A stretch of 64,000 nucleotides of DNA. Origin: an uncultured Verrucomicrobiae bacterium (lineage in GTDB: Bacteria > Verrucomicrobiota > Verrucomicrobiia > Chthoniobacterales > UBA10450). The stretch lies in the NCBI GenBank assembly GCA_963834385.1, contig CAWIBO010000005.1:160001-224000 (forward strand). Direction: 5' to 3'. Of the stretch, positions 1 to 64,000 are shown in pieces. Made by a program: the position numbers and the translations under genes. Under the pieces are notes generated by a model that was given only the letters and a program-made list of their open reading frames with translations, did not search any database and was not told the DNA's origin. Each line of letters begins with the position of its first letter. Positions within the stretch are counted from its first letter, which is position 1.

Positions 1-1083
1 CTTGTGATGATGCGGGCAGTTCATCGCCTTCAGGTAATAACGGTCTCCGAGGGGCGCGGCCGTCTCGGCTGCGCGGCGGGCGGGCGTATCGCCTGCCGGC
101 TCTGTCGTGGCCGCATTTGGGCTCGCCAAAGTTCGTTCCGGCGAGACGCCGGAACCGGCGGGCAGGATGCCCACCCTACCCGGGAGATTGCCTGCGTGCT
201 CGTGCAGTTCCATCGGCGGGAACATTGACTCAGCGTAGTAGGGAAGATGGCCGCTGAGTTTGTACATGCTTTCCCGGGCGAGGTGCGGGGTTCGGACGCG
301 CTGGTATCCGGCGGCGAACTCGGTTTCGCGGGCGAGCTTTTCCAGCTCATCAATAATGGCGGCGCCGCGCGGCAGCCAGAGAGGGAGCCCGGGGCCGACG
401 TCGTCGTCAAAGGTGAAAAGCTGGAGTTCGCGGCCGAGTTTGCGGTGGTCCCGCTTTTTCGCCTCCTCCAGCATCGCGAAGTATTCCTCGAGCTGGGTCT
501 TGTTCTTGAAGGCCGTGCCGTAGATGCGCTGCAACTGCGGGTTCTTCTCGTCGCCCTTGTAGTAGGCGCTCGCGACATGGGTCAGCCGGAAGGCGCCGAT
601 GTTCCCGGTGCGCATGACGTGCGGCCCGGCACAGAGATCGAGAAAATCGCCGTTACGGAAGAGCGAGATCTCCTCGTCCGCGGGAATGTGCTCCACGATA
701 TCGAGCTTGAACTTCGAGGGCGCAGGCCGGGCGCCGAGCGCGGCCAGCTCGCCCCGTTGGGCCAGCGCGAGCGCTTCCTCCCGCGAAACCACGCTGCGTT
801 CAAAGCGATGGTTCGCCTTGATCTCCTTTTTCATTTCCGCCTCGATCTTCTCGAAATCTTCGGGGGAGATCCGGTGCGGCAGTTCGAGGTCGTAATAAAA
901 CCCATTCTCGACCGGCGGGCCGGCGGCGAACTGCGCTTCCGGCCAGAGACGCAGGATGGCCGTGGCCAGCACGTGGGCGCAGGAATGGCGGATCCGCTCC
1001 AGGTCGGTCATGGGCGGTCCCTCGTGCGCACCGCCTTTCGCGGCGGCCGCGGGATCCTCGGCGGCGCTCTTCTCGTCGTTCAT
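1..1083 (-). CDS. thrS: Threonyl-tRNA synthetase, 5' part; runs off the window edge and carries a ~50-aa in-frame palindromic insertion
   Basis: My own translation from the ATG at 1083 gives RHSCAHVLA, GPPVENGFYYD, DLCAGPHV, KRDHRKLG, SGHLPYY and YYLKAMNCPHH, all ThrRS motifs. It is missing from the ORF track because there is no stop in the window. Confidence 0.97.
   Translation of the reverse strand, partial: MNDEKSAAEDPAAAAKGGAHEGPPMTDLERIRHSCAHVLATAILRLWPEAQFAAGPPVENGFYYDLELPHRISPEDFEKIEAEMKKEIKANHRFERSVVSREEALALAQRGELAALGARPAPSKFKLDIVEHIPADEEISLFRNGDFLDLCAGPHVMRTGNIGAFRLTHVASAYYKGDEKNPQLQRIYGTAFKNKTQLEEYFAMLEEAKKRDHRKLGRELQLFTFDDDVGPGLPLWLPRGAAIIDELEKLARETEFAAGYQRVRTPHLARESMYKLSGHLPYYAESMFPPMELHEHAGNLPGRVGILPAGSGVSPERTLASPNAATTEPAGDTPARRAAETAAPLGDRYYLKAMNCPHHHK
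50..180. repeat. REP-like palindromic doublet inside thrS
   Basis: The minus strand reads GGTAGGGTGGGCATCCTGCCC...TTCCGGCGTCTCGCCGGAA (GTAG plus two hairpins). A second two-hairpin unit lies at about 50-100. Confidence 0.75.
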
Positions 1084-1147
1084 CGGTAGCGGGAGATTGC
1101 GCGACTTCCCCGCCCGTGACAAGGGGCGGCGCAACCGAAGCGCTTCC

Positions 1148-2593
1148 TTACTCGCCGCTCGGAAGCGAGCCGTGGGCTTCCTGCATGATGCGGCGCGGCC
1201 CCTTCTCCCGTCTCTCTTTCGGCAGCGGCTCGGTCATGGGCCGGATCCAATCGGCATGGCCCAGGGTCCGCGGCTGGGCCGCGAGATCGACGATCGGATC
1301 GACCAGCAGTTCCGGTTTGCGCCCGTTCAGCGACGCATAGACGCGCGCCTCCACCCGGAGCGGCTTGCGCCCGTAATACGGAATCTCCCGCGCGAGAAAG
1401 TGCGCGAACTGGAGAATCATGTCGGGCCGCGTCAGCGCCTTGGTGGCCTGGTGCCAGGCGAGGTACTGCCGGGGATTGGCCCTGGCTTCGCGACCGGTGT
1501 TCGGGTCGACCACGTAAAAGCGGGCCTGCGCCTCGCGATCGTGCAATTTCATCCGCCAGGAAAAGCGGTGACCCTCGTAGGTCCAGCCGACATCGCCCGG
1601 ATACAGATAATGGCGCAGAGGGACAAGGAGCTGCACCAGGGCGTAGAGACCCGCGAGGGCGAGGACGGTGTTCTGCCAGGCCCGGCCACTGGCCGGGACG
1701 GACGGCGCCGGCGTGGGAAAAGGCCGGCGGGTGAGGAAACGCAGGACTTTGCGGGGCCAGTCAGGCGCGAGAAAGAGAGTGGTCGCGGCCGCACCCAGCC
1801 ACGGAAAAATCCCGATGTGAAACATGTGGGCGTTCAGGATGTGGAACAGAATGGCCAGGACGAAGGCGAAGAGGCGCGTCCGGCGCCAAAGGAGCAGGGG
1901 GACGATGGCGAGGTCGAGCAGCAGGCCGCCGTAGCTCAGGAAGTAGGGCATCCACTCGGTGTTGACGTAGGGGCCAATGATGGGCACCTGCGTTTCGTCG
2001 GACACCCAGTTGCGCATCGGTTCGCCCGCGAGCCAGTCGGGATTGATCTTGGCCACCCCGCCGTAAAAATAGACGACACCGAGCTGGAGACGAAGAATCC
2101 AGAGCGGCCAGACCGGCACGGTGGCGGCGCGGGGAGCGAGCCGGAGGAAAGGATCGAGAGCCCAGGCGCGGTTGGCCGGGAGAAAGACCAGCAAAAAGCT
2201 GAGCAGGCAGATCAGGTACATGTGGTTGAGGTAGATCGCCTGCTCGAGCAGAAAGGTGTAGGTGATCCCCACGAAGAAGAGGGCCGCGGCCACGCGGTAG
2301 AAAAGGCCGAGGGTGATGAGCGCGGCGAGCGCCCCGAGGACATACCAATGATAGATCAGGCCGTCGCCCGGCCACGGCTGGACCCATTCGAAGCCGTAGT
2401 ATTTGAAGAGAAACTTCGGCTGCATCCAGAAGAGTTGAACCCAGCCTTTGCTGAGGTAACGGTAGACCTCGACCACCATGAGGACGCCGAAGGCCGCGCG
2501 AAAAAAGACGAGGGAAGAGGCGTCGACCGGCCGGAAAGCGGCGGTCCGGAGACGGGCGGCGAAGGAATTGCTGGGCGCGGCTCTTTTTGTCAC
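1148..2593 (-). CDS. HTTM-domain / vitamin K-dependent gamma-carboxylase-like membrane protein
   Basis: Motifs YLNHMYL, YFYGGVAKINPDWL, HIGIFPW, GHRFSWRMKL, PDMILQFAHFL and SLNGRKPELLVDP; multiple TM segments. Confidence 0.88.
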   Translation of the reverse strand: MTKRAAPSNSFAARLRTAAFRPVDASSLVFFRAAFGVLMVVEVYRYLSKGWVQLFWMQPKFLFKYYGFEWVQPWPGDGLIYHWYVLGALAALITLGLFYRVAAALFFVGITYTFLLEQAIYLNHMYLICLLSFLLVFLPANRAWALDPFLRLAPRAATVPVWPLWILRLQLGVVYFYGGVAKINPDWLAGEPMRNWVSDETQVPIIGPYVNTEWMPYFLSYGGLLLDLAIVPLLLWRRTRLFAFVLAILFHILNAHMFHIGIFPWLGAAATTLFLAPDWPRKVLRFLTRRPFPTPAPSVPASGRAWQNTVLALAGLYALVQLLVPLRHYLYPGDVGWTYEGHRFSWRMKLHDREAQARFYVVDPNTGREARANPRQYLAWHQATKALTRPDMILQFAHFLAREIPYYGRKPLRVEARVYASLNGRKPELLVDPIVDLAAQPRTLGHADWIRPMTEPLPKERREKGPRRIMQEAHGSLPSGE

Positions 2594-2603
2594 GACGCGC
2601 TGA

Positions 2604-3144
2604 TTACTGCAGGGCCGCGAGGGCTTTCAGATCGATTCGTTTCAACCACTCCTGGAGTTCCGCCGCTTCCTGTCCCTGGGTCTCGATCTGGAGGAGGAAG
2701 CGATTGGCCACCATGACCCAGAGTGTCCCATGCTTGCCCTCTTTCTCGAAGGTCTCGAAGGCCGGATAATCCCCGATCTTGAGGGCCTTGGTGTAGCCTT
2801 CCGGCGTTTCCGCGGTCGGTATCCCAGGCCGCGGTGGAAGCGGCCACGTATTCCTGGTTGCCCGCCGAGTCGAGAATGCTGATGGACGTCAGCGGGATGT
2901 TTTCGCCTTCGCCTTTCTGGTAGTCGCGGTGAGCGGTGCTCAGCTTGAAACCGCCGGAATCATCCGTGCTGCCTTCGGCCTCCTCGGCGGTCCATCCCTC
3001 GGGTGCTTCCGGGAGAAGCGGCAGGAGCGCGGAATAGTTCACCGCCTCGACCGTGGAGATGGCGGGTTGCGCGGAGGCAAGCGCGGGCAGCAGCAGGGCC
3101 GTGGCCGCGAGAACAGCCTGCAGGGGCCGTGGAAACTTGATCAT
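2604..3144 (-). CDS. Secreted hypothetical protein (frameshift near 2820)
   Basis: Sec signal ending ASA/Q. The shifted frame continues TPEGYTKALKIGDYPAFETFEKEGKHGTLWVMVANRFLLQIE... to a TAA at 2604-2606. Confidence 0.7.
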
Positions 3145-3323
3145 GGGAGGAAGGGCAACTTCGCCCTGGTACCGGATTCCCTTCTTCCCAGCCGTTTGTC
3201 AAGACGGGACCGGTCCGGCGCGCGAAAAATGAGGCGGTCGCCGGGGCCGCGAAGTGCGGGAGAGGCGATGGCGCCGAGGAAATGTCTTTGGGAGTCCGCG
3301 GGACGCCGTCTATTTTGCGAGGA

Positions 3324-3821
3324 ATGAAGCATGAGCGTGTCGAGATTCGCCCGGCGGCGGAGGCGGACGTCCCGTTGATTCTGCAGTTGATTCGGGAGCT
3401 GGCGGAATACGAGCGGGCGCCGGGCGACGTGGTGGCGACGGAGGAAGGTTTGCGCGGCGTGTTGTTTGGCCAGCGGCCCTCCGCGGAGGTGTTGCTGGCG
3501 ATGGTCGGGCACGAACCGGTGGGGTTCGCCGTTTTCTTCCATAACTTCTCGACCTGGCTGGGACGCCCGGGGCTTTACCTGGAGGATTTGTTTGTGCGGC
3601 CCGACCAGCGCGGGCACGGATATGGCCGGGCGCTGCTCGAGCATCTGGCGCGGATCGCGCAAGAACGCGGCTGCGGGCGGATGGAATGGGCGGTGCTCGA
3701 CTGGAACGAGCCGGCCATCCAGTTCTACAGGAAACTGGGGGCGCGCCCGATGGACGAGTGGACGGTGTTCCGGCTCACCGAAAGCGAGATCGCGCAACTG
3801 GCGGGGACGGGAGGAAGCTGA
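3324..3821 (+). CDS. GNAT N-acetyltransferase (diamine acetyltransferase/SSAT-like)
   Basis: [34 protein letters not shown] and [12 protein letters not shown]. Confidence 0.93.
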   Translation: [165 protein letters not shown]

Positions 3822-3837
3822 AGAGACGAATGACGCC

Positions 3838-5632
3838 ATGACCAGGATTGAGGATTACGCCTTTATCGGCGACACGCAGACCGGGGCGCTGGTCAGCCGT
3901 GATGGCTGCATTGACTGGCTTTGTTTTCCCCGGTTCGATTCGCCCGCCTGTTTTGCGTCGCTTGTCGGCACGGGCGAAAACGGGCGCTGGCGTTTCTACA
4001 CCGGCGAGGAGGTGACGCGGACGAGTCGGCGTTATGTGGGCGACACCCTCATTCTCGAGACGGAGATCGAGACGGCGGGCGGCTGTGTCCGGCTGATCGA
4101 TTTCATGCCGCCGCGGGGGAAGGCACCCGACATCGTCCGGATCGTGGAAGGTGTGCGCGGAACCGTGCCGATGGAGATGGAGCTGGTGATTCGCTTCGAT
4201 TACGGAAAAATCGTGCCCTGGGTGCGCCGCCGGGACGGAGGGCTGGAGGCGATCGCCGGGCCGGACGCGATGGTGCTGCGCACGGAAGTTCCGACCCATG
4301 GCAAACGCCTGACCACGGTGGCGCAGTTCGAGGTGCGCAAGGGCGACCGGTTGCCCTTTGTCCTGACCTGGTTCCCTTCGCATGAACGCTCCCCGGAGCC
4401 GATCAACGCGGAACATGCGTTGGAAGAAACGAAACATTTCTGGGAAAGTTGGGCCGCCCAGTACGTTCCGCGTTCACCCTGGAGCAAGGAGGTCATGCGC
4501 TCGCTCCTCACGCTCAAGGGGCTGACCTACGGACCGACCGGGGGGATCGTGGCGGCCTGCACCACCTCGCTGCCGGAGGAAATAGGCGGGGTGCGCAACT
4601 GGGATTACCGGTTCTGCTGGCTGCGCGACGCCACTTTCACGCTGCTTTCGCTGATGGGGGCAGGTTACAAGGAGGAAGCGCGGGCCTGGCGCGAGTGGCT
4701 TCTCCGCGCCATCGCCGGGACACCGGAGCAGACCCAGATCATGTACGGCGTGGCCGGGGAACGCCGTCTCCCGGAGGCCGAGTTGCCCTGGCTTTCGGGT
4801 TATGAAAACTCGGTCCCGGTGCGGATCGGCAACGCCGCCAGCGAACAGTTCCAGCTCGATGTTTATGGCGAGGTGATGGACGCGATGTATCAGGCCCACG
4901 AAGCCGGCATCACCAACCGCGACCGCGACTGGCATCTGCAGGCTTCGCTCCTGAACTTCCTCGAGTCGGCCTGGGAAAAGCCGGACGAAGGGATCTGGGA
5001 AGTCCGGGGCGGTCGCCGCCACTTTCACGCACTCGAAGGTCATGGCCTGGGTGGCTTTTAACCGCGGGATCCGGCTGGTGGAAAACTGCGGCTGCAGCGC
5101 CACGGAACATCTTCCCCGGTGGAAAAACAGCGCGCAAACGATCCATCGCGAGGTTTGCGAACGCGGGTTTAGCCGCGAGAAAAATTCGTTTACCCAGTCC
5201 TACGACGCCGACTGCCTCGATGCCAGCCTGCTGGTGATCCCGATGGTCGGTTTTCTGCCGCCGGAGGATCCGCGCGTGCTGGGCACCATCGCCGCGGTGG
5301 AACGCGAGCTGATGTGCGAGGGGTTCGTCCAGCGCTACCTGCCGGAAGAGCGCGGCGTGGACGGCTTGCCGGGCGGGGAAGGGGTCTTTCTGCCCTGCTC
5401 CTTCTGGCTGGCCGATTGCCTGCACCTGACCGGACGGCGCGACGAAGCGCGCGCTCTCTTCGAGCGTCTGCTCAGCGTGCGCAACGACCTTGGTCTCTTC
5501 TCGGAGGAATACGATCCGGTGAAAAAGCGGCAGCTGGGAAACTTTCCGCAGGCCTTCACCCACGTGGCCATGATTCACACGGCCTGGCTGCTGGGCCGCG
5601 AGGATTCACCGGCACAACACCGCGGGGATTGA
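3838..5632 (+). CDS. Glycoside hydrolase family 15 (trehalase/glucoamylase-like); frameshift near 5025
   Basis: IEDYAFIGD, TTSLPE-GGVRNWDYRFCWLRD, QLDVYGE and PDEGIWEVRG. The second frame gives HSKVMAW...LGNFPQAFTH. Confidence 0.92.
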
Positions 5633-5649
5633 CCGGGCCCGGGGCGTCC

Positions 5650-8092
5650 TTACGGCGCCTGCCGAGGCGACGCGCCTTCCTGACCGTTACCAGCGTTCGG
5701 GCCCGTTTTGGGAGCCGCGGCGGCAGGGGCACGGGTCAGGGTCGGGCGCGCTTCCCCGGCGAAGATGGCTTTGCCGGCGAGGAAATGAAGCTGGGGCTGG
5801 TCAAGGCTCTCGATCAGTTCCGGGATGGGATCGCGCAGGATGCGGGGATGATCACGACGTTTCTCGAGGTCTTCGGCCCGCGTGAGCCCGATCTCGCGCA
5901 GCGACGCGGCCGCGCGCGGGTTTTGCGAGAGCACGGCATTGGCCCGAACAAAGTCCGCCGGCCCGAGCGGCCGTTCGGTGGCGACAAAGAGCATGTCGTT
6001 GGCCGAGCCGCGAAAGGCGGTCACGAACGGAAACTCGCTCCGCAGGGTTGAGCCAACCCGGTCGAGAATTTCTGCGTTCACCCCGTAGAGCTGCATCCAC
6101 TGCACGAACACGCCGCCGGGACTCAAGCTCTTCTTCACCACCACATAAAATTCGCGCGAGAAAAGCTGACCCGTCCCGCGGGTCCAGAGATGGCTCGGCT
6201 CGGAGATGATGACGTCCCACTTCTCCGGGCTTCGGCGCAGGACCCGAAAGGCGTCGCCAATGCGCAGATCGAGACGGGGATCCTCGTGCACATCATGCGT
6301 GCTCCGCGCGAAGTGGGGCAGGGTCAGGACCGTTTCCGGCAGCACTTCCGCCACCGTGATCTGTTTCCACTCGGGATAAAGCGCGAGCTGGCCCGCGGTC
6401 ACCCCCGTGCCCAGGCCGACGATGAGGGCGCGTTCGCGCTGCCGCGCGAAAAGGGCGCCAAGGTCGCCCAGGAGCCGGAGCGTTTCACGGTCGGAGTGTG
6501 TGTTGGAATCGGATTTGCCGTTGGTGAAAATCGAACGGGCCCGCAGCGGCGGCGTGCCCTCGGGGGCCGAGCCGAACGCGCGCTCTCTCGTATCCTCGAT
6601 CACCGCGACCGAGGCAGCCGGGCCTTCCCGGTAATCGATCACGCGCAGGACGGCATCGCGCGCGGCATAAAAGGCGGCGGCGCCTCCCCATGTCTCGAGC
6701 GAGGGCGTGATCAGGCGCGACGTCCCCATGGCGAAACGGCGCGGCTCATGGCCGGGACGGACCACAAACATGACGGCGGCGAGCACCACCGGCACCATGG
6801 CCCAGGCGAACGGGCGCAGGCCGCGCGCGAACGCCGCCAGCGCCGCTGAGGCCGCGCAGAGCAGCGCCGCCGCCAGGAAGATGGCGCCGTTGCCCATCCA
6901 AAGATAAAGAAGCCAGCCCCCGATGAGGCTGCCGCAGACCGCGCCGGCCAGGTTCCAGAAGAAGAGAAGACCGGAATGCCAGCCGACCCGGGCCAGGCTC
7001 CGGCGCAGCTCATGGAACGCAATCGGAAGGGTGGCCCCGGCCAGGCAGACCGGCACGGCCAGCACACAGGTCAGCACCGCGATCACCGCGAGTTTGTGCC
7101 ACCAAAACCCGGCCGGGTTGGAGGCAAAGGCGACCCGCACCACGTGGGCGACGTAGGGCCATTCGTCCAGGGTCACGAACAAGGCGAGGAGCGAAAGCGC
7201 CAGAAGGCTTTGGTTCCAGATGAGGGCGTTGCGTGAAAGATGGCGGCGCCCTCCTACGATGAGGCTGCCGAGACCGATGCAGAGCACAAAGACGCCCACG
7301 ATCAGGGCAAAGGAATAAGTGGAAGGGCCGAGCGAGAGATCGGTCACGCGGATCAGGACGTTCTCAAGTGTCATGACGTAGGCGCCGGAACAAAAGGCCA
7401 CCGCGAGCAGCACCGGCACCGGGTAACCGCGCGCCGATTCGATTTCGGTGGTCGTGGCGGGTGGCGCGGGATCCACCGGACGCCGCCGACCGAGCAGAAA
7501 GAAGAAGCCGGCCGCGGCCACGTTGCAGATGGCGCCGGCCTGCAAGGCGCCGGGCAAGCCCGATGAGCGGGACAAGGAAAAATCCGGCGCCGAGCGCACC
7601 GGCGAACGCGCCCAGGGTGTTGATGGCGTAAACCCGCGCGTGCACGTGCGTGGCGTGATCGACGCTCTCGGAAATGGCGCGCGTCAGCAGGGGGACAGTG
7701 CCGCCCATGCAAAGGGTGGGGACCAGCATGAGCAGGAGCGCTACGAACGCGCCCTGACCAAGCAGCCAGCCGGGCGCGGCAAACGACCAAGAAGCGGTGA
7801 GCCAGTCGATCCCCTGGAAAAGAAAGGGGAAGAGGAGGGCCCAGAGCCCGATCAGAGCCTCGAGCGCCGCGTAAACAAAAAGGGAATTGCGCACCCGCGC
7901 GCTGAGCGCGCCACTCAGCAGATAGCCGGCGCCAAGGCCGCCCAGGAAGACCGCCAGGATGACCGCGGTGGCGGCATGCTCATTGCCGACCAGACGGCCG
8001 AGATACTGCTGCCAGACCACCTGGTAAACCAGCGCCGCCGCGCCGGTGGCAAAAACGGTCAGGTAAAGAATGAAGCGAACGGCGGCAGACAT
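5650..8092 (-). CDS. Fused MFS-like membrane domain / spermidine synthase-like SAM-dependent domain; frameshift near 7555
   Basis: ALVYQVVW and YAINTLGA in the membrane half (ORF 7364-8092); IVGLGTGVTA, IGDAFRVL, WDVIISEPS and LSPGGVFVQW in ORF 5650-7599. Confidence 0.85.
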
Positions 8093-8193
8093 GGCGGAGA
8101 CCGTTTCAGCAGAAATTCGGCCGCCGGAACAGCGAAAGAACGGTTTGCATCGACTTTTCCTCCCGTTTCGCCTACCAACTTCGCCGCCCCCGC

Positions 8194-11075
8194 ATGCTGC
8201 GTCTTATCTTTTGCCTGATCCTGTTCGCCCTTCTTCCTTCCCGCCCGCGGCGAACAGTTGATCGGCGAAGGAAGCACCTGGCGATTTTACAAGGGGATGA
8301 CGACCCCTCCGTTGCAGGGGGCGCTCAACTGGACCATGACCGCCTACAACGATGGGCTGTGGGGCGGCCCTTCGCCGGGTGGGTTTGGCTATGGCGACGG
8401 CGACGATGCCACCACCTTCACGGACATGCAGAACAGCTACGGCTCCGTGTTTATCCGCCGCACCTTCACGGTGGTGGATGTTTCCCAGGTGACCCACCTG
8501 ACCCTCGCGGTCGATTATGATGACGGCTTTGTGGCCTACCTCAACGGCGTCGAGGTGGCCCGGCGCAACGTCATCGGCAACGCCATCCACTCCACCCAGG
8601 CCGCGGGCAACCACGAGGCCTCGCGCGGCGGCGACACCGCGGAGGAAAAGGAATTCATCACCATCGATCCCTCGATGCTGGTGAACGGGAACAACGTCCT
8701 CGCCCTTTCCGGGCATAACGTCTCCCTGAACAGTTCCGATTTCACCCTTATCCCCGAGCTTTACGCCAACGTCACCCTCGTGCGCGGGCCGATCCTGCAA
8801 ATGCCGTTGCCTGGCCAGATCAGCGTCACCTGGCGGACCGATGCGCTTACCAACAGCGCGGTCGATTACGGTTTCGACACCAACTACGCGGGCGGCACCG
8901 TCACGGACGGCGCACTCGTCCGGCAGCATGTCGTCACGTTGCCGTTGCTCACTCCCGGCGCCACCATTTTTTATCGTGTCCGCAGCGGCGGCGTCACCCT
9001 GGCGGAGAGCAGTTTTCGCTCGCCGCCGGGGGCCGCGCAGCCTTTCCGGTTCGTGGTTTACGGTGACTTCGGCTGGGGCGGTGGCGCGCCGGCGGTGCCC
9101 AATTCCAACACCGCCGCGGTCGCGCAGCGGGTGAACCTGGCCAACCCCGATCTCACCCTCACGGTGGGGGACAACATTTACGACAACGGCCAGCCGGGGA
9201 ACCACGATCCCTTCTGGTTTTTGCCTTACGATGCGATCAACCGGCGCGCCCCGCTCTTCCCGGCGCTGGGCAATCACGATGTGGCTAACCCGGGCAACGG
9301 CCAGCATTTCATCGACAGCTTTCACCTGCCCCTGAACGGCCCGGCCGGGTATCTCGAGCGGAGTTACTCGTTCGATTACGGCGACGTTCATTTCGCGGTG
9401 ATCGACGCGAATCCTTTCGTCTTCAAAGTCGACCCGACGGCGCAGGCGGCGATCAAGAGCTGGCTCGCGGCTGATCTCGCGGCCACCGCGCAACGCTGGA
9501 AGATCGTCCTGTTTCATCAGCCGGCTTACACCAGCAGCGGCGGCAGCGCGCACAGCCGCCGAGACGATCCTGCAGCAGGAAATCCAGCCGATCTGCGCGC
9601 AGTACGGCGTGCAGGTGGTTTTCCAGGGACACAACCATTTTTACGAGCGGATCAACCCGATCAATGGCGTGCATTACATCACCACCGGCATGGCCGGTCG
9701 CTCGGTTTATTCTCCCACCTCCATCGCCTCCTATTCCGCCTTCCGCGAAGGCGGTCTCTACGGTTTCACCCAGGTCGACGTGGCGGGCGGTCTGCTCACC
9801 CTGCGACAGGTGAGCGCCAGCGGCGCGCAGATCGATCTGCTCGAGATCGATCTCGAGCATCTGTTTCAGATTGATGGGCTGCTCGACTCCGCGTCCTGGC
9901 AGCGCGCCGGCACCAGCGGCATGCTCCGGCTCCATGCGGCCATCCGGGGGAACCATCTCTACCTCGCCACCCAGGACGCGGGCGAGGGAAGCGACCACTT
10001 CATTTACCTCGCCACGCAGATCGGCTCCGTGCAGCCGGCCAACTGGTCCAAGAGCGGGCAGGTCATGACCTGGAGCGCGTTTCTCGCCGACGAGAACGAC
10101 AACGGTTTTGTCGGCTGGTTCGATGCCGCGGGCGTGCGCCTCACGGAGAGTGTCGCCTATCGATCGCTCACCTCGGGGCTGAACAATAATGCGCCCCTCA
10201 ACAACGGCGTTCTCGAAGGCACGATCAACCTCGCGGCCCACCTCGGGAGTTTCCCCGCGCAGATCTACGTGGCCGCCGCCCCCTTCGGCACCGCCGATAA
10301 CGGCACCCTCGTCGCCAGCGCGCAGGTTCCCGCGGGCAATGGCAACGGGAATATTGAAGCCTCCGAGTTCCTTCTTCTCCAGACCCGCGATCTTGCCCTC
10401 GATCTGCCGGTGAGCGACGCCGGCCCCGACCAGCAGGCGGAAGCCGGCATGACCGTGGCGCTCAGCGGCGCCGGCTCCCTCTCGCCCAGCGGCTTTCCGC
10501 TCGCTTACTCATGGACGCAGCTATCAGGGCCATCGGTCACGATCGACGCGGCCGATATGTCATCTGCGACGGTGGTCTCCGGTCAGGTTGGCACGCCGAT
10601 GGATGTGGTGGTGCGTCTGCGCGTGAACGACACCCGCTTCGACGCGGATGATACCGCCACCATCTCGCTTTCTCCGATGGTGGACAGCGATGGCGACGGA
10701 CTCTCGGATGCGGAGGAGACGACCGGCCAGAACAACTCGTTGACCCCGGCGAATCCCGGGGGCGTGACCAGCGATCCGAACCTGTTCGACACGGATGGCG
10801 ATGGCGCCGGTGACGGGGCTGAAGCAATGGCCGGGACCGATCCGCGCAGCGCGAGCTCGCTCTTGAAGGTGAGTGGCTTTACGCGCGACGGCACCGGCAT
10901 CGTCGTGACATGGAAGAGCGTGCCCGGGAAGCGTTATCAACTGGAACGGGCGGTTGACGCGACCTTTGCCTGGGAATCGGTCGGCGCGGTCGTGACCGCC
11001 ACCGCGGTCGAGACTATCGCGACCGACGTCCCAGTGGGCGGAACGGTCTTTTATCGGGTGCGGCTGGTTCCGTAA
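8194..11075 (+). CDS. Large secreted metallophosphoesterase (purple-acid-phosphatase-like) with PKD-like and DxDGDG Ca-binding C-terminal modules; frameshifts near 8243 and 9555
   Basis: Signal peptide at 8194. Phosphoesterase motifs GDFG, GDNIY, GNHD, FHQP and GHNHFYER; ADAGPDQ-like PKD start; DSDGDGLSD and DTDGDG; terminal FYRV motif. Confidence 0.82.
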
Positions 11076-11084
11076 GGCACTGGA

Positions 11085-12035
11085 TCAGGCGCTCTGCATC
11101 AGGCGCTTGATCATGTCTTCCGCGGTGACAATGCCGACCAGTTTACGGCGCCGGTCCACCACCGCGGCCAGGCTCAGGCGCGCCGCCCGCAGCCGCCGGA
11201 TGACGCGATAGGCCGCCTCGTCTTCCTGCGCCGTGATGAGTCGGCGCATGTGCCGGCTCAGGTGCTCGGACCGGTTCGGATCGAAAAGCACGTCGAGAAC
11301 CGTGACCAGGGCCACCGCCTCCCCCTTTTCGGAAATCACGGGCAGCCGTTCCACGTCGCGCCGCCGGCTCAACTCGAGCACTTCGCGCACGGGCGTCTGC
11401 GGGCGGACCGAGATGACGTCGGCCAGCGCGACCATGACGTCGCGCACTTTCACCCCGGTGAAGTCGACCACGTTCTGGATCATTTTGCGCTCGGTCGCGG
11501 TGAGCACGCCTTCCCGTTCGCTCTGCTCGGCGATCTGCTTCAATTCCTCGCGCGCGGCAAAAAGCCGGGGCGCTTCCTCCAGCCGACGCGGCAGCATCAG
11601 CCGGCCGATGCGCGCGCCGAGATAGAGAATCGGCCAAAGCAGCCATTCGGTCGTCTCAAGCACACCGGCCAGGCGCGAAAGCGAAACAACCGAGAGGCGG
11701 CGGAAGATGTCTTTCGGCAGAACCGAGAGGAAAAAGAGGTAGATCGGGAGCGAAACGGCAACGCTGAGCAGAAAACCGGGGTTGCCGTAGGCCCGCACCA
11801 GCAGCGCCGTCAGCGTCATGAGCGCGACGATGTTCGCCATGTTCGTGACCAGGAGCACGGTCACGAGCAGTCGCTCCGGATGGCGCAACAGTCGCTCGAG
11901 GCGCTGCGCGCGCCGCCGTTTCTGTTTCACCAGGGCGCGTAACCGCACCGGGTCGATCGAGAGCAGACCCGCCTCGATTCCCGAGAAAAGGAACGAGACC
12001 GCCCAGCAACCGCCGATCAGGGCCCACCACATCAT
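11085..12035 (-). CDS. CNNM (DUF21) + CBS domain protein
   Basis: FLFSGIEAGLLS, LLVTNMAN and a CBS pair. Confidence 0.88.
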   Translation of the reverse strand: MMWWALIGGCWAVSFLFSGIEAGLLSIDPVRLRALVKQKRRRAQRLERLLRHPERLLVTVLLVTNMANIVALMTLTALLVRAYGNPGFLLSVAVSLPIYLFFLSVLPKDIFRRLSVVSLSRLAGVLETTEWLLWPILYLGARIGRLMLPRRLEEAPRLFAAREELKQIAEQSEREGVLTATERKMIQNVVDFTGVKVRDVMVALADVISVRPQTPVREVLELSRRRDVERLPVISEKGEAVALVTVLDVLFDPNRSEHLSRHMRRLITAQEDEAAYRVIRRLRAARLSLAAVVDRRRKLVGIVTAEDMIKRLMQSA

Positions 12036-13321
12036 GACCCGATCTCCTCCTCCGGCTCGTGCTCCCGCGGCGCCGTGGCAAAGGTTGTTTTCTCCAGGAG
12101 CAATTCCTCGATCCGTTTGCGCCCGGCTTTGCGCACCGTGATCGTCAGCAAGGGCAGATCGAAACGCGCTCCCGAGCCGGGCAGATAGCCGAGACGATTG
12201 AAAACGTAGCCGCCGATGGTGTCGATCCCGTTGCCTTCCAGCTCGAACCCAAGATGCTCCCGCAGGTCGTCCAGGCGCGCGTCGCCGCTCACCAGAAATT
12301 TCCCGCCCTCCAGCGGCTCAATATAAAGATCGGCGTCGCCCAGCGGCGCGGCATCGCTCAGGATTTCTTCGAAAATATCGGAGAGGGTGATGATCCCCTC
12401 CATGCCGCCGAATTCGTCCACGACCACGGCCAGCCGCTGCGGGTGGGAAAGAAATTGACGCAACAAATCCATCGCGCGCATCGTTTCCGGGACAAAGGAA
12501 GGCGGCAAAAGCGTCTCGGTGTAATGCTCGGCCGGGTCGAGCAGGAACCGTTTCACATCGATGATGCCGACGATGTCGTCCGGGGTATCGCCGTAGACCG
12601 GCACGCGCCGGTGCCGCCGGTCGCGGATCTGCGCGATGGCCTCCTCGTTGCTCAGGTCGTCGGGGAGCGAAAAGGTGTCGACCCGCGGCGTCATGCAATC
12701 CTTGGCGGTTTTGTCACCCAGCTTGATGATCTCCTGGATCATTTCGCCCTCGGCTTCCTGGAGCGAACCCTGTTCCTCCCCGATCTCGACCAGCGTCTCC
12801 AGTTCCTCGTCACTCAGGCCGTCGCGTACGTCGATGCCGGCGGGCCGGAACCGGTTGACGATGCCGCTGCTGATCCATTCCAGGGCGTCGCCCACCGGGC
12901 CGAGCAGTGGCATGAGCAGACGCAGCGTGATGACGCCGATGGCGGAGAGCCGGTAGGTCGCTGAAAGCGCCAGCACCTTGGGGATGAGGTCGCAGACCAG
13001 CGCGAGGACCGCGAATATGGCCAAAGCCGCGAGCCAGCCGGGAATCATGGCGACGAGCGGCGTTTTCCAGACAAGGACGAGGCAGAGCACGACCAGCGGG
13101 ACGTTCACAACCACGTCGCCGAGGAGAAGGACGTTCAGGACGCGCCGCGGATTTTCGCGGAAAGCGACAATGAAATGGGCCAGTGAGGGATGCTGCCGCT
13201 CCAGCCGCTGCATCTGGTGCGGCTTGAGCGAAAAAAGCGCGGTTTCCAGCCCGGAGAAAAGCGCGGAGCAACCCACCAATCCTGCGATAAGAACAAGGAG
13301 AAGCGCGAGTTCCGCCGTCAT
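12032..13321 (-). CDS. Hemolysin-family CNNM/CBS/CorC transporter-associated protein
   Basis: FSGLETALFSL, MTPRVD, VVDEFGGMEGIITL and DTIGGYVF. Start chosen at MTAEL. Confidence 0.92.
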   Translation of the reverse strand: MTAELALLLVLIAGLVGCSALFSGLETALFSLKPHQMQRLERQHPSLAHFIVAFRENPRRVLNVLLLGDVVVNVPLVVLCLVLVWKTPLVAMIPGWLAALAIFAVLALVCDLIPKVLALSATYRLSAIGVITLRLLMPLLGPVGDALEWISSGIVNRFRPAGIDVRDGLSDEELETLVEIGEEQGSLQEAEGEMIQEIIKLGDKTAKDCMTPRVDTFSLPDDLSNEEAIAQIRDRRHRRVPVYGDTPDDIVGIIDVKRFLLDPAEHYTETLLPPSFVPETMRAMDLLRQFLSHPQRLAVVVDEFGGMEGIITLSDIFEEILSDAAPLGDADLYIEPLEGGKFLVSGDARLDDLREHLGFELEGNGIDTIGGYVFNRLGYLPGSGARFDLPLLTITVRKAGRKRIEELLLEKTTFATAPREHEPEEEIGS

Positions 13322-13412
13322 CCCGCCCTGCGGAATGCCCGCAAGTCCTCCTCCCGACTGGTCTGACGCGATGGTTTGCCCCTCATTGAAGCCATACGAT
13401 GGTAAGGGTTCC

Positions 13413-13883
13413 ATGAGCAAAGGCGAGAGGATTTCGGAATTCGTGGCGGGGCTCGGCGAAGGGGAGGCTTCCCTGACCGCCGAGATCACGCGCAATGCCT
13501 TCTATCTCTCCTTCTTCCGCTGCTGGAACGAGCAGCGCTACTACGAGGCGCACGACGTCCTCGAGCATCTCTGGCTCGGGACGAATCTCGACGACGCCAT
13601 CTTCTTCAAGGGCCTCATCCAGGCCGCGGGCGCTTTCGTCCACCTGCAAAAACAGTGGCAGCACCCCGACCACCCGAAACATGGCCGGCGTCTCCCGCCC
13701 GCCTCGCGCCTTTTCGCCCTGGCCGCGCGCAACCTTGATCCCTTCCAGCCGCGGCACCACGGCCTCGATGTCGCCGGCTTGTGCCAGTTGCTCCGTGCTC
13801 AGGAGCGCCTGCTCGTCGATTCCGCCTTCACCGTAAATCCATGGTCGCCCCAGACCGCCCCGACGCTCACAGTGACGGAATGA
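13413..13883 (+). CDS. DUF309 domain protein
   Basis: [12 protein letters not shown] and [14 protein letters not shown]. Confidence 0.88.
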
Positions 13884-16042
13884 GTCGTATGGGAAACAAA
13901 CTCGCCGGGGAAAAATCGCCCTACCTCCTGCAGCACGCCGATAACCCGGTCCACTGGGAACCGTGGGGCGAGGAGGCCTTCGCCCGCGCCCGCCGCGAGA
14001 ACAAGCCGATCTTCCTCTCGATCGGCTATTCCACCTGCCATTGGTGCCACGTCATGGCGCACGAATCCTTCGAGAACCCCGCCATCGCCGAGATCATGAA
14101 CCGCGAGTTCGTGAACATCAAAATGGACCGGGAAGAGCGCCCCGATATCGACCGCGTCTACATGACCTTCGTCCAGGCCACCACCGGCCACGGCGGCTGG
14201 CCGATGAGCGTCTGGCTGACCCCGGAGCTGAAGCCGTTCGTCGGTGGCACTTATTTTCCGCCGGAAGAGCGGCACGGTCAGCCCGGTTTTCCCAAGGTGC
14301 TCCAGCGCGTCGCCCATGCCTGGAAAGAGAACGGCGCCAGGATTGCCGAGCAGGGCGACCGGATCATTGAGGCGTTGCGCGAGTCAGCCGCGAGCGTCGA
14401 GGACGCGAATGGCCCGGTGGGAGCCACAGCCGCGCAGGCCGGATACGAGCAGTTTGCCCGCAGCTTCGACGCGCAGGAAGGCGGGTTCGGCAGCGCGCCC
14501 AAATTTCCCCGCCCGGTCACGCTGAATTTTCTTCTGCGCTATCACCTGCGTCACCAAAACGATTCTTCCGGGAAGCAGGCCCTCGACATGGTTCTCTTTA
14601 CCCTGCGCAAGATGGCCGCCGGCGGCATGCACGATCATCTCGGCGGCGGTTTTCATCGCTACTCGGTCGACGCCTTCTGGCACGTGCCGCACTTCGAGAA
14701 AATGCTCTACGACCAGGCGCAGCTCGCCTCGGCCTACCTCGACGCCTTTCAACTGACGCGGCAGCCGCTCTTCGAGAACGTGGCCCGCGACACCCTCGAC
14801 TATGTCCGGCGCGACCTGACCGCACCCGACGGCGGATTTTATTCCGCGGAGGATGCCGACAGCGAAGTGAACGGAGGCGGGGTCTCTAACCCCGCAGCCG
14901 GGTTGCAAACCCGGCCTCCGAAGGCGGAGGGCGCTTTCTACGTCTGGACGAAGCAGGAAATTGAAAGCGCGCTCGGATCGGACGCGGAGATTTTCAATTA
15001 CCACTACGGCGTGGAAGCAGACGGCAACGCCCCGGCCGGGACCGATCCGCACGGCGAATTCACCGGCAAAAATATTTTGCTCAAGCGTCATACCCTGGGA
15101 CAGACCGGGCAGCACTTCGGTAAAACGGAGGCGGAGATTGCGGAGAAGCTCGAAGCGGCGCGTGAGAAACTTCTCGCCGTCCGCAGCGGACGGCCGCGGC
15201 CGCACTTGGACGACAAGATTATCACGGCCTGGAACGGGCTCATGATCTCGGCCTTTGCCCGTGGCGCGCAGGTTTTGGGAGACCCCGATTACCTCCACAG
15301 CGCCACCCGCGCCGCCGATTTCATCCGGCAGAATCTTTATTCTCCCGCGACCGGGCGGCTCATCCGGAATTTCCGGGACGGGGCGTCGAAGACCGAGGGC
15401 TTTGCCGAGGATTATGCGTTCCTGATCCAGGGGCTGCTTGATCTCTACGAGGCCTCGTTCGAGATCGGGTGGCTCCAGTGGGCGCTTAAATTGCAGGAAA
15501 CGCAGGACAACCTTTTCTTCGACGAGAAGAACGGCGGCTATTTCACCACCACCGGGCAGGACGCGAGCGTGCTCCTGCGGATGAAGGAAGACCACGACAG
15601 CGCGGAGCCGGCGCCCAGCTCGGTCGCCGCGAGAAACCTGTGGCGCCTGGCGCAGATACGCAGCGATGACGCGCTGCGCGCGCGGGCGGAGAAAACCATG
15701 GGCGCCTTTGCCGGCGTCCTGACGCGCATCCCGAGCGCAATGCCCGAGATGCTGGCGGCAGCGTTGCCGGCCGAGGGCAAACCAAGGCAGATCGTTCTCG
15801 CGGGGGAACGGGAGGCGGAAGAAACGACAGAGCTTGCGGCCGAGGTGCACCGGCATTTTTTGCCGGAGAAAGTTCTGCTCCTCGCCGATGGCGCGGAGGG
15901 CCAGAAATTTCTCGAGGAAAAACTTCCGGCGCTTCGTGAAATGCGGAAGATCGAGGGCAAAGCCACCGCCTACGTCTGCGAAAACTTCGCCTGCCAGGTT
16001 CCGGTGACCGATTCCGGGAAGCTGCGCGCCCTTCTCTCCTGA
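13880..16042 (+). CDS. Thioredoxin-domain / (alpha/alpha)6-barrel protein, YyaL/SPATA20 family
   Basis: [47 protein letters not shown] and [13 protein letters not shown] overlap with the upstream gene. Confidence 0.94.
14872..14920. repeat. Inverted REP-like doublet in frame inside the YyaL-like gene
   Basis: GGAGGCGGGGTCTCTAACCCCGC is followed by the reverse complement of GGAGGCCGGGTTTGCAACCCGGC; each unit is its own hairpin. Confidence 0.75.
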
Positions 16043-16100
16043 CCTTAACGTCCCGGGCCGAACTGGTTGCCCTCCACGTTCACGCCTGCTTCAGTGCCTG

Positions 16101-18042
16101 ATGCATCTCCGGCGCCTTCTCCCGCTCGCTCTCCTGGCCGTCCTTACCCCGCCTCTCTACGCGCAGTATCCCGAAAATCTCGTGGTGGAGAATGTCCCGG
16201 CGATTCCGCCGGAGGTCCGCGAGAAGGCGGAGCGCTATCTCGAGTTCCGCTCGGCCGGATTCAACAGCTGGCACCCGGTCCGCCGGGAAATGCTCGTCAC
16301 CACCCGCTTCGCCGAGACCAACCAGCTTCACCTGGTCAGGATGCCGCTGGGCGCGCGAACCCAGCTTACGTTCCGGCCCGAGCCGGTGCCGGGCGGCGCT
16401 TTCCAGCCGAAAACCGGCGATCTCATTCTTTTCGTCCAGGATGTCGGCGGCGGTGAATTTTATCAGATCTTTCGCTACGATGTGGCCGACGGCAGCATCA
16501 CCCTGCTGACCGACGGGAAATCGCGCAATATCGCGGCGGCCTGGGCAAAAAGCGGGAAATGGTTCGCCTATTCCTCCACGCGCCGCAACGGCACGGACAC
16601 CGACATTTATGTGCAGGACCCGCGCGACCCGAAGAGCGCCCGACTGCTGCTCGAGGTGAAGGGGGGCGGTTGGTCGGTGGCCGACACGTCCCACGACGAC
16701 AGCAAACTTCTGGTCGGCGAATACGTCTCGATCAACGAAAGCTATTTTTATCTGGTCGATGTGAAGACGGGGACAAAGGAACTGCTCACGCCCAAGGGCG
16801 GCGCGGAGAAGATCGCCTACGGCGAGGCCCGGTTCGCCCCGGACGGCAAAACCATCTACGTCACCACGGACAAAGGCTCCGATTTCCAGCGCCTGGTGGC
16901 GATCGATCTGGCCTCGAAAAAGGAAACGGTCCTGACCAAGGACATTCCCTGGAACGTGGAAAGTTTCGATGTCTCGAGCGACGGCGCGACCATTGCCTTC
17001 AGTTCCAATGAAGCGGGCCGAAGCGTCCTGCATTTGATCGACGCCGCCACCGGCACGGAGAAGAAGGCGCCGGCCCTGCCGCATGGGGTCATCGGCGGCC
17101 TCGAGTTTCACCCAAATGGCAAGGAGCTCGGCTTCAGCCTCACAAGCGCCCGTTCGCCCAACGACGCTTATTCCGTCGACCTGGCCAGCGGCGTCCTGAC
17201 CCGCTGGACGGAAAGCGAGACCAGCGGATTGAACGCCGAGAAGTTCATCGAACCGGAGCTGATCAAGATCAAAAGCTTCGATGGCCTCGAGATCTCCGGG
17301 TTTCTTTACCGGCCGGACCCCGCAAAGTTCCCCGGGAAACGTCCGCTCCTCTTCAACATCCATGGCGGCCCCGAGGCGCAGTTCCGCCCCGGTTTCCTCG
17401 CCCGGACGAACTTTTATCTCAACGAGATGGGCGTCGCCATCTTCTTCCCGAACGTCCGCGGGTCGGATGGTTACGGAAAAAAATTCCTCACCCTCGATAA
17501 CGATTACAAACGCGAGGACAGCGTGAAGGACCTGGGGGCGTTCATCGAATGGGCCCGAAACAACCCGGCGCTCGATCCCGAGCGCATCGCCCTGACCGGT
17601 GGCAGTTACGGCGGTTACATGGTCCTGGCCGGCATGGTGCATTACAACGACCGGGTCCGTTGCGCGCATCGACATCGTCGGCATCTCGAACTTCAACACT
17701 TTCCTGAAAAACACCCAGGATTACCGGCGCGACCTGCGCCGGGTCGAATACGGCGACGAGCGGGATGAGAAGATGCACGCGTTCCTCGAGAGCATTTCAC
17801 CGCTCAACAACGTGAAGAAGATCAGCAAGCCGCTCTTCGTCGTGCAGGGAAAGAACGATCCGCGCGTGCCCGTGACCGAGGCGGAGCAGATCGCGAAAGC
17901 CGTGCGCGAAAACGGCGGCGAGGTCTGGTATATGATGGCCACGGACGAGGGGCACGGTTTCCAGAAGAAGAAAAATGTCGACGCCCTCTTTTTTGCGACC
18001 ATTCTCTTCCTCGAGCAGCACCTGGCCGGCAGCAAAGGCTGA
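16101..18042 (+). CDS. Secreted S9-family (prolyl oligopeptidase-like) peptidase; frameshift near 17665
   Basis: Signal peptide, beta-propeller repeats, IHGGPE and GGSYGG; the second frame has NDPRVP and DEGHGF. Confidence 0.92.
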
Positions 18043-18070
18043 GGCCCGGGGCAACACGGAGAACCTCACC

Positions 18071-18346
18071 ATGCCCAAATTCGTTATTGAACGGAATCTG
18101 CCCGGCGCGGGCAAACTCTCGGCCGCCGAGCTGCACGATATCTCGCGCAAATCCTGTGACGTCCTGAACGAAATGGGACCCGAGATCCAGTGGGTCCAGA
18201 GCTTTGTCACGGACGACCGGATCTATTGCATCTACGTGGCGCCCGATGAAAAACTCGTGCGCGACCACGCCGAGAAGGGCGGGTTCCCGGCCGACCGCAT
18301 CTCGCGGGTCACGCAAGTCATCGATCCGACCACCGCCGAGGGCTGA
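18071..18346 (+). CDS. DUF4242 family small protein
   Basis: MPKFVIER...IQWVQSFVT-DRIYCIYVAP...HAEKGGFPADRIS. Confidence 0.85.
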   Translation: MPKFVIERNLPGAGKLSAAELHDISRKSCDVLNEMGPEIQWVQSFVTDDRIYCIYVAPDEKLVRDHAEKGGFPADRISRVTQVIDPTTAEG

Positions 18347-18400
18347 GACGGCTGTTTGGCCACGGACCGCGGTGCGCTGTCCGGTCAGCTCCCTGTCAGT

Positions 18401-19117
18401 CTAAAGATCGGCGCGTGGCGCGGGGAGGCGCCGCCGGCGCAGGCGCATCCAGTTGTTCCAGGTTTTGCGCAGGCTGTCCCGCGCGGTGATGTAGCGCTGG
18501 TTGAGCTCGGCGCCCTTCACGATGCCTTCCAGGATCCCTTTCACCGAGAGCTCGGTGGTATCGACGATGGTGTAGGCCGTGCCGATGGCGGCGGCATGAT
18601 GCGCGTCGCTTGCCGCGGTCATGGGCAGCTTGCGCAGGAGGGCATACTTGTAGGCAAACCGGTTGTAACGCCGGAGGGTGGTGGCGGCGTTGAACACTTC
18701 CAGGGCGTCGATCGGCAGGGTCTCGAGCACGCTCGGGCGGATCCCGGCCCGGAAAAGATCGTAGGGATGCGGCGGAATGGCGAGCCCGCCCTGGGCATGA
18801 ATGATCTCGCAGACCTCGCGCGCGGGCCGGCCTTTAAGCTTCGGCGCCTCGGGCAGCTTCGCGCCCACGCAGAGCAGGTGACCTTCCTGCGTCGTCACTT
18901 CCACCCCGGGCAAAATAAGAAAATCGTTCACCGGCTGGCCATCCTCCCGCATGAACCCTTTCTCGAGCATGTAATCGACCGCTTCACAGGTGTTATGGTC
19001 CGTGATGGCGAAGCCATGAATGCCTTTCACCTTGGCCGCGCTGATCAGCTCCTCCGGGCTGGAGACGCCGTCCCCCGAGAAAAACGAATGGCAATGCAGA
19101 TCAATATTAAACGCCAC
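18401..19117 (-). CDS. PHP-domain metal-dependent phosphoesterase
   Basis: DLHCHS-FSGDG, AITDHN, GVEV, PHPY and SDAH. Confidence 0.9.
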   Translation of the reverse strand: MAFNIDLHCHSFFSGDGVSSPEELISAAKVKGIHGFAITDHNTCEAVDYMLEKGFMREDGQPVNDFLILPGVEVTTQEGHLLCVGAKLPEAPKLKGRPAREVCEIIHAQGGLAIPPHPYDLFRAGIRPSVLETLPIDALEVFNAATTLRRYNRFAYKYALLRKLPMTAASDAHHAAAIGTAYTIVDTTELSVKGILEGIVKGAELNQRYITARDSLRKTWNNWMRLRRRRLPAPRADL

Positions 19118-19212
19118 GAGGCGGAGACTAGTTTGACCGGCCAGCCATGGAAAGCATCCGTTTCAGGCGGCTCAGCGCGACCTCCGGGCGCCGTGATTCG
19201 TCGCACCGCGCT

Positions 19213-19312
19213 GTAGCGTGCGCCGTCCCCGGCGCATTCCTTCGAAGCGTGAATCGTAAATCGTAAATGGTGAATCGTCAGAAGCCGATCCGCTGAGGAC
19301 AACGGACGCTAC
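19213..19312. repeat. Inverted pair of GTAG-type REPs enclosing a 7-mer tandem array
   Basis: GTAG-CG-TGCGCCG-TCCC-CGGCGCA (19213-19236) and TCCGCTG-AGGA-CAACGGA-CG-CTAC (19289-19312) flank (RAATSGT)x4 at 19251-19278. Confidence 0.8.
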
Positions 19313-19413
19313 AGTGCGTGATATCCGGGTATTGGGCGGACTGGGTGAGGCGAGGGGGAGAGGAACTTTTCGGGCTGGTGGACGCAAAGGGGGAAGCCAT
19401 CTGATCAAGACGT

Positions 19414-19581
19414 TTGCGGGGTCCTTCGCTTTGCTCAGGATGACGGAGGGGCGTGGCGGGGCGTTCCTTAATCTGTGTTAATCTGTGAAATCTGCGGACT
19501 TCTTTTGCTGGTTTTACCGCCGGGCTTCTGAGGCTTCGCTGGTTGGTTGGTTGCGGGGTCCTTCGCTTTGCTCAGGATGAC
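19414..19581. repeat. Two identical 31-bp direct repeats TTGCGGGGTCCTTCGCTTTGCTCAGGATGAC
   Basis: Copies at 19414-19444 and 19551-19581. The spacer holds an ATCTGTG-type short tandem at 19470-19498. Confidence 0.9.
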
Positions 19582-19610
19582 CGGGGAGGGGATTAGGATT
19601 AAGAGTAGGA

Positions 19611-20177
19611 GTGGAAGTGATTTGTTTTAAGGAATGGTCGATGGTTTGCGCCGCGCTGGGCGAGGGGGCGCAGTCGGTTCTTTTGCGGAAGGGCGGGATC
19701 GCGGAGGGACGGGCCGGCTTCGCTTTCCGGCATGAGTCGTTCTTTCTTTTTCCGACGGAGTTCCATGAGCAACGCGAAAAGTTGCGGCAGGCGCCGAGGC
19801 ATGTTCCGGAGGAAATCCCCGGGCAGGTGACTTTGCGCCAGTTTGCGCGGGTTCTCGCGACGGAAACGGTCACTTCACTCGCGGTCGCCGAAGCGCTCGC
19901 ACCGCTGCATATCCTGCGCCCGGAAGTGGTGCGTGAACGTTTCGCCTACGGCGAGGCGGCCGGGTTGCAGGTGGCGTTTGTCCGGATTTATCGGGTGGAG
20001 CCGGCCTGGAGTTTCCCGGAAGAGAAACGTTTCGGCGGGTGCCGTTCCTGGATCGAGCTGCACGACGAACCCCCGGCGCACAGCCTTGTGCCGGTGCTCG
20101 ATGATGAGGAGAACGCGCGGCGCCTGGCGTTGTTCAGGCGCCTGATCGCGCCCCCGGCAGAAACCGCCGCCGGTTAA
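19611..20177 (+). CDS. DUF1802 family protein
   Basis: FKEW--VC-ALGEGAQ-VLLRKGGIAE, FFLFPT-FHEQ and GGCRSWIEL. Confidence 0.88.
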   Translation: MEVICFKEWSMVCAALGEGAQSVLLRKGGIAEGRAGFAFRHESFFLFPTEFHEQREKLRQAPRHVPEEIPGQVTLRQFARVLATETVTSLAVAEALAPLHILRPEVVRERFAYGEAAGLQVAFVRIYRVEPAWSFPEEKRFGGCRSWIELHDEPPAHSLVPVLDDEENARRLALFRRLIAPPAETAAG

Positions 20178-22054
20178 CCGAGCGCTTCCTCGAGCTCCGG
20201 CTCGTCGATTTCCTCGCCGTCGTGCCGGTTAAACTGGAGATCATAGAGCCGGCGATAGTAGCCCGACTGGTCAATGAGCTCCTGGTGCGTGCCCATTTCC
20301 TTGATCCGGCCGTGGTCCATGACCACGATCTGGTCGGCGGAAAGAATGGTGGAAAGGCGGTGCGCAATGGCGATGACGGTGCGCCCGGCGGCGAGACGCT
20401 GGAGGGCGAGCTGAATCTGTTTCTCCGATTCCGAGTCGAGCGCCGAGGTCGCTTCGTCGAGCAGAAGAATGGGGGCATCTTTCAGGAGCGCCCGGGCAAT
20501 GGCGAGGCGCTGCTGCTGTCCGCCGGAGAGGAGCGAGCCTTTGTCGCCCACCATGGTCTCGTAACCGTGCGGCTGGGCCATGATGAAATCGTGGGCGTAG
20601 GCGGTGCGGGCGGCGGCCTCGACCTCCTCTTTCGTCGCATCCAGCCGGCCAAACTGGATATTGGCGAAGATGGTGTCGTGGAAAAGGAAGGTTTCCTGGG
20701 TGACGAGGCCAATCTGCTCGCGGAGCGATTTTTGCGTGACGCTCCGGAGATCGCGCCCGTCGATCCGGATGGCGCCGGTGGCGGGATCGTAAAAGCGCAG
20801 GATGAGCGAGAGCATGGTCGATTTCCCGGCCCCGCTGGCGCCGACGAGGGCATAGGTCTTACCGGGCGCGACCTCGAAGGTGACGTCACTGAGTGCGTCG
20901 GTGTTCGTCCCGTCGTAGCGGAAGGTGACGTGGTCGAACTGGATGCGCCCCTGCGGGCGGGGCAGGGCAACGGCGTCCGGGGCGTCGGCCACGCTCGGTT
21001 TGCTGTCGAGGATCCGGAAAAATTCCGTGGTGGAGGCGACGGAACGCTGCATGACGATGTGCATGCGGCTGATCGTCTTGATCGGCTCGTAAAGCATGAA
21101 GATGCCGAGGTTAAGCGCGATGAAGCGGGCGGCGCTGAGGTTGGCGAAATAGACGTAGACCAGGGCGAGCCCGACCCCGATGGCGGCGATGGTCTCGACC
21201 ATGGGGCCGACAGCTTCCATGGCGCGGATCATGCGCATGGCGTTGCGGAACTGGAGCCGGTTGGTATGCCGGAAGGACTGGTCCTGGTGTTCCTCGCGCG
21301 CGAACGATTTGACCACGCGAATGCCGGAAAACGTTTCCTGCATCATGGCGACCATCTGGCCGACCTCGAGCTGTTCCTCGTGCACGGCGCGCCGGGCCCG
21401 GTTGCCGAAATACCGGATCGGGATGAGGCAGGTCGGGAAAAGGATGAGCGTGACGATGGTGAACCGCCAGTCGAGGATGACGAGAACGCTGATGCCGGCG
21501 AGAAGCGCGATCGGCTGCTTGAAAATATCGCTGCTCACGGTGGTCAGGGCGGCCTGCATGCCACGGGTGTCGTGGGTGATGCGCGACATGAGGAACCCGG
21601 CGCGGGCGCGGTTAAAGAAATCCATCGACTGGGTCACGATGCGGGTGAAAAGAGCGCCGCGGATATCGCTCATCACCTTGTTGCTGACCCAGTTCATATA
21701 ATAGGCGTTGAGATAGGAGCAGAGGCTGCGCGCGGCCATGACCGCGGGAATGGCGAGGCAGAAAACGAAGATGGCGTTGATCTTCGGGCCGCCATCGAGC
21801 GCGCCCGGTGTTTTCATGAGCTGCTGCACGCCCGGGGCAGCGCCTTGGAAAACGAAGTTCATCACGTACATGCTGACGAGCGGGAGCAGGGAATTGACGA
21901 TGCCAAAAGCGGCGCCGAAACCGATGCCGGTGAGGAAGCGCCATTTGTAGGGCCGGACGTAGGAATAGAGCCGGCGATAGGGAGCCCAGGCGACTCGAAG
22001 CGTCTCCATGAAGCCAAGAGTCGGCCGCTGCTGCTTGCGCTTCTGCTTGTTCAT
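20174..22054 (-). CDS. msbA: MsbA-like lipid A export ABC transporter (permease + ATPase)
   Basis: TM domain, Walker A GASGAGKS, LSGGQQQR and LLDEATSALD; next to a heptosyltransferase. Confidence 0.8.
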   Translation of the reverse strand: MNKQKRKQQRPTLGFMETLRVAWAPYRRLYSYVRPYKWRFLTGIGFGAAFGIVNSLLPLVSMYVMNFVFQGAAPGVQQLMKTPGALDGGPKINAIFVFCLAIPAVMAARSLCSYLNAYYMNWVSNKVMSDIRGALFTRIVTQSMDFFNRARAGFLMSRITHDTRGMQAALTTVSSDIFKQPIALLAGISVLVILDWRFTIVTLILFPTCLIPIRYFGNRARRAVHEEQLEVGQMVAMMQETFSGIRVVKSFAREEHQDQSFRHTNRLQFRNAMRMIRAMEAVGPMVETIAAIGVGLALVYVYFANLSAARFIALNLGIFMLYEPIKTISRMHIVMQRSVASTTEFFRILDSKPSVADAPDAVALPRPQGRIQFDHVTFRYDGTNTDALSDVTFEVAPGKTYALVGASGAGKSTMLSLILRFYDPATGAIRIDGRDLRSVTQKSLREQIGLVTQETFLFHDTIFANIQFGRLDATKEEVEAAARTAYAHDFIMAQPHGYETMVGDKGSLLSGGQQQRLAIARALLKDAPILLLDEATSALDSESEKQIQLALQRLAAGRTVIAIAHRLSTILSADQIVVMDHGRIKEMGTHQELIDQSGYYRRLYDLQFNRHDGEEIDEPELEEALG

Positions 22055-23067
22055 GAGCCGGTTGCCGCCGGGTCCGACAGCAGCGTCTCCATAGCATCGA
22101 TCACACTCTGCGTCGAGATGAGGTTCATCGGCGCGCCGGGCTGATCCGGTTCAAATTGACGCAGGGGCTGGTCGTGACCGGCGCGCAGAATCACCGCCTC
22201 GACGTGGCGGGGGCGCCAGTGGAAAGGGTTGGTCGGGCCATACAGCGCCACCTGGCGGGTGCCGACGGCATCTGCAAGATGGGTGGTGGCGGAATCAACC
22301 CCGACGAGGAGGCGGGCGCGGCGGATCACTTCGGCGAGCCCGGGCAGGTCGAGCCGGCCGGAAAGATCGGAAACGACGTCGCCGGCGAGCGCCTTGATCT
22401 GCCGGAGATGTTCCTGTTCCAAGCGGTCGCTTCCGCCGGTGAGCAGACAGGCCGCGCCCGCGCGGGCGGCCTGTTGGATCACCTCGGCCCAGCGCTCGGG
22501 CACCCAGTATTTCTCCGCGCGCGCGGAGCCGGGATGGAACACGACATAGGGACGCGCGATCCCGGCCGAGGCGAGAATGGAATCCGTCTGCGCTCGCACG
22601 CCCTCCGGCAGATGAAGCTGCGGGCGGGAGGAGCCGGGCGCGATCCCGAGCGGGTCGAGGAAGGATTGGTAAAAGTCGGCGGTATGAAACTCGCGCACAC
22701 TGGAGGGGATGAGATCGGTGTAAATGAGGGGCCGCCAACGCGACTTCTGCAGGGTTCGCTCATAAGTCAGGCGGCGGCGCGCGCCGGAAAGCGCGGTCAG
22801 AAAACCGGAACGATCGGTGCGGGTGAAATCGAGGCAGTACTCGTAGCGACGAAACCCGAGGCGCAGCCAGTTCGCGCTGTCGGCCGGTCCGCTCCCGGCG
22901 ACGAGAGCACGGTCGAGGCCGGCAATGGCGGGGAGCAAGGGGGCGCAGCCGCGCGCCACGACAAGATCAAGCCGGGCGGAAGGAAGCGCTTCCCGCAACG
23001 CGGCGATGGTGGGCGTGGTCAGGACCAGATCGCCAATGCGCTTGAGCTGGAGAAGCAGGATGTTCAT
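22051..23067 (-). CDS. GT9 LPS heptosyltransferase family
   Basis: LKRIGDLVLTTP, HPGS---K-W, GVDSATTHLA and LYGPT. Confidence 0.92.
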   Translation of the reverse strand: MNILLLQLKRIGDLVLTTPTIAALREALPSARLDLVVARGCAPLLPAIAGLDRALVAGSGPADSANWLRLGFRRYEYCLDFTRTDRSGFLTALSGARRRLTYERTLQKSRWRPLIYTDLIPSSVREFHTADFYQSFLDPLGIAPGSSRPQLHLPEGVRAQTDSILASAGIARPYVVFHPGSARAEKYWVPERWAEVIQQAARAGAACLLTGGSDRLEQEHLRQIKALAGDVVSDLSGRLDLPGLAEVIRRARLLVGVDSATTHLADAVGTRQVALYGPTNPFHWRPRHVEAVILRAGHDQPLRQFEPDQPGAPMNLISTQSVIDAMETLLSDPAATGS

Positions 23068-23138
23068 GTCGCGCCGGGCATCATCCTAGGCGGGACCGCG
23101 TTTTCAGGAAGCCCGGAGTCAGGCGTCGTCCCGCCTCG

Positions 23139-24320
23139 CTACGGTTTGGTGCGCAGGGCGCGGTCGTAGGCGACGAGGAGGCGGCTGCGGAAATGGTCCC
23201 AGGTGAAATTTTCCACCACGCGTCGCCGGGCCGCCTCGCTCATCTGGTCCACCAAGGCCGGATTATCGTAAAGATGGCGGATGGCCTCGGCCAGACGATC
23301 CACGTTGGCCGGGGGAATGACCAGGCCTTCCACGCCGTCGCGGACGACGTCGCCCGACTCGCGGGTGATGACCTGGGGAAGACCGCAGGCCGCCGCCTCG
23401 TAGGTGGTCTTGGCGCTTCCCTCCCATTGCGAGGGAAAAATGTGGATCGTGCCCTGCTTGAGATATTCCTCGGGGTTCCGCGCAAAACCGACCACGCGCA
23501 CGTTCTCGCGGTGGTACTTTTCGAGATGCGGTTTTGCCTCGGGGTGCACGGCGCCGACCAGCCAGAGCTCCGCCTCTTTCAAGTCGAGCCGGTGCCAGGC
23601 TTCCAGGAGATGATGAATGCCTTTGCGCTCAATGAGCGCCCCGGAAAAAACGGCGCGAAATAGCGGCGGTTTTTTGCCGGGGCGAAACCGCTCCACGTCC
23701 ACTCCGCGGGGGAGGTAAAAGAGTTTTTCCTCGGGAAAACCGCGCTCGCGGAATGTTTCCGTGGCCGCCTCGGAGAGGACCAGGATCAGGCTGGCAAGAT
23801 CGTATTCCTCGCGGAACCGCTCGAGGCCGAGAAGAAAGCGGTCTTTCCACGAACCGGTCCGGGCCGGTTCGCGTTGCTGCGGGACGGCGTCGCGATGCCA
23901 GGTGGGGATCTCGAGAACCGAAGGAACGCCGCGGTCACGGGCCGCGCGCAGAGTGCGCAAACAATCGCCCGACCAGCTATGAAAAAGATCGTAGTCGCCG
24001 GCGGCCAGCTCGCGCGCGGCCACCCAGTCGAGGTAATGCTTCTTGGCACCATAATAATAGGGCCGGTCGAGAAAGGAGAGGAGGCGGACCGGATGCCAGC
24101 GGAGTGACTTGATCAGGTGGGCCGGAATTTCCTCCTGGCGATTGTCGTAGGCGACGGCCTTTCCGAGAAAGCCGCCCCGGGCGGAGGCGCGCAACGACTC
24201 GAAGGCGTCGGTATCGAGACCGCTGCCGCCGATGCGGGCAAAGATGGAATAAAGCAGGCGGCGCGGCGCCCGGAGCGGAACGCCGGCGGCGACGGGAGGA
24301 GAAATAGGTTCGCCCGCCAT
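23139..24320 (-). CDS. GT4 family glycosyltransferase
   Basis: RKGIHHLLEAW and FPSQWEGSAKTTYEAAACGLP (E-x7-E). Confidence 0.92.
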   Translation of the reverse strand: MAGEPISPPVAAGVPLRAPRRLLYSIFARIGGSGLDTDAFESLRASARGGFLGKAVAYDNRQEEIPAHLIKSLRWHPVRLLSFLDRPYYYGAKKHYLDWVAARELAAGDYDLFHSWSGDCLRTLRAARDRGVPSVLEIPTWHRDAVPQQREPARTGSWKDRFLLGLERFREEYDLASLILVLSEAATETFRERGFPEEKLFYLPRGVDVERFRPGKKPPLFRAVFSGALIERKGIHHLLEAWHRLDLKEAELWLVGAVHPEAKPHLEKYHRENVRVVGFARNPEEYLKQGTIHIFPSQWEGSAKTTYEAAACGLPQVITRESGDVVRDGVEGLVIPPANVDRLAEAIRHLYDNPALVDQMSEAARRRVVENFTWDHFRSRLLVAYDRALRTKP

Positions 24321-24417
24321 GAGAGGTCACTATTCTGGTGTGCGCTGGCCAAGTAAAGCGGAAGCGAAAGTCGTAAGACGGTTGGCCGCGAGGGCGGGTC
24401 GCGGCTAGGGTGGCTGG

Positions 24418-25524
24418 GTGGGAGAAAGTCTGACCATCGGGGTGGTGCGCCGCGGCTATTCGGCAAGCGGCGGGGCGGAGGCCTATCTGCAGCGCTTTGC
24501 CGAGGGGGCGCGGGCGGAGGGGCATGTGGTTCCGCTTTATACCACGCGCGAATGGCCGGCCGGGGCCTGGTCGGCCGGACCGATCACCTATCTCGAGGGG
24601 AGTTCGCCGGTGGCGTTTGCCGATGCATTGAAAGAGCAGCCGACAGGCGAAGCCTGCGATGTTTTGTTCAGCCTGGAGCGGGTCTGGCGCTGCGATGTCT
24701 ACCGCGCAGGCGACGGGGTGCATCTGGCCTGGTTGAAGCGGCGGGCGCAGGGCTCGGTGTTTCGCCGGCTGAAAGCGCTGGCCACGCCGAAGCACCGGCA
24801 GATCCTGCGGCTGGAGGATGCGCTCCTGCGCCGCGGCCAGGCAGGCCGGGTCATCGTCAATTCGACCATGGTCCGCGACGAGATCGCCCGGTTTTACGGA
24901 TATCCGGCCCGCCAGATGCACGTGATCCACAATGGGGTCCCGCTGGCGGCCTTCTCCGCGCCCGAGAACAGGCGCGAGCCGATGCGCCGCGAACTGGGGC
25001 TTTCACCCGAAACCATCGCGGTTGTTTTTGCCGGAACCGGCGCCCGGCGCAAAGGCCTGGCCTGCGCCATCGAAGCCGTGGAGAAAAGCTCGAACGACCG
25101 GTTCCGGCTGCTGGTGGCCGGGCGGAACAGCGTGAAAAGCGAGGGCCGGGTGCTCAATCTTGGTCCGCGAGGGGATTTGCCGGATCTCCTCTCCGCGGCC
25201 GACATTTTTCTTTTGCCGACGCTTTATGATCCCTTTTCCAACGCCTGCCTGGAGGCGCTCGCCGCCGGGCTGCCGGTGATCACCACGCGGGCGAACGGCT
25301 TCAGCGAAATCATCCGGGAAGGCGTGCACGGCACGATCATCCCGGATGCGCGCGACTGCGGCGCGATCCAGAGCGCGCTGACTTACTGGTCAAACACGGG
25401 CCGGCGGGAGCAGGCGCGCCCCGTTATCAGGGCGCTGGCCGCCGAGCATGACGTCAGCCGCAACGTGACGGAGACTCTCGCGGTGCTGACTCAGGCCTTG
25501 AGGGCCTCGTCCACCGTCGGATAA
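24418..25524 (+). CDS. GT4 family glycosyltransferase (RfaG/WaaG-like, LPS core)
   Basis: GGAEAY, DVYRAGDGVH, RKGL and PTLYDPFSNACLEALAAGLPV. Confidence 0.9.
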   Translation: MGESLTIGVVRRGYSASGGAEAYLQRFAEGARAEGHVVPLYTTREWPAGAWSAGPITYLEGSSPVAFADALKEQPTGEACDVLFSLERVWRCDVYRAGDGVHLAWLKRRAQGSVFRRLKALATPKHRQILRLEDALLRRGQAGRVIVNSTMVRDEIARFYGYPARQMHVIHNGVPLAAFSAPENRREPMRRELGLSPETIAVVFAGTGARRKGLACAIEAVEKSSNDRFRLLVAGRNSVKSEGRVLNLGPRGDLPDLLSAADIFLLPTLYDPFSNACLEALAAGLPVITTRANGFSEIIREGVHGTIIPDARDCGAIQSALTYWSNTGRREQARPVIRALAAEHDVSRNVTETLAVLTQALRASSTVG

Positions 25525-25808
25525 ATGCGGAAGACCTGGTCGAGCCGCGCGATCTCGAAGATTGGCCGGACGCCATCCTGCAGACCCGCGAGGGCAAATT
25601 TGCCGCCATTGCGCTGCACCGTTTGCATTCCCTCGATCAGGACGGCCAGACCCGAGCTGTCGATGTAGCTGACCTTTGAAAGATCGACTACGACGTGGTC
25701 CGGCTTCCGGGCAATGATCTCGGCCAGCGAGGCCGCGATGCGGGGCGAAATGTGGAGATCGATCTCGCCCTCGAGTGGCAGAACATTTTTGGCGGCTTCG
25801 TCGGTCAT
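25491..25808 (-). CDS. STAS-domain anti-sigma-factor antagonist
   Basis: LEGEIDL, DLSKVSYIDSSGL and IFEIARLD. Confidence 0.92.
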   Translation of the reverse strand: MTDEAAKNVLPLEGEIDLHISPRIAASLAEIIARKPDHVVVDLSKVSYIDSSGLAVLIEGMQTVQRNGGKFALAGLQDGVRPIFEIARLDQVFRIYPTVDEALKA

Positions 25809-25854
25809 GGCAGGAGCTTGAGGCCAACATTCCACCGAACCGGCCTCCGTCAAT

Positions 25855-26538
25855 TCACCATCCAAGAGTCTTCATCACCGTCTCCACCTGCGAGAGATCA
25901 TCGAAAAGGAAATCGGGTTCCCAGCGGGCCAGTTGTTCACGGGTCCAGCTCCCGGTGGCCACCGCGACCGTGCGCGCCCCGAACGCCTTGCCGCAGGCGA
26001 TATCGTGCCCGGTGTCGCCGATCACGTCGATGAACGCCCCCTCGAACTCGTGGCCATGTTTCTCCAGGGCCCGTCTCCGCGCGAACTCGCCGAGCCGGTT
26101 CCGGTCCATGTCATCATCGGCAAAGGCGCCGAAGTCGAAATAATGCCAGAGGCCATAACGTTCCAGTTTCAGCCTGGCCCCGCGTTGCAGGTTGCCGGTG
26201 AGCAGCCCGAGCACCCGGTCGTCACGTCCATGGGTGAGCCGGAGAAGCTCGGCCACGCCGGGAAGAACGCGCCCCTGCAGTTGCGGCAAAAAATCGCCGA
26301 GATGCGCGAGGTAACGCTCAAGGAAGGAGGCAAGTTCGGACGGCGTCGGTTCCACCCCGTATTTGCGGAGGACGCTGGCGGCTATGTGCGCGTCGGTCCG
26401 CCCCGCGATCTCGATGTCATGCAGGTCGTCCTCCACCCGCCAGCGTTCCGTGATGGCGCGTTTCAGCGCCCGGTCGCCCGCGCCGGCGGTGGTCACGAGG
26501 GTGGCGTCGATATCCCAAAGAAGAAGGCGTTTTGACAT
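25855..26538 (-). CDS. HAD-family hydrolase
   Basis: WDIDATL, LTGN and IGDTGHDIACG. Confidence 0.9.
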   Translation of the reverse strand: MSKRLLLWDIDATLVTTAGAGDRALKRAITERWRVEDDLHDIEIAGRTDAHIAASVLRKYGVEPTPSELASFLERYLAHLGDFLPQLQGRVLPGVAELLRLTHGRDDRVLGLLTGNLQRGARLKLERYGLWHYFDFGAFADDDMDRNRLGEFARRRALEKHGHEFEGAFIDVIGDTGHDIACGKAFGARTVAVATGSWTREQLARWEPDFLFDDLSQVETVMKTLGW

Positions 26539-26595
26539 TTCGTGGCGAAGAATCTCGAATGCGAAGGAAAGGGCGACGCTAAACTGAAACGGGAA

Positions 26596-27454
26596 ATGGA
26601 AAATCGAGAATTCGGCAACGCCCTACCGGGGCCGGCTGGCGCCGTCCCCCACCGGTTATCTGCATCTCGGGCATGCCCTGACCTTTTGGCAGGCGCAGAA
26701 ACGGGCGCGAGCGGCGGCGGGGACGCTGGTGCTGCGGGTGGAGGATCTCGATCCGGCGCGTTGCCGCCCGGAGTTCAGCGTCGCCATCATGGAAGATCTG
26801 GCCTGGTTCGGCCTGCGTTGGGACGAGGGCCCGGAGAAAGGGGGACCGCATCCGCCCTACCGTCAAAGCGAACGGACCGACCTCTATCGGGCGGCGCTGG
26901 CGAAGTTGCGTGAGGGCAATTTCGTTTATCCCTGCGTTTGTTCACGCCGCGATGTGCTCTCGGCCGCGGGGGCGCCGCACGCGGAGGACGAAGAGCCGCT
27001 TTATCCCGGGACCTGTCGCGACCGGCCGATGGGCCCGGCGGAAAACGCGCAGGGCGTGCATTGGCGTTTTCGCGTGCCCGACCAGGAGCGGCTGGTCTTC
27101 GAGGATGGACACCTTGGCCGGCAGGAAGCGGTCGCCGGGCGCGATTTCGGCGACTTCGTGGTCTGGCGGAAGGACGACGTGCCCGCTTACCAGCTCGCGG
27201 TGGCGGTGGACGATGCCGCGATGGAAATCAGCGAGGTGGTGCGGGGCGCCGATCTTCTGACCTCAACCTTCCGGCAACTGCTGGTTTACCGCGCGCTCGG
27301 CCTGACGCCGCCGCGGTTTTTTCATGCCGACCTGGTCACCGACGCGCAGGGGAAACGGCTGGCCAAGCGTCATGAAGCGCTGAGCCTGCGCGCCTTGCGG
27401 GCAAGTGGAGCGGACCCGGCGATCCTGCGGGCGGAAAATGCGCGGGGCGCCTAG
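26596..27454 (+). CDS. gluQ: Glutamyl-Q tRNA(Asp) synthetase; apparent frameshift near 26600
   Basis: YRGRLAPSPTGYLHLGH upstream in the same frame as ORF 26729, then RVEDLD, CVCSR, YPGTCR, AYQLA, RGADL and RLAKR; no anticodon domain. Confidence 0.9.
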
Positions 27455-27966
27455 GGGGTCGGGGGCGCGCTGATCTGGAAGACCGCGATCATGCTGGCAA
27501 GGAAAGCGAGGAGGGCGATCGCGGCCGCGGCCAGCAAAGCCGGGCGCAGCGGATCCTTGTTCTTGCTCCGGGGCGGAAACGGGGAGGCGTTCACAAAATC
27601 GTCCGGGCGCGCGCTCGTCTCGGCCGGGCGAATGGCGATTTCCTCCGCCTCCGGGAGCGGCTGGGCGCCCTCGGCCGGGTCGGCTTCATAGCGCGCCTCC
27701 ACTTTGCCGAAGCGGATGCGGTCGCCGGCGCGGAGGGCGACGTCGGTGATTGTCTCGTCGTTCAAGCGGGTGCCGTTGGTCGAGCCGAGGTCGCGCAAAT
27801 GGTAGCCGTTCCCAACCCGGCGCAGCTCGGCATGACGTCCCGAGACGGAGGGGTCGTCGAGCACGATCTGGTTGTCCGGGCCGCGGCCGATGGTGACGGT
27901 TTCGTCGGCCACCTCGTGGGAGGCGGGATGGTCACCGCTGCGAAAGCTCAAGCGAGGCATCCCCAT
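27451..27966 (-). CDS. FHA-domain protein with C-terminal TM helix
   Basis: IGR, VSGRHA and DLGSTNGT. Confidence 0.9.
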   Translation of the reverse strand: MGMPRLSFRSGDHPASHEVADETVTIGRGPDNQIVLDDPSVSGRHAELRRVGNGYHLRDLGSTNGTRLNDETITDVALRAGDRIRFGKVEARYEADPAEGAQPLPEAEEIAIRPAETSARPDDFVNASPFPPRSKNKDPLRPALLAAAAIALLAFLASMIAVFQISAPPTP

Positions 27967-28014
27967 CGCATAACAGGAGATGCGCTCGAGTTCAACGCGA
28001 TATGCGGGGGCTCA

Positions 28015-28043
28015 TTGACCGGGCTCTGGCGCGCCCGCATAGT
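28015..28043 (+). promoter_or_regulatory. sigma70-like promoter of lepA (near-leaderless)
   Basis: TTGACC-17 bp-CATAGT, 9 nt before the ATG at 28053. Confidence 0.55.
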
Positions 28044-28052
28044 GCCGCTTCC

Positions 28053-29849
<1,797 letters not shown>

Positions 29850-29891
29850 AGAACTCGCCGTCCCCGGGGCAGGGTGGTAGGCTTTGCCGTC

Positions 29892-31181
29892 ATGCAATGG
29901 CCCCGGTGGTTCATCGCAGTCTGTCTCGCCCTCGCTGGCGCATTTTTCTGGCTGGGGCGCTGGGCTGCCTCCACCGCTGAAAAGTCCGGGACTGAAGAAC
30001 GACCGACCGTTTCCGCAGAGTCCCCGGTGGGCAATCGGTCGATCGGCGCGTCGGCGAAAGACGATTTCGCGCGTGTCCGGATCGAGAACCTTGGCCAGGT
30101 CGGGTTCGATCACGCCTACGAATTGATTCAGTCGGCTTCCGAGGAAGCGCTCGCCGGATGGACCCGGCGCCTGGAGGCTTTGCCCGCAGGCCCGCAGCGC
30201 ACGGCCGGCCTCACCGCCTTTTTCAGAACGCTGGCTCAGATCGATTCGAGGAAGGCTGTGGACCTGGCTCTCGGGATGGAGCGGACCAGTGCGCGGTGGA
30301 ATGCCGTCGACGCAATCACCGTTGCCACCTCCGCGTCGGATCTGGGCGAAGTGGCGCGACTGTATTCTGCCCTCAATGAAAAGGGGCCGGATGGCGCTGA
30401 TTTAGTTGCCACCTGGAGCCGGACCGATCCGGTTCGCGCCGCCGCGTGGGCGGCCGGTTATCCCGGCGGGGTTCAGGATTACGGACTGGCCGCACTGATG
30501 GCCAACTGGGGGGCCCTGGATCCCGTGGGAGCCGGTCGGTGGTTGGCGGAGGCCGGCCCGAAGTTCCAGGACCCGAGGGTCCTGGCAGGTTTTTACAGCG
30601 GCTGGGTCGAAGCGGACTTCGCCGCCGCGGTGTCAGACCTCCGTGAACGCGGAACGGATGAACGGTTTGCGCCGGCGATTCAGAGAGTGGCCACGGAGCT
30701 ATTCAAGGAGTCGCCTCAGTCCACTCGGGCCTACGTTCTCGCGCTGCCGCCCGGCCCGCGGGAGGCTGCGATCGATGCGGTGGTCGGCGATGTCACTGCG
30801 ATCTACCTGGGGGGCGGGCCGGAGCTCGAAATTGAGGAAGTGGCGGAATGGCTTGTGACATTGCCGGATGAGCTTTGGCGCGGGCATATTGGCGCGATCA
30901 TGAGCCAATGGCATGACGAGACGGCAACGGAGGCATGGCTGGGCCGGCTGCCTCTCCAAACCCGCGATGTGGTGCTCTCGCGTGTTTGCGCGGAATACCG
31001 CACAGACATGCCGACAGAGTCTTTTCGGGCTGGCCTGCGCATCAGTGACCCGCAGCTCCGTGAACGCACCTTCCGCGAAATCTTTCAGAAACTTGAGGAA
31101 GAAGAGCGTCAAAAATTGTTTGGCGCTCTCGAGCTATCCCCCGGGGAAACGCGGGAGTTGGAGTCATTATTGCGGCCATGA
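29892..31181 (+). CDS. Membrane-anchored alpha-helical repeat hypothetical protein
   Basis: N-terminal TM; repeated W-x3-DP-x-A-x2-W motifs. Confidence 0.7.
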   Translation: MQWPRWFIAVCLALAGAFFWLGRWAASTAEKSGTEERPTVSAESPVGNRSIGASAKDDFARVRIENLGQVGFDHAYELIQSASEEALAGWTRRLEALPAGPQRTAGLTAFFRTLAQIDSRKAVDLALGMERTSARWNAVDAITVATSASDLGEVARLYSALNEKGPDGADLVATWSRTDPVRAAAWAAGYPGGVQDYGLAALMANWGALDPVGAGRWLAEAGPKFQDPRVLAGFYSGWVEADFAAAVSDLRERGTDERFAPAIQRVATELFKESPQSTRAYVLALPPGPREAAIDAVVGDVTAIYLGGGPELEIEEVAEWLVTLPDELWRGHIGAIMSQWHDETATEAWLGRLPLQTRDVVLSRVCAEYRTDMPTESFRAGLRISDPQLRERTFREIFQKLEEEERQKLFGALELSPGETRELESLLRP

Positions 31182-32587
31182 GCGCGCGAACCCGCCATAT
31201 CCTGGCCGTGCTGGTTTTTGTCAGCGTGGCGTCCTTCGCCACCGGCAGGCTTTTTCCGCGGGCGCCCGGAGCCTCGCCCGATCGCCCGCGCATGGATGAT
31301 CGATCGGTCGCTCCGCTTTCGCAGCCACTAGCGCCGGTGGAAGTTCCCGCGCTCGTTCCAAACGTGGTGGGAATGACCTCCTACGAGCGGTATTCGCTCT
31401 TCAAGGCGGCCTCGGCGGAAACGCTTCGGAGTTATCATCATCAACTAATGCAGATTCGTCCGCGACCAACCCGCTGGGCGGCGCTGGAATCATTTTTCAA
31501 AACCCTCATTCAGATTGATCCGATTCTGACTCAAAATCTCATTATCGCGATGGAGGGAGATGACAAGTGGACCGCCCTTTCTGCGATCAGGGAAGGGGCC
31601 CCTCCTCGCGGCATGTCGGCCGTCGCGGAGGTTCTTGTCAGCCTCAATCGGAGCAAGATTTCCGGGTGCAGTTGGGATCTGCTGGGTGACAGCCTGGATG
31701 AGTGGGGAAAAAATGATCCGCTGGCGTTGAAGCAATTCCTGGAGAGTCATCGCGACAAGGACGTGGAACGCTACTTTCCACGCCTCGTCCGGCGATGGGC
31801 CGCCTACGACCCGGAGGCGGCCCGGCAATGGATAGAGGAACAGATTCGGAACCGCCCAATTCCGCCGGAGATCGAAGCGGGGCAAAGCGAGGCAATGGAA
31901 AACTCCGAATGGAGAGGCATCGGGAGTGGGATGTTCTCAGCCTGGGTGGAGGGTCTTCTCGATTTCGATGCGGTGGCTGCTGTCGACTACGTCTTCCAGC
32001 ACTCGAAGGAAGAGCATGTGACCGAGGCCTTGTCCTCTTTTACGGGGAATCTGTTTGCCAACTCGCCCGAGCGGGCCCGCAACCTTGTGAGTCAGTTGAG
32101 CGGCGAAGCACAGAGACTGGCCCTGAGAGGTGTCGGCGTCCGAGCAGACCGCTTTGTGGAGTATCACGGACCCGATAATCAGCTTTCGCCGCGTTTTGTG
32201 GTGGAATGGATGTTTCAGCTTCCGCAGGCCCAATGGGAAAACAACCTGGAGAATCCGCTCCGAGAGTGGCGGGTCGCGGACGCGGATGAACTTTTTGCAT
32301 GGATTAGCGAACTCCCGGCGGACAAACGAGTCGCGGTAGTCCGGGAATTCCCGGTCTATTTTTCCGGGGGCACCCCGGGCGATTTCGAATTCATTCTGCA
32401 GTTGCGCGATCCTGTCGTGCGCGAGCAGCTCCTGGAAAAGCTCATGCGCACGACCGATTATGACGGCGCGGCGCTTCGTGCTGCTGTAGAACAGTCCTCC
32501 TTGCCCGAAACCCAGAAGTCGCATCTGATCGGTTTGATCCCGGCTGAGAGCACGGTCGCCGCCACGGTGGGCGCTCCGACAGAATAG
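31178..32587 (+). CDS. Membrane-anchored alpha-helical repeat hypothetical protein, paralog of the upstream gene
   Basis: N-terminal TM; FFKTLIQIDP, WGKNDP and WAAYDPEAARQW; ATGA overlap. Confidence 0.7.
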   Translation: MSARTRHILAVLVFVSVASFATGRLFPRAPGASPDRPRMDDRSVAPLSQPLAPVEVPALVPNVVGMTSYERYSLFKAASAETLRSYHHQLMQIRPRPTRWAALESFFKTLIQIDPILTQNLIIAMEGDDKWTALSAIREGAPPRGMSAVAEVLVSLNRSKISGCSWDLLGDSLDEWGKNDPLALKQFLESHRDKDVERYFPRLVRRWAAYDPEAARQWIEEQIRNRPIPPEIEAGQSEAMENSEWRGIGSGMFSAWVEGLLDFDAVAAVDYVFQHSKEEHVTEALSSFTGNLFANSPERARNLVSQLSGEAQRLALRGVGVRADRFVEYHGPDNQLSPRFVVEWMFQLPQAQWENNLENPLREWRVADADELFAWISELPADKRVAVVREFPVYFSGGTPGDFEFILQLRDPVVREQLLEKLMRTTDYDGAALRAAVEQSSLPETQKSHLIGLIPAESTVAATVGAPTE

Positions 32588-32681
32588 CGTCCCGGCGTTC
32601 AGCGCGCGGCCTTTCGCAAGACCCGGCAGTTTTGCGGTGGTGCGGCGTGACAAGGCGTCGTGGCTGCGTAGCGTTGCGCGC

Positions 32682-33779
32682 ATGTTCCTTTTCACCCCGC
32701 GTTACCTGAAGCAAAGCCGGCTGCTCCTGCGGCACGCGCGCAAGGTGCTGCGTTACAAGCGCGATATTCTGCGGCCGGAACAGAAGGAGGCGCTCGAGGG
32801 CAGCATCGCCGAGGTGAAAACGGCGCTGCGCGAGCGGCAACGGAATCGCATCGAAGAGACGTCGCGCCGCCTCGACGAGGTCGTGGCCGGGATCACGCCG
32901 GTGACCTGGGAATCGCACTGGCGCGAGAACGTCGAGGTGATCCTCGTCGCGGTGGTGGTGGCGGTCGGCATTCGTTCCTATTTCCTGCAGCCTTTCAAGA
33001 TCCCGACCGGATCGATGCAGCCGACCCTGAACGGGATCGTGGGCCACCGCGAGATGGACCCGGCCCCGAACGTGGTCCAGCAGGCGCTCGAATATGTCTT
33101 TCTCGGGCGCAACTACATCAACGTCGTCTCCCAGCGCAACGACCGGATCGAGCAGATCGTCCCGGTGAAGTTTCTCTACTTTTTCACCTTCTCCCGCATC
33201 ATCTGCCAGGAGCAGGTCTTTCGCGTTTACTGTCCGCCCGAACAGCTTCGCCAGGATTTCAAAGTGCTGCCGGGAAACCGGATCGCTGCAGGTGAAGTCA
33301 TCGCGCGCGGCTATGTCGATACCGGCGACCAGGTTTTCGTCGACAAGTTCAGCTACAATTTCGTGAAACCGAAGCGGGGCGACGTGTTTGTCTTTCGAAC
33401 CGAGGGGGTCTCGGGGATTCCGGCCGACCCGGTGATCGGTTCGCCTTTCTACATCAAGCGCCTCACGGGCATGCCGGGTGACCGGCTTCTCATCCGGACG
33501 CCGCTCCTTTACGTGAACGGCGAGCTGGCGCGCGGGGAAGGGGTGGAGCGGGTGATGTCGGCCCGACTGCCCTATCGCGGGTATGTGCCCGGGCCGGAGT
33601 ACGACGGTCAGCCGAGCGCCGAGTTTGAAGTGTCGGAGCAGGGATATTTTGCCATGGGCGACAACAGCAACAACAGCTACGACAGCCGCTACTGGGGTTC
33701 CGTCCCGGAAGAGAACGTGGTCGGGAGCGCGCTGTTCGTTTACTGGCCCTTTGGACGGCACTGGGGCCTGATTCGGTAG
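32682..33779 (+). CDS. lepB: Signal peptidase I with extended N-terminus
   Basis: PFKIPTGSMQPTL, YIKRLTGMPGD and MGDNSNNSYDSRYWG. Confidence 0.96.
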   Translation: MFLFTPRYLKQSRLLLRHARKVLRYKRDILRPEQKEALEGSIAEVKTALRERQRNRIEETSRRLDEVVAGITPVTWESHWRENVEVILVAVVVAVGIRSYFLQPFKIPTGSMQPTLNGIVGHREMDPAPNVVQQALEYVFLGRNYINVVSQRNDRIEQIVPVKFLYFFTFSRIICQEQVFRVYCPPEQLRQDFKVLPGNRIAAGEVIARGYVDTGDQVFVDKFSYNFVKPKRGDVFVFRTEGVSGIPADPVIGSPFYIKRLTGMPGDRLLIRTPLLYVNGELARGEGVERVMSARLPYRGYVPGPEYDGQPSAEFEVSEQGYFAMGDNSNNSYDSRYWGSVPEENVVGSALFVYWPFGRHWGLIR

Positions 33780-33784
33780 CGGCC

Positions 33785-34951
33785 ATGTCGCGCTTTTATC
33801 CGCTGCTGGGGTTGCTCTGCGGATACGGGCTCGTCATGTGGACCAACCCGATCCACCTCGCCCTGCGCGACGGTCTGCGCTGCATCGGCCGTTACAAACG
33901 GGTCTGGCTGACCTTTGTTCTGCTGGGATTCGCTTACGCGGTCTTCCAGTTCGCCACCTTCACGCCGCTGCAGAGCTCGAGCGATCTGAACCTGCGTCAC
34001 CTCACCGGCATGCAGGAATGGGTCTGGCCGCCCTTCCTGGAGGTGTGGGGCGAAACGCCGGTGCCGGCGCTGGAAGGGGTGGCCGGCATTTTCGACAACG
34101 CCACCACGACTTATCCGCTCTCGATCGTGGCCGCCATCCTTCTCCTGGTAAACTGGCGGGGATTGCACGGCGCGCTGGTCCGGGCGCTCTGGAAACGCTT
34201 TCGATTCCTGGCCGTGGCCATCTACCTCGTGCTCCTGCTGGCCGCCTTTGCCGCCCTGCTGAAACCGGTGGTCTTCTGGAAACTGCCGGCCTGGAGCGGC
34301 GCCATTTCCACCGCGCACCTGCTCCGTTTCTCCGCCGTGACCGACTCGGTCTCGTTTGTTTTTGAGTATCTTTTTGGCGTTTACATCCAGGTTTACCTGA
34401 TCACCGTCTGCCTGGCCTGGATCAAGGGGTTGAGTTTCCAGGAAGAGCAGCTCTTTCAGTTCGCCGTGCGGCGTTTCAGTTTCGTCCTGAAGTGGGCCGG
34501 GGTGGTCGTGCTGGTGAGCCTGCTTGTCGTCCGGCTCCCCGCCCTCCTTGGCTATTTCATGGAGATTCCCGGGGTCCTTGATTTCCTGCCATTGCAACGC
34601 GCCTTAATGGGTGTGCTGATCATTCTCTTCGGCTCCGTCCAGATCTCGCTCGTGCTGCACAACGAGAATCTGCGGGAGGCCCTCCGGGCCCATTGGAATT
34701 TTCTCCGGCGCGACGCCCGGCGTTTCGGCTGGTTCCTGCTGGTCTGCGCCCTCCACTTCTTTCTCCTGGTCGCGCTCGACGCGGTGATACGCTCCGCCAT
34801 GGCCGATCGCGTCACCGCCATCATCATCTGGAAGACGCTTTACGTCATCCTGCGGGGGCTGGTCACCGGCTGGCTCCTGGCCTCGTGGGTCTGTCTCTTC
34901 CGGCAGTGCGAAACCGGCCGGATCAACGAGGAAAGCTGGATCAAGTATTGA
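33785..34951 (+). CDS. Polytopic membrane protein of unknown function
   Basis: About 8-9 hydrophobic segments; in an operon between lepB and the hpnD-like gene. Confidence 0.75.
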   Translation: MSRFYPLLGLLCGYGLVMWTNPIHLALRDGLRCIGRYKRVWLTFVLLGFAYAVFQFATFTPLQSSSDLNLRHLTGMQEWVWPPFLEVWGETPVPALEGVAGIFDNATTTYPLSIVAAILLLVNWRGLHGALVRALWKRFRFLAVAIYLVLLLAAFAALLKPVVFWKLPAWSGAISTAHLLRFSAVTDSVSFVFEYLFGVYIQVYLITVCLAWIKGLSFQEEQLFQFAVRRFSFVLKWAGVVVLVSLLVVRLPALLGYFMEIPGVLDFLPLQRALMGVLIILFGSVQISLVLHNENLREALRAHWNFLRRDARRFGWFLLVCALHFFLLVALDAVIRSAMADRVTAIIIWKTLYVILRGLVTGWLLASWVCLFRQCETGRINEESWIKY

Positions 34952-35781
34952 AAACGCCCGAGTCCGCGCAGGTCATCACGAGCCGGAGCAAATCCAACCT
35001 TGCCCTGGCCTTTGTCGCGCTTGATCCGGCCCGCCGCCGGGACATCACGACCTTCTACGCCTTTTGCCGCCTGGTGGACGACATCGCCGACGAACCGGGA
35101 CCGTCCGTGGCGGAGAAGCAGGCGGGGCTCGACTGCTGGCGACGGAGCCTGCATGGACCGACTGCGGAGGAGCCGCCGCTGGCGGTAGAGGTGCGCGCGC
35201 TGATGACGCGGTATCCGGTGACCCCGGCCATGTTCGAGGAGATCGTGGACGGCGTGGAGATGGACCTGCGGGTCGCGGAGTATGGCACTTTCGAGGAGCT
35301 GCGACTTTATTGTTACCGCGTGGCCAGTGCGGTCGGCCTGATCAGCATCGAGATCTTCGGTTACAAGAACCCGCAATGCCGGGAATATGCGGTGGAGCTG
35401 GGGCTCGCCCTGCAGATGACCAACATCATCCGGGACGTGGGCAAGGATCTCGAGAACGGACGCATTTATCTTCCGCGCGAGGACATGGCGCGCTGGGGTT
35501 ACAGCGCGGCGCAGTTGCGGGAGCGCGTCCATAACGAGGAATTCGTCCGGTTGATGCGTTTCGAGGCGGAACGGGCGCATGCGTTTTACGGGAACGCCGT
35601 CCGGCTGCTCCCGCCGGAGGATCGCCGGGCGATGGTGGCGGCGGAGATCATGCGCTCGACTTATCACGCGTTGTTGCGCCGGATCGAGGCGGGCGGGTTT
35701 CGGGTCTTTGACCGGGTGCACTCGCTCGGGAAAGCGGCGAAGTTATTTCACATTTCGCGGCATCTCCTGGGATTTGGCTGA
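34948..35781 (+). CDS. hpnD: Squalene/phytoene synthase family protein (presqualene diphosphate synthase HpnD-like)
   Basis: YAFCRLVDDIAD, YCYRVASAVG, LQMTNIIRDV and GRIYLP; the TTG start overlaps the upstream stop. Confidence 0.8.
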   Translation: MKTPESAQVITSRSKSNLALAFVALDPARRRDITTFYAFCRLVDDIADEPGPSVAEKQAGLDCWRRSLHGPTAEEPPLAVEVRALMTRYPVTPAMFEEIVDGVEMDLRVAEYGTFEELRLYCYRVASAVGLISIEIFGYKNPQCREYAVELGLALQMTNIIRDVGKDLENGRIYLPREDMARWGYSAAQLRERVHNEEFVRLMRFEAERAHAFYGNAVRLLPPEDRRAMVAAEIMRSTYHALLRRIEAGGFRVFDRVHSLGKAAKLFHISRHLLGFG

Positions 35782-35829
35782 ATTCAACCTTTTAACATCC
35801 CGTCGTCACCGTATATTCGTTGTCTAGTT

Positions 35830-36222
35830 ATGAAGAAATACACTCTAGCCGCGATAATGGCCGCCATGCTGGCGGCGCTCACTCTCACTTCATGTCACAC
35901 ACCCACTGGACAGGGCGCAGGCTTCGGCGCCGCCACGGGCGCCATCATTGGCGGGGCCACCACCGGTAACGTCCGCGGGGCCGCCATCGGCGCCGGTATC
36001 GGTGCGGCCGCCGGCGCGCTGGTTGGTGCGGCGGTGGAAGCCGAAGGCGGCTACTACGGTGGCCAGCCGGTCGACGCCTATCCCTACGGCCGCGTTGGCG
36101 GTGGCGGACCGGGTGTGGTGCGCAGCCCCTATCCTCCGCATGGACTGGTGGATGTCCGCGGCATTCCGCGTGGCGCCCTCGTGCGTGACCCGCACAGTGG
36201 CCGCGTTTTCCGCCGGCCCTAG
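35830..36222 (+). CDS. Glycine-zipper lipoprotein
   Basis: Lipobox LTSC; GAGFGAATGAIIG...GAAIGAGIGAAAG. Confidence 0.85.
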   Translation: MKKYTLAAIMAAMLAALTLTSCHTPTGQGAGFGAATGAIIGGATTGNVRGAAIGAGIGAAAGALVGAAVEAEGGYYGGQPVDAYPYGRVGGGGPGVVRSPYPPHGLVDVRGIPRGALVRDPHSGRVFRRP

Positions 36223-36269
36223 GCGCAGCAGGTGATCAGTTTCGAACGGGTTGATCCGGCGCGTCCGGG

Positions 36270-37745
36270 TCAACCCGTTTGCTTTTTCAGGGTCTCGACA
36301 ATCCGCTCGACCTCGCCGGTCATCCGGACCAGTTCCGGCCATTCGCGGTGATAACCTTCCCCGGCGAGCTTGCGGGTGGCGTCAAAGCCCATGTGCGACC
36401 CGACATTCTGGTCACTCGGCGCATGGTCGAGTGAGTCGCTCGGGTTCTTGATCACGGTCGTGTCGCGGCCCGGATCGGTATTGGCACAAAGGCGGAAGAG
36501 GACTTCGCTGGTGTTCTGCACGTCGCAATCCTCGTCCACCACCACGATGTATTTGCTGAACATCATCTGGCCCATCCCCCAGAGGCCGTGCATGACCTTG
36601 AACGCCTGGAAGGGGTATTGCTTGCGGATGCTGACGAAGACGAGGTTATGGAAAACGCCCTCGGCCGGGAGGGCCATGTCCACGATCTCCGGAAAATTCA
36701 TGCGGAAGACCGGCAGAAAAATCCGGACACTGGCTTCGCCCAGGTAATAATCCTCCATCGGGGGAATGCCCACGATGGTGGTGGGATAAACCGCTTCTTT
36801 CCGGTGGGTGATCGCGGTCAGGTGGAAGACCGGGTAATCCTCCACCGCCGTGTAAAAGCCGGTGTGATCGCCGAAGGGCCCTTCGGGGCGGGTTTCGCCG
36901 GGCTGCACGTAGCCCTCGAGCACGAAATCGACATCCGCCGGCACCTCCAGGTCCACCGTCCGGCAGCGGACCATGGCGACCGATTGGCGGCGCAGGAAAC
37001 CGGCGAAGAGAATTTCATCGAGGCCGTCGGGAAGCGGGGCGGTGGCGGCGAAGGTGTAGGCGGGGTCGCCCCCGATGGTGACCGCCACCGGCATTCGTTC
37101 GCCCCGTTCGTAGTAGGTCTTGCCGTGGCGGGCGCCCACTTTGTGCACCTGCCAATGCATTCCGGTGGTGCGGTCATCGTAAACCTGCATGCGATACATG
37201 CCGATGTTGCGCTCGCCGCTCTCCGGGTCGCGCGTGTGGACGTTCGGGAGGGTGATAAAGCGGCCGCCATCCTTGGGCCAGCATTTCAGGACGGGCAGGT
37301 CGCGCAGGCTGAAGGCGGCGGACTCCCGGTCCTCAAGCAGATGGACCACTTCCTGGCAGACGGCGTCACGCGTCGATTTCGGACGGGCGTGCAGGAGATG
37401 AATTCCCTGGCGCAGGAGGCTCCATCCCTCGCGCAGGTTGGTTGGAGGCTTGGCCTTGAGGAGGAGCTGGATTTCCCGGGCGATTTCATCGATGGAGTCA
37501 CGCTGCAGGGCCAGGGCCATGCGCCGCCGGGAGCCCATGGTGTTGATGGCCACGGGAAAAGCGGAGGGCTTCCCCTCGACTAGGGGCTGCTCGAAGAGAA
37601 GGGCCTTGCCGCCCCCGGGCGCCTTCATCTCGCGGTCGGCCCAGGCGCTGACAACCAGATCGGTCTCGACCGGGGCGGTGATCCGCACCAGTTCATCCGC
37701 GCGTTCGAGCGCGTCGATAAACTGCCCGAACGAGCTGTAAGCCAT
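36270..37745 (-). CDS. UbiD-family decarboxylase (menaquinone/futalosine pathway type)
   Basis: DGGRFITLP, RNIGMYRMQ, EGPFGDHTGFY and MHGLWGMGQMMFSK. Confidence 0.92.
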   Translation of the reverse strand: MAYSSFGQFIDALERADELVRITAPVETDLVVSAWADREMKAPGGGKALLFEQPLVEGKPSAFPVAINTMGSRRRMALALQRDSIDEIAREIQLLLKAKPPTNLREGWSLLRQGIHLLHARPKSTRDAVCQEVVHLLEDRESAAFSLRDLPVLKCWPKDGGRFITLPNVHTRDPESGERNIGMYRMQVYDDRTTGMHWQVHKVGARHGKTYYERGERMPVAVTIGGDPAYTFAATAPLPDGLDEILFAGFLRRQSVAMVRCRTVDLEVPADVDFVLEGYVQPGETRPEGPFGDHTGFYTAVEDYPVFHLTAITHRKEAVYPTTIVGIPPMEDYYLGEASVRIFLPVFRMNFPEIVDMALPAEGVFHNLVFVSIRKQYPFQAFKVMHGLWGMGQMMFSKYIVVVDEDCDVQNTSEVLFRLCANTDPGRDTTVIKNPSDSLDHAPSDQNVGSHMGFDATRKLAGEGYHREWPELVRMTGEVERIVETLKKQTG

Positions 37746-37793
37746 CAGGTCAGCGTCGCCAGGGAGCGACCGGGTTCAGGAAGGCCGGGGCGA

Positions 37794-38315
37794 TTACGGG
37801 GCCGTGGTGGCGGCCTGCGTGGCCGGGTTCATAAACTGATACCCGACGACGCGACCGTTCTGGAAGGAGACGATGCGCGACGGCACTTCCACCGTCTCGA
37901 AGCGCGAGTAGAAGAACGGGTCGTAGAACGGATCGTAATAGCCGAAGTGATGATAACGGTAGCCGCCGCGGTGCCGGTAATAGCCGCCGCCGTAGGAGCC
38001 GAAGCCAAGGCCGAAACCGAAGTGCGGGCTGTAGGCCGTGCGCGTGGTTGTAAAGACCCAGGTCTCAATCTGGCGGCCGCGTGATCTGCCGGAGAGACGC
38101 TCTGCGGGCGAGCCCCAGGCGAGGAAAACGGCATCCTGCGACATGCCTTCGCGGATTCGTCCTTCGCGCACCAGGCCCTGGTCACGCGGGGAGAGGGTTT
38201 GGTAAAGAGCCGGGTATTGCGAGATCCGGTATTCCGTCGTGGCGCAGCCCGCCACCAGCAACGCGCCCAATGCAGTGAGGACTGCCAGCGCCCAGGAAAA
38301 GTTTCGACGCTTCAT
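37794..38315 (-). CDS. Lipoprotein with Gly/Tyr-rich insert
   Basis: Lipobox VAGC; GMSQDAVFLAWGSP (SmpA/BamE-like motif); G/Y/H-rich tract. Confidence 0.75.
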   Translation of the reverse strand: MKRRNFSWALAVLTALGALLVAGCATTEYRISQYPALYQTLSPRDQGLVREGRIREGMSQDAVFLAWGSPAERLSGRSRGRQIETWVFTTTRTAYSPHFGFGLGFGSYGGGYYRHRGGYRYHHFGYYDPFYDPFFYSRFETVEVPSRIVSFQNGRVVGYQFMNPATQAATTAP

Positions 38316-38323
38316 AATTAACA

Positions 38324-38351
38324 AGGATAAGGCCGCTCCCGCGGGCGTCAA
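38324..38351 (-). promoter_or_regulatory. sigma70-like promoter, near-leaderless
   Basis: TTGACG-16 bp-TATCCT, 8 nt before the ATG at 38315. Confidence 0.5.
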
Positions 38352-38380
38352 ACGGTGGAAAGCTCCATCGGCCGGCAGCG

Positions 38381-39136
38381 TTACGCCTCGATCAGGGCAA
38401 TGGCCGGGGGACAGTTGAAGCGCAGCGGCACGTAAACCGTGCCAATGCCGCTGCTTACATGCATCGGTCCGTTGGGCGTACGGTAAAGGCCGAGGTCATA
38501 CCGTCCCACCCCATAGGGCACGACAAGCGCGCCCCACCCGGGCAGCCGAATCTGCCCACCATGCGAGTGGCCCGCCAGGATCAGGTCGAAGCGCCGTTGT
38601 TTCAGCCCTTCCACCATCATCGGGTAATGCATCAGGAGAACCTGCCGCGACGCGTCTGATGATGGCAGCATGTGCATGCCGCGCCCGCCGCCAATGAGCG
38701 CGAGGTCATGCCGCGGCAGATAAAGCGCGCGGTCCGCCAGCCAGGCGCCCCCGGTGGCGGCAAAGGCCTTTTCGTATTCTCGAAAATCGGCGCCGCTCCA
38801 GTAATCGTGGTTCCCCGGATTGCCGTAGACGGGCACCTTGATCTGCCGGATGAAGTCGAGCGCCTCCGGCGCGAAAGCCTTGTCCTCCACGAGATCGCCG
38901 GTGAAGCAGGCGAAGTCGGCCTGGAGCGCGTTGATGGCATCGATGACGGATGCGGCGTAACCGGCGTCGCCCTTGTAATGGAAATCAGTGAAGTGAACCA
39001 GGCGGCAGCCGAGGTTGTCGCCGGTGCGCAGCCGGCGGACCCGCAGCATTGTCGGCTCCAGACAATAAGCCTCGGCGGCGACCGCCGCGGGCACCGCCAG
39101 CGCCGCCAGGGCAAGAAAACGACGGCGCGTGATCAT
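38381..39136 (-). CDS. YkuE-like metallophosphoesterase with Tat signal
   Basis: TRRRFL; DFH, GDLV, GNHD and GHSHGGQ. Confidence 0.92.
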   Translation of the reverse strand: MITRRRFLALAALAVPAAVAAEAYCLEPTMLRVRRLRTGDNLGCRLVHFTDFHYKGDAGYAASVIDAINALQADFACFTGDLVEDKAFAPEALDFIRQIKVPVYGNPGNHDYWSGADFREYEKAFAATGGAWLADRALYLPRHDLALIGGGRGMHMLPSSDASRQVLLMHYPMMVEGLKQRRFDLILAGHSHGGQIRLPGWGALVVPYGVGRYDLGLYRTPNGPMHVSSGIGTVYVPLRFNCPPAIALIEA

Positions 39137-39142
39137 CGGGAT

Positions 39143-40216
39143 TTAATCCGGGTGAATCAGCAGCTCGAAAGTTCTGCGTCCGTTGTCCGTCAGCCGGGCA
39201 TTTTCGCCGCGCCCGGCCAGCCGGCCTCCGGTGAGGAGGGAAAGATCGCCCGTGTCGCGCTTGACGAAGGTGAGGGTGGGGCGATCGACCGTTTCGTTCA
39301 GGGGTTCGATCCTTATCGGCACGCCGGTGCGGGCAAACGAGACCGCCCACGCCCGGGCGCTGCCGGCGTCGCCGCGCACGAGCCACGGATACTCGCGCCG
39401 GATGAAGAAGTTTTTGGAGTCGGGGAAGGCGATTTTGTAGAAGGTTTGCTCGCGGGCGAGGAATTGGGGCAGGGTCAGGGTGGGATCCTCCTTCTGCGCG
39501 AGGTAAAGGCCGGCGATATCGAGCCCGGCGAGGTTAAGGCCGTTGTAAATCCCGTTGTAATTGGGCTGGCCGGGGAAACAGCGGCGGTGCCAGCTCTCGA
39601 AGTTGCGGTTGAGCATCAGATTGAGCTCGAGATGGAGATGGGCCCGCTCGCGGTTAATGCCCGCGCCGGTATAGCCGAGGCGCCCAATCGCTTCGCCCTG
39701 GGCGACGCGGGCACCCGCGCGGGCGGCGATTGAGTTCAGGTGCGCGTAAAGGCTGTAATAGCTGCTGCCGCCCCATTGATGCTCGAGCACCACATAACGG
39801 CCGTAGTTTGACTGGCCCGCATGCGGATTCACGTGCACCACGCGCCCCTCGGCGATCGCCCGCACTTCATCGAGCGGTTCTCCCCGGTCATCCCGGCCAA
39901 CGCAGCGAATGTCGATCCCCTCGTGAAAACGGGAGTAAACCAGGCCGCGCCCGGTGGGAACAGGGTTGCGGACAAAGCCGTAGCGCCCGCCTTCCCACGG
40001 GGTCGAGCGCGCCCCGCGGTAGTTCCTCTCGATGTACTGGTAAAACTCCGGGCCGCCGCCGCGGTAGAGCGCGTCGTTCACGGTGGGCAGCGCCAGGCGC
40101 GGCATGTTTTCCGCCGCGCCCACGCCCGGCAGGAGCAGAAGGCAGGCGCAGAAGAACGCCCGCGCGCCTGCCGGGCGGGCTCTCCTTACTTTTTTCGCTG
40201 CCCGATCAGTGGCCAC
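39143..40216 (-). CDS. M23 family metallopeptidase (start uncertain)
   Basis: FHEGIDI, YGRYVVLEH, SLYAHL and AHLHLE. Confidence 0.9.
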   Translation of the reverse strand: MATDRAAKKVRRARPAGARAFFCACLLLLPGVGAAENMPRLALPTVNDALYRGGGPEFYQYIERNYRGARSTPWEGGRYGFVRNPVPTGRGLVYSRFHEGIDIRCVGRDDRGEPLDEVRAIAEGRVVHVNPHAGQSNYGRYVVLEHQWGGSSYYSLYAHLNSIAARAGARVAQGEAIGRLGYTGAGINRERAHLHLELNLMLNRNFESWHRRCFPGQPNYNGIYNGLNLAGLDIAGLYLAQKEDPTLTLPQFLAREQTFYKIAFPDSKNFFIRREYPWLVRGDAGSARAWAVSFARTGVPIRIEPLNETVDRPTLTFVKRDTGDLSLLTGGRLAGRGENARLTDNGRRTFELLIHPD

Positions 40217-40653
40217 GTCTTTCGCATCAACTCAATGTCGGCTGCGGTCAACCCGTTCTCGAGATAGAGACGGCCGTCCTGCACCCGCTGGTCGATCTGG
40301 AGCTGCGCCACCTGGCGGCCGTTGACGTAGATCACCAGCGGAGTTCCGCGGCGTTCCACGCTCAGGGTATCGAGGGCGAGCCGGCCGTGACGGTCGAGCT
40401 GCAGGAGCACCCCGAAGGAGCCGTCCCCGGCCTGGTAAGGCCGGAAGGTCTCGACATCGCGCTCCGAGATCACGGCCGTTTTCGTGATGAAAATCGTGCG
40501 GCCATCCGCGCGGGAGACAACCGGCGCGGCGAAACTGCTGGAATCGTTGGCGTTGGCCATGGTGTGCGCCCGGAACGAGGCTTTTTTCTCTTTCGCCGTC
40601 ACCGACCCGGCCAGGGCGAGGAGAAGGAGGAGGATTAGCCCGATTCGCGTCAT
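40186..40653 (-). CDS. Small secreted protein resembling a stand-alone SecD/SecF periplasmic head subdomain
   Basis: Signal peptide; GVLLQLD--GRLAL...GTPLVIYVNGRQV...IDQRVQDGRLYL-NGLT. Confidence 0.55.
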   Translation of the reverse strand: MTRIGLILLLLLALAGSVTAKEKKASFRAHTMANANDSSSFAAPVVSRADGRTIFITKTAVISERDVETFRPYQAGDGSFGVLLQLDRHGRLALDTLSVERRGTPLVIYVNGRQVAQLQIDQRVQDGRLYLENGLTAADIELMRKTWPLIGQRKK

Positions 40654-40710
40654 GGCTGATTCTGATAAAGGGTTTGACAGGAAATGCAACGTCAGGTGAT
40701 TAGCCGCTCA

Positions 40711-41232
40711 ATGAAACGCGCCGCCATCCTCTTCGTGCTGGGGCTCTTGCTCGCTTCCGCCCTCCCGGCGCAGAACGCGGGGGAGGAGCGGCAGCGCCGC
40801 GGGCTTCTCGGCCGTCTCTGGCCCTTTGGCGGCTCCGACCTCCCTTCCTACAAGGATCCACGCCTGCGCGGCCTTGTCCTCGAGCTGACGCTGCCGGAGC
40901 AGCCGGTGAGACTCTCCGAGGTGCGGCAACTGGAGGTGCATGCCCGCCTGACCAACAAATCAAAACGGCCGATCACCCTGGAGTTTCCCACCGGCCAGCG
41001 GATCGAAATCCAGCTCCTCAATTCCACCGGCACGGTCCTGACGACCTGGTCGGACAACCGGGCTTTCAGCGAGCAGCGAACGAGCATTCTCGTGAACCCG
41101 CAGGAGCATCTCGATTACAACGAAACCATCGCCACGCGCGACTTGAGCCCGAACAAGGTCTTTATCGCGGAGGTCTTCTTTCCCGCCTACCCGGAACTGC
41201 GAGTCCGGCAGAAGTTCCTGACCGCCCCGTAA
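40711..41232 (+). CDS. Secreted protein with BsuPI (intracellular proteinase inhibitor)-like domain
   Basis: Signal peptide; LTNKS--PITLEFPTGQRIEI...WS--RAFS. Confidence 0.7.
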   Translation: MKRAAILFVLGLLLASALPAQNAGEERQRRGLLGRLWPFGGSDLPSYKDPRLRGLVLELTLPEQPVRLSEVRQLEVHARLTNKSKRPITLEFPTGQRIEIQLLNSTGTVLTTWSDNRAFSEQRTSILVNPQEHLDYNETIATRDLSPNKVFIAEVFFPAYPELRVRQKFLTAP

Positions 41233-42020
41233 TGGAGCGGCTATTTTCCGACTACCACAGTCACCCGCAGGGTCACCGTGTCCGACCTTACACGCAGGAT
41301 TTGTTGCAGCCTTGGGTCGACCAGGCCCGCGCCGCCGGCCTGCGCGACATCGCCCTGACCGATCACGATCGATACCTTGCCGGAATCGATTTCGACGAGG
41401 TCGACCGCCTTCGGGAGAACAATCCTGGCGTGTCGATCCGCGCGGGTCTTGAGCTCGATAACGATCCGGAGACCTCGGCCGGGGGGCGCTCGTGGGTGGA
41501 GAAGAACTGGGACCGGCTCGATTTTGTCCTCGGCTCCGTTCATTACCTCGAGCAGGCGGACCAGATGTTCGACACGGTCCCGGAGGGCGCCGGGCAGTTC
41601 GAGGGGCGCGACCCGGATGAGATTTACCGGGATTACTTTCGCCGGGTGCGCGAGGTGGCGGCGACCGGCCTGGTCGATTGCCTGTCGCATCTCGACCTGG
41701 TGAAGATTCATGGGCACCGGCCGACCGCTCCCCTGCGCGAACTGGTGGAGGAGACGCTTGATTTGATCCGGGAGCGCGACCTGGCAATTGAGCTTTCCAC
41801 GGCGGGCTGGCGCAAACCGGTCCGGGAGATGTACCCGGCGGATGACATCGTCACCCTCGCGCTGGAAAAAGGAATCGCGTTTACGACAGCGTCAGATGCG
41901 CACTCGCCCGTGCAACTGGGGGAGAATTATCCGCGGCTGCTGGAGCGCATGCAGGCGCTGGGCGTGCAGGAGATTTGCACCTACGAGAAGCACCGGCGCA
42001 CGGTGCATCGATTGGGGTAG
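41232..42020 (+). CDS. Histidinol-phosphatase, PHP (HisJ/HisK) family
   Basis: DYHSH, TDH, GLELD, LGSVH, SHLDLVK, ELSTAGWRKP--E-YP and SDAH. Confidence 0.85.
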   Translation: MERLFSDYHSHPQGHRVRPYTQDLLQPWVDQARAAGLRDIALTDHDRYLAGIDFDEVDRLRENNPGVSIRAGLELDNDPETSAGGRSWVEKNWDRLDFVLGSVHYLEQADQMFDTVPEGAGQFEGRDPDEIYRDYFRRVREVAATGLVDCLSHLDLVKIHGHRPTAPLRELVEETLDLIRERDLAIELSTAGWRKPVREMYPADDIVTLALEKGIAFTTASDAHSPVQLGENYPRLLERMQALGVQEICTYEKHRRTVHRLG

Positions 42021-42030
42021 TTTTTTGGGG

Positions 42031-42197
42031 GCGTGAATCGTAAATCGTGAATGGTGAATAGCGGCGCGGCGGGGCTGCGACGGAGATTCCTCGAGCGCAC
42101 CCTCCCTCTTTGCTTGTCCTCTGTGTTCTCTGCGCCCTCTGTGGTGAACTCCTTTGGCCAAGGCCTGCTCCCAGGCTCGACGGAGTCTCGCCCTACC
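42031..42197. repeat. Cluster of three mini-repeats between convergent genes
   Basis: 7-mer array at 42031-42059 (28/29 identical to 19247-19275); 9-mer x3 CTCTGYG-NN at 42119-42145; GTAG-REP GGTAGGGCGAGACTCCGTCGAGCC on the minus strand at 42174-42197. Confidence 0.8.
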
Positions 42198-42217
42198 GGG
42201 GGAGCGCAGGGCGCGGG

Positions 42218-42529
42218 CTAAAGGCCGAGCCCGGCGGGGCCGAGGCCGCCCGTGATCTTCGACATCTCGGAGGAGGCCAGCGCCTTGCCCTGCTCGATGG
42301 CCTGTTTTACCCCGCTCAGGACCATTTCCTCGAGGAAATCGACATCCTCGGGATCAACGATCTCCCGCGCGATCTTGATGGAAACGACGTCGCCGTTCCC
42401 GTTGGCCACGACGGTGACCTTGCCGCCACCGGCCGAGACCTCCACCGTCTTCTCCTCCAGCTCAGCCTGCGTTTTCTGCATCTGCTCCTGCATCTTCTGA
42501 GCCTGCTTCATCAACTTGTTTAGATTCAT
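42218..42529 (-). CDS. ybaB: YbaB/EbfC nucleoid-associated protein
   Basis: MKQAQKMQ, SAGGGKVTV and VDPEDVDFLEEMV; directly downstream of dnaX. Confidence 0.95.
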   Translation of the reverse strand: MNLNKLMKQAQKMQEQMQKTQAELEEKTVEVSAGGGKVTVVANGNGDVVSIKIAREIVDPEDVDFLEEMVLSGVKQAIEQGKALASSEMSKITGGLGPAGLGL

Positions 42530-42569
42530 AATTCTTTCTCCACCGGGCGAGGGCGCGTCGCCGCGAATG

Positions 42570-44289
<1,720 letters not shown>

Positions 44290-44435
44290 CCGTCCAACTT
44301 AGGCGGCCGGGTTGCTCGACAAAATAGAAAATGCGCGGTCAGGGCTATTTTCGTGCAAAAACGGGATGTCTCGCTGCGGGCGACCATGCGCCAGACCCGT
44401 CCGGGGGAACGGAAGTGGATGTCGAAGGAGCGGCG

Positions 44436-44477
44436 AAAAAGAAACCCCGCCGGATTTCTCCGGCGGGGTTCTTTGTT
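44436..44477 (-). terminator. Rho-independent terminator (possibly bidirectional)
   Basis: 12-bp perfect stem AACCCCGCCGGA-TTTC-TCCGGCGGGGTT with TCTTTTT following on the minus strand, about 10 nt after the small peptide's stop codon. Confidence 0.88.
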
Positions 44478-44480
44478 CAC

Positions 44481-44615
44481 TTACTTACCGATCAGCCCGA
44501 TGCAGCAGGCCCCAGGGCAGCAGGACTGCCCGGCGCCGCAGCAATCAGCCGTCCTCGTCACCGCGGTGGAGGCGGTGAGAGTGACCAGGGCCGCGAGTAA
44601 AAGGAGATACTTCAT
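44481..44615 (-). CDS. 44-aa secreted Cys-rich peptide MKYLLLLAALVTLTASTAVTRTADCCGAGQSCCPGACCIGLIGK
   Basis: My own translation (shorter than anything in the ORF track). AAAGGA RBS just upstream of the ATG, Sec-type signal, three CC pairs, terminator immediately downstream. Confidence 0.78.
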   Translation of the reverse strand: MKYLLLLAALVTLTASTAVTRTADCCGAGQSCCPGACCIGLIGK

Positions 44616-44680
44616 GAGTTCCTTTCGTTTTGCGTTAAGTCGGTTTCTCCGGCGCGAACGCCGGACCTCGCGGGTGAGAC

Positions 44681-45010
44681 TCAGGCGCGCGGCGGCGGCA
44701 CCGGGGGTCGGTCAGGGCGACTCGAGATGATCTCTGCCAGCGGAGGGAAGGTCGTCCGGACGGGAATAAAGGAGAGGGCGGCATCGGAGGTGACCAGGGC
44801 AAGAATGAGCGCGGAACAGCCAGCCAGGCAGGTGGCGGCAGGTTCGTCGGGCGACGCGGGCGCATCGTCTCTCGGGCAATGGGGGGCGAGGTTGGTGGCG
44901 CAGCACGAGGAAGCCGGTTTATCCGCCAGGGGCAGCGGTTTGCCCACAGCCGGGCAAAGAAAAACCGCGCCGCAGACGAGCAGGGCAAAGAGGGAGATGC
45001 CGCGGACCAC
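44681..45010 (-). CDS. CutF/CruR (DUF2946)-like leader protein: signal peptide, Cys motifs, C-terminal poly-Pro
   Basis: GTG at 45010 lies 6 nt after a perfect TATAAT; SCC-x7-C, CLAGC and C-terminus RPDRPPVPPPRA. Confidence 0.68.
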   Translation of the reverse strand: MVRGISLFALLVCGAVFLCPAVGKPLPLADKPASSCCATNLAPHCPRDDAPASPDEPAATCLAGCSALILALVTSDAALSFIPVRTTFPPLAEIISSRPDRPPVPPPRA

Positions 45011-45016
45011 GGTGGC

Positions 45017-45022
45017 ATTATA
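45017..45022 (-). promoter_or_regulatory. -10 box TATAAT of a probable leaderless transcript
   Basis: Perfect TATAAT in GC-rich context, 6 nt upstream of the GTG; no good -35. Confidence 0.6.
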
Positions 45023-45192
45023 CGCGAGAGGAGCGGAGAGGGCGAGGCGAACATGCGGGGTTGGCCTATTCGGAGGGACGCGCTTTGGCGCGTCCAGGGC
45101 GGGGCCATAATCCGTCACGAAGATTCGCGGGCGGCAAAGCATGTTTTGCCCGCTTTCCATTGGAGTGAATCCTGTTCATTCTCCAGGCACAC

Positions 45193-46374
45193 ATGAAAAA
45201 TATTGTTGCCGGCATGGCGGCGCTCCTCGTGCTGACGGGAGCCGCTTCCGCGCGTGAACCGCAGACCTCACCGCCCGTAAAGGCCACGCGGGCGCGAGAC
45301 CTTGGCGTCCCCTTCGAGGGCACGCCGGGAAAATGGAACGCGATCACGGACGTGGACGGCGTCACCGTGGGATACACCACGCTGGTGGCGGGCGAAGGAA
45401 AGCTGGAGGTGGGCAAAGGGCCGGTCCGGACCGGCGTGACGGTGATCCTGCCGCGCGGACGGAAATCGCTGAACGACCCGGTGTATGCCGGCTCCTTCAG
45501 CCTGAACGGGAATGGCGAGATGACCGGCACCGCCTGGATGGAGGAGAGCGGTTTTCTGGAGGGGCCGATCGTCGTGACGAACACCCACAGTGTCGGGGTG
45601 GCGCGCGATGCCGTGGTGGCGTGGCGGGTGGCCCAGGCGGGCGCCGACAAGACGGGTTACTGGTGGAGCCTGCCCGTGGTGGCGGAGACATGGGACGGTT
45701 ATCTCAATGATGTGAACGGATTTCATGTCAGGGCCGAGCACGTTCAAAAAGCGCTCGAGTCAGCGGCCGGCGGTGCGATCGCCGAAGGCAGCGTGGGCGG
45801 TGGGACGGGCATGATCGCCTATGAGTTCAAGGGGGGCACCGGAACCGCCTCCCGGGTGGTGCCGGGGAAGAAGGGACCGTCTTATACGGTCGGGGTGCTG
45901 GTGCAGGCCAACTGCGGTCTTCGCCGCCAGTTGATGGTCGCCGGGGTGCCGGTCGGCCAGGAGATTCCGGAAAACGCGATTTTCAGCAAGGAAACAGGCT
46001 CGATCATCATTGTGATTGCGACGGATGCGCCGCTCCTCCCGCACCAATTGAAACGGCTGGCACGGCGAGCCACCCACGGCCTCGCGCGCACCGGGGCGAC
46101 CTCGGGCAACGGGTCGGGCGATATCTTCGTCGCGTTCTCTACGGCCAATCCGGGCGCGGCGGATCCCGAAGAGCCGGTGCGGACGGTCGGCACCATCCCG
46201 AACGATCGCATCGACCCGCTTTTCAATGCGGTGGTTCACGCCACCGAGGAGGCGATCATCAACGCGCTGGTGAACAATTCACCGATGACGGGGCGGGACG
46301 GCCACAAGGTGGACGCCCTGCCGCACGATCGCCTGCGGGAGCTGATGAAAAAATATCATCGCCTTCCGCAGTAA
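45193..46374 (+). CDS. DmpA-like aminopeptidase (peptidase P1/S58), secreted
   Basis: NAITDVDGVTVG, RTGVT, NGNGEMTG, ETWDGYLND, GGGTGM, G/S cleavage site TGSIII and GSGD. Confidence 0.93.
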   Translation: MKNIVAGMAALLVLTGAASAREPQTSPPVKATRARDLGVPFEGTPGKWNAITDVDGVTVGYTTLVAGEGKLEVGKGPVRTGVTVILPRGRKSLNDPVYAGSFSLNGNGEMTGTAWMEESGFLEGPIVVTNTHSVGVARDAVVAWRVAQAGADKTGYWWSLPVVAETWDGYLNDVNGFHVRAEHVQKALESAAGGAIAEGSVGGGTGMIAYEFKGGTGTASRVVPGKKGPSYTVGVLVQANCGLRRQLMVAGVPVGQEIPENAIFSKETGSIIIVIATDAPLLPHQLKRLARRATHGLARTGATSGNGSGDIFVAFSTANPGAADPEEPVRTVGTIPNDRIDPLFNAVVHATEEAIINALVNNSPMTGRDGHKVDALPHDRLRELMKKYHRLPQ

Positions 46375-46393
46375 CGGTGCCCATGCTCCGCCT

Positions 46394-46756
46394 GTGAGCG
46401 ACCCGGCAAAGGCCTCGGCGCGAGGCGGCTGGCCCACCAAATGGCGGGTTCTTTCCTACGTGGGCGCCTGGGTGGCCACCTTGTTCGCGTTGGACGCCCG
46501 GCTGCTTCCGCTGGCCTACATGTTTCCCATGGGGCTCTATGCCGCGGTCGTGCGCCCGGACAGCGGCAACGGGCCGGACACGGGATGGCCTCTGATCATT
46601 GGCGGTTGGCTCCTTTACCTGGTCCACGCCGTGATTTTTTTTCGGGCCCGCACGTCACGCAGCTTCTGGGTGGCCGCGGGCGTCCTGGTGCTGCTCCTGG
46701 TGGTCAATATCGGCGGGTGCCAGGTGATGCTGAAAGGCACCGGCTACGGCTGGTAA
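46394..46756 (+). CDS. Small membrane protein
   Basis: Three hydrophobic helices; follows the dmpA-like gene. Confidence 0.6.
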   Translation: MSDPAKASARGGWPTKWRVLSYVGAWVATLFALDARLLPLAYMFPMGLYAAVVRPDSGNGPDTGWPLIIGGWLLYLVHAVIFFRARTSRSFWVAAGVLVLLLVVNIGGCQVMLKGTGYGW

Positions 46757-46777
46757 CCGCGGCCGCCCCGCGGTGCG

Positions 46778-48104
46778 TCAACTTTTCTTGTCGCCGGCTT
46801 CAAGGGTGCCGGCCTTGATCAGAGTCATTTTTCCGGGCTGCAGATGCTTTTTGATGGCACCGTTGACCTCTTCGAGGGTGAGGGCGGCGACGCGTTCCGG
46901 ATATTGATCGATCCAGTTGACGTCGTAGCCGCGATGAATCGCCTCGAGCAGGGCATTGGCCAGGCCGTCGGTGGTGGCGAGCCCGACCTTGAAAGTCCCG
47001 GCAAGGGCGGTTTTCACGCGCTCGAGTTCGTCCTTCGTCACGCCTTCCTGATACCACTTGTCGAGCTCGCGCCGGGTTGAAGTCATGCCTTTCTCGAGCA
47101 GTTCCGGGGCGAAATTGGCCGTGATCTGCCAGTCGCCATCGGCGAGGGAATCACCGGAAAGACCGGCTCCAATACCGTAGGTGAGTCCCTCGCGGTCGCG
47201 CACGTTCGCCATCAGGCGCCCGGTAAAGCCGCGACCGAGGATGGCGGTGCCGACGCGGAGAGCGAGCGCATCGGGATCCTTGTAACGCAGGCCGCTGGCC
47301 TGGCCGAGCACGACCGAGACGTTGGGCTTGTCGGGCATGGCCACCACTTCCTCGCGCGCCTTCTCCGCGCCCGGCGCCTTGGGGACTTCCGGGCGGTTCT
47401 TTCCGCCCTGCCAGTCCTTGAAAGCCTCGGCCATCTCTTTCTTCAGGGTCTCAACTTCAAAATCGCCGACGACAACAAGGGTCGCCTGGGCCGGACCGTA
47501 GTGGCTGGCATGAAAAGACTTCACCTCTTCGAGCCGGGCGGTGTTGAGCGCGGCGATGAAGTCCTTCACCGAGGGCGTGTAATTCGGGTGGTTCTTCGGG
47601 AAGACAGCCTCGGCAAAGGCCTGGTTGGCGCGGAAATCGGTGTTCTCGAGAGCGCGCTGAAGACTGCCGGCAATCTGCTTCTTCAGTTTCTCGAACTCTT
47701 CCGCGGCAAAAGGCCGGGGAACGGAGTTGCTCGGCCAGCAGTTCAATGACGAGGGGAAGATCGCGGCGCAGACATTTTCCCTTGAACTCGACCATGACGC
47801 CGCCAACCGAGAAATCGATGGTGGCCCCGATTTGTTCGAGTTTCTGCGCGATGGCAAACTTGTCCTGTTTCGTCGTTCCTTGATCGAGCATCTCGCCCGT
47901 GAGGGTGGGAATGGCGATGTTGGAGGACGGCGCAAAACTGTCGCCGGCGGGGAGCGAACCGCGAAAGGTGACGACCTCTTCGACCTCCGTGGGATAGGCG
48001 ATCAGATCGATGCCGGCGACTTCGGTGCGCGAGATCTTGTCGGAAATGTTGACCGCCGCCTGGGTGGTGACGGCGAACGCGAGGAGGAGAAAAATCTGTT
48101 TCAT
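46778..48104 (-). CDS. M16B peptidase, non-catalytic subunit; frameshift near 47715
   Basis: Signal peptide; MLDQGT, ILGRGFTGRLMANVRDREGLTYG; no HxxEH. Confidence 0.88.
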
Positions 48105-48133
48105 GGTGGTGACAGGATGGAGCGGGGCTTGGC

Positions 48134-49555
48134 TCACGGAGCGGCGGAGGCGGATTGGGCGCCGCCGGGCTTTTGCGGGATGAACCACCCGACGGTGCGC
48201 TGGTCTTCGTCGAAATATTTTTGGGCCACCTGTTTGACCGCCTCCGGGGTGACCTTTTTGAGGGCCTCTTCCTCCCGGACGTAAAGAGTCCAGTCGCCCG
48301 CGGCGATGTATTCGTTGAGGGTGCTGGCGATGGCATAGGAACCGTCCCGGCCATAAGCGGCGGCGGCGAGGATCCGCGCCACGGCGGAATCAACCTCGGC
48401 CTTGGTGACGCCCTCCTTCTTCACGCGCTCCAGTTCTTCGATGATGATCTTCTCGACCTGTTCATGCGAAACGCCGGGTGCGAGGTTGCCATAGACGATG
48501 TGCAGGGAGGGATCGTGGAAAAAGCCGAGGTCGCCCCGGACGCTGGTGGTGAGATTCTTGTCGGTGAGCGCGCGATAGAAACGGCTGTTTTTGCCGTTGC
48601 TCAGGATGACGTCGAGCGTCTTCAGGGCCGCGATATCCTCATGGCGCGCCGCCGGGGTTTTGTGCGCCACGCCCACCACGCCCAGCTCGCCTGCGCGTTT
48701 CACCGTGACCCGACGCGGTCCGCGCTGTTCCGGTTCCTCGGTATAGACGGCCGGGATCGGCGCGGGCGACTTGGGAATGTTTCCGTAATGTTCCTTGATC
48801 AACGCGAGCGCCCGGGCCGGCTCGAAATCGCCGATGACCGAAACGGTGGCGTTGTCAGGCCAGTAGAACGTCTTGTAAAATTCCTGGAGTTTTTCGATCG
48901 GCACATTCTCGATGTCGCTCCGCCAGCCGATGGTCGAATGATGGTAGGGATGGGCCAGGTAGGCGGCGGCGAAGATTTCCTTTTCCAGGGCCTGCATCGG
49001 CTGGTTTTCGCCGATCTCAAATTCGTTCCGCACCACCGTCATCTCGGGTTTCCGGTCTTCGTCTTTCAACCAGAGGTTTTTCATCCGGTCGGCCTCGATC
49101 TCGACGTATTTCTCGAGATGCTCGCTCCCGATGTTGGCATAATAATTGGTCCGATCGAGCCAGGTGGTGGCGTTGTAGATGCCGCCGATTCGCTCCAGGA
49201 GCTGGTCGACGCTGGTGCCGTTCACCCGGTTGAACTTCGGCGTGCCCTTGAACATGAGATGCTCGAGGAGGTGGGTCGCGCCGGTTGTGCCGGTGACCTC
49301 GTTCCGGGAGCCGACCCGGTAGGTGACCATGAAGGTGACCGTCGGGGTGGAATGTTCCGGCTTGAGCAGGACCTGGAGATTGTTGCTCTCCAGGCGGTAC
49401 TCCGAAATCTCCCCCACGGTTTTGACGTGGGCAAAGCCGGCAGCCTTGACGGGTGCGGCCGCGGGCGCAGCCGCCGGGGAAGGCGATGGAGCCGGGCTGG
49501 GGTCAGCCGCCAGGGCGGCCAGGGGGAGGAAGAGGGGAAGGAGACGCAGTTTCAT
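48134..49555 (-). CDS. M16B zinc peptidase, catalytic subunit
   Basis: Signal peptide; GATHLLEHLMFKGT, NATTWLDRTNY and VVRNE. Confidence 0.94.
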   Translation of the reverse strand: MKLRLLPLFLPLAALAADPSPAPSPSPAAAPAAAPVKAAGFAHVKTVGEISEYRLESNNLQVLLKPEHSTPTVTFMVTYRVGSRNEVTGTTGATHLLEHLMFKGTPKFNRVNGTSVDQLLERIGGIYNATTWLDRTNYYANIGSEHLEKYVEIEADRMKNLWLKDEDRKPEMTVVRNEFEIGENQPMQALEKEIFAAAYLAHPYHHSTIGWRSDIENVPIEKLQEFYKTFYWPDNATVSVIGDFEPARALALIKEHYGNIPKSPAPIPAVYTEEPEQRGPRRVTVKRAGELGVVGVAHKTPAARHEDIAALKTLDVILSNGKNSRFYRALTDKNLTTSVRGDLGFFHDPSLHIVYGNLAPGVSHEQVEKIIIEELERVKKEGVTKAEVDSAVARILAAAAYGRDGSYAIASTLNEYIAAGDWTLYVREEEALKKVTPEAVKQVAQKYFDEDQRTVGWFIPQKPGGAQSASAAP

Positions 49556-49659
49556 GACGTGAAGCAGATAGACTGCCAGAAGACGCGCTTGGTTCAACGG
49601 CATTTCCGGGCTTATGAAGAACCCTTCCTGCCGCCGGCCAATGGCTTTGCCCCGATCGG

Positions 49660-52600
49660 TCAGTTGCTGGCGGCGAGGGCCGGCTCTTCCTCGAGGGAAA
49701 GATTGCGCTGCGCCCCGACTTTTGGGGTTTCCCCGGCGGCCTGCGCATTCGGGGCCGGCGCCATCTTCATCCCGACAAGCCGGCTGACTCCGCGTTCCTC
49801 CATGGTGACGCCATAGAGAACGTCCGCCTTGGCAATGGTGCGCTTGTTGTGCGTGATGATGATGAACTGGCTCTGGTCGACGAAGCGATCGAGCATCTTG
49901 ATGAAGCGATTGATGTTCGATTCATCCAGGGGAGCATCCATCTCATCGAGGATGCAAAACGGGCTCGGCCGCACCATGTAGATGGCGAAGAGGAGGGCCA
50001 CCGCGGTCATGGTCCGTTCGCCGCCGGAAAGCAGGGAAACGCTCTGGAGCTGTTTCCCCGGCGGTTTGGCGATAATGTCGATGCCGCACTCGAGCGGATC
50101 GTTCTCGTCCATTAACCGCAGATCCGCTTTGCCGCCGCCAAAGAGCTCGGCAAACATCTCACGGAAATTGATCCGGACCTGCGCAAAGGTGTCGGCAAAG
50201 AGTTTCTGGGTGGTCTCGTTGATCCGGGCGATGACGTCGAGCAGCTCGGCGCGCGCCTTGACGAGGTCGCTGTTCTGGTTCTCGAGAAACCGGAAACGCT
50301 CCTCCAGTTCGTCGTATTCCTGGACCGCGTCCAGGTTCACCGGCCCCATCTGGTCAAGCTGACGGGTCAGTTCGGCAATCAAACGCTCGAGATCGGCCTC
50401 GGGCACCGCGGGGGCGTCGGACTGACCGGCTGGCGACGCGTCGTCGTCGGCAGACATCGCGGCCGGCTCACCTTCCGCCGTCACCATCTCAGTCCGGCCG
50501 CGGCGGGTCGTCTGGGCCCGGAGCGTTTTCTGGAAGGCATATTGATCGGGGGCAAATTCGCGAAGATCGACCTGGTAACGCCGGGCGACATGCTCGGCGA
50601 GATGGTCCAACCGCAACTGCAGCTGCGTCTGGCGCACCTCGTGTCGCCCGCGTTCATCGCGCAGCTCGCTGATGACATCGCGTGCGGAGCGCAGTGCAGC
50701 CTCGATCCGGGTGGCTTCGGCCAGCTTCTCCGCCCGGGCGGCTGCCAGTTTTTCCAGCGTTTGCTCCAGTGCACCGAGGTCCGCGGTCAGGCGGGCGATG
50801 GCTTTCTCCGCCTCGGCCGACTCCGCCGCCTGGGTTTCCAGCCGCCGCGAGCCGTTCTCGATGTCGGCTCGCCGACCGCTGATGATTTCCTCCAGCTCGC
50901 GCGCGCGCGCCGTCATCGGTTCGCGCTGCTGCACCAGGCTTTCGTGCCGCTGGCGTTCCGTGGCCACAAGAAGGCGAAGCTCGGTCAATTGCGCGGCCAC
51001 CTCTGTTTCCGCCGCTTCCGCTTCGGCACAGGCGGTGGTCAGCTCGCGCACCCGGTCCTGCCGGGTGGTCAGCTCTTCCCGGGAGCGCTGGATGTCGCCC
51101 TCAAGATCCTCGAGGCGCCGGTCGGCCGCGGCGATCTGGCTTTGCAGGGTGGTCCGCTCGCTCTCGAGCGTTCGCAGGCGGCTCTCCGCCTCGTGGTAAT
51201 CGCGCTCGAGCAGCATGAGCTCCTTCTCCGAGGTGGCGTTCCGGGCGTGCGCCGATTGCTGGCGTTGCCGGACTTCCTCCACCAGGGCCACGGCGGTGGC
51301 CATGGCGGTGCGCGCCATTTCGCGCGCGGAAAGCATGGCGGCGCGTCGCTGCTCCAGTTCCTCCAGTTCCGCCGCCAGCGCGGTGACCATGGCCCGGCGT
51401 GAGAGGATGGAATCGCTCTGCGCGGTGGCTTTTCCGCCGAAAAGGAGACCGGACGCGGAGAGAAATTCCCCCTCGAGGGTGGCCAGGGCGAGACCGGGAT
51501 GCAGAGCGCGCAGATCGAGCGCCGCTCTGAGGTCGTTCACGAGGACGACATCGCGCAGGAGAACCTGCACCAGCCCCCGAAGTTTCTCCGGCGCGCCAAC
51601 CTTGTCCGCGGCCCAGCCGAGGGTGCCGGCGGGGAGGGAACGATCACTCGGCTGCGGAATCTCGGCGGCGAAGGAAGGCAGGGCGAGCACCGCCTGCCCG
51701 AGGTCGCGGCTCTTGAGAGAGTGAAAAATTTCATCCGCGCGGGCGGGGTCGTCGAGGACAACGGCGTGCAGGCTGCGCCCGAGCGCCGCTTCGATGGCGG
51801 CGACAAAGCGGTTTTCCACATCGAGATGCGAGACGAGCGCGCCGGCAAGGGCGGCGCGGATATGGTCAGGCTGATCGCTCGCCTGCAGCAGCGCCTGCGA
51901 GCCGGCGGCCAGTCCTTCGCCCTGCTCGTTCAACTGCTGGAGAATCTCGAGCCGTGATCTCTTCTCCGTCACCAGTCGTTCGACTGCGTGCAGTTCCTCC
52001 TCCGCCTCCCCGGTCCGGCCCTGGTGAGCCACGGACTCGCGTTCCGCCACCTGGAGCTGGGCGATCAGACCTTCGAGGGTGTGGCGTCCGCTCTCCATCG
52101 AGCTTCGGCCGGCGGCGAGTTGCCCCCGCTTTTCCTCCAGCGACTTCGAAGCCTCCTCGGCTGCCGACGAAAGTTCGGTGATGCGGGCCGCCGTGGCTTC
52201 ACGACGCGCGGCGGTGCCCTGTACCTCAGCGAGGAGGTTTTCGACGCGGGCTTCAAGACGGGAAAGACCCACCTGCAAGTCATGCAGCTCGGTTTCGTTC
52301 GCAGCCCGTTCCTCCCGCGCCGCCGCGAGGCGATTCTCGAATCCGGTGGCGTCATTCTCCTGCGTCAGGAGGAGAGCGGCGATTTTCTCAATCTGGTCGG
52401 AGGCAGCCTGGATCTCGGCCGCCTGCTGCTCTTTCTTGGCCTCGGCCGCGTCGATCTCCGCCTGGTAACGCTGCATCAACCCGCGCAGTTCTTCGCCGCG
52501 CTGCTGGTTGAACTCGATCCGGCTCCGGTTGCTGTGCAGATCGTTCTGCAGCAACTGCTGTTCGCCGCGCGCCTCGTTGATCTGGCCCTCGATCCCGGCC

Positions 52601-53427
52601 AGCTCCTCTCGTTCACGCGTCGCTTTCGCCTCGCTTTCGCGGATGGCGTCCTGCGCTTTTTCCTCCCGGGCCGAGAGCGATGCGGCCTGGGCGCGCGATT
52701 CCTCCGCCTCCGCGGAGAGACGGTCGAATTCGCGGCGGGAATGGTGGGTGTCGAGCACGCGCAGGTCGGTCAGGATCGCCTGGTAACGGCGGGCCTTGCC
52801 GGCCTGCCGCTGGAGGGAACCGATCTGGCGTTTCACCTCCTTGATGACGTCGCCGATGCGAAGAAGGTTCGCCTCCGTGGCCTCAAGCTTGCGCAAGGCT
52901 TCGCGCTTCTGCGTCTTGTATTTCGTGATCCCGGCGGCCTCCTCGAAAACCGCGCGCCGGTCTTCCGGACGCGAACTCAGAATCTGGTCGATCTTCCCCT
53001 GCTCCATGATGGAGTAGGCGCTGCGGCCGACGCCGGTGTCGGCGAAAAGCCCGTGGATGTCCTTGAGGCGGCAGACGTTCTTGTTCAGGAGATACTCGGA
53101 ATTGCCGTCGCGGTAGACGCGGCGGGTCACGCGCACATCATGCCAGTCAACGCCCAGTTCCTGGTCGCACTCGGTGAAGGTGAGGGAGACTTCGGCAAAC
53201 CCGAGGGGCTTGCGCGACTCGGTGCCGCTGAAAATGACGTCGGCCATTTCGCCGCCGCGGAGGGCCTTGGCCGACTGCTCGCCGAGGACCCAGCGCACGG
53301 CATCGAGCACGTTCGACTTGCCGCAGCCGTTGGGGCCGACGATGGCGGTGACGCCCTCGTGGAAATTGAAGGTGGTTTTGTCGGCAAACGACTTGAAGCC
53401 GACCAGCTCGAGCGATTGTAAATGCAT
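49660..53427 (-). CDS. smc: Chromosome segregation protein SMC
   Basis: GFKSFAD, GPNGCGKSN, long coiled coils, hinge, LSGGE and LDEMDAPLD. Confidence 0.97.
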   Translation of the reverse strand: MHLQSLELVGFKSFADKTTFNFHEGVTAIVGPNGCGKSNVLDAVRWVLGEQSAKALRGGEMADVIFSGTESRKPLGFAEVSLTFTECDQELGVDWHDVRVTRRVYRDGNSEYLLNKNVCRLKDIHGLFADTGVGRSAYSIMEQGKIDQILSSRPEDRRAVFEEAAGITKYKTQKREALRKLEATEANLLRIGDVIKEVKRQIGSLQRQAGKARRYQAILTDLRVLDTHHSRREFDRLSAEAEESRAQAASLSAREEKAQDAIRESEAKATREREELAGIEGQINEARGEQQLLQNDLHSNRSRIEFNQQRGEELRGLMQRYQAEIDAAEAKKEQQAAEIQAASDQIEKIAALLLTQENDATGFENRLAAAREERAANETELHDLQVGLSRLEARVENLLAEVQGTAARREATAARITELSSAAEEASKSLEEKRGQLAAGRSSMESGRHTLEGLIAQLQVAERESVAHQGRTGEAEEELHAVERLVTEKRSRLEILQQLNEQGEGLAAGSQALLQASDQPDHIRAALAGALVSHLDVENRFVAAIEAALGRSLHAVVLDDPARADEIFHSLKSRDLGQAVLALPSFAAEIPQPSDRSLPAGTLGWAADKVGAPEKLRGLVQVLLRDVVLVNDLRAALDLRALHPGLALATLEGEFLSASGLLFGGKATAQSDSILSRRAMVTALAAELEELEQRRAAMLSAREMARTAMATAVALVEEVRQRQQSAHARNATSEKELMLLERDYHEAESRLRTLESERTTLQSQIAAADRRLEDLEGDIQRSREELTTRQDRVRELTTACAEAEAAETEVAAQLTELRLLVATERQRHESLVQQREPMTARARELEEIISGRRADIENGSRRLETQAAESAEAEKAIARLTADLGALEQTLEKLAAARAEKLAEATRIEAALRSARDVISELRDERGRHEVRQTQLQLRLDHLAEHVARRYQVDLREFAPDQYAFQKTLRAQTTRRGRTEMVTAEGEPAAMSADDDASPAGQSDAPAVPEADLERLIAELTRQLDQMGPVNLDAVQEYDELEERFRFLENQNSDLVKARAELLDVIARINETTQKLFADTFAQVRINFREMFAELFGGGKADLRLMDENDPLECGIDIIAKPPGKQLQSVSLLSGGERTMTAVALLFAIYMVRPSPFCILDEMDAPLDESNINRFIKMLDRFVDQSQFIIITHNKRTIAKADVLYGVTMEERGVSRLVGMKMAPAPNAQAAGETPKVGAQRNLSLEEEPALAASN

Positions 53428-53458
53428 GCGGGTTAGGGGCGGTGCGCCTGGTGAACCG

Positions 53459-53487
53459 TGCTTAGCGCAACCGGCGGGGGCTGACAA
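53459..53487 (-). promoter_or_regulatory. Possible sigma70 promoter of smc
   Basis: TTGTCA-17 bp-TAAGCA. Confidence 0.4.
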
Positions 53488-53527
53488 GACTTTTCCTACA
53501 CCTTAAAGCGTAGGGGAGGGGGACCCT

Positions 53528-53543
53528 CCACAAGATGTGGTGC
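53528..53543. promoter_or_regulatory. NrdR-box-like site upstream of smc
   Basis: ccaCaAgATgTgGtgc compared with the consensus acaCwAtATaTwGtgt. Confidence 0.5.
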
Positions 53544-53548
53544 GCGGG

Positions 53549-54862
53549 TCAGGCCCCTGATTTAACAAGCGTCTGGCGGATAAAATACAGGAGAGTGGCC
53601 CCAAGGAGGACGAGCCCGGTGATAAGGAACTCGCCCCGGGTGGCGTGCGCCATGATCCAGATGATCACCCCGACAGCCAGGAGCGGGATGTAGTTCCCCC
53701 CGGGCACATGGAACGGTGTCCCGTCCGCGCTCTGCACGTTGCGCCGTTTCAGGACGACGGCGGCGAGACAGCACAGTACATATAGAAGCAGGACCGCCAT
53801 GTTCGAGAGTACCGCCAGCTTTTGGAAGGTGGAGCTGTAGGAAAGGGCGCAGGCCATCGTGGCATACACGATCAACGCGACGTGCGGGGTGTGGAATCGG
53901 GGGTGGACCCGGGCAAAAACGCCCGGCAGGAATCGGTCGCGGCCCAGCGCAAAGAGAATGCGGGGCGAACTCAGGATATCAGAGGCGAGCCAGCCGCCGG
54001 CGGAAACCGTCAGGCCCACCAGCATCAGGATCTTGCCAAACCCTCCGAGGAACTGGCCGGCCGCCTCGGCCAGCGCGCCTTCCCCAGCCTGGGCCAGGCC
54101 GTCGCCGAGCGTTCCCTGCGCGACCAGCTGGATGGCGAGATAGATCACGGTGGTGAAAGCAAGAGCGGTGAAAATGGCGCGCGGCACCGTGCGCGACGGG
54201 TTCTTGACTTCGCCGCTCGGCATCAGCGCGATCTCGATTCCGACAAAGGCGAAGAGCAGTTGCAGGACGCTGCGGCCCAGGGTGTCGCCCGAGGGCCACT
54301 CCGGCCAGGCGAGGTTTGAAGGTTGGAGGAAGAAGAGGCCGACCAGGATGAAGAGGCCGATCGGCACCAGCTTGAGCACGGTCACGGTTTCAACCGCCCG
54401 GGTGCCGACGCGAACCCCGCGGATGTTGATGGACACCAGGAGCCCGAGGATGAGGACAATCAGGCCAAAGCGGCCGGCCGGCCCGGAAAGCACCGGGATC
54501 AGACCGCCAATGGAGGCGGCGACAAGGCTGACAATGCCGGAAATGGCGAGGATGGCGGTGATGAAATAAAGGACGCCGGCGAGGAATCCGAAATAGCTGC
54601 CGAAAGCGACCTCGACGTAGGCGTAAAGGCCCCCGGTGAGCGAGACGCGGCTGCCGGCCATGGCGAAGGAGCTGACGAAAAGAAACATGGCGGCGGCGCA
54701 GATGAGGTAGGCGAGGGGAGCTGCCGCGCCGATCTGCGCGGCCACCACGGCAGGGAGAGCAAAAATGCCGGCGCCGATGGTGGCGTTGACGATGTTGGCG
54801 GTGAGACCGGGATAACCGATCGCGCGCACGAGGCCCTCGCGCGGGCCGTTCTCGGAGGGCAT
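53549..54862 (-). CDS. APC-family amino acid permease
   Basis: IGAGIFALP, GGLYAYV, FAFVGIE, EVKNPSRTVPRAI and PRILFALGRD. Confidence 0.93.
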   Translation of the reverse strand: MPSENGPREGLVRAIGYPGLTANIVNATIGAGIFALPAVVAAQIGAAAPLAYLICAAAMFLFVSSFAMAGSRVSLTGGLYAYVEVAFGSYFGFLAGVLYFITAILAISGIVSLVAASIGGLIPVLSGPAGRFGLIVLILGLLVSINIRGVRVGTRAVETVTVLKLVPIGLFILVGLFFLQPSNLAWPEWPSGDTLGRSVLQLLFAFVGIEIALMPSGEVKNPSRTVPRAIFTALAFTTVIYLAIQLVAQGTLGDGLAQAGEGALAEAAGQFLGGFGKILMLVGLTVSAGGWLASDILSSPRILFALGRDRFLPGVFARVHPRFHTPHVALIVYATMACALSYSSTFQKLAVLSNMAVLLLYVLCCLAAVVLKRRNVQSADGTPFHVPGGNYIPLLAVGVIIWIMAHATRGEFLITGLVLLGATLLYFIRQTLVKSGA

Positions 54863-55059
54863 GGCGGAGGTTGCTCCGCCCCGGTGCCGGCGACAAGCTT
54901 TTCCGCCATTTTTCCGGCTTCTCCGGAGCTCCGGAGAGCAGCGGAACATGCCGCCAAAAACGGCGGCGGGAGCACGGCAACGAGCGCCGGTTTTTCCGAG
55001 GGGAATTGTCCTTCGCGCCGTTCCGGCCGCGCCCTGGAGAAAAGCGCGTGAAAATTTTG

Positions 55060-55087
55060 TTGCGGGGTGGTTTTTCCCTCCTATAGT
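55060..55087 (+). promoter_or_regulatory. Promoter of the str/S10 operon
   Basis: TTGCGG-16 bp-TATAGT with AT-rich sequence upstream (AAAATTTT). Confidence 0.6.
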
Positions 55088-55095
55088 GCCCGCTC

Positions 55096-55145
55096 TCCGC
55101 ATCAGGTTGCCTGAGCAGGGTATCACGGCCTGGAGCGGATTTTTT
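55096..55145 (+). promoter_or_regulatory. Terminator-like hairpin + U6 in the rpsL leader
   Basis: TCCGCATCAGGTTG pairs with CGGCCTGGAGCGGA and is followed by TTTTTT. Confidence 0.55.
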
Positions 55146-55187
55146 GTCGCCTGAATCTTAAGTTCGGGCGGCTTTTGTTTAACGGAA

Positions 55188-55598
<411 letters not shown>

Positions 55599-55609
55599 CC
55601 GCTGACGCG

Positions 55610-55742
55610 GAATGACGAATTACTAAGGACGAAAGAATGACGAGAAAGATCCAAAACCGGAAGAGGGCCAGCGCGATGACGACGATTCGTCATTCCTGCG
55701 CTGTCATTGGTTCGTCATCCGTCATTCGTCACTCGTCATTTT
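55610..55742. repeat. Inverted arrays of AATGACG/CGTCATT heptamers in the rpsL-rpsG spacer
   Basis: Left: AATGACG-AATTACT-AAGGACG-...-AATGACG. Right: TTCGTCATT...TTCGTCATCCGTCATTCGTCACTCGTCATT. Confidence 0.8.
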
Positions 55743-55781
55743 CCACCCTGCTCTCAACTTTCCAATAACCCTCACCACCCC

Positions 55782-56255
55782 ATGTCTCGTCGGCGAAAAG
55801 TTTATAAGAAGGAAGAAAAGGTGGATTCGCGCTACGGCAGCCCCGCGGTCGCGCGCCTGATCTCCACGGTGATGAAGCGCGGCAAGAAATCGCTCGCGGA
55901 ACGCATCGTCTACACCGCGATCGACAAATCGCGTGAAGGCTCGGACGCGGTTGATCCGCTCGAGGTGGTGAACAAGGCGCTCGAGAACGTGCGGCCCCGC
56001 CTCGAAGTGAAATCCCGCCGCGTCGGTGGCGCCACCTACCAGGTGCCGATGGAAGTGACCCCGGCCCGCCAGGTCTCCCTGGCCATGCGCTGGATCGTCA
56101 CCTACGCCGACAACCGCCGCGGCGTGCCGATGGCGGACGCCCTTGCCGCCGAATTGAAGGACGCCGCCGCCGGCCAGGGGAACGCGATCAAGAAACGCGA
56201 CGACACCCACAAGATGGCCCAGGCCAACCGCGCCTTCGCACATTTCCGCTGGTAA
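55782..56255 (+). CDS. rpsG: 30S ribosomal protein S7
   Basis: GKKSLAERIVY, SRRVGGATYQVP and MAQANRAFAHFRW. Confidence 0.99.
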   Translation: MSRRRKVYKKEEKVDSRYGSPAVARLISTVMKRGKKSLAERIVYTAIDKSREGSDAVDPLEVVNKALENVRPRLEVKSRRVGGATYQVPMEVTPARQVSLAMRWIVTYADNRRGVPMADALAAELKDAAAGQGNAIKKRDDTHKMAQANRAFAHFRW

Positions 56256-56273
56256 CGAATTTTTTCCCCGGTC

Positions 56274-58448
56274 ATGGCTACTGCAACTCTCGATAAACCC
56301 TCCAAGTCGGCGAACCCGAACTCGCCCAACCGGAAGTTCCCGCTCGAAAAGACGCGGAACATCGGCATTGCCGCGCACATTGACGCCGGCAAGACGACGC
56401 TGACCGAGCGCATCCTTTTCTACACCGGCATGATCCACAAGATCGGTGAGGTGCACGAGGGCACCACCGTGACCGACTGGATGGAGCAGGAGCGTGAGCG
56501 GGGCATCACCATCACCTCCGCCGCCACCACCTGCGCCTGGACGCAGAAACCGGAAACGGGCGTTTACAAGATGTATGAAGGCGTGAAAATGCGCGTCAAC
56601 ATCATCGACACGCCGGGTCACGTGGATTTTACCGCGGAAGTCGAGCGTTCGCTCCGCGTGCTCGATGGCGCCATCGCGGTGTTCGACGCCGTCGCCGGGG
56701 TGCAGCCGCAGTCGGAGACGGTTTGGCGGCAGGCGAACAAATACAAGGTCCCGCGCATCGCCTTCATCAATAAGATGGACCGCGTCGGCGCTGACTTTGC
56801 CGCGGCGGTTGATTCGATGCACAAGAAGTTGGCCGCGAATGCCTGGCCGATCCTGATTCCGTTGGGCAAGGAAGACTATTTGAAGGGTCAGCTCGACGTC
56901 GTGAACCGGAAAGCGGTTTTCTATCTCGACAACGACGTCATGGGTTCGACCTACGAAGTCCGCGAAGTGCCGGAGGAGAACAAGGAAGAGGTCGAAAAGG
57001 CCTACGCTGTCCTGGTCGAGCAGATTTCCAATATTGACGACGAAATCGCGGAAGCGGTTCTCGAGGAAAAGGAGATCACCCCGCAAATGCTCAAGGCGGG
57101 CATTCGTCGTCAGACAATCGCGAACAAGTTCGTTCCCGTGGTTGGGGGCTCCGCCTTCAAGAACAAGGGCGTCCAGTATCTTGTCGACGCCGTGATCGAT
57201 TATCTCCCGGGTCCGCTCGACATTCCGCCCGCCGTCGGCCTGGAGCCCGATTCGCACGAGAAGATGGAGGCGCCGACGGATGACAACGGCAAATTCTGCT
57301 CGCTCGCCTTCAAGCTTTGGAGCGATCCGTTCGTGGGCAAGCTCGTTTTCTTCCGTGTCTATTCCGGTTCGCTGAGCAAGGGCGACAACGTCTACAACCC
57401 GCGCACGAACAAACGCGAGCGCATCTCGCGCCTGATCCAGATTCAGGCCGACAAGCGGGAGGACATCGACACCTGTTACTCGGGCGACATTGCCGCCATC
57501 GTGGGCATCAAGAACATCACGACGGGTGACACGCTCTGTGACGAGGATCATCCGATCCTGCTCGAGCCGCCTTCCTTCCCCGATCCGGTTATTTCGATGG
57601 CGATCGAGCCGAAGACGAAGCAGGACCAGGAAAAGATGGGCGTCGCCCTGCAGCGCCTCTCGGAAGAGGATCCGACTTTCAAGGTCTTCACGCATGAAGA
57701 CACCGGCCAGACGATCATTGCCGGGATGGGTGAACTCCATCTCGAGATCATTCGCGACCGCATGCTGCGCGAATTCAAGGTGGACGCGAACGCGGGCAAA
57801 CCGCAGATCGCCTACCGCGAGACCATCACCGCGCCGGCCGACGGCGAGGGCAAGCTGATCAAGCAATCGGGCGGTCGTGGTCAATACGGCCACGTCATCA
57901 TCAAGGTTCAGCCCAACGAGCGCGGCAAGGGCATCACGATCGAGAACAAGGTCGTGGGTGGCAACATTCCGAAGGAGTACATCCCAGCCTGCAAGAAGGG
58001 GATCGAGGAAGCGATGCTCAATGGCGTCATTGGCGGTTACCAGGTGATCGACGCCAACATCGACATTGTGGACGGCTCCTATCACGACGTCGACTCGAAC
58101 GAAATGGCCTTCAAGCTCGCGGCCATTTTTGCGGTGAAAGACGCCTTCAAGAAGGCGAAACCGATCCTGCTCGAGCCCATCATGAAGGTGGAGAATGCCA
58201 CCCCGGAAGAGTATCAGGGCGACATCATGGGCGATTTGAATCGTCGGCGCGGCAAGATCGCCAGCATCGAGGTGAAGGGAAACCTGACCATGGTGCAGGC
58301 CGAGGTGCCGCTGGCCGAGATGTTCGGTTACGCCACCGCCATTCGTTCACTTTCCAAGGGCCGTTCGAGCTATTCCATGGAGCCCTCGCATTTCGAACAA
58401 GTCCCGCAACAGCTCGTCGCGGCCGTTCTCGACCAGAAGGAAAAATAG
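56274..58448 (+). CDS. fusA: Elongation factor G
   Basis: [29 protein letters not shown] and [11 protein letters not shown]. Confidence 0.99.
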
Positions 58449-58451
58449 AGT

Positions 58452-58763
58452 ATGACGAACGGTCAGCGCATTCGCATTCGCCTCAAGGCATTCGACCACC
58501 GAATGCTCGATCAATCCGCCGTCGACATCGTCGAGACGGCCAAGCGCACCGGCGCCCGCGTGGCGGGGCCGATCCCGCTTCCGACGCTGATCGAGAAGTT
58601 CACGGTCAACCGGTCGCCCCACGTCGACAAGAAGTCGATGGACCAGTTCGAAATCCGGACGCACAAGCGCCTGCTCGACATCATTGAACCCACCGCCAAG
58701 ACGGTCGATGAGCTGAAGAAGCTGAACCTCCCGGCGGGTGTCGACATCACGATCAAGATTTAA
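58452..58763 (+). CDS. rpsJ: 30S ribosomal protein S10
   Basis: [17 protein letters not shown] and [10 protein letters not shown]. Confidence 0.99.
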
Positions 58764-58775
58764 ACCTTTAACCCA

Positions 58776-58856
58776 GTCATTCTGAGCGAAGCGAAGAATT
58801 TTACAGACCCTTTTATCGAGCGCGCGAGCGGGACCCGTCGCGGCGCGCAGGATGAC
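58776..58856. repeat. Inverted-repeat mini element in the rpsJ-rplC spacer
   Basis: GTCATTCTGAGCGAAGCGAAGAAT ... GGACCCGTCGCGGCGCGCAGGATGAC; same family as the 31-bp repeats at 19414 and 19551. Confidence 0.75.
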
Positions 58857-58869
58857 AAACGCCACCACC

Positions 58870-59520
58870 ATGAGCATCGGATTACTTGGACAGAAAATTG
58901 GCATGACCAGCGTTTACGACGCCAACGGCAAGCTCCGTCCGGTGACCGTGATCGCGGCGGGCGATAACACGCTCCTGCAGCGCATGACAGGTGAGCGCAA
59001 CGGCTATTCGGCCATCCAGGTCGGGTTCGGCGCGCAGAAGGAATCGCGCCTGAACAAATCCGCCCTGGGGCAGTTCAAGGCCGCCGGTTCCGAGCCGAAG
59101 AAGCTCGTGCGCGAGTTTCGCCTGAAGGAGGACGCGCCGGAAGGCGAGATGAACCTGAGCGTGACCCAGTTCCAGCCGGGCGATTTCGTCGACGTCATTG
59201 GCCGCTCCAAGGGCAAGGGATTCCAGGGCGTCATGAAGAAGCACAATTTTGCCGGCCAGGGGGCTGCGCACGGTTCCAAGACGCACCGGCGCAACGGCGC
59301 CATCGGCAACCGTTCCACCCCGGGCCGCGTCTGGAAGAACATGGGCATGCCCGGCCACATGGGCGACGAGCGCGTCACGGTGCAAAACCTCCAGGTCCTG
59401 CAGGTGCGCGAGAACGAAAAAGTGATTTTGATCAGCGGCGCGGTCCCAGGGGCCAACGGCAGCTACGTGGTCGTGCGCCCGGCGATCAAGAAACCCGTCG
59501 CGGGAGGCAAGGCAGAATGA
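58870..59520 (+). CDS. rplC: 50S ribosomal protein L3
   Basis: KIGMT, GYSAIQVG, SKGKGFQGVMK and MPGHMG. Confidence 0.98.
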   Translation: MSIGLLGQKIGMTSVYDANGKLRPVTVIAAGDNTLLQRMTGERNGYSAIQVGFGAQKESRLNKSALGQFKAAGSEPKKLVREFRLKEDAPEGEMNLSVTQFQPGDFVDVIGRSKGKGFQGVMKKHNFAGQGAAHGSKTHRRNGAIGNRSTPGRVWKNMGMPGHMGDERVTVQNLQVLQVRENEKVILISGAVPGANGSYVVVRPAIKKPVAGGKAE

Positions 59521-60131
59521 GCGCTAAAGTTTTAACCGTTGACGCGGCCAAGGAGGCCAATCTCGAACTGATCGAGAACGGACGCGGCACGCAGGCGGTG
59601 CACGATGTCGTCGTGGCCATGCGGGCGGCCCGCCGTTCCGGCTCGGCCAACTCCAAGACGAAGGCGGAAGTGGCCTTTTCCGGCGCCAAACCCTGGCGCC
59701 AGAAGGGGACCGGTCGCGCCCGCGCCGGCTACAAGTCCTCGCCGATCTGGCGCAAAGGCGGCGTGGTCTTCGGACCGAAGCCCCGCGATTACTCCAAGAA
59801 GGTTTCGAAGAACACCCGCCGGCTTGCCTTTCGCAAGGCGCTCTCCTCGCGCATCACCGCCGGTGATGTGCTGACCCTCGAGACTTTCGCGGTCAAGGAA
59901 GCGAAGACGAAGAGCTTCGTCCAGCTTTTGCAGAAGCAGACCGACGCGCGCAAGGTGCTCCTGATCGCCGACGCCTTCGACGAGAACACCTACAAGTCGG
60001 CCCGGAACGTCCAGCCGGTCCTGCTGGCCACGGCGCGCGAGGTGAACACCGAGCAGTTGCTCGCCTTCGACAAGATCCTGGTCACGGGCAAGGCCCTCGA
60101 GCTCCTCGCGGAAAGGACCAAAAGCGAATGA
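59517..60131 (+). CDS. rplD: 50S ribosomal protein L4
   Basis: KPWRQKGTGRARAG and GGVVFGPKPRDY. Confidence 0.98.
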   Translation: MSAKVLTVDAAKEANLELIENGRGTQAVHDVVVAMRAARRSGSANSKTKAEVAFSGAKPWRQKGTGRARAGYKSSPIWRKGGVVFGPKPRDYSKKVSKNTRRLAFRKALSSRITAGDVLTLETFAVKEAKTKSFVQLLQKQTDARKVLLIADAFDENTYKSARNVQPVLLATAREVNTEQLLAFDKILVTGKALELLAERTKSE

Positions 60132-60412
60132 ACGACCATTTTGACATCATCCAGACCGCCTCGCTGACCGAGAAGTCCTCGCTCCTGAGCGAGAAGCAGA
60201 ACAAGTACGTCTTCCGCGTGGCCCCGCGCGCGAACAAGCTGCAGATCAAGAGCGCGATCGAGAAACTTTTCAACAAGAAGGTCGTGGCCGTGAACACGTG
60301 CAATTATGCCGGGAAAAAGAAGCGCGAGCGTCGCGCCGATTTCGGGCGGAAACCGCACTGGAAAAAGGCCATCGTGACCCTGAAGGAGGGCGAGAAGATC
60401 GATCTCGCCTAA
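60128..60412 (+). CDS. rplW: 50S ribosomal protein L23
   Basis: TEKS, ANKLQIKSAIE and WKKAIVTL. Confidence 0.98.
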   Translation: MNDHFDIIQTASLTEKSSLLSEKQNKYVFRVAPRANKLQIKSAIEKLFNKKVVAVNTCNYAGKKKRERRADFGRKPHWKKAIVTLKEGEKIDLA

Positions 60413-60418
60413 AGAATC

Positions 60419-61260
60419 ATGGCACTCCGCAAGTTCAGACCCCTCACTCCCGCCTCGCGTTACAAGCAGACGCCGGCTTTCACCGAGATTACCCGGTCGA
60501 AGCCGGACAAGAGCCTGCTCGAGCCGAAGAAGCGCAGCGGCGGCCGCAACAACAACGGCCGGCTGACCTCGCGCCACATTGGCGGCGGTCACAAGCAGAA
60601 GTACCGCAAGGTCGATTTCAAGCGCCGCAAGCACGACGTTCCCGCCGAAGTGGTCGGCATCGAATATGATCCGAACCGTTCCGCCCGGATCGCCCTGATC
60701 AAGTATACCGATGGCGAGCAGAGCTACATTCTCGCGCCGGAGGGTCTGGCCGCCGGGGCGCGCGTGGTGGCCGGAGCCGAGGTTGCGCCCGACCTGGGCA
60801 ATTCGCTCCCGCTTCGTTCCATCCCGCTGGGCACCAACATTCATAACATCGAGCTGACGCCGGGCCGGGGCGGCCAGGTGGCGCGCAGCGCCGGCCAGCA
60901 GGCGATCCTGAGCAACCGCGAGGGCGGCTACGCGCTGGTGCAGCATGCCTTCCGGGGAAATTCGCCGGATCCACGAGGATTGTTTCGCCACCATGGGCCA
61001 GGTCGGCAACGTCGATCACATGAACGTTTCCAGCGGCAAGGCCGGCCGCACCCGCTGGCAGGGGCGCCGCCCGCATGTCCGCGGCATGGTCATGAACCCG
61101 ATCGATCACCCGATGGGTGGCGGTCAGGGCAAGTCCAAGGGCGGTGGCGGACGTCATCACCCGGTGAGCCCGTGGGGCCAGCTGGCCAAGGGCTTCAAGA
61201 CCCGCGCGAAATACAAGACGAGCGACCGCTTCATCGTCGAGCGGCGCCGAGAAGAAATAA
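60419..61260 (+). CDS. rplB: 50S ribosomal protein L2; frameshifts near 60943 and 61248
   Basis: GRNNNGR and [12 protein letters not shown]; second frame MPSGE...[16 protein letters not shown]. Confidence 0.97.
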
Positions 61261-61263
61261 TTT

Positions 61264-61542
61264 ATGGGCAGATCGCTAAAAAAAGGACCCTTCGTCGAGC
61301 CGCATCTTCTGGAGAAGATCGACAAGATGAACGCCGCGGCGGCGAAGAAGCCGATCAAGACCTGGTCGCGGCGCTCCATGGTCACGCCGGATTTCGTCGG
61401 GCACACCTTCCTGGTGCACAACGGGAAGAATTTTACCTCCGTTTTCGTGACCGAGAACATGGTCGGTCACAAGCTGGGTGAATTTTCGCCTACCCGAATC
61501 TTCAAGAAGCATGGTTCGCACACCGCGAAGGTGACGAAATAA
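61264..61542 (+). CDS. rpsS: 30S ribosomal protein S19
   Basis: [15 protein letters not shown] and [11 protein letters not shown]. Confidence 0.99.
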
Positions 61543-62388
61543 GTGAAATTTTTAGCTGCGACGTTCGGTGGCCGGGTCAAACCGGCGGCCGGTCAGCGCG
61601 GCTTTGGGTTGGCAGTGTTGGGCTGCGTAGCGCTGGCTTGCGGGCCGGCGGCAGAGGGAAACAGTTCTTTGTCAGATTCAAATCTTGAAACGACCGAAGC
61701 GAAAGTGACGGCCGAGATGCTATTTTCGCAGAACGAGGCGTTGCGTCAGCAACTCTCGCTCGAGCGGGAATCGGTCCGGACCCTGACCTCCAGTCTGGCG
61801 GAGTCGAATGCGGAGGCGGAAGTGTTCCGCCGCAAGTATGCCGATCTCAAGCTGCGGATGGAGGCGCTGGGGCTGGACGCGGCCAGCGCAGACCGGGCCA
61901 AGCTGGAGCAGCGATTGCTCCACGCGGTCAACGACCTGCAACTGGCGGTGAAGGAACGCGAACAGTTTCGCGACCAGATGCTGCGGCTGACCGAGGCCAT
62001 CTTTCATTACCTGCAGACCGCGCAGGGTGGAGGAGATGCCCAGGCCCGCATGGACGTGGAGGCGCAGTTGCGCGCCACGAACGAGCTGGTCGGCGGCGGC
62101 GGGCCCGTGCCCGTCTCGGCCCAGCCGAGCCTGCTCGACGGCATCGTCATCACGGTGAAGGAGGAATGGTCGCTTGTCGTGGGAAACCTCGGCGAGCAGC
62201 AGGGCGTCAAAGTCGGCATGCCGTTCCAGGTGCTGCGGGGCGAGAAACTGATCGCGCTCGTGCGCGTGGTGGATGTGCGCGAGAAAATCTGCGGCGCGGT
62301 TGTTCAGGAAATGAGTTCGGCGAAGGAAAAAATACAGGTGGGCGATCGGCTCCAGGTCGATGCCCGCTCCAATTTGAGTTTAAAATAA
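61543..62388 (+). CDS. Hypothetical exported/membrane-anchored coiled-coil protein with C-terminal beta domain, inside the S10 operon
   Basis: Intact 281-aa ORF that exactly fills the rpsS-rplV gap; hydrophobic N-terminus, heptad-rich middle, VVGNLG--QGVKVGMPFQVLR...VGDRL. Confidence 0.82.
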   Translation: MKFLAATFGGRVKPAAGQRGFGLAVLGCVALACGPAAEGNSSLSDSNLETTEAKVTAEMLFSQNEALRQQLSLERESVRTLTSSLAESNAEAEVFRRKYADLKLRMEALGLDAASADRAKLEQRLLHAVNDLQLAVKEREQFRDQMLRLTEAIFHYLQTAQGGGDAQARMDVEAQLRATNELVGGGGPVPVSAQPSLLDGIVITVKEEWSLVVGNLGEQQGVKVGMPFQVLRGEKLIALVRVVDVREKICGAVVQEMSSAKEKIQVGDRLQVDARSNLSLK

Positions 62389-62858
62389 ATGGAAGTTCGA
62401 TCGATATACAGGTTTGCGCAGATCTCGCCCTTCAAGGCGCGCGAGGTCACGCGTGAGATCCAGGGTCTGCCCGTGGCAGCCGCGCTGGATCTCGTGGCCT
62501 TCAGCCCGAAAAAGGCCGCGACCCTCGTGGGCAAGACGCTCAAGAGCGCCGTGGCCAATGCCGAGAACAACGCCAACCTCAAGGTCGAAGGCCTCGTGGT
62601 GAAGGAAGCCGTCGTCGGCGAAGGCCCGACCATGAAGCGCATGATGACGCGCGCCCGCGGCAGCGGCAGCGGCATATTCGAAGCGGACCAGCCACATCCG
62701 CATCATTTTGACGGACGAGATCGAGATTGAAACCCGGGCCAGCCGCAAGGCGGAGAAGAAGAAGAGCCGCCAGAGTCGGCGCCAAAGCCGCGCCGGAAGC
62801 GGCGGCCGAAGGAGCCGGCGCCGAAACGGGCCGCAACAAAACGAAGGCAAAGAAATAA
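62389..62858 (+). CDS. rplV: 50S ribosomal protein L22 with Ala/Lys-rich C-terminal extension; frameshifts near 62678 and later
   Basis: ISPFKAREV, SAVANAENN and GPTMKR---RARG; shifted frame KRTSHIRIIL; the tail probably ends ...KTKAKK at the TAA at 62856-62858. Confidence 0.92.
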
Positions 62859-62861
62859 GTT

Positions 62862-63556
62862 ATGGGACAAAAAGTTAATCCGATCGGATTTCGTCTCGCG
62901 GTGAACCGCGACTGGCGTTCGCGCTGGTATGCCTCGCCGCAGGAGATGCCCGCCTTTCTGCACAGCGACATCGAGATTCGCACCTACGTGAAGAGAAAGC
63001 TCCAGTTCGCCGCGGTCGCGAAGATCGTCATCGAGCGCGCCTGGAACAGCATTCGCGTCACCATTTCCACCGCCCGCCCGGGCATCGTCATCGGCCGCAA
63101 AGGCGCGGAGATCGAGAAGATGACCGAGGAGATCTCGCGCATGTCCAGGGGCAAGCAGGTCAAGATCGACATCCAGGAAATCAAGACGCCGGAGCTCGAC
63201 GCCCAGCTCGTGGCGGAGAACGTCGCCCTCCAGATCGAGCGCCGCATCTCCTTCCGCCGCGCCATGAAGAAGGCGGTGCAGACCACCATGGATTTCGGTG
63301 CCGCACGGCATCCGGATCCGCTGCGCCGGCCGCCTCGGCGGCGCGGAAATTTCGCCGCGCGGAATGGTATCGCGAGGGCAAGATCCCGCTCCACACCCTG
63401 CGCAGCCGATCGATTACGGTTTCGCCGAGGCCAACACCGTTTACGGCAAGATCGGCGTGAAATGCTGGATCTGCAAAAAGGAGGAGGCCCGCGAGTCGAG
63501 CCGGCCGGCGCCTTCGCTGCCGCCCCCGCCGCGCTCCCGCCACCGCTGAAGCCTGA
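62862..63556 (+). CDS. rpsC: 30S ribosomal protein S3; several frameshifts after about 63300, end approximate
   Basis: [22 protein letters not shown] and FRRAMK; other frames GRLGGAE and [12 protein letters not shown]. Confidence 0.96.
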
Positions 63557-63574
63557 TTTTAAGGAGATACTGAC

Positions 63575-63999
63575 ATGCCATTGATGCCCAAACGCGTGAA
63601 GTACCGCAAGACCCAGCGCGGCAGCCGCGCAGGGAACGGCTTCACGCAATCTCCGGATCGACTTCGGCGAATTCGGTCTGCAGACGCTGGAGCGCGCCTG
63701 GATCACCAACACCCAGATCGAAGCCGCCCGTGTCGCGCTCACCCGCAACATGAAGCGCAAAGGCAAGCTCTGGATCCGCATTTTCCCCGACAAGTCCGTC
63801 ACCTCGCGTCCGCCGGAAACCCGCATGGGCAAGGGCAAGGGCCAGCCGGAATATTGGGTCGCCACCGTTCGCCCCGGCAACATCCTGTTCGAACTCGACG
63901 GCGTGCCGGAGTCGGTCGCCCGCGAGTCGCTGCGCCTCGCCGCCGAACAAGCTGCCGGTCCGCACCAAGTTCCTGACGCGCCACCACGTCGCCGCCTGA
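63575..63999 (+). CDS. rplP: 50S ribosomal protein L16; frameshifts near 63640 and 63943
   Basis: PKRVKYRK; shifted frame [21 protein letters not shown] and RMGKGKG. Confidence 0.96.
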
Positions 64000-64000
64000 A

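Follow-up and report, generated by a model that had tools for sequence, protein, structure and literature searches.

On the minus strand of the window, that is, the whole 64,000-nucleotide stretch of Chthoniobacterales DNA that was analysed, a promoter-to-terminator cassette of about 580 bp sits between dnaX and a gene for an S58 peptidase. The cassette consists of an apparently leaderless mRNA carrying ORF1, a hairpin, ORF2 and a terminator (Table 1). The N-terminus of ORF1 is basic and hydrophobic, its C-terminal end is RPDRPPVPPPRA, and a spacer of 65 nt separates it from ORF2. The elements that an initial annotation had read from the letters of this DNA (TATAAT, ORF1, the hairpin, AAAGGA, ORF2 and the terminator) are all present where it had placed them.

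Table 1. Elements of the ORF1-ORF2 unit and their positions in the window.
Element	Position	Strand	Remark
-10-like hexamer TATAAT	45017..45022	-	6 nt 5' of the ORF1 start codon
ORF1, 109 aa, GTG start at 45010, TGA stop	44681..45010	-	predicted CutF-like exported Cys-motif protein with a polyproline tail
Upstream Cys cluster S35-C36-C37 ... C45 of ORF1	44876..44908	-	S-C-C are residues 35-37
C61-L-A-G-C65 (CxxxC) of ORF1	44816..44830	-	second hydrophobic helix begins here
R-P-P-V-P-P-P-R codons, putative arrest motif of ORF1	44687..44710	-	one codon 5' of the stop
Spacer hairpin TCCGGCG-TTCG-CGCCGGA, 7 bp, UUCG loop	44648..44665	-	starts 33 nt past the first base of the PPP codons
AAAGGA, Shine-Dalgarno-like element of ORF2	44620..44625	-	sequence
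ORF2, 44 aa, signal-peptide-like N-terminus, then CC-x5-CC-x3-CC-IGLIGK	44481..44615	-	six Cys in three CC pairs
Intrinsic terminator, 13-bp stem, 9 GC pairs, T-run	44442..44471	-	closes the unit

The gene caller gave ORF1 a length of 159 aa, with a start farther upstream at 45160; however, the N-termini of the homologues align with the GTG at 45010, and the extension is not common to them. A TANNNT hexamer lies 6-11 nt 5' of the chosen ORF1 start in 23 of 28 related loci, a count to be read against a background of 3.6% of positions and with the starts having been picked by eye, and an SD-like 4-mer precedes the start in 1/28 of the same loci. No promoter passed a two-hexamer sigma-70 scan, which found no -35 element for TATAAT. 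Taken across the related loci, the comparison supports an ORF1 mRNA that is probably leaderless or near-leaderless.

A profile search with ORF1 retrieved 171 representatives at E<=1e-3, and the gene family occurs in 43 of 301 genomes from the host's order and in 26 of 39 from the host's family. All members show basic residues and then a hydrophobic stretch at the N-terminus, as judged by reading the sequences. The AF2 model of ORF1 (mean pLDDT 67) contains two helices, at residues 2-18 and 63-79, with the rest unstructured, a prediction such as would be expected of a nascent-chain sensor. Over 86 sequences of the family, C36, C37, C45 and C61 are near-invariant; the window protein has CLAGC where most relatives have CC-x2-C, and it lacks the first Cys of the otherwise near-invariant CC preceding CxxxC. 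The last Cys and the PPP are 40 residues apart in the window; in 27 of 29 loci the distance is 37-43, most often 38 or 41, and in the other 2 it is 33. All 30 loci end in the tail P-x-[VLT]-PPP-[RK] followed by 1-6 residues, the variants in relatives reading RPA-, RPI-, RPL-, RPQ-, EPP-, SPP- or QPP- before V-PPP-R, and V104, P105-107 and R108 are invariant in our alignment A1. At the codons of the PPP tail, positions 1 and 2 are invariant and position 3 varies, the tail being maintained at the protein level. The RAPP/RGPP arrest motif (PMC12992588) is absent near the ORF1 C-terminus, where the tail is R-P-P-V-P-P-P-R. A search for paralogous leaders with PPPR tails in the window genome yielded none that was credible besides ORF1 among 407 chance frames.

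The initial annotation had likened ORF1 to the leaders CutF and CruR and had proposed a comparison with DUF2946 (PF11162; 117 profile positions, Pfam gathering score of 23.7 bits). The window ORF1 gave no match to this profile even at E<=10, and a six-frame scan of the window genome found nothing at the locus. Among 146 representative relatives of ORF1, 40 matched at E<=1 and 17 at E<=0.01, the best score was 22.9 bits and none reaches the cut-off; most of these sub-threshold alignments span most of the profile, several of them from about position 3 to 115. A six-frame scan with the profile that covered 151 genomes picked up the ORF1 homologue of one of them (G335) at 19.5 bits. A search with a profile built from 86 ORF1 sequences returned 207 clusters; no precomputed Pfam label was found among the 120 listed, which therefore offer no bridge to bona fide DUF2946. 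In this way, the profile comparison turned out negative for the window protein and below the cut-off for every relative; the CutF/CruR-like layout, however, is real and conserved, and relatives do match DUF2946 under the threshold.

An ORF2-type ORF (40-54 aa, a signal-peptide-like N-terminus and a Cys-rich part) lies 53-84 nt past ORF1 in all 30 loci examined, which represent three families of the order and several genera. Relatives of this kind are not independent of each other, and such counts therefore overstate the statistical weight. The flanking genes vary between these loci while the ORF1-ORF2 pair stays, and the layout conserved among relatives includes the pair, the tail, the distance from the Cys motif to the PPP, the position of the hairpin, the -10 element and the terminator. 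The initial annotation had made its proposal depend on the conservation of the ORFs, with a Cys-dense peptide as the cargo; both ORFs and their synteny are kept in 30/30 loci, and a Cys peptide is the constant cargo. Our literature searches did not find a unit of such a leader and a Cys peptide described in Verrucomicrobiota. A search of the genome contigs with a single protein gave 422 pattern matches and zero confirmed relatives. Small shares of the window locus are contained in three soil-metagenome DNA runs of one study, and no RNA run was found to contain it.

The hairpin in the spacer starts at PPP+31 to +40 in each of the 30 loci, irrespective of the length of the tail, its distance being constant relative to the PPP and not to the stop codon. 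The energy of the window hairpin is -12.2 kcal/mol, and the window spacer as a whole is about as stable as its shuffles (-15.2 vs -15.9 +/- 3.3 kcal/mol). Across 14 relatives, 98.4% of the cells are paired and 7/10 pairs have compensatory changes, 0/500 shuffles reach the observed score and slid controls are 34-65% paired; the covariance model missed the window's own copy of the hairpin. RNAalifold, applied to 29 spacers aligned simply with MAFFT, returned zero pairs because variable loop lengths misaligned the 3' arm, and this alignment was replaced by two rounds of covariance-model alignment. Rfam gave only two matches, both far under the gathering scores; one lies on the terminator. What the sequences themselves show is the anatomy of the unit, the conservation of its elements, the obligate pairing of ORF1 with ORF2 and a hairpin that covaries and keeps its distance from the PPP.

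In most loci 19-39 nt separate the end of the hairpin from the ATG of ORF2, and relatives have mostly AGGAGG or AGGAGA where the window has AAAGGA. The hairpin neither contains nor masks the SD sequence of ORF2, and therefore the stem-loop model of CutF is not transferable to this unit. We set aside stall-dependent unmasking of the SD sequence as a general route, with the predicted accessibility rising in 4/29 loci when the PPP region is masked and unchanged in 25/29; in the window it is 0.35 with and without masking. A role of the proline codons as an anti-SD strand was likewise discarded as a general mechanism, the pairing being strong in only about 6 loci (mean energies: own pairs -8.3, cross pairs -7.3, shuffled pairs -6.0), and stall-dependent formation of the hairpin is unsupported, its formation being predicted as constitutive in 19/30 loci. 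Judged from these predictions, the read-out of a stall is not a CutF-type unmasking of a sequestered ribosome-binding site.

On balance, we lean towards reading the pair as a metal-sensing stalling leader, with copper-type metals as the best guess, that controls a small metal-binding peptide. The N-terminal signal would target ORF1 co-translationally to SecYEG, and with the ribosome at the PPP-R codons about 40 residues would span the tunnel and the channel, such that the CxxxC/CC cluster would come to lie just at the periplasmic side. A thiophilic metal bound at the Cys cluster could then alter the pulling force on the chain, for which the hydrophobic segment directly past CxxxC seems well positioned; Cu(I)/Ag(I) would be our best guess for the sensed signal and thiol oxidation the alternative. 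The force would determine the duration of the ribosome stall at the PPP, and the length of the stall would determine the output of ORF2, a Sec-exported peptide that may serve, in the periplasm or after secretion, as a small metal buffer based on thiolates. The stall could be read out by protection from Rho on the C-rich end of ORF1, as in CruR and TnaC, or by an effect of the hairpin on mRNA stability. Stalls at PPP alone are normally resolved by EF-P, which counts against an arrest at the ORF1 tail. We infer the stalling, its dependence on metal, the direction of the regulation and the binding of metal by ORF2 from the arrangement of the unit and its relatives.

The same arrangement could arise if ORF1 were a non-regulatory two-helix membrane protein that partners the ORF2 peptide as a metal acceptor, as an export or immunity partner or as an anchor, the proline tail being a protein-interaction motif and the genes merely co-transcribed. 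The two predicted helices (2-18 and 63-79), the pairing that is obligate in 30/30 loci, a spacer with no predicted SD-masking structure and a hairpin predicted as constitutive in most loci would all be accommodated by such a partnership; however, arrest leaders are defined by just the geometry seen here, a tail at the extreme C-terminus with a constant distance to the Cys motif, and the tail of ORF1 matches the PPPR end of CutF. Moreover, the sub-threshold similarity to DUF2946 is full-length, and a hairpin spaced from the PPP rather than from the stop codon is hard to explain for a tail that serves the finished protein only. We consider this explanation unlikely.

Metal-type or efflux genes lie within 1.5 kb of the pair in 11 of the 30 loci (HMBD in 3, one of them on a P-type ATPase; HMA in 1; a multicopper oxidase in 1; OEP in 3; RND in 2; an ArsP permease in 1), and none was found near the window locus. 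These neighbours bear on the idea that ORF1 senses the periplasmic thiol-redox state and not metal, such that disulfide formation, or its failure, in the nascent Cys cluster would set the force and the stall, and ORF2 would provide a decoy substrate or a redox buffer rich in thiols. In fact, the putative sensor of ORF1 consists of Cys residues only, in the model for CutF the stall is released by the force that arises from disulfide formation (bioRxiv 10.1101/2025.02.05.636593), and RAPP/RGPP leaders are described also ahead of DsbA and thioredoxin genes (PMC12992588). However, the informative neighbours of the pair are metal-type (HMBD, HMA, P-type ATPase, multicopper oxidase) and not Dsb or thioredoxin, and a peptide of 20 residues has no catalytic redox fold, such that we regard a redox sensor as distinctly improbable.

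A profile search with ORF2 found 97 database clusters, all named hypothetical; there was no match to Pfam at E<=10, the only match to NCBIfam was in the signal region (E 0.068, 13.5 bits vs a cut-off of 29), and the neighbours of ORF2 in the Atlas are unnamed, with scores <=0.81. The family is unannotated and comes mostly from soil metagenome sources. The mature peptide would have about 20 residues with three CC pairs, and a similar, sequence-conserved hairpin with a T-run follows ORF2 in 19/29 loci. A short Cys-rich product with an N-terminal leader or signal could also be the precursor of a modified peptide (a RiPP: a metallophore derived from Cys, whether bufferin-like or not, or else an antimicrobial or signalling peptide) whose maturation enzymes would be encoded elsewhere. 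Bufferins are copper-binding RiPPs with a Sec signal and Cys residues, one family having 6 or 12 Cys (PMC11626156), and one relative of ORF2 does contain 12 Cys. Nevertheless, MNIO (PF05114) had no match in the window genome, which is 89.6% complete, and neither MNIO/DUF2063 nor any other modifying enzyme recurs beside the pair at the 30 loci; NCBIfam and Pfam gave no RiPP-precursor match, and the cores of bufferins have at least 61 residues, compared with about 20 for ORF2, all of which makes a modified precursor improbable. That one or both ORFs are unexpressed frames, open by chance in a GC-rich genome which does hold many spurious long frames (for example, one of 495 aa antisense to dnaX) and dozens of chance frames ending in PPPR, is scarcely credible, given that the frames, the starts, the SD sequence of ORF2, the Cys positions and the tail are kept across genera with synonymous variation and that both families were called independently in many metagenomes (97 clusters for ORF2; 207 clusters and 171 representatives for ORF1).

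If the reading of the pair as a metal-sensing leader and its target holds, the principle of CutF and CruR, by which a chain under export senses a metal outside the cytoplasm and stalls the ribosome that makes it, would reach Verrucomicrobiota through a family missed by profile searches. A tiny secreted hexacysteine peptide would then be a new kind of target, one which the published surveys were unable to see because downstream genes were sorted by Pfam class or dropped if unannotated (PMC9973294, PMC12992588). The ORF2 peptides may represent an overlooked and cheap way of buffering copper, and the unit of about 580 bp, with its leaderless start and its hairpin at a fixed distance, could be a compact system for the read-out of a stall without a masked ribosome-binding site. 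More tentatively, all these parts may combine: the Chthoniobacterales would have previously undescribed, unmodified and Sec-exported mini-metallothioneins (about 20 residues, three CC pairs) produced when needed under the control of a leaderless metal sensor of the nascent-chain type, in a minimal cassette for sensing and chelating that moves from one genomic site to another, with a read-out that, unlike the SD unmasking of CutF, would operate through the covarying hairpin about 35 nt past the PPP codons. We put forward this joint reading as a possibility that is, as a whole, rather doubtful.

Among known systems, ORF2 resembles the bufferins (BufA1/DUF2282, BUF_6/12Cys), which are ribosomally made, rich in Cys and provided with a Sec signal (predicted in the case of ORF2), and which are proposed or shown to be copper buffers of the envelope (PMC11626156). 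Their cores of 61-120 residues are modified by an adjacent MNIO with a DUF2063 partner (PMC11626156), whereas the mature part of ORF2 has about 20 residues, no enzyme is encoded beside it and the window genome gave no match to MNIO.

On the side of the leader, CruR (Bp2923 of Bordetella pertussis, DUF2946) shares with ORF1 the upstream position of the ORF, the Cys motif and a C-terminal arrest-type motif of Arg and Pro at a fixed spacing (PMC9426467), and its arrest was demonstrated in vitro (PMC12992588). The 3' end of the ORF1 gene has an excess of C over G that is compatible with a rut site, and so does the 3' end of the CruR leader gene. CruR has CXXC, RAPP and a spacer of 162 nt, is read out in a Rho-dependent and EF-P-independent manner and controls a TonB-dependent transporter (PMC9426467, PMC12992588), in contrast with the PPP-R motif and the spacer of 53-84 nt found here, where the involvement of Rho is a possibility.

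A close resemblance is with CutF of the cutFOG operon of Rhodobacter capsulatus, which is also a small exported protein with a Sec signal (predicted in our case), two upstream Cys and CxxxC (PMC9973294), followed by a spacer of about 40-45 residues and then PPP-R, one residue and the stop (bioRxiv 10.1101/2025.02.05.636593). The end of CutF reads ...GPPPRL, and its PPP is required for the EF-P-dependent, Cu-induced stalling (bioRxiv 10.1101/2025.02.05.636593); in DUF2946 the spacing from the Cys to the arrest motif is conserved at 45 (PMC9426467, PMC9973294). In both systems a spacer of <100 nt with a stem-loop leads to a gene on the same strand for a periplasmic product, predicted to be so here. 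Unlike CutF, the window ORF1 has no Pfam match and its relatives match below the threshold only, the tail is P-x-V-PPP-R with a distance of 37-43 residues instead of 45, the mRNA is apparently leaderless, and the downstream ribosome-binding site lies outside the stem-loop. The downstream gene encodes a Cys peptide of 40-54 aa instead of the multicopper oxidase reported for CutF, and the host belongs to the Verrucomicrobiota. From these likenesses and differences of sequence, we propose that ORF1 may be a divergent relative of CutF and CruR, the regulators that sense copper through their nascent chains, or else an analogue of them.

Every feature listed for the minus-strand unit by the initial annotation was found in the window sequence (see the table). 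ORF1, the 109-aa leader candidate, has a hydrophobic N-terminus (M-V-R-G-I-S-L-F...), carries S-C-C at 35-37, C45 and C61-L-A-G-C65, and ends in R-P-D-R-P-P-V-P-P-P-R-A, and ORF2, the small peptide downstream, has a signal-like N-terminus followed by CC-x5-CC-x3-CC. Judged as sequence signals, several of the window features are weak when taken singly, and the case depends on the relatives. The spacer is about as stable as its shuffles (-15.2 vs -15.9 +/- 3.3 kcal/mol), a two-hexamer promoter scan at the unit gave none passing, and the GC-rich genome of the window (G000) contains 407 candidate frames with PPPR-like ends, which are chance frames. A 495-aa open frame antisense to dnaX (window 43243-44730, plus strand) reaches into the unit, has no Pfam match and is almost certainly a chance frame of GC-rich DNA. 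In the ~150 nt from the unit terminator to the dnaX start (window 44290-44441, minus strand), no Rfam family was matched at E<=1.

Features of the ORF1-ORF2 unit in the window and recognisable genes beside the pair in related genomes
Feature	Location	Strand or orientation	Remark
-10-like TATAAT	window 45022-45017	minus	sequence reading
ORF1 start GTG	window 45010	minus	six bases after TATAAT
ORF1 frame, 109 codons	window 45010 to TGA 44683-44681	minus	sequence reading
Spacer ORF1-ORF2, 65 nt		minus	sequence reading
Spacer hairpin, 7 bp, UUCG loop	window 44665-44648	minus	
AAAGGA ahead of ORF2	window 44625-44620	minus	
ORF2, ATG, 44 codons	window 44615-44481	minus	
Terminator hairpin, 13 bp, GC-rich, with T-run	window 44471-44442	minus	
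HMBD (PF19335) protein, 470-500 aa	G011 (L019) 690-2177	minus	directly downstream, same strand
HMBD (PF19335) protein, 470-500 aa	G335 (L024) 1-1410	minus	directly downstream, same strand
HMBD and P-type ATPase	G512	divergent to pair	
HMA domain	G587	divergent to pair	
Multicopper oxidase	G550	convergent to pair	
Outer-membrane efflux protein (OEP)	three loci		
RND pump	two loci		
ArsP-type permease	one locus, G655	divergent to pair	

Conservation of the two ORFs in relatives had been set as a test beforehand, and both ORFs and their synteny turned out to be kept in all 30 loci fetched with the best ORF1 matches. A six-frame search with each ORF in 41 related genomes found them adjoining in several genera. 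With an alignment of 12 ORF1 sequences (A1) as the profile, 43 of the 301 genomes sampled within the window's order had a match, with 26/39 in the window's own family, 15 in four other families (4/30, 7/39, 3/39 and 1/31) and 1/17 in a sixth family; in an even sampling of the phylum the profile matched 4 of 401 genomes, namely that of the window, the two genomes sampled from its family and a weak match with an internal stop. A script that looked for an ATGAAR start and 40-54 aa placed ORF2 53-84 nt past the ORF1 stop in 29 of the 30 loci, each of these peptides having a signal-like N-terminus and 5-12 Cys. In L039 the ORF1 tail is R-P-P-T-P-P-P-R, outside the script pattern, and ORF2 is present alike, so that the pairing is 30/30. 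An unpublished genome (G002) also has the pair and contributes to none of the counts. The flanking genes vary among genomes, and the pair is therefore a self-contained unit. The ORF1 profile found 171 representatives at E<=1e-3 among 1.84 billion, a profile of 86 ORF1 sequences matched 207 clusters, none with a Pfam label or name among the 120 matches listed, and the ORF2 profile matched 97 clusters in a 5.8-billion-protein collection, all hypothetical, the few named ones being Chthoniobacterales bacterium records.

The leaderless start proposed for ORF1 is supported by the relatives: a TANNNT hexamer ends 6-11 nt ahead of the start in 23/28 loci (background in such a window of the same loci, 3.6% of positions) and an SD-like tetramer precedes it in only 1/28, a count that omits L039 and L041 (a locus cut by the contig end) and for which the nominal binomial P is too strong, as the start codons were picked visually on the N-terminal pattern and the sequences share ancestry. 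V104, P105-107 and R108 are invariant in A1, and C36, C37, C45, a Cys column at 60, C61, R98 and R108 are near-invariant among the 86 sequences. The family tail reads P-x-[V/L/T]-P-P-P-[R/K] plus 1-6 residues before the stop, with neither RAPP nor RGPP (R-P-P-V-P-P-P-R in the window); across the DNA alignment its codons are invariant at positions one and two and vary at position three, so that selection acts on the peptide. Counted from the last Cys ahead of the hydrophobic segment, the Pro triplet (PPP) has its first Pro at a distance of 37-43 in 27/29 loci, mostly 38 or 41, and 33 in the two loci with an extra Cys within that segment. An AlphaFold2 model built on the 86-sequence alignment has only two helices, 2-18 and 63-79, the second starting at the CxxxC, and is without a globular fold (mean pLDDT 67, pTM 0.28). 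We regard it as unlikely that ORF1 is a non-regulatory membrane partner of ORF2.

Two other proteins share parts of this anatomy. In L018 (G015:C154), a small protein at 1918-2331 (plus strand) ends in S-P-P-V-P-P-P-R on a body unlike ORF1 (first helix rich in Trp/Gln, motif C-x2-C-H, nothing in Pfam), and is followed at 2355-3482 (plus strand) by a ~330-aa signal-peptide protein whose mature part starts with C-x2-C-x-C; the PPVPPPR tail may thus be common to more than one leader family in the order. In the database protein P0207 (271 aa), an ArsP-type permease part (PF03773, 36 bits) is continued by a C-terminal part resembling ORF1; this could reflect two genes fused in gene calling or a genuine tie to a thiophilic-metalloid permease.

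The best-supported reading is that the unit would be a nascent-chain sensor of the CutF kind with a secreted thiol-rich peptide under its control, and its geometry agrees with this. With a ribosome at the PPP, the ~40 residues from the peptidyl-transferase centre to the CxxxC would span the tunnel and the SecY channel, and the hydrophobic helix after the CxxxC ends ~26-28 residues from the PPP. In force-sensitive arrest peptides, a hydrophobic segment that inserts into the membrane exerts a pull on the nascent chain at about this distance. From this geometry and helix distance, binding of metal to the Cys cluster, or a disulfide formed there, could modulate the force by which the stall is released. 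We infer that ribosomes stall at the ORF1 tail and that stalling depends on metal, which would turn ORF2 either on, as expected of a chelator and as in CutF, or off; ORF2 itself would presumably have the chemistry of a thiol-rich peptide. That ORF1 senses redox state instead seems to us rather improbable.

The initial annotation had likened this candidate sensor to DUF2946 (PF11162), a membership that the profiles do not grant. The window ORF1 had no match in Pfam and NCBIfam at E<=10, a six-frame PF11162 scan of its genome had none at the locus, and none of 146 relatives (of 150 listed ORF1 representatives, four already known being left out) reached the cut-off of 23.7 bits, the best scoring 22.9 bits. 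Among these 146, 40 had a match at E<=1 (17 of them at E<=0.01), mostly over most of the 117-position profile (several from ~3 to 115); PF11162 was the recurrent match, and DUF6153 and DUF6769 turned up now and then, scoring lower. When PF11162 was run against 151 genomes from the order, the G335 homologue of ORF1 scored 19.5 bits and the only match above cut-off had three internal stops. Because relatives match PF11162 only below cut-off, the ORF1 family is best called a sub-threshold and probably remote relative of DUF2946.

The N-terminal 20-30 residues of ORF2 are Sec/SPI signal-like (MKYLL..., a hydrophobic core and an A-x-A-like end), and no lipobox was found in the family. The remaining ~18-25 residues are typically CC-x3-4-CC-x4-5-CC with Lys-rich ends, the variants being CCCCC, CCCC and a 12-Cys form; there are six Cys in 25/30 peptides, five in four and twelve in one. 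ORF2 had no family match in Pfam and NCBIfam, and its closest Atlas clusters are unnamed (scores <=0.81). A RiPP precursor seems unlikely. Bufferin cores, in the available part of their description, have 61-120 residues and lie beside an MNIO enzyme (PMC11626156). ORF2 was rejected as a bufferin on the length of its remainder and on PF05114 (MNIO), with no match in the window's genome (89.6% complete) and no such neighbour in the 30 loci. A hairpin with a T-run follows ORF2 in 19/29 loci; this terminator (window 44442-44471, minus strand; 40-65 nt past the ORF2 stop in L024-L052) keeps its sequence as well as its structure from genus to genus, with a GC-rich stem enclosing a GGAGAAAUCC-type loop region and a T-run after it. 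Rfam gave a weak match to BSnc120 (28 bits, gathering score 114), which was discarded as being this terminator.

The flank scan covered 71 of 107 long open frames within 1.5 kb, with the shortest and any that overlapped the pair (36 in all) set aside. In 11/30 loci the pair has a recognisable metal or efflux gene as a neighbour, and in 5/30 a strictly metal-type one, OEP and RND genes not being metal-specific. The HMBD proteins of G011 and G335, which represent two genera, carry PF19335 at the N-terminus (E 7e-11 and 6e-12) with nothing else from Pfam; in these genomes they may form a third cistron of the unit. Downstream of the pair is dnaX in the window, G667 and G695, and an S58 peptidase gene is divergent to it in G000 and G695; with these two neighbours, the window locus alone therefore gives no functional hint.

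A stable hairpin has its 5' arm 31-40 nt past the first base of the PPP codons in 30/30 loci, and this distance is the same with one or with four to six residues after PPP-R; it is therefore positioned relative to the stall site, not to the stop codon. In the window's family the stem base is sequence-conserved (GGCUCG...CGAG) and the inner stem variable. A covariance model seeded on four equal-length sequences and rebuilt on ten recovered the hairpin in 21/30 loci at E<=1; it missed that of the window, which differs in sequence, the only L023 match lying at another place. In the 14 matches at E<=0.04, all at the expected place and in an alignment fitted to its covariance model, 98.4% of cells are paired (slid controls, 34-65%), 7/10 pairs have changes on both sides, and the covariation score was reached by 0/500 shuffles. 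The ORF2 ribosome-binding site lies outside this hairpin, which in most loci stops ~19-39 nt short of the ATG. When the footprint of a PPP-stalled ribosome was forced single-stranded in partition-function calculations, SD accessibility rose appreciably in only 4/29 loci (in the window it stays 0.35), and the hairpin was predicted with or without the stall in 19/30. With the ribosome-binding site outside the hairpin and accessibility unchanged in most loci, the stem-loop mechanism of CutF does not transfer to this family. Pairing of the proline codons with the SD was also set aside, being strong in only a handful of loci (mean energy: own -8.3, cross -7.3, shuffled -6.0). C exceeds G around the PPP codons in 29-30 of the 30 loci and over most of ORF1 in the window, a pattern that is compatible with a Rho-utilisation site like that of cruR but does not diagnose one.

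According to the available parts of the CutF reports, this R. capsulatus leader combines a Sec signal with two upstream Cys, a CxxxC and, at its C-terminus, P-E-P-E-G-P-P-P-R-L, with ~45 residues from Cys motif to C-terminal motif; Cu bound to the exported part prolongs a PPP stall otherwise resolved by EF-P, and the stall melts a stem-loop over the cutO Shine-Dalgarno (PMC9973294; bioRxiv 10.1101/2025.02.05.636593). CruR of B. pertussis is described with CXXC and RAPP 45 residues apart and with Rho-dependent termination within a 162-nt spacer (PMC9426467), and its arrest was demonstrated in vitro (PMC12992588). As far as the accessible survey methods go, one large survey sorted downstream genes by Pfam class (PMC9973294) and the other excluded those annotated unknown (PMC12992588); an unannotated 40-aa peptide target would therefore be unrecordable in either. 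A literature search found no account of the ORF1 family or of its tail, nor of any arrest leader whose target is a tiny Cys peptide, and some ORF1 relatives may stand in the CutF-like list of PMC9973294. The principle of the regulator is already known; what is new is the family, its leaderless start, a hairpin held at constant distance to the stall site and, above all, the target.
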